Origin: Tubiluchus corallicola
Taxonomy: Eukaryota; Animalia; Priapulida
Length of the DNA: 64,000 nucleotides
Direction: 5' to 3'
NCBI GenBank assembly: GCA_030141605.1
Contig: JAQGDQ010000954.1
Coordinates: forward strand, 12,851-76,850
Shown: in pieces, positions 1 through 64,000 of the stretch
How the letters are laid out: each line of letters starts with the position of its first letter
Numbering within the stretch: the stretch's first letter is position 1
Notes under the pieces: generated by a model
Database searches by the model: none
What the model saw: only the letters and a program-made list of their open reading frames with translations
Told to the model about the DNA's origin: nothing
Program-made: the position numbers and the translations under genes

Positions 1-2729
<2,729 letters not shown>

Positions 2730-2949
2730 TTATGCAAATTGAAAGGCTTAATTTAAAACCTGTTTTACCCTGATATTTGAACACTGCTACATTATTGCTA
2801 CTATCATAAATAAAAACATAAAATTGTTCAGTATTCGCATATTCTTCAAAAATGATTTGATCAACCTGCTTCGTCAAATTTTTGTCAAAATTCTAGATAA
2901 AAAGAGGCCTACAAATGATCAAGACGTTCAAATCAGACGCTCTGGACGT

Positions 2950-3105
2950 TACTTAGGTAACCAGACTCGACTTAAGTAACTAAACTCGACTTTAGGTAAC
3001 CAGACTCGACTTAAGTAACTAGACTCGACTTTAGGTAACCAGACTCGACTTAAGTAACTAGACTCGACTTTAGGTAACCAGACTCGACTTAGGTAACCAG
3101 ACTGA
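2950..3105. repeat. 19-20-bp alternating (39-bp dimer) minisatellite
   Basis: gacttaggtaaccagactc / gacttaagtaactagactc. Confidence 0.9.
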
Positions 3106-4791
3106 ATCTAAAACTAACGCATTAGAAAATAATATTGTAGTGATAGCTTGTGTCAAACATTTAAACAAATATTCTGATACATTTGTGAAACTAAAAATCA
3201 GAAAATATACTTTGCAACAAGAACTTATGATTGTATTTAAAGTTACAAAGAAGATCCTGACTGTTCTATGGCGGTCCTGTTCATCCCGGAAATCCAGTGT
3301 AGCATAATTAATCCCGGAAATCGAGTGTAGCAGGGTAATTGGTAGCCATTTGACTTGTAATGGAATAATTAAGTTTTTCTGTATTCTTTTCACTTCACTG
3401 TTTTGCACATCCATCTTAATTATAAAGACCCGCTAAGGCCTTCTAAAAACTTTCGTGATTGTATTTCTACTTGGAAAAATTGAAGCCCTTTTAAACATTT
3501 TAATGACTTAAAAACGTATAAAAACTATTTTCTGGGATTATAGAAACGTTTAAGAGTCATAAGTCATTTATTTCACATTACACATTTACAATAGTTTCAT
3601 GTACAATATCTAGTGAAAGGACCTACAATGAACATAATACACATAAGAAATACTGCATAGGAAAAGCCTCAAACACTGTGCACCTATATACACAAATGTA
3701 AATGTGTTGCGGGCAATCAATTTATTGTGTGCACAATCATATCATTTTTCAACGAGAGCTAATTATGCAAACTTTGTGGTAAGATCTTTTGTCAAGACGA
3801 CGAACATCCTTTTTTCTTTTTTTACACTTTGATTCTAACGTAATGTTTACCGACTGTTCTCCACTTGTGATGCGCAGTAAGAAAAGCGCATGCGCTGGTC
3901 TGTTTCTGCCGTCAGAGGCGCAATCGAAGTACCGTGTTGCTTGTAGTTTTTCCCGCGCGATTAAAAAGAAGCTAATCACTCGTTTTGTAATTAGTTACGC
4001 AACAAAATATGTTCGATTTGTTTCCCAGAGACAAGTTTAGTACATTCACTTTGGTGATATTCCCCCCTTTAACTGATATAATTTTCCATTCAAAATGTCG
4101 TCCCGAGTCGAGGCAAGGTCAAATTTTATTAGTAAAACTTTTTATATACTACGTCTATACCATATTGATACGCAGTTTGCATACCATGCCTCGGGACCCT
4201 AGCTGTGGCGGGTCTAAAGCTGCACTACGTCATACTTTGTTGTTGTTTTAATTTTCATTTATTCTTACAAAAACTTTAAGGTACAAACAGAAACAATCCT
4301 CGCTACAGAAATTCTTATACGGGTTCACGCAATTCTGACAGCAATAGCGACGGCCATGTTTGATATTATAAGAAAGTTGAAGAGAAACTTTTGCAACAGG
4401 ACGCCCCATCAAGTCACTAGCTGACATCAATGTACACTTTATTGCTTGAAGGCTTTAAGCTACATTCATTGACAAGCAGTACGTGACTCTGGCACAGGCA
4501 AAGCATTAAATCTGGTTAGTTGCTAGAAACTACAAAGAATTAACGCCTCACACGCTCACAAAAAATGGTTTTTTAACTCCAATTTTTGATCTGTGCTCTA
4601 TAGTTCAAATGTTAATGAAATCTACGCATGCGCAGTCCCTTCAGCGCGAGAACGTTGGGTAAAAACTTGCAAACCCACCCCTCGCATTCGCAAAAATGGG
4701 CAAAACTTGAAAAGAAGGGTCTAGCTGAACACGAGAGAGGTATGTGTCTTACACACAGGTCTGATCAGCGTGGTGAACGGGAGAAGACAAC

Positions 4792-6711
4792 ATGGCAGAG
4801 TTCAAGAAAAAGAGACAAAAGAGGTTGATATTGTTGGTGATCGTGCTGAGTTTAGTGCCAGTTATCATCGTCATTGCGCAGAACATTGTCTGGATGAAAG
4901 AAGCTGGCAAGACGGTTGTGAACATCAACAAACTTCACGAATCTTTCAACTTTACGCTCAAGGTTGCTGACATCATGGACAAGATACAGACAGAAAGACA
5001 TTTGACGCTAATCTATCTGGCCGCTACGAGTTCGCAAGGACGTAATCTGGTGCAGAAAACGTTAGAAAAAGCGTACGAAGCAACCGACCAAGCTTTTGAA
5101 ATCATTAAATTTGATGAGTGGATTCGAGGTTCCGACGCGTTTCGAAGTCAAAATGACCTCAATGCGTACATTCGACAACACCGCACGGACCTCCAACCAA
5201 ATTCTCCCAGAAAAGGGGAACTGAAATTCTACAATGACATCAATGAGAAACTGTCGCATTGGGTTTCCGGTCAGCTCAAACAGGTGTCGCATACATCGAG
5301 CTGGGATACCATCACCTCGTTTATACTGTTAACCGAAGGAAAGGAAAGGACCTCAAGGGCTGACACGCTTGGGACGATTCATTTTATGACCGGTATTTCA
5401 TTCTATTATGATTCCTATTATGACGCTATGCTGTATGCTCCAGAAAAATAGCATAAAATTAACTAATATTACGTTGATGTATAATATAAGTTTTGACCAC
5501 ATTGACATTAAATTTGACTGTGGAGATCTCACTGAGGTTTATAAAAACTGGTCGGAAACGAAAAGATTTCATTTTGTCCTTATTTAAAGTTAATCAAATA
5601 ATTGTTTTTATCTAAACTTGCAAAGCCATAAACTCAACTAAACTGCGTATTTTCTTGATTACAAAATGGTTTAATCAGCAACTCACAGACGTAAGCATTG
5701 TGCATTTCTTCCTATAAACGAAACTAGACTATATATGTCGCATATTGTATCGAGTACGCGATTGTGGTATTATGTGATCAATTTAATTGTCAGTCTACTA
5801 CACTGAAGTACTGATTTAGTCTATGCTGCCATCTACACTCTCTGACAAACTTTGTACAATTAGAGTGTAGATGGCAGCATAGACTAAATCAGCACTTTAG
5901 TGTAGTAGACTGACAATTAAATGGATCACATAATACCACAATCGCGTACTCCGTACAATAAGCGACAATATATTTCCACAAATTCACTTGCATTTTTCGA
6001 TAGACAAGTTGCAGTCTGGGGCTCTCAACCTCGAAGCTTGACGGGCCCTAGACTGTAGCCTATGCTAGCCTATAGGATAATCCACCCCTGGTTGCAAAGC
6101 TTGAGGGGCCCTAGACTGCAGCCTATACTAGCCTATAGGATAATTTGGCCCTGGTTGTTCGTCTGTGCACCCCTTTCAACCAGATGTTAGTAGAATTAAT
6201 TATTGATTTTTGCGTTTTAGGATCGCTTAATGATGAAAACCACAAGAACTTCGTAAAAGCGAGTACTTTAGGCAAATTCTTTCTTCAAAACATCTTTCCC
6301 GCCTCTCCAGACACGGAAGGCGCCTATCGAGACTACACGTTATCCAAAGACTACAGACAGAAGACCAAGTTGGACGCAGAAGTTCTAAACCAGAATCCGG
6401 TGGAAAACATGGCAGACAAGGTAAAAGAATGGAATCGCCTCCAAAAACCATACGCCAAGTTGCTGCGGGAAATGTCTAACAACCTGCAGGACAAATTCGA
6501 ACAGGATCTACGAGCAGAGAAACATGAGCAGTCAAGAGTCATTGGAGCAGGCGTGGCCGTACTCATCATCTCCCTCCTATGTTGGTTTATTGTGGTTATC
6601 TTGGTGAGAGCGTACGAATATGTGGCAATCAAGGCAGAGATGAAGTTGATGATGAGATCAGCAACTGCCAAAATGCTCACCATGGCAGGCATGGCGGCCA
6701 GTATAAAATGA
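4792..6711 (+). CDS. Two-TM membrane protein with an extracellular NIT (nitrate/nitrite-sensing) domain and no guanylyl cyclase domain, ~363 aa
   Basis: Exons 4792-5392 and 6221-6711 join in phase 1 (ACC G|gtattt...ttttag|GA TCG). An in-frame upstream TGA at 4762 and the context ACAACATGG support the start. Architecture: KKKRQKR, TM1, NIT-like motifs (DKIQTERHLTLIYL, YEATDQA, FYNDINEKL, LTEGKE...LG), TM2 (VIGAGVAVLIISLLCWFIVVILV), then a 34-aa tail and stop. Confidence 0.8.
5736..5967. mobile_element. Palindromic (fold-back) MITE in the NIT gene intron
   Basis: Arms of ~105 bp (tgtcgcatattgta...gctgccatctacactct / agagtgtagatggcagc...tacaataagcgaca) with few mismatches, a ~20-nt loop, and TA-rich flanks. 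Confidence 0.75.
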
Positions 6712-7329
6712 GAAAGTTTTTGCAAAACGCCAAAAGATGGCGCGCTGTCTGTTATTAGAAACAATTGTGTGTGATGTCGTCTAATCACAAAAGTCTGCTA
6801 ACCTTGAAAACAGTTTAAAGGGAAACTCAACGATTTATTAGAGACTCAATCTCATTTTAATTTCCTGTGCAAAATATACATTTTCTTGCCTATAAAAGTT
6901 AACATATACTTGAATAATGAGCTTAGAACGTTAATTAACGGCAACCGAGCACAGCTATTGCTTACGTCAGAAACTAACCACAGTTTGTGCAATGGCAGGT
7001 ATCTCCCTTGCGCGTCAAGCACGATTGCGTAAGTGTTACAGTACTGCTTAAACGCGTGATGTCACGAAAATGGGCTATGCGTCATATGACGTCAGAAACT
7101 AACACGGCAGTTCATAATCATGGTTATCACGGTACCGCCTTCTATTTGTCGGCCACGCGCATGTCACAAAAAGGCATCGTTGCCAATCTTAGTAGATTTA
7201 CTTACCCGCGCGTAACTTTGAAAGTTTAATAAAATTGAAGTGCATTCTTTATTCTGAACTCGTGTTTACACAATCATCCTTTAAGTGGCGCTCGTCACAT
7301 TCATTGAAATCTCAAAATTTGCATTTAAA

Positions 7330-7366
<37 letters not shown>

Positions 7367-7609
7367 TTCCTTTCTCGTTTTAAACTTTTTGTCAATCGAA
7401 TAAAAAAACTTTAAAATACTGAATGGAATATTCCTTCATTGAATATTTTCTGCCAAGTATTTAAAAATATTAGTAGTATTACAATCATCAATAATTATTG
7501 AGTCCATTCATTATCGCTCAACTTTATGAATAATGAGTAAATAAGACTGCAACAGCCTTGTAAGAACAGCCAAATTACACCATTTCTCTATGTTGATTTT
7601 TAGCAGTTC

Positions 7610-7930
7610 TGCGTGTGTGTGCGTGTGCGTGTATGCGTGTGTTCACGTGTATGTGTTTGCGTGTGCATTGCATGTGTGTGTGCATGTGTGTCTGCGCACA
7701 TGTGTGAGGGTGTGTGCGTGTGTTCACAGGTGTGTGTATGTGTGTGTTTGCGTGTGCATTGCATGTGTGCGCGCATGTGTGTCTGTGCACATGTGTGAGG
7801 GTGTGTGCGCGTGTTCACGGGTGTGTGTATGTGTGTGTTTGCGTGTGCATTGCTTGTGTGCGTGCATGTGTGTCTGTTCACATGTGCGAGGGTGCGTGCG
7901 TGCGTGTGAGGGTGTGCGCGTGCGTGTGGA
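7610..7930. repeat. GT-rich compound minisatellite
   Basis: Degenerate (GT)n with a higher-order unit of ~90 bp; explains the six overlapping Cys/Val/His ORFs. Confidence 0.9.
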
Positions 7931-8655
7931 TGAAGTGTCCATACGTAGACTGCACACGTCCCCGCCCACATTTTAACCTTTACTTCTTCATTCCATATTG
8001 AAAAAAACAAAAAACAAAATTGCGATTAACAAAAGTTTCGTGTTTTTGTGATTTAATTTCCACTCGAAACACCGATTTCTAGCCAACCAATAATTTCAAT
8101 TCAATTCAAAATCATCTTTTATTTCTGCATTGAAAATGCCTGACAACACACTAAGCATGATCATTACGTAAACACAGACAAACACAACATACTAACACTC
8201 TATTAACTACATGTAACAAAGAAAAAATAATTAAAAGCCACCGAAACAAAACAAGAAAAACAACAAACAAAAATTGATGGTTGCTATCAAAGCATTGCAA
8301 CCCTGGTATAAGCATAAAATGTGGATGGAAGAAATAAAGAAATAAATCTATACATATACATGTATATATACACACATATAGATATATACTATTGTTCTAT
8401 ATACCAATATACCACCAAATATATATCATATACATATGTATATATATTAGATTTATTTCTTCCATCCACATTTTATATATATATATATATATGTGTGTGT
8501 ATATGTATATTATTTATTTATTACCTTTATTTATTTTGAGTGGATTTACAACACAGTGACATCTATTACTGATCACAGTAGTGCAGTAATATTTAAAGGA
8601 CAAGAAAAGAGGTACCTGAAGTAGGTTTCAGAAAAATCGTCTTAAAAAATTATAT

Positions 8656-8941
8656 TACTTTATAGCATTTTTATGTGCATATCGTACTCGTCTTGAAAGG
8701 AATTTTTGTTTGTTTTAATTTTAAATTTCCCGCCACACACTGTTCCGACTGCACCATTACATGAGGTCACGTAAATCAGGGGAAGAAAAGGAAATGTTAA
8801 ACTATGTCCCAAAAAACTTTAGATGCAAAGTTATATTATTTAGCAGTTCGTTTACCTGCTAGAAAGACTTACGTAACTAGAAATAATATTTTAAAATGTT
8901 CGTAGACGAGTACGATATATGCATAGAATTGCTATAAAGTA
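8656..8941. mobile_element. MITE-like element with ~38-bp inverted ends
   Basis: tactttatagcatttttatgtgcatatcgtactcgtct pairs with agacgagtacgatatatgcatagaattgctataaagta. Confidence 0.55.
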
Positions 8942-10729
8942 TCTTCGGTACATTTGTAGCCTGTTTTCCATTAGAATACAAATTTAGACACTGGTGTTTG
9001 ACTTTGTGAGAAATTACATTGGGCCCTGTTGTTAAAGTTAACAGGTTAAAAGCAATTATCTACCAAAGCCCAAGTCAGCAGGTTGTATACTTTTAATTTC
9101 AGAGTTCCCTGGTTTTAGAAAGCATTACCGACGCATGCGCACGCGCTTCACAAAAATATCACCCTTTCTGACTCTGACATTTAAGTTTATAAGCCAGTAA
9201 ATAGGCCGTCGGTAATTAAATTAGCTCACTGTGCTTTTTCTTTTGGGACTGCCATAAATATTTCAACGTTTCTGTTCTTTGAAAGGCAACCGTATTTCAT
9301 GCATAAAAATTTATTGCTTAAAGCGAAGCCTGGCGTAATCTCGTGATAATAGATTTCCATGTTTTTCAACTTGTGAGGAACAAAAGGTACTGTTTTGTAT
9401 TTTCAGTTTGTCCTTTTGTATCATTAATATAGTACTAGCAAAAGCCCCGCAAAAATTTTGCTTATAAATACACTTATAATCAACAATGCGCGAACGTTCT
9501 ATCTAGTGTTTGTCTGTTTATCTAACGCAAGCAGCTTTTACTGAATTAAAGTTATAAGCAGAGTATAATGGATGACGTCAGAACAATGGAATGCGTCAGC
9601 AGTTTTCCAAACGAAAATTGCCAAAAATAGAACATCTAATTAACTCGTCGGTACTCCTCTTGCTGGACCTGCCCTAAAATATAGCCCACATCATCGTGTA
9701 GCCCTGTTCTTCCTCTTTCTAAAAAGCCGCATATCTCCTTTCGAGAGTCCCACCAGGCGCCGCTAGAACGTTTTTTCTGCAGGCTGTTTGGTCAAATTTT
9801 CGAAAAAATCGGGAGTTAGGTCCGGGGAAACGCCCGTTGCGGGACGCCGTGGCCCTCTCGCGAATTCTAAATACGCCTATGACACCCACAGATATATTAT
9901 TTATTCTTCTTTTTGGCTTCATTTATAGTTTGATGATGGCTTCAGTAGCCGAAACTATGTTTCTTTCGTGTCTTAAATATTGCTGTGTTTGGATGCTAAT
10001 AAGTTTTTACACTTGTCGTTTCAATGTATCAGTTTACTGGTTTTTTTGCACAGTGTTTTGAGTGGATACAATCTTGTTTTAATATTGTTGTCCAAAACAT
10101 TTGCAAAAACACTAGAAACTGATACGGATAGTTCGTGCAAACAAGCCAGCCAATAAAAAGAACCAGAAAATTTGAGGGTTTATGACCTTGTCGTTTTTGT
10201 TTTGCTGACGTCAACTGAATATTGGCCAATCAAAATGCAGCATTTCACACACCTCCTTACATCTGACGTTGGTTTCTGTGCTGATTTCTATTTCAGAACG
10301 GGGTGACGAGTTGCAGTTCAACACAAATAGAAAGGAGTGCTCGTAGATGGACGCCAGAAACTACACCCAACTTGGTTCAGCTCTGCAAAAGTTTGCATTT
10401 TTGACAGAAAATAAGCAGCAGATCACGCAAGCAAAGCAGCCATGTTTGACGCTTCGTTTACCAGGCCTTGCTAATAGGAAGTCTGTCAAACTTCACATTA
10501 GAAGCCAGTTTTCGTCTGGTAGCAGAGAAAAGCAACAGCTGTTCGAATATGAAGACAGAGTGGACTTCACCTAAAAAGGTATGTGAAAGGTGTATCCATT
10601 AATTTTATTTAATGTGAATGCAAATTTTGCCCTTTATTTTTCTTTTAACGATTTAATGAAAGTATTGAAACCTCTTAAATTAACAAAAATGAACTAAACG
10701 GCTGCAGCGATGATTTAAAAGGGTAAATA

Positions 10730-11970
10730 CAGGGTGTCTCTGAAGTAACTACACACTTTGCATTTTTTATGTTTTAACAAACAAAACAAAATGTTTTAAA
10801 ATTGGTAAAGATGAACTAAAACCTTAGACAATTCATGTAGTTAAAATAGTCAAGTTGCTTAGCCAAACTATCCAAGTTGCATAGCTAAAATAGTTAAGTT
10901 ACATAGCCAAAATAGTCAAGTTGCATAGCCAAAATAGAAGTTACATAGCCAAGATAGTCAAGTTGCTTAGCCAAAATAGCCAAGTTGCGTAGTCAAAATA
11001 GTCAAATTACATAGCCAAAATAGGCAAGTTGCATAGCTAAAATAGCCAAGTTGCATAGCCAAAATAGTTAAGTTACATAGCCAAAATAGTCAAGTTACAT
11101 AGCCAAAATAGTCAAGTTACATAGCCAAAATAGTTAAGTTACATAGCCAAAATAGTCAAATTACATAGCCAAAATAGTCAATTACATAGCCAAAATAGTC
11201 AAGTTGCATAGCCAAAATAGAAGTTACATAGCCAAGATAGTCAAGTTGCTTAGCCAAAATAGCCAAGTTGCGTAGCCAAAATAGTCAAGTTACATAGCCA
11301 AGATAGTCAAGTTGCTTAGCTAAAATAGCCAAATTGCATAGCCAAAATAGTCAAGTTGCGTAGCCAAAATAGTCAAGTTGCATAGCCAAACTAGTCAAGT
11401 TGCATAGCCAAGATAGTCAAGTTGCTAAGCTAAAATAGTCAATTTGCATAGTCAAAATAGCCAAGTTGCGTAGCCAAAATAGTCAAGTTGCATAGCCAAA
11501 ATAGTCAAGTTGCATAGTCAAAATGGTCAAGTGAGAGAAAAATCTGGAAAGAACAGCTGCACTAATAGGATGTGCTATTTTCACTACCATTTTTGGGGAC
11601 CTCAAGACCTTTAGAGACCAGTCCAACAGTAAATGTGGTACCTTGCATTGAGATAAGTCTCTCACAGCCAATGAGTGGTGAGAAATGGCTGCACAGTGTT
11701 GAAAAACTGCATTGTTAAATGTGAGAGAACAATGTGGTCCATGTGGTGCTCTGAATTTCCACTGAACGTCAGCTGGTGATTAAGCAACATTTTGCCAGGC
11801 TGATTTTGCATCTCATTTCTGACGTTACTGTCATCACCATAGCAACGGGTTCCAGTCAACAAATAAATAAAAATAATTGCCAAAAGCCCTCTTGAATCAT
11901 GTAAAAGCTTGTCGAGATCGGAGAAAAAAGCTTAAAACGAAAAATGTATGACAACTTTTGAGACACCCTG
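10730..11970. mobile_element. Tc1/mariner-type MITE with an internal 22-bp tandem array
   Basis: TA|CAGGGTGTCTC...GAGACACCCTG|TA. Confidence 0.75.
10838..11532. repeat. 22-bp tandem array inside a MITE
   Basis: Unit tagccaaaatagtcaagttgca, ~31 copies. Confidence 0.95.
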
Positions 11971-14029
11971 TATTAAAATTTTACCTCTCTCGCTATTTAT
12001 TTTATTTGTGTTAATTTTCATGCAAATTTCATAACTATAAGGAATATTTTGCTAGTTTATTGCAAAGCCAAGCAAATTAACTCTTGGGGGCACTTTAAAT
12101 GTAATAGCAAGGATGGCAAAACAATGACAATTATTGTGTGTGAACGTACCCTTAGACATTAGTTAGTTCTATGACCTGTCAAACATTTATAATTATAATT
12201 ATTATACATTTACCATTTTTATAATTTATATTATCGTTTACAGGAAAGACCACTGACGTCACTCAGTGGTGGAACCATAAAAAAGGGGAGGTTTAAAACG
12301 AAATGCTTGGTAAAGGTTAAACGGCTGCGCTAGGAAGATTTTTACTGGAGTTCATTTTGACGCCTTGAATTAGTTACAGTCAATCAAGTGGCGTCACCTT
12401 GTGAGGAAATCGATGAACTCTGTCACGTTGGTTTGTTACTGTCTTTGGCAGATATGACAGCATTTGATTTTCTAAAATATACAAGGAAAATGAATGATTA
12501 ATTGTTGTACTTCAGCTCTCGCTCTCTCGCTCTGTCTCTCTCTCTCTCGCTGTGTCTCTCTTTCTCTCTCCTCTGTCTCACACACACTCCCACTCTCTCT
12601 CGCCTTTTCTCTCCCCCTCTGTCATAATAAATCAATGCGAATTTTTTTCAAATATCAGTTCGATCACAGTCCCAGGGACATTTCTGTGACGCATAAATTA
12701 GTGTACTTTGATGTTATTTACAGGAAAAGCATTTACAGCCTGAATACTAGAATTTCAAACAGTGAAAGCTTGTTATGTAGAACGATATTCGGTAGTGATA
12801 CTTTATTTACTTCCAGTATATGAAAGATTTGGAGAAGGATATTGTATGCTTAATTTTTACATTGTTGATGTTCAATGAATCCAATGCGAAATGTTATTAT
12901 TATTATTATTATTTGCACTGTTGTTTACTTTGTGTGCTTGTGTGTTTATTTACCTGTATTTTCGTTGTATATATTTTTAATGTTGTACTAATATGATGTG
13001 AATGAAAGTTTGAAATAAAGAAGTAAATTAAATAAATCAAGTCAAATCTCTCTCTCTCCCTCTCGCCCTCCCCCTCTCTGTACAGTACTGTGACGTTATC
13101 TATACTTGCAAAGTTGTAAATAAATGTAAAAATAACTATATAATTAATAAATATTTATGTTTTTACTAAAAAACATCGACTTACTGTATCAATGAGTTAA
13201 GTTTTTTATTTTTAAAATCGTTTGTGTAATGATGTTCACCAACCCGTGACTATACTTAAAATATCATTTTTATCATTTTCTTTTAAAATGTGTAAATTTA
13301 ATGTTGTAAATTTAGTTTAAATACCAATTAATTATTTTATGTGTTAAACCGTATTTATATCGGTATATATTGTAATTTTTTTCGTAACTAATTCTAGTGG
13401 CCTAGCATAAGCTAGCTTCTTAGGTCTCTAGCGTAGAATTCATGAATTGTATCATATTTTTGTATTAACAAAAACTGATTATCGGTGCACATGTAATGTA
13501 GTGTATATGTTTATTGCGAAATAAATCTATTAAATCTAAAATCTAATCTTAAATCTAAAACAGAAGCCCACGGTTTTAACATCAATGGTTCTGTAAAGTA
13601 AAACTGCTGTATCGAAGTGATGGAAATCGATTATCGTTTTATCGGGGGAAGATCGATTTTTTCCTTGACTTTCGAATCGATACAAAACAAAATCAATTTT
13701 TTAAATCTATTATCAGATCGATAAAATAAATGATTATCACCACAAAAATCGGTGAAATCGGAGCATCGATATCGATTTTGGCGATTTGTGTGCCCTACCA
13801 ATAATAAACATTGAGAATAATAGTTTATATTATAGTGTTATTAACTTCAATAGTTGATAGCATTAATTACATAAAATTATAGTACCAAAACTAATGTGTT
13901 AATAGCAAAATGTACCCCTTTTTCATGCGCAAAAATCCACAATACTTTCATGAGCTCAAACCTTTCATTTACACACTCATAAGGTCACCATTTAAATATA
14001 TAAACTAATTTAAAGACAACGTGTGTTTT

Positions 14030-16310
14030 AGAAATTAAAATCGTATCACAATTTTTTTGTAAATTGCTTATCGAAATTAAAATCGTATCACAATTTTTTT
14101 GTAAATTGCTTATCGAAATCAAAATCGTATCACAATTTTGTAAATTGCTTATCGAAATCAAAATCGTATCACAATTTTGTAAATTGCTTATCGAAATCAA
14201 AATCGTACCACAATTTTTTGTAAATTGCTTATCGAAATCAAAATCGTATCACAATTTTGTAAATTGCTTATCGAAATCGAAATCGTACCACGATTTTTTG
14301 TAAATTGCTTATCGAAATCAAAATCGTACCACAATTTTTTGTAAATTGCTTATCGAAATCAAAATCCTATCGATTTTTTTGTAAATTGCTTATCGAAATC
14401 AAAATCGTATCACAATTTTGTAAATTGCTTATCGAAATCAAAATCGTACCACAATTTTTTGTAAATTGCTTATCGAAATCAAAATCGTATCACAATTTTG
14501 TAAATTGCTTATCCAAATCGAAATCGTACCACGATTTTTCGTAAATTGCTTATCGAAATCAAAATCGTACCACAATTTTTTGTAAATTGCTTATCGAAAT
14601 CAAAATCGTACCACAATTTTTTGTAAATTGCTTATCGAAATTAAAATCGTATCACAATTTTGTAAATTGCTTATCGAAATCAAAATCGTATCACAATTTT
14701 GTAAATTGCTTATCGAAATCAAAATCGTATCACAATTTTGTAAATTGCTTATCGAAATCAAAATCGTACCACAATTTTTTGTAAATTGCTTATCGAAATC
14801 AAAATCGTACCACAATTTTTTGTAAATTGCTTATCGAAATCAAAATCGTATCACAATTTTGTAAATTGCTTATCGAAATCAAAATCGTACCACAATTTTT
14901 TGTAAATTGCTTATCGAAATCAAAATCGTACCACAATTTTTTGTAAATTGCTTATCGAAATCAAAATCGTACCACAATTTTTTGTAAATTGCTTATCGAA
15001 ATCAAAATCGTATCACAATTTTGTAAATTGCTTATCGAAATCAAAATCGTACCACAATTTTTTGTAAATTGCTTATCGAAATCAAAATCGTACTACAATT
15101 TTTTGTAAATTGCTTATCGAAATCAATATCGTATCACATTTTTTTGTAAATTGCTTATCGAAATCAAAATCGTACCACAATTTTTTGTAAATTGCTTATC
15201 GAAATCAAAATCGTATCACAATTTTGTAAATTGCTTATGGAAATCAAAATCCTATCGAATTTTTTGCAAATTGCTTATCGAAACCAAAATCGTATCACAT
15301 TTTGTTGTAAATTGCTTATCGAAATCAAAATCGTATCACAATTTTGTAAATTGCTTATCGAAATCAAAATCGTATCACAATTTTGTAAATTGCTTATCGA
15401 AATCAAAATCGCATCACAATTTTGTAAATTGCTTATCGAAATCAAAATCGTATCACAATTTTGTAAATTGCTTATCGAAATCAAAATCGTATCACAATTT
15501 TGTAAATTGCTTATCGAAATTAAAATCGCATCACAATTTTGTAAATTGCTTATCGAAATCAAAATCGTATCACAATTTTGTAAATTGCTTATCGAAATCA
15601 AAATCGTACCACAATTTTTTGTAAATTGCTTATCGAAATCAAAATCGTATCACAATTTTGTAAATTGCTTATCGAAATCAAAATCGTATCACAATTTTGT
15701 AAATTGCTTATCGAAATCAAAATCGTACCACAATTTTGTAAATTGCTTATCGAAATCAAAATCGTATCACAATTTTTTGTAAATTGCTTATCGAAATCAA
15801 AATCGTATCACAATTTTGTAAATTGCTTATCGAAATCAAAATCGTATCACAATTTTGTAAATTGCTTATCGAAATCAAAATCGTATCACAATTTTGTAAA
15901 TTGCTTATCGAAATTATTGCTTATCGAAATCAAAATCGTATCACAATTTTGTAAATTGCTTATCGAAATCAAAATCGTACCACAATTTTTTGTAAATTGC
16001 TTATCGAAATCAAAATCGCATCACAATTTTGTAAATTGCTTATCGAAATTAAAATCGCATCACAATTTTGTAAATTGCTTATCGAAAACGAAATCGTACC
16101 ACGATTTTTTGTAAATTGCTTATCGAAATCAAAATCGTACCACAATTTTTTGTAAATTGCTTATCGAAATCAAAATCGCATCACAATTTTGTAAATTGCT
16201 TATCGAAATCAAAATCGTATCACAATTTTGTAAATTGCTTATCGAAATCAAAATCGTATCACAATTTTGTAAATTGCTTATCGAAATCAAAATCGCATCA
16301 CAATTTTTCT
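14030..16310 (+). repeat. 39/41-bp satellite, ~57 copies
   Basis: Unit gtaaattgcttatcgaaatcaaaatcgtatcacaatttt(tt). Confidence 0.97.
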
Positions 16311-16878
16311 CAAATATTTTCTTATAGATCAGCTGCTTATTCTCTCCAACCTGGTCTTTTTGAACACTTTTACTGAGTATCCCAAACACTACACACTGAC
16401 AAGTTTGGAGCAAAAAGTTCGTGTTTTTTTGTTTAAATTTGCGATGCAGCGAAACTATTATACTGCTGAAGACAAAATAACAGCGGGTATTTTTCCCCAA
16501 AATTTGTAGTGTAGTTGCATCTTTTTTTATTAAGTTTGTGATAATTAGTGAACTGCAGCAAGTGCTGTCAACAGCAGCTGAATCTTTCTTGAAAATTGTG
16601 GCATAGTAGTTACTTAGATGTACAAACAGTAAAATAGAAATATCGGCAGGGCAAATCTTTCATAGGTTGGTCGTAAAGATACTGCTTGATTCTGATTTTG
16701 CCTGATACTGTATTTAATATTAATAATTAGTACGTCTGCTGTAAAAGTCAAGACCAGAATTGCATTACCTAAACTTGCATTTTGTGTTTATCGATATTCA
16801 ATGTTTTTTCTCATTAAGCTTCAACATATTTCAACGCTTATTACTATTACTACACTGGTTTACTGGTATATTTCCAGA

Positions 16879-17250
16879 ATTTACAAAAAATTGTGATACG
16901 ATTTTGATTTCGATAAGCAATTTACAAAAAATTGTGATACGATTTTGATTTCGATAAGCAATTTACAAAAAATTGTGATACGATTTTGATTTCGACAAGC
17001 AATTTACAAAATTGTGGTACGATTTTGATTTCGATAAGCAATTTACAAAATTGTGATACGATTTTAATTTCGATAAGCAATTTACAAAATTGTGATACGA
17101 TTTTAATTTCGATAAGCAATTTACAAAAAACTGTGATACGATTTTAATTTCGATAAGCAATTTACAAAAAATTGTGATACGATTTTAATTTCGATAAGCA
17201 ATTTACAAAATTGTGATACGATTTTAATTTCGATAAGCAATTTACAAAAT
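16879..17250 (-). repeat. Same 39/41-bp satellite in inverted orientation, ~9 copies
   Basis: Unit aaaattgtgatacgattttgatttcgataagcaatttac is the reverse complement of the 14030-16310 unit. Confidence 0.97.
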
Positions 17251-17892
17251 GATGCCTGCAATTCTTTATTCAGTTTTGCAAATACGAAACTATGGAAATT
17301 TTATAAAAATCACAACATAAGATAGTGACTAATTTTGTAGTGTAAATCACATATAAAAAGTGATTTTGTTACTGAAAAGGAATTGTTGCTCACAGTGATA
17401 GAATAGGCATAAAATAATAAATTTCTGTTGAGTCTCGTTCCTGCTCCATAATCAGTGGAACATCAAGAATTCGGGAATACGAGTAACTGGTGAGTAACTC
17501 TATACTATAGGCATTTAACAGAGACAGCCTTTTCAAAGCTGCATTGACAATTGTGGCATATTTTCACACAACAGCTCCCACTGCAACAAATATAACTGAC
17601 TGCTAATTTCAAGTATCGTCGATAAATTCAGACAACGAGTTGTCAATATTGTGTGTAAAACACGAAGAAATCGGTGGTATAAGATTACCATTTACATTCA
17701 TGCCCAGAACGCTTTTGTAAAAATGAATAGTGCTTTTCCGGTCTGCAATCTTAAACACAAAATGTGAGGCTCGCCTTGGAACTTCCATTGAAATAAAGAA
17801 AATTTGCTGTTACACGCAAAACTTCTTCAATGACATATATAATAACAAAAGTCTAAATTAAAAAAAAAAAAAACTGGCAACACGAAATACGT

Positions 17893-18355
17893 GATAATCA
17901 TCATCATCCAATGAATCACACGTCCAGTGACATGATTCTGCTCACCTCCCTATGTTAGGACTCCCTATTCGCTGCAATGCCCCAAGTGGATTTATTTCTA
18001 AGGTTCAATGCTGAAGTGTTTAAATCTTTCTGTGCAAAATCTAAATATGTTAACATTTGTCCTCCTGCAGGTTTTTTAGCTGGTTCTATGGCTTGTTGAA
18101 GAGCTATCTTCACTGGAATATCATCAGGTAGTCTAAGCATATGCTCAATCCATCTTAAACGGCATCTTTTTATTTTTCTTGTCCAAGATTCTTCTTTTAT
18201 TTTTTCATATAGATCTTTGTTTGAAATTTTCTTTGGCCATCTAATACCTAAAGTGTTTCTGTAATTTCGCCTTTGAAACGCATCGATTTCAGCTTTATGA
18301 CTCGCTTTTAATGTCCAGAGCTCAGAGTTATACAGAAATACAGTTTCAACTAAGG
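17893..18355 (-). mobile_element. 5'-truncated non-LTR retrotransposon (RTE-like) 3' end
   Basis: Minus-strand translation VETVFLYNSELWTL..IDAFQRR..LGIRWPKKISNKDLY..RLRWIEHMLRLPDDIPVKIAL is typical of the post-RT region; (GAT)n tail near 17895. Confidence 0.75.
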
Positions 18356-18712
18356 TAATGCAAATAAATTAACTTTAAGATTTAGATGTTCAAACCATTT
18401 CTTAATTTTTTTTTTCATTACAATGATGACGATGATGATAATAATAATGATGATTTATGAATTGAATAATAATAATAATAATTCACCTTAGCAGCTACCC
18501 CCATCATTTTGGCTAATTTTGGAAACCATTGTGTAAAAAGCTCAAAACTGGGTCTCATCATACACCCAACCTCTAAAACACTTTTTGTGGCGCTTGCACA
18601 TTAACTACAAAGACTTTAAATTAAACTTTAGATTAATGATTTGGTACGTTATGTACACTACATACACATTACATAAGATAATAATAAGAAAAAAAGAAGA
18701 AGCAATAAAAAC

Positions 18713-18846
<134 letters not shown>

Positions 18847-18956
18847 ATTTATGATGCATGTGTATATAAAAATTAATTGTGAACGTCGGAAGCAAATGAG
18901 GCAAATAAAACATAACACTTTTGCGTCAAAGTTTCGGAATGTGAGTGGGTGTAAGT

Positions 18957-21900
18957 ATGGCAACTTACTGCTATTCGCGTGTTGTATATTCTTTCTTCCT
19001 AGATGCAAAACGTCAAAATTTGGTCCATTTTATTTCAAAACGTAGCTATGCCAGGTTTAGGTCACCGATTTTTCGACGCCGGCCCATTCGTGTGCTGAAC
19101 CAAGAAGTTAAAAACACTGTTGAAGACCAAATTCATTTATTGGTCTCTAACCCGGCTGAACTTCAAGTTAATAATGGTTCGTCGTATCGTGATGTTACTG
19201 AAATACAAAGCAATGAACGTTTGCCTAAATTAAGTGATAAGTTGAAAGCAAGAAAACAACCTTCCAGAGTCAAAGATGCAACAACAACTAGCGAGGACAT
19301 TGAACCTCAAAAATTCAAGTGGAAGCCACCTAGTTACACAAAGCTTAAAGAGGACAGCAGGCAGTTCGGGTTTGTATGATTTTAAGAAAAGTTGTACACG
19401 ACTTTTTCACACTAAGTGCTGTTCTCTTGTGCAGTGTAAACTTGAATGTGAAGTTGTTTTTGGAAAGAGAAAATGGATGCCTGTCAGTGTGATGGACATG
19501 TATCTTAGACTACCTAGAATCACGGTGTTTTATAGGTTTTTATAGCAAGAATATTTAGCACAGTTTAGTATTAAAATGCGTGATTATGTAAACTGCGATT
19601 TGTAAAGTCTTTTATAATTTCCCAATAATAGGATTCAATTCAATCAAAATTTTATTTACCTCCAATACTATATTCATAAGACAATTACAACGAATTATGT
19701 AAAGTGTGTAGAAGTGGGGTGGCAAAAGACCAGGAGATCATCAAGTCAGCCACCCCTATATAACTTAAGAATGGTGTAAAGGACTGCAGAGTATATTGTT
19801 AGGCGCAAAATATGTAGTTAGGTCTTAGCGGAAAATATGTAGTTAGGTCTTAAATGTAGCAAATGAACAAAATGCAATGCAATTAAATCATGATTATAAC
19901 AACGAAACAAGCAATTATTATTATTATAAGTCTTTATTTAAAATTTAAAATTGAACGCATATACAAATATTTACATGAAATACATACAGGGACCCTCTAT
20001 TTGCAGGGTATGGTTAAATAACTTTGTAAATAAAATAGCTGTTATATTTGTAAGACTTTTAAATACCAATAAATCAATATACCAATAAAAGATCAACTAA
20101 AATCAAATAGTACCAATTTACACAAAACGACCTGTATAATATAAAAGTGACAGATATAATATAAAAGTTCAATATTTTATACTAAAGTTTGTAAAAACAA
20201 ATCACAAACTAACTCAGAGAAAGCAACTAGCAGGTTTTTGTCTCGGGATGTCTCTTAAACTCAAAAAAGCAAGAAAGTAGTGCAGTTAAGATATAAATGT
20301 AACAAATGGACAAAAGCAGTCAATAATGCAGTTAAATCAATAATGTAGCAAATAGTCAGAAAAAGCAAGCTGTGCAGTTAACTTATGAATGTAGCTTTAT
20401 AAATAAAAATCAAGCAAAAACTACAATTAAAAGTAAATGTAACAAATGAACAAAAGCAAAAGAAGCAAATCACAAATACAGCGAATGAATGAAATTCAGT
20501 TAACTCATGAATGTAACAACGGAAAAAGCAAACAAGTAATGCTGTTAAGGCATAAATACAGCAAATAAATAAAAATCAAGCAAATGCTGTAGTTAAATTT
20601 ATGAATGTACCTGATAAAACAAACAAACAAAAACTACATTTAAATTGAAATGTTGCAAAGGAACAGACTAGACGCAAGTCATGAATCTAGGAATGAAAAA
20701 TGCAGTTTAAATCAAGAATTTTTACAATGAAAAAAGCAAGCAAATGATGCTTGCTCTTGGTGCTCAAGAAACCGTAAAACACATTATATGCTTAAGCTTG
20801 AACATTTTTATGTGTGGCTGCCCTTGTTGCATTGATAGGCATAGGCAAAATGTCAGGTTTTGGCTTTATGCTTAAAGAGAAATCTTGTCACTATCAAGTT
20901 TGCCAAATTTCATTGGATTTTGTATTTTTTACTTTTTCAGAGATGAAATGCTGCAGGCAAAGTCGAAAAAGAAACGCCAAACTTCCGGCAAAATCTTGCT
21001 AGAGGGACGAAGAATTATCAGTGATGCTTTGCGGGCTGGCGCTAAATTACACTCTCTTTATTTTACACAAGAACATTTGCTGAAGGATCTTCCATTGACA
21101 GAAAATCACTCTGAATCTTTATTCAAAATCACTTATAAGAAGATGTGCTTATGGTCTGATGTAGAGACGCCATCTGGTATTATAGGTTGGTAAATTACAT
21201 CCACGCGTTCCTCTATTAGGCTACTACAATTTTAGTTAATACAGTCAAGTTAGTTTAGAGCCAATAATAATAATGTTCTTATAAATGGTTGTTTATGAGG
21301 GACCATTTGTGTCTGTTCTGCATAGAAGAGTTACTCTGGTGCAGTAATTTATTTCAAATTCGGGTGTTTTTTAGAAAAAATTTGTTTGTCTTTATCCGAC
21401 CGTGTCGAAAAAGAAAAGTCGTGCTCAGGGATGCAAAAAATGTGCTGAATTTGTCGCTTCACCCACAAAACAAATGGTCAAAACATTGAAAGGGTGTGGG
21501 CGCCAGAAGTTTTTTGCCCCCGGGCACCTCAAGCACTTGCTACGTCACTGATTCAGATGTTATTGGTTTTACTGTGAGGGCAAGGAAAGCCAAGTGGTCA
21601 TGATATGTGCTTCTCGATCGAAGTTGACCAATGCTGAATGTTTTTTAACTATGTATGCTATGACTCATGGAATGAGTCATTTGACAACTGAGTTTAGTCT
21701 TGATAATGTTGCTAATATATACGAATTAATGAGTGTGGAAGATGATAAAATGTTGTGTATATTTGCTTACTGTGCATTAAAAGCATACCGAGAGATATGA
21801 GATGCAATTTTGTTTGAATCACACGATAACTGCCTAATGGTTTGGCTCCACTAGTTTTCTTGTTATTTGTATTTTTTCTTGTTGTATTTTTTATTTTTGG

Positions 21901-22283
21901 AACAAATGTTACTACTTGGAATGAGATGTATTTATGGGTTATTTGTTTTCCCCAGTCTTGTAACTTTTATGCACTTTTAATGTATGTACAGTTTGCAAAT
22001 ATTGATAAATAACTAATCGAATCGAATCTATATCTAATACCTACTCTGTGTGATTTCTGATACTGCATAATAGCTAATCTATTACTGGTTTTGAAATGTT
22101 TACTTTTTGCTTTTAAACTAGCATTTTTACTAGTGCTTTAAATCTGTATTTTAATTTTCAAGATTTACAATTAATTGTATATTATTGTAACGAGTGAACT
22201 GATGCAGTGTACTGCGCCTAAAAAATAAATTATTATTATTATCATTATTATTATCGTTATCGTTATTATCATTATCATTATCG

Positions 22284-22314
<31 letters not shown>

Positions 22315-25300
22315 CATTATCATTATCATCATTATCATCATTATCATGATCATCATTATCATCATTATCATGATTATCATTATCATCATTATCATGATTA
22401 TCATTATCATCATTATCATGATTATTATTATTATTATTATCATTATCATCATTATCATGATCATCATTATCATGATTATCATCATTATTATCATTATTAT
22501 TATTATCATTATTATCATTATCATCATCATTATTATTATCATTATCATCATTATTATTATTATCATCATTATCATTATTATTATTTCATTTGGTGCACTG
22601 ATCCTGGCTGCTTACACCATTTGGGAAGGATGTATTTAGGTTGATTTTGATTAATACTTCTGTCAGTTTTGTGTCTTAAAGAGAGTTAGCCTTGATAAAG
22701 AGCAAGTCGTAGACTCTTTTCATTCAGGGACTGTGTATTTAATTTTTCATTTATCAGCCCAATGCTATCTTTCCTCAACAACGAGTCTGTCTTCTTTTCT
22801 AGGTATTTTTCACATGCCAGACTACAAGGACATGATTTTCTCTGACTACCAACAGATTCCATTGACTCTGATTTGTGATAACATACGTGATCCGGGTAAC
22901 ATGGGTACAATACTTCGTTCCGTGGCGGCGGTCGGATGCCACAATGTTGTCTTATTGAAAGGTATGCAAGATTTATCTTACTCAGCAGTATACAAGATTT
23001 GTGCTTTTGCCGTAATCAAGTTCTCCAAAGTAGGAGGATGCTTACATTGTTGTAGCAGTGATATTAGCTCTTAAACTATGCAGTCAGACTGCAGAGAAAA
23101 TTTACTAAATAAGTAAGTTTTTTCTATGAAAGTTTCATTTTAAAGGCATAAACCACCCGTAGTTAAGGAGTTGGTAAGTCACAGCTTTAAATTCATTACT
23201 TAAAAACCATGTGTGAAAGTCATGTTTGAGGTTGTAGTTGAACACTTTGTAGAAAACGAATAAAACACTATACTACATATCTGCACAAAACTGAAAGCGT
23301 TTATTAGACTACATACACATATGTAGAATGACTGCTACACTGAACACCGAGAATAAGAGTGTCCTGCACTGATCACTGAGAGTTAGACAGTAAGTAACAT
23401 GAGTATCATGACTTCTGCACTGCACTGAGAGTGAGACAGTGACTAGAAGTAGAATCCAGTCAGTATGTATAGGTATAGGTAATTATGCAAACTTGGCTTC
23501 ACAAAAACCATTACTGTAAAATAGGGAGAGATCCAGTCAGTATGCATATTCAGTGGATCGTACAATTATACTAGGGGTGAGTTTAGCTAGTAAAATGTAA
23601 AGGGATTAGTTAATAGATGGCAGCACCTAAAATATACAGTTACAATTTCCGCACCATGTTTTTTTGTTCCCGGAACGTGACCGGGATCCATCAGTCACGA
23701 GACTGCGACAAGATGTTTTCCTTGTTTTGCTATAGTGCTAAAGATTCTGTAGAGAAACATCGTGTCGTAATTGATTTACACACAGTAATGTGAAATTCAC
23801 AGTGTTGGAAAGGTTCAGCACTTGCTGTGGTGGTTTCGTTTGCCTCATTGCTTGTGGGTGTTCACCTCATTCAGGGGGGGGGTTGCTTTTGCTGGTCGGC
23901 TTTCTCACCTTGGATAACTAACCTTGATAGCAAGATAGTCCATGGCATAAACTAGAGCTTCAGACACCCGGGACGGCACTTGAATTAAACAGATTTAATA
24001 AAAGCCTGATAGCATAAAAAAAGTGAAAAACAATGTATTTTATGTGCGCATATTATCTTTTTATTTTGAATAAGTTTAGTAAATTAATGATGGAATGAAA
24101 TCAAACTCCGTGGCATCAAATGTTATTTTAAAACTGCTCCATTTCGTAACTTACAACAATACACACGTGACATGTTAGTACCGTAACAAGAATGAAGTCG
24201 ATGCACAAGAAACTGTAAAATCGTTATGAAACTAAGTACTGTGATACTATGTAAATGATATCAACGCAGTACAGTCTAGTCTCGTTATCTCGCCACTGTC
24301 CGTCTAGGGCAAATTTTTGGCGAGAGGCGAGTATGGCGAGGTAACGGGAATATAACGAAGTTAGTCTAGATGTATATACATAATAGTTGATTAACATAGT
24401 GTTCTTCTATGTACATATAAAATATATTTCGCATTATGATACCTATCAACATTAAATCAGAAATGAAAAAATGTCATTAACCAACCACAGCACTCCTAAT
24501 CTAATCCTGGTGAGACACACACTAGATTAATTATGTCTGTCGATCGAGTACAGCAGCATTGTCTAGATACCGCGGTTATATTGATCGACACGCGGTATAT
24601 GTATTGATCGATTCACCTCTGAGTTTGTCTGTTTGGTGACATAACGAATATAGTTTACATAAGCACTCATCCTAGCATGACGTGGCGAGGGCGAGAAGCG
24701 AGGGTGGCGACTTAACGAGGTAAATATCAAAGCAGGAAATCCGTCCTGGTACTTTCTATGGCGAGAGACGAGTTTGGCAGCATAACGAGGGGCGAGATAA
24801 CGAGGCTAGACTGTATGTTAATTTATGAAATAAAAAAATCAACTGCTACACTTTACTAGAATTCTACAAAATAATAAAACATGAAAAGAACTAATAAAAA
24901 TTTGTTTACTAAGGGAGAGATGAATTCACCCTGCGCGTTTCATAAAGCAAAAACCTTGTTGCTTCGCAGTTCCTTCAAATTTAAGAAAACAGAGATTATA
25001 TGAATGTGTTTTGCAGTGCATCAGTTAACATGAAACGTGTACAGTAACTTGAAAGCAGAGAATGAAATATCACATGGCTATTAAATGACTAATTGTTAAT
25101 GATACGTTATCACGTTCGTTTGCTATCAACTGTCGGCAAGAAGTGCTACAAGCAGTGGTTTCGTGGAAAATATACAGGCGTTTGTTTTTCTACTGTGCCG
25201 ACAGAATCAACTTTCTCAGTGCCGCCCTCTGAAAATAATCATCTGATAATTATGAAAATAATAATCAAAACTGAGCTCTGAGATTGTAAATATGTTATTT

Positions 25301-26898
25301 TACTAGTACCAAAACTGAGCTCTGAGATTGTAAATATGTTATTTTACTAGTACCAAAACTGAGCTCTGAGGTTGTAAATATGTTATTTTACTAGTACCAA
25401 AACTGAGCTGTGAGATTGTAAATATGTTATTTTACTAGTACCAAAACTGAGCTCTGAGGTTGTAAATATGTTATTTTACTAGTACCAAAACTGAGCTGTG
25501 AGATTGTAAATATGTTATTTTACTAGTACCAAAACTGAGCTCTGAGATTGTAAATATGTTATTTTACTAGTACCAAAACTGAGCTCTGAGGTTGTAAATA
25601 TGTTATTTTACTAGTACCAAAACTGAGCTCTGAGATTGTGAATATGTTATTTTACTAGTACCATAACTGAGCTCTGAGGTTGTAAATATGCTGTTTTGCT
25701 AGTACCAAAACTGAGCTCTGAGATTGTAAATACATTTGATCGAAGTGCCACCCTCTGAAAAGTGATCCTCACCCCCTAGCTATGTCATTGACACAGTCTC
25801 CTGTCCTGCCACAGCCATTTGCACTGAGAAGGCCTTGCCGTCTGATGGTTGATCATAACTTGCAGAGTGTCAAACTTTATAAAAAGTTAGACATGCTAAA
25901 TAGCCTTGAACACTTTGATAACTCAGTTGTAACAAGTATTAATTGGGCAAAGTAATGTAAAATTTGCAAAATTGGTAATCATTCATGTGTCAGTACTGCA
26001 TATAGGTTTAACCTCACTTATGGTGAATGTATATGGTCCATGTAGGGAATGTACTGTCAAACGTCCTCATAACATCCCCCTCTTTTATAATGCCAACCTC
26101 GCTTACTGCCCAAATTTTTAACAAAACAGAATATCTATTTTTACGTAGACATGTATGTATTAAAGTGCGTTGTTGTGATGCCAAATTCACTATAACTGCA
26201 ACTTTTTTGTAATTTCAAAGTAGGTAGTATAAAGAGGTTTGACTGTACATGCCACATGTGTAAACATAGCATATACTATAAATGTGTTTCTATTTATAGG
26301 TTGTGTGGATATTTGGGACCCCAAGGTACTGCGTGCCGGAGCCGGAGCTCATTTTCGTGTGCCGATTATAAACAGCGTCGAATGGCGACTTATGAATAAT
26401 TACATCAATGCAAATTCTTTGGTTTACCTTGCTGACAACTTGGCTAGCAGTCCTAACAAACTTGAAGACCACATGTTAGCAAATGAGAACGTCAATTTAC
26501 AAGATAATGGCAATGATGATGTTGTTGATGATGATGACAGTGGCATTGACGACGAGCCCGGAGAGTATGAAATCGAGCAAAGCACGGGGCTGATTATAGA
26601 CAGTTCGTATGACGATGATTTCAAACTTGAAAAGTATTCACATTTGGAACTGCCGACATTACCGTATACAGATATCAGCGTAAACGGTCTTCGCGACATC
26701 GTCTTAGTTGTCGGTGGTGAAACGCACGGTCTCAGTAACGCAGCTCTAAAGCTGGCATACGATTATGATGGGTGTAGAGTTAATATTCCTATGACGAAAG
26801 GTAGTGACAGTTTAAACGCAGCCATAGCCACAAGTGTAATTGCATTTGAGATCAGACGACAGTTCCATGAGCTTCGACAGCAGAATACTGTTGCATAG
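18957..26898 (+). CDS. MRM3: Mitochondrial rRNA methyltransferase 3 (SpoU/TrmH family, RNMTL1), ~471 aa
   Basis: Exons 18957-19369, 20941-21185, 22803-22961 and 26300-26898, all GT-AG with consistent phases. Motifs GKILLEGRRIISDAL, LICDNIRDPGNMGTILRS, GCVDIWDPKVLRAGAGAHF, VVGGETHG and DSLNAAIA. The basic N-terminus resembles a mitochondrial presequence. Confidence 0.95.
22229..22585. repeat. (ATT/ATC)n compound microsatellite
   Basis: Read directly from the sequence. Confidence 0.97.
23212..23644. repeat. Dispersed repeat, possible solo LTR (TGT...ACA), copy 1 in MRM3 intron 3
   Basis: Direct homology to 26965-27317; termini TGTGAAAG...GTTACA; no TSD found. Confidence 0.6.
24272..24813. mobile_element. 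Tc1/mariner-pogo (Tigger-like) MITE
   Basis: TA TSD; TIR CAGTCTAG(T/C)CTCGTTATCTCGCC; subterminal GGCGAG/TAACGAG repeats. Confidence 0.9.
25266..25732. repeat. 44-bp minisatellite, ~10.5 copies
   Basis: Unit ctgagctctgagattgtaaatatgttattttactagtaccaaaa. Confidence 0.95.
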
Positions 26899-26964
26899 TG
26901 TGTACGTTAATTTTAGTGTGCTTTTAGCATAACTTGTGTTGGGCAATAATTTGTAAGTGCAGAT

Positions 26965-27317
26965 TGTGAAAGTCATGTTTAAAGTTGTAGATCACTCACT
27001 TTGTAGAACAAGAATAAAAAACTATACTACATATTTGCACAGAAAAGTGTTTATTAAACTATATACACATAAGTAGAATGACTGCTGCACTAAACACTGA
27101 GAGTTAGACAGTGACTAGAAAGTAAAACCAGTCAATATATATAGGTATAGGTGACTATGCATACTTGTACAGGCTTCACAAAACCATTACTTTAAAATGG
27201 GGAGAGATCCAGTGAATATGCATTCACTGGACCGTACAATTATACTGGGGGTAAGTAGCTAGTAGAGTAACAGGATTAGTTCATAGATGGCAGCACCTAA
27301 AAAAATGTACAATTACA
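26965..27317. repeat. Same dispersed repeat, copy 2, 66 bp after the MRM3 stop
   Basis: Homologous to 23212-23644; contains AATAAA at 27013-27018. Confidence 0.6.
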
Positions 27318-29299
27318 ACTTCTACATGGATGATAACATATAAAAAGTTCCACAGTTAAAACAAGGAAAAAGAATAGCATTGAAACCACAGCCTTACCAT
27401 CATTTCACCCAAAAAAAAAGGAAAAAGGATGAAAAATCACGTAAGGACACCCATCTTTTTTCCTTTTTTGTCCTGTGACAATAAACCAGCAATGATTGTT
27501 GGAAACACTGGGCTTTATGTTGCTCTAACTGTGGACTTTTTCATTATTATCACTACTCTTGCCATTAAAGGCTAAATACAGTGTACTTAGCGAAGTTTCA
27601 TTTTTACACAAAAATAGAAAGAAAATGCGTTAAGATTCATGAGCAAAACCCAACAAATTTTTTTGCAAAAAAGCAATTTCTAAGCCTCATTTCATTAGGT
27701 GAAATTTAATGAAATTATTGTCAACGATTAGCTGTTTTAATTAAAGAAAACTTGTTTTTATATTGAATAAACGTAAAATTGCATTACGTTACATTATGTT
27801 ACATTAACATTAAAAATTTAATTTGAGTTATTATTGCATGTAGGTGACAATGTCCACATTCAGAATATGAAATGTCCACATATGTTTAAGAAATGAATGC
27901 ATACAGCATAGATCATGGAATCAGCAATGTAAAATAACACTAGTCATTTTAACTTGAGAATCAATTACTACAACAGCTATAGCCTAGTCACGTAAACGTG
28001 TAAATAAAAACAGCATGTTGTTTGTCAATGATTGTTGGTGTTTGTTATGTGTATTGCCATTAACTGCTATTTCTCCATACAGATATAGCTATACCATTTT
28101 CATTACTGCCACATTACTCTGACAATATGCAATCTTGGATGCTAGCTGTAGTAAAAAAAGTGGCACAGAATTTTCCAGACTTTTTTGAGGTTGATCAAGA
28201 TATTTACAAGCTCTGAGCCCATTATTGAAATAATAGTATGTATAATAATAGCTTGTGTAGCAGCAGCTTTCAACTCTGCAAAATGCATGATGCCCTAGGC
28301 CATCCTGCTCAATACTATTGTAAACATTTTCAGGCTAGTAGGTGTGTAGCTTTCTTTTACTTGTAACCTCTAGTTGGTGGTATATGTGTTTTGACTAACG
28401 AGACAAGTTTTGTAAAACATTTAAGGTTGTAAATCAAGTCTCCTGTAATTGAGCTGAGTTCAAGTTTTCATGCAAATGCTTGTCACTCTTTTTCAGCTTT
28501 GTTACTTCTTTGAATGTGCCCGTTTGGTCATGATAATAAATTTTCACCCCAAACAGGTTTTGTTGTCTTCTAATAATTCAACCTGTCAGACTATACACCA
28601 AACTGAAGGGTTGTTGTAGAGAAACGGAGTCAACAGATTACAATAATGCCATTGTTACTAAAAATTGTCATTAATTATCCTGTTATTGTGAATCTCATTG
28701 TTCAGAAATTATACTAAGAACAAAACTTAGTATCTGATCCACTATTAAAAAATGCCTTCATTTTGAATAAGATAACTAGTATTCTGTTTTCATGTAATAA
28801 TATTTTTATGCTACAATATGATAATGCTGCAGTATGTAACAGTCATTCGATGCTGTGAATTGAGTTGAATAGTGACAACATTAAAATATTATTGTAATAG
28901 AATAAAGCTTTGTAAGCAAAAACAAACTTCCTGTGCCTAATTCTTTAGCACTTATATAACTTGGGAGCTCTGAGGTGTGCTTGAAATAACACATTCTGTC
29001 GTTTCTGTTAATCTGGAGCTTGGAGTGTTAATGACAAACGGGTCAGAAGCTAAGCTTTTTAGTTCAATGACCCTGCTACTTTTTTGCTTCTGGTGTTACC
29101 ATTTTGTACGTTCGTGAAAATAATTACTGATTAGAGCCAATGAACTGCTCTGAGGCATCCTTAATGGGATCACATCGATATTTCAAATGTCGTTAGACCT
29201 CCAATCAGCAGGTTTTGAGGCTTGTAATAGCCTATGGCTATGCAAGATGCAATGTTTGCTAACAGATGGCAGCAGGATCTAGAAAATGCCCTAGGAAAC

Positions 29300-29703
29300 A
29301 TGGCGAAGTTAGAAACAGTGTTTACATTAATTTTGTTGAATTTATTATGGAAATTTACAGTTTTGAATGCGTATACCCATTGGATAGTAACGGAAGAGGG
29401 ACTCGTAAAAGCCCAGGTATCCGAATTCTACAATTGCTTTAAAATTTTGTATAAGACTGAGGCTTAAGCTTTGTTTTTAAAACTGAAATTCCTAGGCCAT
29501 AGGCCTAGTTATATTGGTGTCACATTCGTGAATGAAAGTTGTTTGGATTTCTTGTTAGTAAAGAATTGTGCCATATTTTGTGGTTAAAGTGGAACATTAC
29601 TTAAGAATAGTATTTTTTACGTTGTTGAATGTGTTATTTTTTTAATTTAGTGGGTCAATTAAATTGTTCTCGGCTTATAATGAAGAATTCGCCAAGGATA
29701 CTG

Positions 29704-29751
<48 letters not shown>

Positions 29752-31218
29752 GATGGGTGTACTTTTATGTGTTTTTTAGTTTGGTATCAGGCCTTACTGC
29801 TTTTTTTGAAGAGTGTGATTGACAATTAATTTGTCGTCAGCGCTAACGACTAGGTTAAGTTTTTATGGGCTCATCAGTTGTTTGCGATTTTTGTATAGAC
29901 AGTCCGGACACTGTATTTTTGGTTGCCATAGTTTTCGGCAAGAAACACAGTGCTCTTGAAATTTCATGATTATGTTACATAAAATTTGAAATTTTCTATT
30001 TTTCGACAGCTCGATTCCGATCTGAACTTACAACGACCTTATGACCTGATGGGCTTCATACAACAGGAACAGAGGATCGACTCTATCAGCCAGATGCGAG
30101 AAGCATTGTTTAATCAAAAAGTCTTAATAGATTCAACAGAGGATAAAGAAACTGATCTAGAATCAAAATTTTATAAAACTGATAAAGACTGCATAGCAGC
30201 AGGGAAACCTCTGACGCAGTTTGATCTGTATATAAGCACTATGTTGCCTTTGGAAAACAAGGGCTTCAGGTATGTAATGTATATAATATATATTATTCAT
30301 TTTTACTGGTTAATGTCTGTAGCATTTGAAGTTTTATTCTTGTATGAGAATGAGATGAATTCTTACTCCAAATACATGGAACTGCAAATATGGTACAATA
30401 CAAATTATTTAATAAAATGCAACCATGTATGGCAGGGGTGTGCAAATTATCTGACTAGCCGGGCCACATTAAACTTTCCCGCAATTCCTGCGGTCCACAG
30501 ACAGTTTAATCAGGGAGCCAAGTACAGAAAAGGCCTAATAACGATTTTTTTGCATCCGACCTGCGTACATCATTACTACTATACTCAAGAAACTATTTTA
30601 GAAGTTACTAAAATTTATATTACAAACCATATATTTCTACTTTCAGGACAGATAGTGGTAATTTCATTACAATGCATATTAGTAATGTGTATCACACAGT
30701 CTGTGTAGTACAGTGACATTAACCTACAACCGTCTTGTAAGGGTTAATGGCATCCGATCTAGTAGAAAAACTACCTGCACTATCTTTGGGATCGTGGCAC
30801 GGACTTTACCTGGATACACTCAATTAATCGCCCGGGTCGCACTTTCATTAGGTCGACAAATCTCTTCGCGGGCCGCACAAATTCTCTCGGCGGGCCGCAA
30901 GTGGCCCACGGGCCTCAATTTGCACACCCCTGATGTATGGTATCTTGGTGTAACAAGTTAGAATAGGCTCATTTATAGTTTTATTATAGGCTTACAGAAG
31001 TTTGCTGCATTTTATTGATTTGAGTCAACCCTTTCTTGTGTATTGAGTTCATAAGCAATTTTGCTTCTTTAGTTTGTATTCCCAATTACCTGTGATAACC
31101 GAGTTTCCGGAGGAGCTCATTGAACCAGATTGTATCTCCGTGATTGACCTGCCCTTCAGCATGCACGCATGGGAACATCTTCCTGTAAGTGACTGAGATT
31201 TGTCATGATTGTTTGACT

Positions 31219-31271
<53 letters not shown>

Positions 31272-34200
31272 TCTCCCTCTCTCCCTCTCTCCCTCTCTCC
31301 CTCTCTCTCTGTCTATTTTTTGCGAAACAGCATGCTTGGTTAGTAAAAGTCAACCAGTAGTTCTACATCTTGTGTTTTTTAGAGTATGTCCGAGCGGAAA
31401 AATCTCACACACATACCGGAAATAGAGCTGAAAGCAACCATGTTAGAAGAAGTGGACATTTTACAGTGGGGCCATCAGGTTTATGAAGGCATGAAAAAGG
31501 TAAGTTTTCACCAACCGATGTTTATTTTATGCAGTATTAGCATATTTGACAAGATCGCATTAAGAAGAAGAAGAAGAAAAAGATAATGACAAAGAACAAA
31601 GAATGATCTGATGGAGTGAAGTGATAGATGGTCATGGCATCTATGTTTACAAAACTTCACCACACAAGGAGAGCTGATGGCTCGCGCTGTGCTCAGCTGT
31701 GACAAGATACTCAGTTGGCTTCACTAGGTCATACGAAGCCGACCAGAAGGTCCTGTTCGAGTGATGTACTGCTCTCCAGAACACTGTCATAATTGAAATT
31801 CTATCATTGCTTAAAAATACTTAGTTAAATTATTATGTGTCATACAGTGGATATTTTTATATCTGTGGGCAGCTGCCATTTTGTCTTGTTCAATGCAACA
31901 GAGACACTGCTTCACTTTCCAACGTTTTTTAACAGAGAAATAAGTTTTGCAAACTAAATTTTGAAATAAGTTTTTTTGCCGTTGTTGTTTTTGTTGAGAT
32001 ATTTACGTTCTGCGATCAGACTGATCGAGTTCCGCAGCAATTCTATTTTTCAAGCCAAACCTTGCACACATTTTTTGTGTTATTTCCTTTAATTGCTGTT
32101 TACTAATGAGTCAAATGCGCAACTACATTTAACAATAGAGTTCTGTGAGCTTTGTTACTTGAATTTGTACTTTTTTGTGTTATACAGAGTAATACATCCT
32201 GGTTGCTATTTAACCTTGCTGCTGTATATTGGAGAGTAAAGGGGGAAGCATTTCAAGCAGTGGAGTGCCTCAGACGAGCTCTACACTTCTCTCCCAGGTA
32301 CTTGTGTCATTATTACGTTCCGACGCATTGTGATGATTTGCCTAACTGTCAAAGAAAGGCATCACAGTTGTGATTTGTCAATTAGTTTCCATCGTGGCAT
32401 CGTACATATTCTTAACAACTAAGCTGAGAGCTGGTTCAGTAATACATCAGGAAGAAAACCAAGTTTTGGAGTAAGCTGTGCAGATCACTGAACTTCTCAA
32501 TGACTTATAATGGTTGTTATGTTTTGAAGTAATCCCAAAAAGTTTTATTTTAAACTCAACATTACAGAAAAAGTCAAATACGTGGCGATTTCTTCGCTTC
32601 CAACGAGTAGACTAAAAAACGTGCTCAGCTCTAATTGGCTGACCTACTAAATGCGTATAACGAAGCCGAGTTTTACAGGCAATTCTAAATAAGTACAACT
32701 TTAGATTAAAGGGCAAGCAGAGAGAAACCTTCCGAACATACTGGTTAATTATTTTTGTCAAGATCGTGAACCTATTTATTTGACTCGAAAGTGCGCCTTA
32801 CAAAAAATGGTTTTTATTCAAAGTAAAAATAATATACCATTTATCAAAATAAAGATGCGTTGAGGCGAAACGCGGATTTTTCTAAAGTACGTATTATGGG
32901 TTCTGCGCTATTTCCTTAACGTGTGCCATCTCTGCCGTTGTGATATAATATTTGCGAAAAATTATTGAACAACAATCTCAATTAATCCAAATAAGCTAGG
33001 CATTAAATTTAGCTGCTTTTTTTAATCACAGTTATATTGTATGTGAAAACTGTGCACAGATTGTTTAAACAAAACTGTACAAGTGTGTATGAAGCTACAA
33101 GCATACCGGTACCAGGTTTACCACATCAGAGCTCCAGTTCTGGTGTTAACTGCATCACCATTTCATCTCCATTCCATAACCATGGTTTTATTACTCCATA
33201 TTGTAAATGCAACTACATCATTCCATTTCCATGTCCCATCATTCCATACCGTTCCATCCGTTATTCCATTCCACCAAGTTTTGACAGCTCACTTGAGGAA
33301 CGAACCTCTTCACTTCGCCCGTGATACAGTAGCTACTGCTTCCCCCCGTGTTACTTCAGTGTAGCTTGTTTGACTCCATCCACCAACTTGCTGGGGGTCT
33401 CACCGATACAAGTCTAGATTAGGTTCCGTTTTCCATGGGCCATATTAGCAAGCCGTTTCTACTCCATTTATGTCATTTGAGGAAGTTTTACAATAGCATA
33501 AATGGCCCATGAAGCATCTCTAAAGCTTTTCTGAAGCAGATATTTTCCAATAATGACCTTCCATTAGTTTCTTGCAAGCCTTTTCAGTTGCAATGCCGCA
33601 TTGAAGATAGTTATAACTATTGAATAAGCGATATCGAAAACTATCCTTCAAAAAATTATTTAAGGATTCATTCAAGGAAAATGCCGTAAATGGTGCATCG
33701 CAAGGAAGTTTCTCTGTCCTAACTTATTTAACTGCCTTGATGAATTTCACGTTTTTGTATTGTTATTGTTATTATTATTACCCGTTGTTGTTTAGTATCT
33801 AAACAATAAAATAGCTTTTTTATTAATGCAAATATTTTTAAAGAATTTAACGTGAGGTTTTGTCAGTTAGGTAAATGTATCCTGTAAAAGACTTGAAACT
33901 TACAGTGTTTGTTTACAGGGAGCACAAAGACATGGCCTTAGTTAGCTTGGCAAACATTTTACATCGAGCTCAGCATTCCGAAGATGCTCTTTTGGTGCTT
34001 CAGATGTCTTTGGAGATTTCACCAAATTTGAATGTTAACCATTTTACACTGGGAAATACTTATGCTGTGAGTAGTGCAAGTCTTTTATACAAACCCTTAA
34101 CTAGACCTGCTTGTTTTTCTGTCGCTACTCATAGGCTTACTCTGCTTATAAATTTGGTATTTTTTCATGGACTTCTTTTCTGTGGAATTCTCTACCAGAA

Positions 34201-37200
34201 TATTGTTTCCTTGAACACCACAACCCAATTTAATCCATGAAAAACTTTAACAGGTCTGTTTTATCATTAGAAAAGTGGTGATATGCAGTCTATTTCTCTA
34301 CATATCTATGTACATATTTTTGTATCTTCATGTTGTTGCTGTAGCTCCTTACCTAAAGAGGCAATTGGCCTAGCTTAGGGCAGTTTATATTAAAATAACA
34401 TTAATTTTTACAAAGTTGAGGCCAACAAATGTATTTTTCAACTGGAATGAGCTAGTTGTTCGATATTTTGGTCTTGTTATGGCAGTTTCTATTGCATGCA
34501 GAAAGCAGCGTGGTATTTCGCTTGCTACTTTTGATGCCATGCATAATTTTGGTAGCAAGACCCGTCGTATCCCTAATTCAAGTTTGCAGTTCTTCTTGCC
34601 CTCCCAAGACGGTTACTGCAACCGTGACATACTATAATGCTAAATTTTGTGCGACTCTTAGAGTTAACGTATAGAATAACTCTTGTCTTCAATTAACTCC
34701 TAGTTCCTGCATCAGTTAGCACGTAAAACGAAATAAATCTGTAGTTTGCTATTCTGTATTTTTGTTTTAGGTTTTGGGTGACTACAACAGTTCTGTTTCA
34801 CATTTTGAAAGTTTTGCGTACACGCTGAGCACGGTGTCGGACTTTGCCGAGGCAGGAAAGCGCAAGCATGCTGTACTCTGTCACAGCAAGCTCGAGGAGG
34901 CTCTTGAAGAGCAACATAGGTTTGGGCATTTTTTTAAATAAACTTAGCTACATCAGTTGTTTACATATTTTTTAGCTATACTCTGCTATTATTATATTGA
35001 CATTAGTGGAATATAAGTGGCTTTGGTTATATTAAGGGTTATAAATTACATACTGTTTGTGACTTTTTAGATCATATTTTTTTAAAGGAAAAGCCAAGTC
35101 TTCTGGAGAGTTCAGTGTTCGGGAAAAATTATATTAGAAGGATTTGCTAAAATGTGGCAAACGCTTCATATAATTAGTAAATTCGCTATAAAGTAGTGAT
35201 CATTTCACCCTTGGGCGCTCCTATTTTGAATATCCGTTCTTCCACGAATGACGTAGTTTGTCGGCTGAAGAAAACTGGCGCACAGACAGTTTCTATCAAA
35301 AGTCTAATAAGTTTTTACGAAAAATTAGACAGCAGATTTTGTGGTGTTTTTGCATGAACATTAGGTAAGCTTCAGAAGTTTGAATTAGTTTAAGTGGCGC
35401 GCATTTATGGAAAGCCGCGATACGCTTACGAAAAATGCAGTGTCTTAATTACGTTTATTATACTATTGTTGTTGGCATCCTTCTGTCTCGGAAGACAATG
35501 GAGTGTGTGTCAAGAGAGTCAGTTATTGATCACATTGATGGAGCTGCAGCGTCGACTGTGGCTGAGCAGTCCGATCCTTGAACGTCTCCAGGGCGCACGC
35601 CTAGGCAAGGTGTATGGAGATCCTCAGTTGCCCAGACAACAGGAACCCCCTCTCTTCCTCGCTGGTGTAGTCCAAAGGAAAGCGGAGCGATACGTTTGGC
35701 ACCAGGTCGGCTGCAGGAGCTGCCGGAGTCAGTGAGCATGCTGCACTAGTCCGCCTTCGGGGCTCCACTCCTGATTTGAAAGGTTTACTCCTCTATACAT
35801 GGCCGTTGGGTCACTTAACCGCCTCCACCCTCTAGCCGTTGGCTGCTTGTGCAGCTCCTCAGCCTAGTGTCGAGATACAGTGTGGGCATCCCGCAAGCCT
35901 ACAGCACCTGGTATTCCTAGGCGGTCACCCATCCAAGTACTAACCAGGCTCTACGTTGCTTTGGTCGTAGTCATTTGGTGTGTCTATGACACTAATTTGT
36001 TTTGTGAATTGGTAGTTTCCTCTAAGACTAGTATAACATATCAACATAGCTCATAAAATAACAAGACGTCTCACAAGCTTGAGATGTAATTAGAATAGAT
36101 CAGCACCGTTTAATAATTACGAATGTTTTGTTTTTGGCAGGTCACTTCAGCGCACGCTTGCGCAGCTGCGCGATTATCAAATACAACACGAGAAACTTGT
36201 CAGAGCGCAAAACAAGCTGATCGCTGTAAAAGAGAAACCGGATCGTGCGTTCAAGAAACATCTGTTTTACGAGAAGGCCAGGCAAGCTGCTCTGCTGGAA
36301 GAACAAAGTAAGATTTAATAAAGGAAATGTTTTCGACGTAACGTGCTAGTTACACATAGCATGCTGTGGTACACTGAACGAGTTGTAAATATGTTACCGT
36401 GTCATTGTTAAAAAGTTCAGTATTCATAATCTGTTGGTTACATATAGCATGCTGTGGTACACTGAACAGTTGTAAATATGTTACCGTGCCATTGTTATAA
36501 AGTTCAGTATTCGTAATCTGTTGGTTACATATAGCATGCTGTGGTACACTGAACAGTTGTAAATATGTTACCGTGCCATTGTTATAAAGTTCGGTATTCG
36601 TAATCTGTTGGTTACATATAGCATGCTGTGGTACACTGAACGAGTTGTAAATATGTTACCGTGCCATTGTTATAAAGTTCGGTATTCATAATCTGTTGGT
36701 TACATATAGCATGCTGTGGTACACTGAACGAGTTGTAAATATGTTACCGTGCCATTGTTATAAAGTTCGGTATTCATAATCTGTTGGTTACATATAGCAT
36801 GCTGTGGTACACTGAACGAGTTGTAAATATGTTACTGTGTCATTGTTAAAAAGTTCAGTATTCGTAATCTGCTAGTTACATATAGCATGCTGTGGTACAC
36901 TGAACGAGTTGTAAATATGTTACCGTGCCATTGTTATAAAGTTTAGTATTCATAATCTGTTGGTTACATATAGCATGCTGTGGTACACTGAACAGTTGTA
37001 AATATGTTACCGTGCCATTGTTATAAAGTTCGGTATTCATAATCTGTTGGTTACATATAGCATGCTGTGGTACACTGAACGAGTTGTAAATATGTTACCG
37101 TGCCATTGTTATAAAGTTCAGTATTCATAATCTGTTGGTTACATATAGCATGCTGTGGTACACTGAACAGTTGTAAATATGTTACCGTGCCATTGTTATA

Positions 37201-40200
37201 AAGTTCGGTATTCATAATCTGTTGGTTACATATAGCATGCTGTGGTACACTGAACAGTTGTAAATATGTTACTGTGCCATTGTTATAAAGTTCAGTATTC
37301 ATAATCTGTTGCTTACATATAGCATGCTGTGGTACACTGAACAGTTGTAAATATGTTACCGTGCCATTGTTATAAAGTTCGGTATTCATAATCTGTTGGT
37401 TACATATAGCATGCTGTGGTACACTGAACAGTTGTAAATATGTTACTGTGCCATTGTTATAAAGTTCAGTATTCATAATCTGTTGGTTACATATAGCATG
37501 CTGTGGTACACTGAACGAGTTGTAAATATGTTACCGTGCCATTGTTATAAAGTTCAGTATTCATAATCTGTTGGTTATTTCTTAATAATCTGCACATAAT
37601 TGTATGTTGCTCCTGTCATATTATAGTAACCCTAAATCCATAATAGACATGGGTGGCACTGAACTATCAGCCATGGGCACCCTGATGCCTTAATACGCTG
37701 TTTAAGTCAGGGGTCTCAAAAGTGGTCGATATTGACCCCTGGGTGTCGCTAGGACTATCCAAGCGGTCCATAAATGCCATTTTTAATGTATTTTAGGGGG
37801 GAGGCAATATTCACAGGGTGAGGGGATACAGAACAACAGTTTCTCAGGTAATATCATCCAGTTTCCAGGGTTCAGTATGCAGTTCCTCTCACTAATGTAT
37901 ATGGAAACTGCACATCTGCTTAATTATTATTAATATTTATTTTTTGTACATGCCCGGGGGTCGGCAAAAAATCAAGGATTCCGCGAAGAGGTCAACAGTC
38001 TAAAAGTTTGGGGACGCGTGGTTTACGTGATTCATGACTTACCACGCGTTCATTTAATGCAGCCTACGTGGGCTTTTCTTCTTCTTCCCAGCTTTTCCCT
38101 ATTCGGGGTCGCCGTTGTGAATGAGTCTTCTCCACGCATTCCTGTTGTTGACCATCTCTTCATTTATGTCTTCCCTTCCCACATGATCTTCACCGACTCT
38201 TCTTTTCAGGTGTCCATACCATCGCAATCTTGCGAGGCTTCCACTACTTTTACTGTTCCTCTGATATTATTATTTCTAATTTTATCTCTTCTTCTTATTC
38301 CCACCTTCCATCTCAACATCCTCATCTCCACCACACCCATCTTCTTCTCTTCGGTCTTCTTTAGAGAAGCTGCTTCCAGCCCGTAGAATAGAGCGGGTCT
38401 GATCACTTCTTTGTGGACTTGACCTTCAAGTCTCACCGACTCATTCATAGAAAGTTTTGGCGCAGTTTTTACAGGCGGATGCCCTTCCTGACCCTTCCTG
38501 ACATAAAGTAAATCTGCTTTTCTTCTGTAGCATGTGCTATCCCACTGAGTGAACTAAAATCTGAGGGCTTCGAAGAGTGATTAATAATGAGATGAATTCT
38601 ACAATACATTTCAGGTGATGATGATATGCAAGCGTGCCTAGACGGTTTCAAGGAAAACGGAAACGGCAAACTGAATTGCCTCTTACCTAAAGAAGACCGC
38701 CCAGCAACTGCTGATGTCAGCCGCGAGCAAACTAAAACTGATGTCACCATGGAAACGACGGAAGCAGTGAGAATCTTTTTTGTTCTTTAACCTTTGAGAT
38801 AAAAGCATTTTACTTTGTTTAATCTAGTTGAATTTTTTTGTGTTTTTATGATGCAGATCTACAAGTTATGTAATTTTCCCACATTTTAAGCTTTTTTAAG
38901 GTTGCATTCAAATTACACTTGTTGAACATTCTAAGTCTTGCAGTTCCAACGTTTGATGATGATCGTGGAAAGGTCAAAGGTCAAGTGTGCCAAACAATGC
39001 AATTTGTACACTTGACAATGCTTCACAGCCCAGGCTGTTGTAATAGTAACAGTTTTCACAGCTAGCTAGAATCTTACCTAGTTGATTTGTTCTTGTTTCC
39101 AAGCAAGATCCTGCTAGTAAATCACTCTACGTACAGACTAATGCATAATTAAGTGAAGTCCATGTCAGAACAACTGAAGTTACTGAACTGAGGCATCGCT
39201 TTACGTCACGTGCCGATTGTACTTAAGACACACTTAGCCTTTGACCTACAGCAACAACTGCGCAACGAAACTATGAAAAGACTTATTGATAATTTACACC
39301 GTGACCACTCGGCTATGCATTCGCTCTGGAATGCGTTTCGCTACTTTTCTCGTAGATGAGTTTCGCTTTAACTCATGAAAAATGAAAAACGGTTTAATCG
39401 GTTTAAACACTTTTATAGAGCATTATTTTACACATCATTTTTTGGTGACCAAAAGTAACCAAAAGTGACCAAAATTACCTAATTTGAAGATAGTGCTTAG
39501 CAAGTCCACATAAAATAACAAGGAAATGGCACCGTGTTTTTCTATGGCTAATTCTCGGCCGGGGTTGCCGTTTTGAATGATGCTCATTCTATTGGAAGCT
39601 AAAAGTATGAAATTTTCCGCCAAATCCAGGGATGAGAATTTTCAGCGGATACGCGGAATTCCGAGTTTTTGGAAGACCAGTAGTGCCATTTTTGTAAATC
39701 GCGTAAATTCGTTGAGAAAATTTTTCGGGGTTGAACCTTGTTTTCGTCGAAATCGTAACCGAAATTTTCAGCAGCATTTTTCGAGGTATTTATCCAGCTT
39801 ACCTTTTATCTCCTAGATGTTAAAAATCGCTGAAAAATTTTGGCTAAAATAGTTCATATGAAGTGTAAATATCGTTTATTTGATAATCTGTACGATGTGT
39901 AGCATGCCTTTTACGGCAATGCGGCATATCTTCATTGCTGACATATGTGAAGCTTTGAGGCCTCCAGACACAAACAACCGAAATACCAAAGCGTAATTTG
40001 AATAAAACCAAGTTTAATTTTATAATTTATGAAATATGGGCATCAAAATATATACAAAATAGAATTTGTTAATTTTTTGAAGCTTCACTATCATATGTAT
40101 CATGTATCCTTGATAGTTGGGTATTTTAAATTATGCATGAAACAAGGTGATTGATATTTTAAGTCCACTTAGAGGCTCTCTATGGTCACAAAATTGCAAT

Positions 40201-43200
40201 TTGTTGCTGGCTCCAATGGGGCTTCGCCCCCTCGCACCCCCATGGGGGCTTTCCTCAACCCCATTGGAGGCCTAGGCGGCCCCCAAACCCCCGGCCTGTT
40301 TCAGAGTTTTTTGCAATTTGTCATTCTCATCCCTGCAAAACGATGGATTAACAGCTGAGGGGTGTTACCGCTTATACCATAATTATCAGAACATACGTGC
40401 GTTTATGATACAGAAAAGAGACTATACAATGATCGATAGCTATACGATAATTTAGTAATGTGAAACTAAAAAACAAAGCGTGAAAAAATGTGCATTGAAA
40501 AATTTAAAACATTTCTGCTAACCAATGGGAAATAGACAAACTTTGATTTCAACTGATTTTAAATATTCCACGATTCAGCTTTAAACATTCACAAAGCTTT
40601 AAAAAAAATTTCCCCCTGACATCTTTTGAGCTCACGAGGTACGACAGAAATGAATTTTTTTGTGGCCGGCCGTATTTAAACTTGTTTCAAATAACTTACC
40701 GTTCAAATGCTTGCCCCTAACTGTCGTCGCGTGAGTTTTACATGTTTTATACAGTGTTATTGGTAATAGAAATCTGTGCATGATAAGACAGCATCTAAGT
40801 GATATAAAATTTCAAGACAGATTTGTTTAGTTTTATATGAGTAAAGGGTTGTCTTGTATTTAAACCACATTTGGGTGTGTGCATGTATATCCTTGCTTAA
40901 TCATACATATAGCCTGTGGCAGTTTGGAAGTGAAAGCAGTTTTCCTCTGATCACCTAACCATTTACTCGACATATCCAATACTGCTTTAGCTTTTCGTCA
41001 ACATTTAGCCATTCCTGTTGCTCTTTTGTTTTAATAATACTTAAATTTTGTTTTGAGCTTCTCCAAATTTATCCCTTTAGCCACAAGAAGCTGTCGAAAG
41101 TGTGCCAGAAAACGTGTCCACTATGAGTTATCAGCAAGCCACGATGGATGTACTGTACAGGGAACTCAATGAACAAAGAATGTTCTTTGATGAGTCCGAG
41201 TGGCCGGACCGAGCGGAATGTTTGACCCACGTCCATCTCTATCCATACTGGGGGATGCTGCCGCCCGTGTTTTTACCGGCTGAAAATAAAGGTTATGAGT
41301 AAGTACCGAATATTGTTTAGGGAAGATGAAGCCATATATCCCATGAAGCCAAGTTATAGTGGGTTAAATGGTTGAAATGTGAATGTTTTTGTAGTTGTCG
41401 ATCATTTTCAACTTTCCATCAACAGAAAAACTGCTTCTATGTTGTTTTTTAACACATTTCTTATTCCAAATTTTGATGTCGATTTTTTTTTTACATTTGA
41501 TAAGCTTTTTGTACAAATTGAGCATTGAAGTTACTTTTTCCCGTAAAACGTTTAGTTCCTAAGGGAATTCAAGGAAGTATTACCGTGTGGTAATGGCCTC
41601 CCTGGATGTTACACTGCTTCTCTGGTGCTAAAGAAGGAAATGTGCAGGTTTGGTGCATGATATGCGGTTTTAGTTATTTACTGAAGGCGTGAGGGGCGAC
41701 AGTGATTGCCATTTGAGTTATTTACTGAAGGCGTGAGGGGCAACAGTGATTGCCATTTGATGAAACCCGGCCATTTTAGGGATCATTAAAACCAAGTTTT
41801 GTAGTAACTAAAGGATCCCGGTCTTTGTGTGGCTGTCTAATGAGTGAAACGAGCTTAATGAAATGCGTAATCTTTTTTTGCAAATCTTATGTTATTATAT
41901 AACCTTTTATATAAACCAGCAAGAAAATCTTACAGTATCAGAAAATCTTAAAGTATTTCGATAGTGTTTCTGCACACTCAGACTTTGTAAAGTGTTTAAC
42001 TAACAATTCTTTGCTTTATAATTTACTGAATATTTAAAATGAATATTTAAATATTATGCATATATAAATAATATGAATATTTATATTTAACATTAAAAAT
42101 GGACAAATGCATAGTACATACACAGTAGGCCAGGGGTGCGCAAACTGCGGCCCGCAAAGAGATTTGTCAACCCAATGAAAGTGCGGCCCGGGCGAGATTA
42201 ATTGAGTATATCCAGCTGAAGTCCATGCCACGATCCCAAGTAGTTTTTTCCTCTAGATCGGATGGCATTAACCCTTATAAGACCGTTGTCACTTAATGTC
42301 ACTGTCGGACATGACGAAATATATCTTTTTAATATAAATTTTAATAACTTCTAAAATAGTTTCTTGAGTGTAGTAGTAATGATGTGCGCAGGTCGGATGC
42401 AAAAAAACGTTATTAGGTCCTACTGTACTTGGCTCCTTGACCAAACTGTATGTGGCCCACAGGAATTGTGGGAATGTTTAATGTGGCCCGGCTAGTCAGA
42501 TAATTTGCACACCCCTGCAATAGGCTGTTATAAATAAAACTGAAATCGTAATACATGTATATAAAAATCAGCCGTAATTAAATCCATAAATCCATATTAA
42601 ATTTCTAAATAATTGAAAAGGCTTATTTATAAAAATATGTTTTAAGGAATGATTTGAAGTTTTGAACATTATTGGTTTTATGTGCATGAATTAGTGAATC
42701 ATTCCGTAATTTTGTTACCGCTGTCGTGAAGTTTGGGCTTCACGATTCACCCGCCGTAAAGAAGCCATTGTGAATTAATTTACGTATAGCTGTAGGAACT
42801 CGTTCGAGGAGTTAACCTAGTTAAAATAGGAAGTTAGTTGTTAAGTTGAGATGGAACACAAAACATGTATATTGCGCTTTCGTAAAAAGAATAAATTTAG
42901 CGTTATGGCAGAAGGAAAAGTTCTCGTTTTTGTTTTACTGTCGTCGCAAAAGTCACCACGACAGCCGCTACACTAAAATTATGAGAACCATATGTGACTA
43001 TGAGAGCCATATTTTATAAAATGCGCATTGTTGCACATCTTTGATACATTGTTAGCTACCGTCCAGCATTAAAATTTATCTACATTGTTTTCATTCAACC
43101 TTGAAGCTTTTGTCGTCAGATTTCATCATTTTTCTTGCAAACAGTTATCTACTTTGTAAGATCACTGCATAATATCAGTTGCCTTTTTTAATTTTTGTTA

Positions 43201-46200
43201 ACCCTTTGAGTCCCAAATTATTTTTTAATAAGAAAAAACTTTTTGGCTTGGTACTTTTGTTCAGTATGTCCATCTTGTTTACACATAATAATTATTTTTT
43301 TTCTACCTGTGCCCGCGTGCTAAATATAGCCTGTATTCCACGGGATACATTGAGATTCAATGGAAGCATAAAATGTGCTTCATTTTGCAACTGTTGATAA
43401 TTTTTTAAAGTATTTAAGACATTTAGTATGCACGCTATGCTGATCTGTACAAAGTCGTCTCTAAAGTACTGTACCTTGCGCAGTTTTTATGCTATGTAGA
43501 TTTTCTGGTTCGCCATTTTATCACCATTTTTAGTCTATTGTTATTGGCTTAGATCAAAATAACTATTAACAGATCAAATAACTGTCAGTTTTAAAATTTT
43601 ATTAATTTTAAAGTCAGAAAATATTCTCGTATCCCACGGGATACAACGGGTATTAAAGGGTTAATAGAGATGAATTCGAAATTGAATTGTACATTTTCCA
43701 GAGTTAAGTCTCTGCTCTCTGAAGCTCAGGGCATAAAACAACACATGGAGCACTCGTTGCCATGGTTTCCGCCTCACTGTGATAAACTCGTTGACATCGA
43801 AGTGGACGATACATACTTCGACAACTTGTGGTCAATGCAACGTCGGGAGGAGTTCACGTCCATCAACGAACACATGCATTTTGACAAACTGAAATCGGTA
43901 AGCGACCAAAGTTCTCCGCTGGACATGGAGTCCGCTGGAGTCTTGCGATGATAATCAGTCGGTTATTGGAAGTTGCAAACTTTATAAAGAGAGCGGTCAG
44001 ACGATTTTGTAAATGCAGTGTAACATTTGTTATTTGAAAGTGCAGAACAAAAATATTGTTTAGCCCATGGGTGTGCAAATTGCGGCCCGCAGAGAGAAGT
44101 TGTGAGGCTCGCAAAGAGACTTGTCAACCTAATGAAAGTGCGGCCCGGGTGATTAATTGAGTGTATCCAGCTGAAGTCCGTGCCACGATCCCAAAGATAG
44201 TGCAGGTCGGATGCAAGAAAATCGTTATTAGGCCTTTCTGTACTTGGCTCCTTGATCAAACTGCCTGTGGCCCGCAGGAATTGCGGGAAAGTTTAATGTG
44301 GCCCGTCTAGTCAGATAATTTGCACACCCCTGGTTTAGCCCATTGTTTGGGATGAGTTTACTATTCCCCACACAACTTAAATACCCAAATTCTAACCCTA
44401 ATGAGGAAAACAATAATTATCTAAACATTAAACGACTTGTTTGTAGCTCATTATAATAACTTTTTATTCTAGCGGGAATATGATTTATTGTACGTTACTG
44501 CTGACAAAGGGTTTTTTCTACTTTTGCGTAGTTTCCAATAGTCTGATTTTGCTGATTAAAACTGTGTCTTCAACAGTTTGGTTCAATCTTGTGAAAATAT
44601 TACAGACATTATATTTTATTACAAATCTTATATGTGTCCTTGCATAGCAAAAATGCCCATAAGTTGCCAGTCGGCAGTTAAGTTTTTCTAGTTATTCACA
44701 TCTCCTGAATCTCCATTTCGCGAGGATCATTTTGATACCAAGTTCATCGCTCTGCGTTATTTCTAACCTGAGATAATCTACGTTGAAGTTGAGGTGCAGG
44801 CTTCGCACTGAAAAACACGACCTTGAGTATATTGATGTTAAAGTCAGCCATTGTTTTTATTGTGATTCTACAAAACACTTAGCAACTGGACAAATTCTTG
44901 CTTGCTGTGGACTTTGGAAGAACACATTGAAGTTACGTTCAAATCCAGTAGATGGCTCTTCCAGACGAAGATCAGGGCTTGGCAACAAAAAAAATGCAAG
45001 CAAAATGACTGCTTCCATAAAAGCTTCTATTGCAGTTTTTCACAATCACAATTCAGATTTTAGCCAGAGAAGGCTAAGGAGTTATAAAATTAATTTTTGT
45101 TTTTCGAACATTTTTTAATCATTTGATGCTAGAATATAATTGTCCAATATATTTAATGTTTGTTGTTATGAAAAAGAAAAAATTGACATTTGACCCAGTT
45201 TTTGATGCATTCTGCTTTGATGCATCGTAACGTAGTTTTTCTATGCCAACTTATGGATGGTTTTGGTTTGCAAGCACACATATCTTTTTTGTTATTGTTT
45301 AGTATAACAAAATGTTTTAAATTAAATGCTTCTTTTTCACAAATCAAGGATGTACATACACCACTTTTTATTTCTGTTTACATATACTGGATGTTTTCAG
45401 ATTATATTGTCTTACGTCAATTCCGGCGACGTCAAAGTTGAAGATATTGGTCAGAGAATACTCACCGCCATAAAAACGGTAACTGTTCACGTGAACCTAA
45501 CTGTGTAGATAAGTTTTCGTGAGAAAGAATTCTAGTGCTTCTTGAAAATGAGGTCCATTTGTTTTCTTGTAAATTGCAAAAAGCTCCTACAAAATGAAGG
45601 GAGTGTCACATGTGTTTTTGTTAATAAAATTTGGCACATGGCAAACTGAAATTCAGCATTGAACGGTACTCAACACTATTGTTCACTTTGGTATGGCCAG
45701 AAGCCTGCTGGTGTCAAGAATAATTCTCTAGGACGAGCCGCATTCTCGTGTATTTATATCCTCTCTTGATGAGGTAAATAACCAGAATCGGTATGGCAAA
45801 TGAGATGACCTAGTGCAATTACTGAACATGGGGAGTCTTGAACCATTCAGTTGCCAACCTCAACGTGCCTTAACTTTGATCGTTCACCGCCGCCCGCCTT
45901 TGTCTCACATGGACGTGGTCACCTCAGGCCTTTGTCTCACATGGACGTGGTCACCTCAGGCCTTTGTCTCACATGGACGTGGTCACCCCAGGCCTTTGTC
46001 TCACATGGACATGGTCAACAGTACCAACTGTTTAGTGAGCAGGTAATAAAAGGCAGCCATTCTGGTTGATAAACATTGAACGTTGTGCTCAGACCTGTAT
46101 TTAATAAACTAAGGTGACGTGACCACTCAGCTGTATACCTGACCTCTAGATGCTGTCAGCAGTACCAACTGTTTAGTGAACCGGTATACAAGGCAGACAT

Positions 46201-49200
46201 TCTGATTGGTGCATATTGGTTGTGCTGTGCTCGAGTCTTTATCTCATAAACTAAGGTGGTCTGATCACACAATTAATCATCTCACGTCCAAAAAGGATCC
46301 CTATCCAATAAAAAAAGCACATGTGTCAAACATTCATTCACCCCTTCTCTCTCCCCATGAAATTTCAGGTTTTTTGCACCAAACTTATATGATATTTGCA
46401 GAGAGTAAAGTAATCAAAATAATCAAAATTTTACTGCCTTTTAAACAGCTATGTTTTTAGTGTGCCACGTTAATGTAATTATTTTTATTCTTCCAGTTAC
46501 ATGCACTGTAATTTGAACATTTTATATACCCGTAGGAAAATGGACCACTATGGACCCTGTACAACCTAGCCGGGCTATACTGGCAGATCCTAGGTAATCC
46601 GTACCAGGCGATCGAATGCTACCGACGGAGCTTGCGATACTGTCCACCAGATGTCAGTGATGTTCCTAAAACTAACCTTGCTCAAGTTTTATTTTTCCTG
46701 GGAAAGAAACACTGGGGTGATGCAGCTGCCCTTGTCGAACACGCCATAGCTATAAACAACATGGAGGTAAAGAGTTAACCCTTGCAGCATCTAGAGTTCT
46801 TATTGGCTGTGCCTAGTGGTGTCTTAATATGGACGGAAGAGTGGGAAGGATAAGCAACTCGTTTATTAATGATTTCATTTATATCAATTTAGAGGTAGCA
46901 ACTGCTGATTGTTTAGATTTTCTAGAAATCGGTGGAAAGTCGAGCCATAAATACATAGCAGTATTCTTCTTCTTCCCAGCTTTTCCCTATTCGGGGTCGA
47001 CGTTGTGAGTGAGTCTTCTCCACGCATTCCTGTTGTTTACCATCTCTTCATTTATATCTTCCCTTCCCACATGATCTTCACCGACTCTTCTTTTCAGGTG
47101 TCCATACCATCGCAATCTTGCGAGGCTTCCACTACTTTTACTGTTCCTCTGATATTATTATTTCTAATTTTATCTCTTCTTGTTATTCCCACCATCCACC
47201 ACAACATCCTCACCTCCACCACACCCATTTTCTTCTCTTCGGTCTTCTTTAGAGAAGCCGCTTCTAACCCCTAGATTAGAGCGGGTCTGACCACTTCTTT
47301 GCGGACTTTCCCTTTAAGTCTCACCGACTCATTCATAGAAGGTTTTGTCGCAGTTTTTACAGGCGGATGCCCTTTCTGACCTTAACCCTCCCTATTTATC
47401 AGGGCTTGGGACCGGCACTTAGTTGGGCTGGGTCCCCCCCCCCCCCCCAGTGGCTAGGTTCCACAAATACGTAGCAGTAATGTAACATATTAGGACACAT
47501 AGTGTATCGCAGAGTAGTTACCTATTGAACAGTTAGAGAGACCTTAAATACTCTCGTTGTGTTAGTAGTGGTTGGTTCAGTTTACTACAGGTATTACGTA
47601 TTCGTTGGGTATTAACGGAGATAGGCTCAGTTAATTGTCAGTGTGTAGTAGTGGAACAGATAAATTAATTTAGTAGATATAATCGATTTCGGCTTTTATT
47701 GCTTATCGCCGACGATGTTTTTCTCCTGGTGATGCAAATCGATTACATTGGTGGTGCCATTTGCATTTATTTTACCGCAAAAACAACAAAAATTGCCTAA
47801 CAAATATAGCTGCCACAGCGGCGAAATCAAGCAATATTGCACTATCTTTGCGTGCCAACTTATCGACCTGGTCACGCTAAATGAAGCAATATGGCACTAT
47901 CTTTGCATGTTAACTTATCGACCTGGTCACGCTAAATGAAGCAATATAGCACTATCTTTGCATGTTAACTTATCGACCTGGTCACGCTAAATGAAGCAAT
48001 ATGGCACTATCTTTGCATGTTAACTGATCGACCTGGTCACGCTAAATGAAGCAATATGGCACTATCTTTGCATGTTAACTTATCGACCTGGTCACGCTAA
48101 ATGAAGCAATATGGCACTATCCTTGCATGTTAACTTATCGACCTGGTCACGCTAAATGAAGCAATATGGCACTATCCTTGCATGTTAACTTATCGACCTG
48201 GTCACGCTAAATGAAGCAAATAGGCACTCATCCTTTGCATGTTAACTTATCGACCTGGTCACGCTAAATGAAGCAATATGGCACTATCCTTGCATGTTAA
48301 CTTATCGACCTGGTCACGCTAAATGAAGCAATATGGCACTATCCTTGCATGTTAACTTATCGACCTGGTCACGCTAAATGAAGCAATATGGCACTATCTT
48401 TGCATGTTAACTTATCGACCTGGTCACGCTAAATGAAGCAATATGGCACTATCTTTGCATGTTAACTTATCGACCTGGTCACGCTAAATGAAGCAATATG
48501 GCACTATCTTTGCATACTGTCTTATCACCTTTTTCATGCTGCTTACATGCAAAAATTTCTGATAAACACGAACAAATGGTAACATTGTTGCTTTATGTGC
48601 GCTTCCTTTCTTGACAAAAATTGTAAACAAAAATAACTCAGTTTTGTTGGATTGTTTTGTAAGCTACAAACTAATAAAATAAACTCATTTAGAACTTGTT
48701 CCTTACTTTATACCTTTTTACATTTACCAGCACTAGAATTAAAAACAGCATTGATTAAGATAGCAAACCTGTTGCACTCAAAGAGTTATTTACTAAAAAA
48801 TTTTTGAATTTACTCATTTTTTATGCTTAAAATCCGGATATAATTGATTACCAAATCGATTTCGTATCCGATTAATCGATTATGAAAATAAAACTGACGC
48901 CCCACCACTAGCGTGTAGATACGTAAAATATATTATACCTCTTCTGTATGTTCTTTTATTTATTATTATCATTGTTTACCTTTGGTTATCTATGATTTGC
49001 AGCTTTTCTGTCCCTCTGCTTGCCTAAGATTTCTTGTCTTGTCTTTACATTATACTGATTCGGACTGAGGGCAACCATAATAAAACCTGAAATATTTGTG
49101 CTTTGGTATTTCCATCCAATTCTAAGATCAGTGCAATTTGTTAATTTTGTTGGGATTTTGTACTTATATGTTTATTTCTTATGGTGTTGGTCATTTGCCG

Positions 49201-52200
49201 AATTCCTTCATATTTTCTATTCATTCTGTTCCTCTCATACAGTTACATTTAAGAAGCAAGACGATGTATAATCTTGGTACAGTCTGTAAGCCACTAACTT
49301 TGTAGTTGGCGTGTAAATTCTGTTTGCAATACTTCCAAAACTCTTCAATTTTTTTTGCAGCCTGTGACAAACTACATCCTCGGCAACATTAAGCTGGTCC
49401 ACGGGAACTCGAGCGGTGCCATTCATCACTACCAGGTGGCTCTGAGGCAGGACCCCGACTTTCAGGCACCACTGGAGATTCTCCGAGTCGTGCGGTGCTA
49501 CTCAAAATTCAAAGGGGTAAATTTGATTTGTTATTACTGAGGATTCTATGTTAAGTACTAAAAGTCTGCTGTAGCATAATGCTTGACAACAGTGAAAATA
49601 GGTACATAATTAATTTATATAATGCACATTGTATTAATGATAGTATCTGTAGTAAATGTTTTCACTGTGACACACATGTTTCAGTAACCAAGTAACAGTT
49701 ATCAAGTGACACAAGATAAGTTGAAAAGGCTCGTGAGTTCTCTGTATATATTTTTAATTAGAGTAATCGAATAATTTTATTAATTAGTTAATGAACATTT
49801 GCTGAAGTGAAACTTCATCAAAGGGGATTTTACTCGTTTGGATCACAAACCCCAAATCACCATTTGCTTCTGTCAACTTTTGACATTAGAATACTTGTAC
49901 CGGTGGGTGCAAAAAATGAAGCCCTTTTGAAGAATCATAAAAAACTTGGAATAAAAGTTTTTGCCGTGTATTATGAGTCACGTCAAGTTTTAAATAAGAA
50001 AGTTCAAACTTTCTAAAGAAACAAATAAATGCATCTTATCATTTAAAAAGTGATAACCTAGTGAATGCATATTTGCCAAACATCTCAATTATTTTTTTCA
50101 TTTAAAGCATGTGTGGACCAATAACTTCATTAAGAATATATACAATCATGCGGCTACCACTGCACCTGAAAATTTCTGTACAGCAGTAATTAATATAAAT
50201 TAACGTTATGTTCAAGACATTTTTTTCAAATTTCTTTGTTACATTTGTCTATCTCTAAGTGATAATAGTAAAATAAACCCAATGTGCTAAGTGACGCATC
50301 CTTTCCTTTAGCTTCGGCTTCAGTCGTAAACTGATGCCTGAAGAATGCTCTTTTGTTGCTCGTGCAGTCCATCAGGACTGCATTAAAGCTTGTCTTGATT
50401 AGAAGGCATTCTCTGATGCAATAGTTTTGTTTTGGATTCGTCAGTCAGTGGTTCAAATCCAGATGCACTCTTGACTTTTTCAAATTTCTTCTCTTTTGGT
50501 CAGCTTTACTAACTAGCAGTTATTAAGTTTATAATAACCTCAGATTTATTATAGCCTTCATGCTAAGTAAGCAGCCATTTGCATTATACTTGTGTTTATT
50601 ATTTGAGTAGGAGAAAAACTGGTCAACTTCCTGGTTTTTTGAGTTCACGTCATTTAAACTAAGAGAAACTTTTTGCAGCATAATGTTCATTCGGGTTCGC
50701 ATATATAACTATCCAGTAGTGGCTGCTATTGAAAAAATAACTGCTAGTATCAAAAAATCTACTTGTTGATGTCATAAAAGTGTCTATTTTTGTTGAAAAA
50801 GATACTGCTAATTTTGAAAAGTATTTGTTATTATTGTTACTTTTGTTATTGTTGAAAAAGTAACTGCCGCTATTGAAAAAGTAACTGTCACTATTGAAAA
50901 AGTAACTGTCGCTATTGAAAAAGTAACTGTCGCTATTAAAAAAGTAACTGTTGCTATGGAAAGAGTCTTTTTAACCAGAAAAAACTTTTAGACAAATGTT
51001 TACTGTAATTTTACATAAAGTAACAGCGTAATTTATTATCATTCGGGTTCGCATATATAACTATCCATTGTCTTTGTAAAAACTTGTTAAACCCTGGGCA
51101 GTGTACTGCTTTTATTCTATTGGTCATATGACGTAATAATTCGTTCAAAATGAGCACGCCTAAGCACGGAGTAATCACGACTTTATAGTGATTTTGGTTG
51201 TCCGTATGCTGATGCAGTGCTTGTGTTGCTGAAGCTTTCATACGTTTCTCTCCAACCTCTCATACACTAATGGCGCATTCACACATCTCTCACTGCTTGT
51301 TGTGCAATTTCTCTCTGTTGGCGCGTTCAGATGTAGAGATCTCTCACTGCTTGTTGTGCAATTTCTCTCTGTTGGCGCTTTCAGATGTAGAGATCGCTCA
51401 CAGCTTGTTGTGCAATTTCTCTCTGTTGGCGCGTTCAGATGTAGAGATCGCTCACAGCTTGTTGTGCAATTTCTCTCTGATGGCGCGTTCAGATGTAGAG
51501 ATCGCTCACAGCTTGTTGTGCAATTTCTCTCTGTTGGCGCGTTCACATGTAGAGATCGCTCACAGCTTGTTGTACAACTTCTCTCTGTTGGCGCGTTCAC
51601 ATGTAGAGATCGCTCACAGCTTGTTGTGCAATTTCTCTCTGATGGCGCGTTCAGATGTAGAGATCGCTCACAGCTTGTTGTGCAATTTCTCTCTGATGGC
51701 GCGTTCAGATGTAGAGATCACTCACAACTTGTTGTGCAATTTCTCTCTGTTGGCGCGTTCAGATGTAGAGATCGCTCACAGTGATGGCGCGTTCAGATGT
51801 AGAGATCGCTCACAGCTTGTTGTGCAATTTCTCTCTGATGGCGCGTTCAGATGTAGAGATCGCTCACAGCTTGTTGTGCAATTTCTCTCTGTTGGCGCGT
51901 TCACATGTAGAGATCGCTCACAGCTTGTTGTGCAATTTCTCTCTGTTGGCGCGTTCAGATGTAGAGATCGCTCACAGCTTGTTGTGCAATTTCTCTCTGT
52001 TGGCGCGTTCACATGTAGAGATCGCTCACAGCTTGTTGTGCAATTTCTCTCTGATGGCGCATTCAGATGTAGAGATCTCTCACAACTTGTTGTGCAACTT
52101 CTCTCTGTTGGCGCGTTCAGATGTAGAGATCTCTCACAACTTGTTGTGCAACTTCTCTCTGTTGGCACGTTCAGATGTAGAGATCGCTCACAGCTTGTTG

Positions 52201-54449
52201 TGCAACTTCTCTCTGATGACGCGTTCAGATGTAGAGATCGCTCACAGCTTGTTGTGCAATTTCTCTCTGTTGGCACGTTCACATGTAGAGATCGCTCACA
52301 GCTTGTTGTGCAACTTCTCTCTGTTGGCGCGTTCACATGTAGAGATCGCTCACAGCTTGTTGTGCAATTTCTCTCTGATGGCGTGTTCACATGTAGAGAT
52401 CGCTCACAGCTTGTTGTGCAACTTCTCTCTGTTGGCGCGTTCACATGTAGAGATCGCTCACAGCTTGTTGTGCAATTTCTCTCTGTTGGCACGTTCACAT
52501 GTAGAGATCGCTCACAGCTTGTTGTGCAACTTCTCTCTGTTGGCGCGTTCACATGTAGAGATCGCTCACAGCTTGTTGTGCAATTTCTCTCTGTTGGCAC
52601 GTTCACGTGTAGAGATCGCTCACAGCTTGTTGTGCAATTTCTCTCTGATGGCGCATTCAGATGTAGAGATCTCTCACAACTTGTTGTGCAACTTCTCTTT
52701 GATGGCGCGTCCAGATGTAGAGATCGCTCACAGCTTGTTGTGCAATTTCTCTCTGATGGCGCATTCAGATGTAGATATCACTCACAACTTGTTGTGCAAT
52801 TTCTCTCTGTTGGCGCGTTCACATGTAGAGATCGCTCACAGCTTGTTCTGCAATTTCTCTTTGATGGCGCATTCAGATGTAGAGATCGCTCACAACTTGT
52901 TGTGCAATTTCTCTCTGATGGCGCGTTCAGATGTAGAGATCTCTCACAGCTTGTTGTGCAATTTCTCTTTGATGGTGCGTTCAGATGTAGAGATCGCTCA
53001 CAACTTGTTGTGCAATTTCTCTCTGATGGCGCGTTCAGATGTAGAGATCTCTCACAGCTTGTTGTGCAATTTCTCTCTGATGGCGCGTTCAGATGTAGAG
53101 ATCTCTCACAGCTTGTTGTGCAATTTCTCTTTGATGGTGCGTTCACGTGTAGAGATCTCTCACAACTTGTTGTGCAATTTCTCTCTGATGGTGCGTTCAC
53201 GTGTAGAGATCTCTCACGACTTGTTGTGCAATTTCTCTCTGTTGGCACGTTCAGATGTAGAGATCGCTCACGGCTTGTTGTGCCACTTTGAGAGTAAAGT
53301 TGCACGTGTGAACGGCTTGGCAAATTTCTCTTGTTGTCGAACCGTTCGCTCGTCTGACTTTATTCTTAGAGAGAAGTTGAGCAACAAGTTGAGAGAGAAG
53401 TCTCTACGTGTGAGCACGCCATAACAATCTTTGGTAAAAACGCCTCTTATTTTGATAGCATCGTAATTACATGGCATGCTGTTTAAAAGTATGCTATTAC
53501 ACGGCATGCTGTTTAAAAGTATGCTCTTGTTCAGTTGCAGAATTCCAAATCTTCAGAGGGATTTAGCAAAGCAGACGACGACGACACGACGTGCGAAATG
53601 CCGGAATCTCAAATGAGCAACATAATGGACGGCTTTGTCTGCACGAACATCAACGGTGTGGAACACTGCACGATGAAGCAGTTCCACAATCCGCAGCAGC
53701 AGGAGTGCACGAACCGCTGCAAGAAAATGTCGCCCAGCAAAAGCGTGACGAAATCACTGCGTAAGTCAAACGCCTTGCTAGTGCGCGCGGTACAAACGCA
53801 TCTGTTTGCACAGTAGCACTGTAATGATTCTTACGCACTTACACGTCTCTACTGCATGTGTTGTGATTGCACATAGCAAACTGTTACTGACGGGATGCAT
53901 CCGAATGTTTGCAGAAGGACACTAGCTACAGTAGCATCAGTCATTGTGCATGCGTTTTGTGTGCAGTGTTACTGAACAAAGTTTGAGCTTAGTTAGTCTA
54001 CTGACAAATTCACAGCACGTTTGGCAAAATGTCCAAATGATCATTGCATATTTTACTGTGTTTAAATTCCACCATTAATGTTTAGCTATTAAGCACTGAT
54101 AAGATTTTCCCACAATGGGAAGTTGAGAACTAGATTAGGAGGGGTGAAATGTTTAGCACAAACATCAGGAAATCTTCTGCCAAATGGCTCAATGTATGTG
54201 GTCCATGATCAAGAATAAGCACACCGCCTGTCTGCAAAATATTTTTAGTACTCATTTTGTGCACATATTACCTTGATTATGTCTCTTTTGCAGCTGTTGA
54301 ATTCTTATTTTAGTATAAATGAGATTTGTCACAATACCTGTTCATTTATGCTCATTTGCTTTGTAAACCTATATCAGAGGAGGAATGTTTATAGTCCTTG
54401 ACAAAAACCAATTAAGATTTGCATTTCCAAAAACTCACTAATGTAATTT

Positions 54450-54494
<45 letters not shown>

Positions 54495-54514
54495 GATGAT
54501 GATGATGATGATGA

Positions 54515-54545
<31 letters not shown>

Positions 54546-54601
54546 GCTAATGTTGTTGCTGTTGTTGTTGTTGTTGTTGTTGCTGTTGTTGTTGTTGCTG
54601 T

Positions 54602-54642
<41 letters not shown>

Positions 54643-54661
54643 TTGTTGTTGTTGTCGCTGC

Positions 54662-54707
<46 letters not shown>

Positions 54708-54714
54708 GCTGCTG

Positions 54715-54746
<32 letters not shown>

Positions 54747-55120
54747 AATAATTCTTTATTTATTATGGATAGCACTTTAACCAACATTTATGAACTATTA
54801 GTTATTTCTTAAGTGGTGCACAAAATAAAATAAAGGTAAAAAAACATTATAGAAATATTGTACACTGCAAACATTAAAAAATACGGAGACATAAAATTCA
54901 ATTTAGAAACTGCACATTTACACAGTAATAGAGTTTTATGCTACTCGGCAGAACAGTTTATTCGTGTTGTACATTAACATGATGTATTTGTGCCCTACAG
55001 AAAGCATTACAGGCATAAGAACACGTAAAGGCAAACACGAACAACATCATTTACTTGTACCATCCTGCGCCGATGAAGAATGCAACGAACTCATGCTTTT
55101 TCTAGCCGTTCAAAACGAAG
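29300..55120 (+). CDS. TTC17: Tetratricopeptide repeat protein 17, exons 1-16 (~852 codons; incomplete on this strand)
   Basis: Exons 29300-29416, 30010-30269, 31073-31184, 31383-31499, 32188-32297, 33919-34066, 34771-34919, 36141-36307, 38615-38766, 41081-41298, 43702-43897, 45401-45478, 46536-46766, 49361-49516, 53535(or 53541)-53760 and 55001-55120; every phase joins in frame. Signal peptide followed by THWIVTEEG, NTSWLLFNLAAVYWRVKGE, KDMALVSLANILHRA, KRKHAVLCHSKLE and RSLQRTL matches TTC17. Confidence 0.93.
30433..30932. mobile_element. hAT (Charlie/Buster-type) MITE, copy 1
   Basis: TIR CAGGGGTGTGCAAATT and a perfect 8-bp TSD ATGTATGG. Confidence 0.9.
31223..31310. repeat. (CT)n microsatellite in TTC17 intron 3
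   Basis: Read directly from the sequence. Confidence 0.95.
35466..35972 (-). mobile_element. 5S rRNA-headed SINE with RTE-like body and 3' tail
   Basis: Minus strand starts GACTACGACCA (5S 5' end) joined to AAGCAACGTAGAGCCTGGTTAGTACTTGGATGGGTGACCGCCTAGGAATACCAGGTGCTGTAGGCTT (5S 3' half, 35895-35961). A GC-rich body follows, ending CCATTGTCTTCCGAGACAGAAGGATGCC(AAC)n, recalled as an RTE-type 3' end. Confidence 0.7.
36348..37578. repeat. 87/88-bp minisatellite, ~14 copies, in TTC17 intron 8
   Basis: Unit ttacatatagcatgctgtggtacactgaac(g)agttgtaaatatgttaccgtgccattgttataaagttcagtattcataatctgttgg. Confidence 0.97.
37708..38020. mobile_element. Older hAT/Charlie-type MITE
   Basis: Degenerate TIRs CAGGGGTCTCAAAAGT...AGTTTGGGGACGCGTG; TSD GTTTAAGT/GTTTACGT. 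Confidence 0.65.
38074..38502 (-). mobile_element. Second, 5'-truncated copy of the same short RTE-derived element (no ribozyme)
   Basis: Near-identical to 46964-47380, with the same 5'UTR/ORF deletion junction (ctatgaatgagtcggtgagactt) and GAA tail; ORF 38206-38448. Confidence 0.85.
42131..42517. mobile_element. hAT MITE, copy 2 (inverted relative to copy 1)
   Basis: Same TIR and internal sequence; TSD CAGTAGGC/CAATAGGC. Confidence 0.88.
43202..43660. mobile_element. piggyBac-like MITE ending ~40 bp upstream of TTC17 exon 11
   Basis: TTAA|CCCTTT...AAAGGG|TTAA with an imperfect 13-bp TIR. Confidence 0.65.
44066..44332. mobile_element. hAT MITE, copy 3 (internally deleted)
   Basis: Same TIR with one mismatch; perfect TSD GTTTAGCC. 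Confidence 0.88.
45896..46016. repeat. 32-bp minisatellite, ~4 copies
   Basis: Unit gcctttgtctcacatggacgtggtcacctcag. Confidence 0.9.
46964..47460 (-). mobile_element. Full-length short internally deleted RTE-clade non-LTR element (twister + 5'UTR + ORF C-terminal fragment + (GAA)n tail)
   Basis: RTE C-terminal remnant (VVRPALI*GLEAASLKKTEEKKMGVVEVRMLWWMVGITRRDKIRNNNIRGTVKV), GAA tail, and a 19-bp target-site duplication cca(t/c)aaatac(a/g)tagcagta at 46945-46963 and 47461-47479. Confidence 0.85.
47384..47460 (-). ncRNA. Twister ribozyme (3' cleavage product) at the 5' end of an RTE-derived element
   Basis: Minus strand reads AA-CCUA-GCC-[P3 insert]-GU-GCCGG-UCCCAAGC-CCUG-AUAAA-UAGG-GAGGG. 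This is colinear with the P1-type twister pattern U^AA-P2-GCC..GCCGGUCCCAAGCCCGGAUAAA-P2'-GAGGG. P2 is CCUA/UAGG and P4 has one mismatch. Confidence 0.85.
47649..48910. mobile_element. hAT-like MITE carrying an internal 55-bp tandem array
   Basis: Termini TAGTGG...CCACTA, subterminal AATCGATT motifs, TSD GTGTGTAG/GCGTGTAG. Confidence 0.6.
47830..48515. repeat. 55-bp minisatellite, ~12 copies
   Basis: Unit ttatcgacctggtcacgctaaatgaagcaatatggcactatctttgcatgttaac. Confidence 0.96.
51271..53421. mobile_element. PIF/Harbinger-type MITE whose left TIR is amplified into a 54-bp satellite
   Basis: TAA TSD at 51268-51270 and 53422-53424. The reverse complement of 53368-53421 (tggcgtgctcacacgtagagacttctctctcaacttgttgctcaacttctctct) matches the tandem unit. 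Confidence 0.75.
51285..53285. repeat. 54-bp satellite, ~37 copies
   Basis: Unit cagcttgttgtgcaatttctctctgttggcgcgttcagatgtagagatcgctca; source of the 673-aa and 547-aa pseudo-ORFs. Confidence 0.97.
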
Positions 55121-55398
55121 GTGACACCTGGTGCAGAATTAATGCACTACCCTTGTTGCTTCTCTTTCGGATTTCTGGTTAACAGCTTACTTGTAAAAAT
55201 TCCGTCGTCTAAACGCTTTTCTAACCATTTTGAGATTGTGCAACTTAAACAGCAATTCTGAAAATGCATAATTTTTGTACAAAATGGCACCTCTATTTAA
55301 ATAACTTAAATTGTACTAACTCGTTGATTTTATATTTTCAAATTTGGTACTAACGGTTTTTATACGTAATGAGAACGTGTCTTGGGTAGTATGCTCAA
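53990..55398 (+). repeat. Left arm of a large inverted duplication (partner 62466-64000, running off the window)
   Basis: Reverse-complement alignment by eye: 53990 pairs with 64000 and 55398 with 62466. The arms show scattered SNPs, small indels and different trinucleotide-repeat lengths; the same 72-aa ORF occurs at 54964 (+) and 62910 (-). Confidence 0.95.
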
Positions 55399-56616
55399 CC
55401 TAAACCCGACTCACTTCTCATCCCGACTCACTTCTCATCCCTACTCAACGTAAACCCGACTCACTTCTCATCCCTACTCAACCTAAACCTAGAACTTGGC
55501 ATTCCTACTCAACCTAAACCCGACTCACTTCTCATTCTCATCCCGACTCACTTCTCATCCCTACTCAACGTAAACCCGACTCACTTCTCATCCCTACTCA
55601 ACCTAAACCCGACTCACTTCTCATCCCTACTCAACCTAAACCAACCACCACCAACCAAACCCACCACCCACCCGACTCACTTCTCATCCCTACTCAACGT
55701 AAACCCGACTCACTTCTCATCCCTACTCAACGTAAACCCGACTCACTTCTCATCCCTACTCAACCTAAACCCTAAACCCGACTCACTTCTCATCCCTACT
55801 CAACCTAAACCCGACTCACTTCTCATCCCTACTCAACCTAAACCCGACTCACTTCTCATCCCTACTCAACGTAAACCCGACTCACTTCTCATCCCTACTC
55901 AACCTAAACCTAGAACTTGGCATTCCTACTCAACCTAAACCCGACTCACTTCTCATCCCTACTCAACCTAAACCCGACTCACTTCTCATCCCTACTCAAC
56001 CTAAACCCGACTCACTTCTCATCCCTACTCAACCTAAACCCGACTCACTTCTCATCCCTACTCAACCTAAACCTAGAACTTGGCATTCCTACTCAACCTA
56101 AACCCGACTCACTTCTCATCCCTACTCAACCTAAACCCGACTCACTTCTCATTCCTACTCAACCTAAACCCGACTCACTTCTCATCCCTACTCAACCTAA
56201 ACCCGACTCACTTCTCGTTCCTACTCAACCTAAACCCGACTCACTTCTCGCCCCTACTCAACCTAAACCCGACTCACTTCTCGCCCCTACTCAACGTAAA
56301 CCCGACTCACTTCTCGCCCCTACTCAACCTAAACCCGACTCACTTCTCGCCCCTACTCAACGTAAACCCGACTCACTTCTCATCCCTACTCAACCTAAAC
56401 CCGACTCACTTCTCGCCCCTACTCAACCTAAACCCGACTCACTTCTCATCCCTACTCAACGTAAACCCGACTCACTTCTCATCCCTACTCAACCTAAACC
56501 CGACTCACTTCTCATCCCTACTCAACCTAAACCCGACTCACTTCTTGTCCCTACTCAACCTAAACCCGACTCACTTCTCATCCCTACTCAACCTAAACCT
56601 AGAACTTGGCATTCCT
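55394..56616. repeat. 33-bp C-rich minisatellite at the fold-back junction
   Basis: Unit ctactcaacctaaacccgactcacttctcatcc, interrupted by ctagaacttggcattc variants; garbled stretch at 55641-55670. Confidence 0.95.
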
Positions 56617-57569
56617 AGAAGAAGAGCAAAAATAAAAGCAAATAAAAGATAGTAGTACTGACTACTTACTGGAGAATCTTTTGGCTGTTTCTGACGCACT
56701 TTTATATCGAAATGTTTCCCCTTGTCTTTATCATCGTCGTCGTCATCATCGCTTTCGATCACGAGCCCGCAGTTCTCGCACACCAAACCCGAATCCATTA
56801 TTTCGTAACCCACACCTAAGATGCTGTCGGCAACTTTTGCGTGCTGGTTAGCAAGTTTCTGTAGCTGCTTCCTGTGAGAATAGAAATTAGTCAACCATCT
56901 AATAAAACTGTGATAACATTCTGAAGTTAGCACAGGTGCAGCGATAGACACCAGACTGCAAAGGATCTGAGTTCGAATCCCAACGAGTGCATCAAAACTA
57001 CTCAGGTTTATTTATTGTAATTTTTCTTCATGACCAGTTTATAAAATAAATCCTACTGAGGCTTTTACCACCACGGATTCTATGTAAGCTGTTAGACGCT
57101 AGTAACTAGACAAGAATAAGGTAAATAAATACGTTTTTAATCGATACAAAAGTTGTAGATATAATTTTAATAAGACAACCCAAGTTATAAAAGCAATACG
57201 TAAGCCCACAAATCTATAAACAACTCTTATGTATGTAGCATTTTCATAGAGTTTTAGATATTCAACTTAACGGTTTATATATAGTCAACAATTACCTAAC
57301 CATAAATAATTAAAAGAGGAAGAAGCTGAAAAATTTTGAGTCAATCTGATTTCGAACCCAGAACCTTCTGGCGTCAGCAAAAAGCAAACTAATGTTTGAG
57401 CTATCAAGCCACTTCTCTAACTACTAGCATGCACTCGGTCAGAGCCATCTATCCATTATTTCGGAAAGTAGGGAAATCAATGTAATCAAACGAGTTGGCC
57501 TTATTCAATTCAATAATTTTTTATTTGGCTGATTTGCAACACAAAACATTAAACTATAGACATAATGAT

Positions 57570-57975
57570 TAGGGGTGAGCATTCTCTACCGGAAAGCGAA
57601 TTCGAATCGAACCGATTTTGTGACTTTCGAATTCGAATCGAACCGAACTTCAGTGTTTCGAATTCGAACCGAATTCGAATTGAGATTAAAAGATTTTCGA
57701 ACAAGTTTTCGAACCACTAGTAAAAATTAGTCTTACAAAGATCATGCATATCACTCAATTTTGTTCTGCAATAAAAGGACTAGTAATTTGTTTAAAGTTG
57801 TGTGCAGAAATCACAGCTAAATTATGCTAATAGCATGATGTTTCAATCGTTTTAATGATGAGGAACATATGTGATTGAGGTGTTGAATTATTCGAATCTA
57901 TAGTTTTGAATTCGAATTGAGTTCGAACTAAAAAACTCGTTCGAATCGAATTCGAGCGTTCGATGCTCACCCCTA
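57570..57975. mobile_element. hAT-like MITE with TTCGAA-rich subterminal repeats
   Basis: TIR TAGGGGTGAGCAT; TSD ATAATGAT/ACAATGAT. Confidence 0.8.
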
Positions 57976-58824
57976 ACAATGATAATAATGATACAATAAT
58001 AAAAACAGGTACGCTTTGAAATATGTACAAATCAGCCTCAAGGGGAGTAGGAGCGTGAGCTTTCGAGACTCACCGCTAGATGGCGCAAACACATGCATGG
58101 TGCAGAAATACATACAAAATGGCTCAAAGTTAAAACAATATTCAGCTATAAAAACAATTAATAATAATAATAATGACAAATGAGATTAGAGGTATTTAAA
58201 AACGCCAATTAGCAGGTTAGGTAACGAGTTACTAACAAATCAAAAACATGCTTTTTAAAACCTTGTAATTGATCTTTTGCAAAAGGAGGAATTTGATTAA
58301 CTCGTATATTCTCTTAACTAAACCGCTACCGAGAGTTGTGCAGTTGCTCACCGAATGGTTTTTGTTGGTGGTTTAATTTTATGCATTAGCTGTGATTTGC
58401 TACCAGAAACGCTGGAGCATTTACACTGCTTCTTTGATGACGGCGAACAGGGACATTTCTTTTCTACAAAAAGACAATATCAAATTAGCAAAAACCGGTA
58501 AACACTTTACTATGTAATTCTTTACAGTAAGAATCAATCGATTTTACATAAACACTGACAATATCATTTATAAAAAATTGAACTAAAATTTTCGATAAAT
58601 TTAGACGTTTTTCAAAAATTTACAGAAATTTGAAGAAATTTTATTATCACAAACGATTTTGTTTCAAGAACGCGCTAGTTTGCATCTTCACATCTGTTAT
58701 AGAAATCTGAAAATGAGAAGGATGTTCTTGAAATGCCATCAATTATGATAATAAAATTTTGCTGTTACTTTATGTAAAATTACAGTAAACATTTGCCTAA
58801 AAGTTTTTTCTGGTTAAACAGATT

Positions 58825-59565
58825 CTTTCCATAGTAACAGTTACTTTTTCAATAGCGACAGTTACTTTTTCAATAGCGACAGTTACTTTTTCCATAGCGA
58901 CAGTTACTTTTTCCATAGCGACAGTTACTTTTTCCATAGCGACAGTTACCTTTTCAATAGCGACAGTTACTTTTTCAATAGGAACAGTTACTTTTTCAAT
59001 AGCGACAGTTACTTTTTCAATAGCGACAGTTACTTTTTCCATAGCGACAGTTACTTTTTCCATAGCGACAGTTACTTTTTCCATAGCGACAGTTACCTTT
59101 TCAATAGCGACAGTTACTTTTTCAATAGGAACAGTTACTTTTTCAATAGCGACAGTTACTTTTTCAATAGCGACAGTTACTTTTTCCATAGCGACAGTTA
59201 CTTTTTCCATAGCGACAGTTACTTTTTCCATAGCGACAGTTACCTTTTCAATAGCGACAGTTACCTTTTCAATAGCGACAGTTACTTTTTCAATAGCGAC
59301 AGTTACTTTTTCAATAGCAACAGCTACTTTTTCAATAGCGACAGTTACTTTTTCCATAGCGACAGTTACTTTTTCAATAGCGACAGTTACCTTTTCAATA
59401 GCGACAGTTACTTTTTCAATAGGAACAGTTACTTTTTCAATAGTGACAGTTACTTTTTCAATAGCGACAGTTACTTTTTCCATAGCGACAGTTACTTTTT
59501 CAATAGGAACAGTTACTTTTTCAATAGTGAAAGTTACTTTTTCAATAGCGACAGTTACTTTTTCA
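58825..59565. repeat. 21-bp minisatellite, ~35 copies
   Basis: Unit ttcaatagcgacagttacttt; source of the EKVTVAI pseudo-ORF. Confidence 0.96.
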
Positions 59566-60096
59566 ACAATAACAAAAGTAACAATAATAACAAATACTTT
59601 TCAAAATTAGCAGTATCTTTTTCAACAAAAATAGACACTTTTATGACATCAACAAGTAGATTTTTTGATAGTAGCAGTTATTTTTTCAATAGCAGCCACT
59701 ACTTTTTTAATAATAGCATATACTATTCCAAAAGCAGCAAACGCTTTTTCAAAAGTAACAGATACTATTCCAAAAGCAGCAAATGCTTTTTCAACAGTAA
59801 CAGATACTATTCCAAAAGCAGCAAATGCTTTTTCAGTAGAAGCAGATATGTCTTTGATAGTAGCAAATATTTTTTTTGACAGTAGAAAATACTTTTTCAA
59901 TGGCAGTGGATACTTTTCAATAGTAGCAGTTACTTTTCCAATATTAGCAGATGGTTTTTCAATAGCAGTACATATTTTTCAAATATAGTAAGTACTTTTT
60001 CAGTAGCAGTGAATGTTATTCTACTATGCAGATGAGGCCGGCGGTCTTCGATTACATAATAGATACACAATTATAAAATCAAAAAAATAAATTTAC

Positions 60097-60559
60097 TATA
60101 GGTTTTACATGTCAAATGTAGACCTGCGTTAACTCAAATGTAGACTTAGGTAGTTCAAATGTGTTAACAATGGTTTTCAACAAATCTTAAGCGTTTTTGG
60201 TAAGTCAAATGTAGACACATGTCAAGTCAAATGTGACATTGGTATCTCAAATGTGGATAGGTGGTAAAGTTTAAGGAAGTAAAATTTAATCTTGTTTAAT
60301 TTAAATTTAATAATTGCTCCCAAGTTAAAATAACAACGTTATAGGTCTACTAATAGATGCACTATCTTTGGTTTATCTTTTTCTAATTTGCACTTAAGTA
60401 ACTTAATTACCGATTTATTCAAAGTAATGCATCTACATTTGACTTACCTAAGTCACATTTGAGTTACCAAAACACATTCGAAATTCCTATGTCTACATTT
60501 GACTTACCAAAGTCACATTTGAACTTTCCTGTGCCTACATTTGACGTGTAAAACCTATA
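60097..60559. mobile_element. MITE with ~25-bp TIRs and caaatgtagac-type subterminal repeats
   Basis: tataggttttacatgtcaaatgtag ... ctacatttgacgtgtaaaacctata. Confidence 0.7.
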
Positions 60560-60839
60560 AATGCATTTGTCCATTTAAGTAGCATTGCTAGAACAGTGTA
60601 ATGATTTGAAAAGAAAAAAATTGAAAACCAACTCGTTCTTCCATTGAGAATACATTTTACAGCAAGCTTAATACAATATTTCAGTAGAGGCAATCATATC
60701 ACATCAGCTGTAAGGAAGTATAGTTAGTAAATTACACAGTAGCTATTACTAAATCATGCCGACATGCTAATAACATAAAATAAATGTTAGTAATGAGGCA
60801 TGTGAACAAGAAAATATTAGAAATTCAGAGATGAGCTTA

Positions 60840-61830
60840 TTACGCCAGACATGGCATTTAGCAAGACAATGACCAGTCACTACGCCAGACATGGCATTTA
60901 GCAAGACAATGACCAGTCATTATGCCAGACATGGCATTTAGCAAGACAATGACCAGTCATTATGCCAGACATGGCATTTAGCAAGACAATGACCAGTCAT
61001 TACGCCAGACATGGCATTTAGCAAGACAATGACCAGTCATTAGCCAGACATGGCATTTAGCAAGACAATGACCAGTCATTATGCCAGACATGGCATTTAG
61101 CAAGACAATGACCAGTCATTATGCCAGACATGGCATTTAGCAAGACAATGACCAGTCATTATGCCAGACATGGCATTTAGCAAGACAATGACCAGTCATT
61201 ATGCCAGACATGGCATTTAGCAAGACAATGACCAGTCATTAGCCAGACATGGCATTTAGCAAGACAATGACCAGTCATTACGCCAGACATGGCATTTAGC
61301 AAGACAATGACCAGTCATTATGCCAGACATGGCATTTAGCAAGACAATGACCAGTCATTATGCCAGACATGGCATTTAGCAAGACAATGACCAGTCATTA
61401 TGCCAGACATGACATTTAGCAAGACAATGACCAGTCATTATGCCAGATATGGCATTTAGCAAGACAATGACCAGTCATTACGCCAGACATGGCATTTAGC
61501 AAGACAATGACCAGTCATTATGCCAGACATGGCATTTAGCAAGACAATGACCAGTCATTATGCCAGACATGGCATTTAGCAAGACAATGACCAGTCATTA
61601 TGCCAGACATGGCATTTAGCAAGACAATGACCAGTCATTATGCCAGACATGGCATTTAGCAAGACAATGACCAGTCATTTAACCAGACATGGCATTTAGC
61701 AAGACAATGACCAGTCATTATGCCAGACATGGCATTTAGCAAGACAATGACCAGTCATTATGCCAGACATGGCATTTAGCAAGACAATGACCAGTCATTA
61801 TGCCAGACATGGCATTTAACAAGACAATTA
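60840..61830. repeat. 40-bp minisatellite, ~25 copies
   Basis: Unit tatgccagacatggcatttagcaagacaatgaccagtcat. Confidence 0.97.
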
Positions 61831-62465
61831 GCTGTCATTATTGCCTACAGCCTTTTCTAAAGAGTTTTTTAAAGAACTTTGGCTCTCTGCAAGGCATTCA
61901 GTGCTCAAGGCATTTACTCGATAAACACGGCTGTGGTGGAAGGAAAAGCTATCACATTATCAAGAATGGTCATCTAAGATGGACCACTGGACAGGCGAGG
62001 TGTCTCAAACATGCATCCGTCCACAAACATGTAAATACCCACGGGTAGACAAATCTGTATGATATGCGTATTGAATCTATTAGTCACCAGTCCATTCACT
62101 GACCATGGTCAGCAATGCATAACTTTGTAAGCACAACGGGTAACCACTGAACTATTCATGTTACGCCAAAATGTTACAATTTGATTCAGTGAAGATAATC
62201 TGCACAAATGACCGGTGGTAAAATAAGCCATTCATTATTCAAGTGTTTAACAGCAAATGCGATCACAGCCTCGGTCAAATCAGGAAAAGGATGATTTTGT
62301 TCTGCTAAATGTGTTAACAGAACTATTCTTATTCTTTCTAGTTCAGAAGCTGCTGCTTTGTTGATGCTGGAGAGTATTCAGTATGCAGTTTTTTAATTAT
62401 GAAAATAACAGGTAAGGGAAACCAATATTAGAACAGAGAGGAGATGACTGTCACCGTCCGACAGA

Positions 62466-64000
<1,535 letters not shown>

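What the first reader, a model, noticed from the sequence alone, without database searches (positions are those of the whole stretch)
46945..47479. Twister-ribozyme-capped short RTE retroelement inserted exactly from the cleavage site
Seen: a ~500-bp minus-strand element between 19-bp target-site duplications. It consists of a twister core (AA-CCUA-GCC...GCCGGUCCCAAGCCCUGAUAAA-UAGG-GAGGG), an RTE-like 5'UTR, a deletion junction into the RTE ORF C-terminus, and a (GAA)n tail. The first base after the TSD (47460) is the A immediately 3' of the twister U^A scissile bond; the U and the 5' strand of P1 are absent. Known: twisters process the 5' ends of RTE elements such as Schistosoma Perere-3, and ribozyme-bearing short internally deleted elements (SIDEs) are known for R2 with HDV-like ribozymes. 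Inference: this is a non-autonomous family, lacking a Pol III head, that is released from host transcripts by self-cleavage and mobilised by an RTE partner. This copy looks inactive (P4 mismatch, G at position -1, no P1 partner in the flank), so only insertions whose flank rebuilds P1 would be source copies.
Basis: partly seen in the sequence, partly recalled or inferred. Interest (0 to 1): 0.82.

Follow-up and report, generated by a model that had tools for sequence, protein, structure and literature searches.

The report
Twister-headed miniature RTE retroelement, damaged copy
This is one damaged copy of an abundant 497-base jumping element, likely cut down from a longer retrotransposon; many of its copies begin exactly where a self-cutting RNA fold is predicted to cut, which would extend a trick already shown in a blood fluke to a miniature parasite element.

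Summary
Observation confirmed. The minus-strand element spans 46964-47460 between target-site duplications matching at 17 of 19 bases. It starts at A1 of a twister-P1 match (E 8e-08, 42.4 bits, below Rfam's 67.2 cut-off). It is a family: a second window copy has the same three deletions, and contigs from two samples show 5' junctions with unrelated flanks piled at 47460/47461 (36 of 42 long loose ends in the rows shown). The family's majority letters restore P3 and P4, so this copy's breaks are private. Two corrections: published work shows twisters cut without P1 and with G at -1, so 'only P1-rebuilding flanks are sources' is unsupported; and both copies lie antisense in introns of a TPR gene, so that gene's transcript cannot carry the ribozyme. 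Cleavage, transcription and the full-length partner are inferred. Twister-headed RTEs (Perere-3) and two-part non-autonomous RTEs are both published; I found no paper on the combination, but this scan noted it before in four findings on other DNA. New member of a known kind.

The parts
47461..47479 (-). 5' target-site duplication (19 nt); its last base, G47461, is position -1 of the ribozyme
   Evidence: 17 of 19 identical to 46945-46963
47386..47460 (-). Twister-P1 core from A1 (47460): P2 47455-47458/47391-47394, T2, P3 hairpin 47416-47452 with a G15 run (47434-47448), P4 47412-47415/47400-47403 with a mismatch at 47401, T1, general-base G47390 (role recalled)
   Evidence: Rfam RF03160, E 8.1e-08; pair tables; run length
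47380..47385 (-). 3' strand of P1; its 5' partner comes from the flank
   Evidence: Rfam alignment; pair table
47328..47379 (-). RTE-type 5' UTR ending in two overlapping ATGs (47334-47336, 47330-47332); the first deletion junction lies at about 47328/47327
   Evidence: Same UTR motif precedes the ORF start in twister-headed APE+RT elements such as L002, L003, L004; protein hits begin at codon 4-5 of the fused frame
47121..47327 (-). ORF piece 1: region after the RT core, matching residues 853-916 of the 1008-aa L004 ORF; one stop codon in this copy
   Evidence: tblastn; 72% identical to P0069
47060..47120 (-). ORF piece 2 (RLRWYGH motif), after a frame-shifting deletion of about 16 nt
   Evidence: Comparison with P0069, P0073, P0078; size inferred from these homologues
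46987..47055 (-). ORF piece 3 to the stop codon, after a deletion of about 28-30 codons
   Evidence: Gap against P0080; loose ends at 47055 and 47060-47062 carry the missing sequence
46964..46986 (-). Short 3' UTR and (GAA)4 tail (46964-46975)
   Evidence: Sequence; 3' loose ends pile at 46964: 28, 24 and 26 contigs in X1, X2, X4
46945..46963 (-). 3' target-site duplication
38076..38515 (-). Second family copy, 5'-truncated just behind the ribozyme, same three junctions, candidate 11-nt TSD (38516-38526 / 38072-38082, overlapping the tail)
   Evidence: 94.5% identical over 418 nt with no gaps
46767..49360 (+). Host intron (GT...AG, phase 0) of a plus-strand TPR-protein gene; the element lies antisense in it
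   Evidence: TPR_2 on the upstream exon, E 3.1e-06, and a weak TPR_2 on the downstream exon, E 0.012; the two exons join in frame

Best explanation
This is a damaged copy of an abundant short element made of the two ends of an RTE-type retrotransposon; its twister head likely cuts the RNA free at its first base, and a full-length partner likely copies it into new sites. Shown: the anatomy, the TSDs, three shared deletions, 5' ends piled at A1 with unrelated flanks, an intact ribozyme pairing pattern in the family's majority letters, and less-deleted 3' forms in the same samples. Inferred steps: (1) a source copy is transcribed by read-through from outside the element; (2) the twister cuts N^AA and leaves a 5'-AA RNA; (3) the partner's APE/RT protein binds the 3' end and GAA tail and inserts a copy by target-primed reverse transcription, giving the TSD; (4) complete copies start at A1 and take position -1 and the 5' strand of P1 from the new flank. 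The flank probably tunes cleavage rather than switching it on or off. This copy is probably not a source: it has private P4 and P3 breaks and lies antisense to its host gene.
For: Twister-P1 hit starting at the TSD edge. 5' loose ends at 47460: 14 contigs in X1, 10 in X2, 7 in X4; at 47461: 3 and 2; flank agreement only 0.46-0.65. 5 of 36 flanks begin with G against 6.5 expected at random. Majority letters at 47401 and 47420 restore P4 and P3. Second copy has the same junctions and other flanks. Summed contig depth stays high across the UTR/ORF junction in X1 (about 8-9e5 at 47314-47345 against 128 in the flank; not a copy number). The same twister+UTR motif leads into the endonuclease region in 7 of 9 fetched loci, and L004 is a single 1008-aa APE+RT ORF. 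Precedent: Perere-3 T-variants cleave in vitro and in yeast, with TSDs next to the AA (PMC8501958 sections 18, 19, 21, 22).
Against: No cleavage or RNA data. The full-length partner was not recovered: the closest protein is 72% identical. The Rfam score of this copy is under the gathering cut-off. X1 and X2 are one sample and may be the window's source, so only X4 is independent. 74 loose-end rows were not shown. No whole genome was held, so copy number, TSDs and orientation were not tabulated. A precise internal promoter would give the same 5' pile-up.
Confidence: 0.8

Rival explanations
1. The 5' end is set by an internal Pol II promoter that starts at the first A. The twister is inherited from the parent and no longer needed.
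For: No cleavage shown here. Internal promoters are common in LINEs (PMC8501958 introduction), and PMC5786205 section 23 says LINE 5' ends drive transcription. The 5' arm of P3 has become a G run of variable length.
Against: The end falls on the exact scissile position. The majority letters keep P2, P4, T1, T2 and the base of P3 paired; P3 is an optional stem (PMC5408937). The family is young (copies 2-4% from the majority), so conservation alone is weak evidence.
Confidence: 0.1
2. One reading: the ribozyme works only where the flank rebuilds P1 (and has U at -1), so a few insertions are the only sources.
For: PMC8501958 section 21 proposes that the TSD-made P1 raises or lowers activity. Only about 7% of random window positions give 3 or more consecutive P1 pairs. 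The loose-end consensus at 47460 begins with U at -1 in X1, X2 and X4, though that is only a plurality in an AT-rich genome.
Against: Twisters without P1 cleave at almost wild-type rate (PMC5408937). C^AA, G^AA and A^AA substrates cleave. T-variants were found with up to four P1 mismatches.
Confidence: 0.15
3. There is no separately mobile short family: these are decayed full-length RTE copies, or DNA-level duplicates of one deleted copy.
For: Less-deleted 3' forms exist in the same runs. In X4 depth falls more than tenfold from the 3' to the 5' end.
Against: Two copies 9 kb apart share three junctions without a gap but have different flanks and their own TSDs. Depth does not dip at the UTR/ORF junction in X1 or X2.
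Confidence: 0.03

Closest known systems
Twister 'T-variant' ribozymes at the 5' end of Perere-3 (RTE clade), Schistosoma mansoni; Liu et al. 2021, PMC8501958 (abstract, sections 18 part 1 of 2, 19, 21, 22 and passages read)
   Same: Twister-P1 core at the extreme 5' end, TSD directly before the AA, position -1 and the 5' strand of P1 supplied by the flank, short tandem tail, single-ORF APE+RT relatives.
   Different: Perere-3 as described is full length and coding; this element has lost about 850 codons plus two smaller pieces. GAA tail rather than GTAA. Cleavage was shown there, not here. That paper left 18.6% of its 813 T-variants with no domain downstream, which may include such short forms.
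Bipartite ORF-absent non-autonomous RTE LINEs (RTESINE1/2, WALLSI3, MAR4_MD, Bov-A); Kojima 2018, PMC5786205 (abstract, section 23, passages; 1 supplement searched)
   Same: 5' end plus 3' end of an RTE-type LINE, no Pol III head; the paper suggests that 5' ribozymes explain why such elements keep the LINE's 5' end.
   Different: The paper cites only HDV-like ribozymes ('twister' occurs 0 times; twister motifs not found in its one supplement). Here the 3' part is about 340 nt of ORF in three pieces, not just the UTR.
R2 SIDEs of Drosophila; Eickbush and Eickbush 2012, PMC3414825 (abstract only)
   Same: 5' ribozyme joined to the 3' end of a LINE and copied in trans.
   Different: HDV-like ribozyme, R2/R1 machinery, fixed site in 28S rDNA. 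Here a twister, APE-type partner, dispersed sites.
Truncated twisters at the 5' ends of RTE-superfamily elements; de la Pena and co-workers 2020, PMC7761336 (passages)
   Same: States that truncated but catalytically competent twisters are conserved at RTE 5' ends.
   Different: One sentence citing work in preparation; non-autonomous derivatives are not mentioned in the passages seen.

Membership tests
Twister ribozyme, type P1 (Rfam RF03160) | Covariance-model match over the whole model | tested here: met
   Positions 1-68 of 68, E 8.1e-08
Twister ribozyme, type P1 (Rfam RF03160) | Score at or above Rfam's gathering threshold | tested here: not met
   42.4 against 67.2 bits for this copy, which lacks P1 and has a long P3; the majority form was not scored
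Twister ribozyme, type P1 (Rfam RF03160) | Stems P2 and P4, pseudoknots T1 and T2, conserved AA and G | tested here: met
   All paired in the majority letters; this copy has one P4 mismatch
Twister ribozyme, type P1 (Rfam RF03160) | Stem P1 | tested here: not met
   One pair next to the core, 2 of the first 4; expected for T-variants, and dispensable per PMC5408937
Twister ribozyme, type P1 (Rfam RF03160) | Self-cleavage at N^A | not testable with these tools
   Needs an in vitro assay
Bipartite non-autonomous LINE | 5' and 3' parts of a LINE joined by internal deletion, no RT or endonuclease | tested here: met
   UTR joined to residues 853 onward of a 1008-aa APE+RT ORF
Bipartite non-autonomous LINE | Multiple dispersed copies sharing the junctions, with TSD and tail | tested here: met
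   Two window copies; 5' and 3' junction pile-ups in two samples
Bipartite non-autonomous LINE | Autonomous partner in the same genome | tested here: inconclusive
   Only short undeleted 3' loose ends; no genome held; best protein 72% identical
RTE clade | Single ORF with APE and RT, short UTR, short tandem tail | tested here: met
   Met by relatives with the same head (L004) and by the tail here
RTE clade | RT phylogeny groups with named RTE elements | not tested
   The element has no RT core and no named RTE reference was fetched; the clade name rests on architecture, on Perere-3 and on recalled motifs
SINE (Pol III head) | tRNA, 5S or 7SL-derived head with A/B boxes | tested here: not met
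   No tRNA, no such Rfam hit at the element, no A or B box

The most novel reading that the evidence does not exclude
The element is not quite non-coding. Its first deletion puts an ATG from the parent's start region in frame with 69 codons of the region after the RT core, giving an 80-codon ORF that is open in the second copy and in the family's majority letters. The cleaved twister, which supports downstream translation in the Perere-3 reporter work, could then drive a small peptide that helps or poisons the partner protein. Against: frame agreement has a 1 in 3 chance, the family is young, copies change more amino acids than silent sites (4:2 and 6:3), and 3 of 4 minority variants checked are missense or stop.
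Probability: 0.06. Interest if true: 0.6.

Novelty: new member of a known kind. Interest (0 to 1): 0.3.

Why it matters
It shows, by sequence, that the Perere-3 arrangement is carried by a short parasitic derivative in another invertebrate, and fits the idea that 5' ribozymes explain why only a few LINE clades spawn headless two-part parasites. Its practical value is as a test bed: many near-identical heads in different flanks are a natural series for asking how much position -1 and P1 matter, on which two published views differ. If intact heads cut host pre-mRNA, sense-strand intronic copies should be rarer than antisense ones; both copies here are antisense (2 of 2, too few to test). It is not a new principle.

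Tried and rejected
No whole genome is held, so no genome-wide BLAST. The viral collection gave 0 matches to the twister+UTR pattern; metagenome and genome collections gave 5 and 4 distinct loci, none of this family (best blastn matches cover only the head and UTR, for L001-L005). No RNA holder listed. Protein searches for the partner gave 1 hit each at 65% and 62% and a best of 72% among 150 listed. No contig joined the two flanks without the element, so no empty site was seen; contigs cannot show absence. Plain folding of 47370-47500 is not more stable than shuffles (z +1.25), uninformative for a double pseudoknot. The T1, T2 and P4 registers were mis-indexed and were redone. P2 compensation among relatives is only suggestive: 6 of 10 heads had a candidate, candidates were chosen by pairing, and two heads are identical. 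U at -1 enrichment: only a consensus plurality, not counted as evidence. Coding constraint on the 80-codon frame: not seen. The bacterial promoter scan found nothing and does not apply to an animal. Host phylum was not resolved: best MRM3 hit 45% identical. Nine paper searches found no report of a twister-headed non-autonomous RTE; the library lacks most subscription papers and Repbase, and bioRxiv supplements are closed.

Full report
Observation. On the minus strand, 47461-47479 and 46945-46963 agree at 17 of 19 bases and enclose 497 nt. Rfam's twister-P1 model matches 47382-47465 over all 68 positions at 42.4 bits, E 8.1e-08. That is under the gathering score of 67.2, so the window-wide scan listed only a 5S fragment elsewhere. 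The first two bases of the element, 47460 and 47459, are the AA after the scissile bond; position -1 is the last TSD base, G. P2, T1 and T2 are fully paired; P4 has one mismatch at 47401 and the base of P3 one at 47420. The P3 hairpin holds a run of 15 G. The element ends in a stop codon, a short UTR and (GAA)4.

It is a family. A second copy lies at 38076-38493, 94.5% identical over 418 nt with no gaps. It is cut just behind the ribozyme and has a candidate 11-nt TSD. No genome is held, so I laid public contigs on the element: four runs (3316, 2422, 1985 and 1269 contigs laid) and four (1402, 564, 205 and 1). X1, X2 and X3 are one sample and may be the window's source; X4 is another study. 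Summed depth in X1 is 128-178 in the flanks and 4.6-8.5e5 over most of the element. The tool warns that this is no copy number; it suggests thousands of copies as an order of magnitude only. Loose 3' ends pile at 46964 (28, 24, 26 contigs in X1, X2, X4). Loose 5' ends pile at 47460 (14, 10, 7) and 47461 (3, 2), with flank agreement of 0.46-0.65. Among the rows shown for these three runs, 36 of 42 long 5' loose ends are at these two places; the others are at 47445 (3), 47418 (2) and 47408 (1); 74 less-supported rows were not shown. Five of the 36 flanks start with G against 6.5 expected, so the flanks look random.

The damage is private. At 47401 about 98% and at 47420 about 99% of X1 depth carries the base that restores pairing. 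With the 20 majority letters applied, P2, the base of P3, P4, T1 and T2 are all paired; this copy differs from that majority at 20 of 497 places and the second copy at 10 of 418. The G run varies in length among contigs.

Origin. The same twister+UTR pattern matched 5 metagenome and 4 distinct genome-collection loci and no viral contig. In 7 of these 9 it leads into the endonuclease end of an ORF; L004 is one 1008-aa ORF with APE and RT domains. L009 ends too soon to tell, and L005 jumps from the UTR to residue 760, apparently another deleted element. The window element jumps from two overlapping ATGs at the end of the UTR to residue 853; protein hits begin at codon 4 or 5 of the fused frame. 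Two more deletions follow: about 16 nt at 47121/47120 and about 28-30 codons at 47056-47060, sized from homologues. A few contigs per run carry the sequence missing at the third junction (translated by hand it reads VMEMEVLGN and CINGDLREKN, like the homologues). A less-deleted relative therefore exists in these samples, but I did not recover a full-length partner; the closest protein is 72% identical and comes from a shrimp record. The RTE label rests on architecture, not on a tree.

Context. Exons with TPR matches on the plus strand flank the element; the donor at 46767 and acceptor at 49360 join in frame. The second copy also lies between plus-strand exon-like segments with splice signals. 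The gene resembles TTC17 (name recalled, not tested). Both copies are antisense, so the host pre-mRNA would carry the ribozyme's complement. That, with the P4 break, is the better reason to call this copy a non-source.

Mechanism. Most likely (0.8), a source copy is read through from outside, the twister cuts at N^AA, and the partner's protein copies the RNA into new sites, where the flank supplies position -1 and the 5' strand of P1. Only the DNA footprint is shown. Liu et al. showed cleavage, TSDs next to the AA and flank-made P1 for Perere-3 (PMC8501958). They also showed that G^AA, C^AA and A^AA cleave, and a review states that twisters without P1 cut at almost wild-type rate (PMC5408937). 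A precise internal promoter is the main rival for the 5' pile-up (0.1).

Novelty. Twisters at RTE 5' ends are published (PMC8501958; PMC7761336). Two-part non-autonomous RTEs are a named class with a suggested ribozyme link (PMC5786205), and R2 SIDEs are the HDV-type precedent (PMC3414825). Nine searches found no paper on the twister plus non-autonomous RTE combination, within a library that lacks most subscription journals. Earlier notes of this scan describe the same combination on other DNA (unchecked AI notes); none matched this sequence or this genome. The boldest reading left open is a translated 80-codon frame, for which I found no sign of constraint.

Noticed in passing
window:35470-35972 (-): A shortened 5S rRNA head (Rfam 44.4 bits) followed by about 420 nt of GC-rich body and a short CAA tail; looks like a 5S-headed SINE. 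No TSD found by a quick search.
   Followed up: partly
window:32149-49517 (+): Multi-exon TPR-protein gene (resembles TTC17; name recalled) that hosts both element copies antisense in introns.
   Followed up: partly
window:26233-26898 (+) and 4777-5451 (+): Exon of a mitochondrial rRNA methyltransferase MRM3 and an exon with a NIT domain.
   Followed up: partly
L005:847-1332: Another twister+UTR head that joins directly to the end of the RT region (residue 760 of the L004 ORF); possibly an independent deleted RTE derivative in another organism. One decayed copy only.
   Followed up: partly
L006, L007, L008, L009: Contigs filed under bacterial genomes carry twister-headed RTE-type sequence; probably animal DNA in those assemblies.
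   Followed up: no
window:47384-47386, loose ends in X1 and X4: A few contigs share the twister core but continue into a different UTR, pointing to a second twister-headed family in the same samples. One contig in X5 (organism B) has a related head with a fully paired P3.
   Followed up: no
window:38494-38515 (-): The truncated second copy starts with 13 foreign bases and a 9-nt duplication of its own first bases, like slippage at the 5' junction.
   Followed up: no
window:14031-16308, 36349-37577, 47824-48515, 51285-53283, 55422-56599, 58826-59566, 60839-61841: Many long minisatellite arrays (periods 21-87); the long ORFs over them are repeat artefacts.
   Followed up: no
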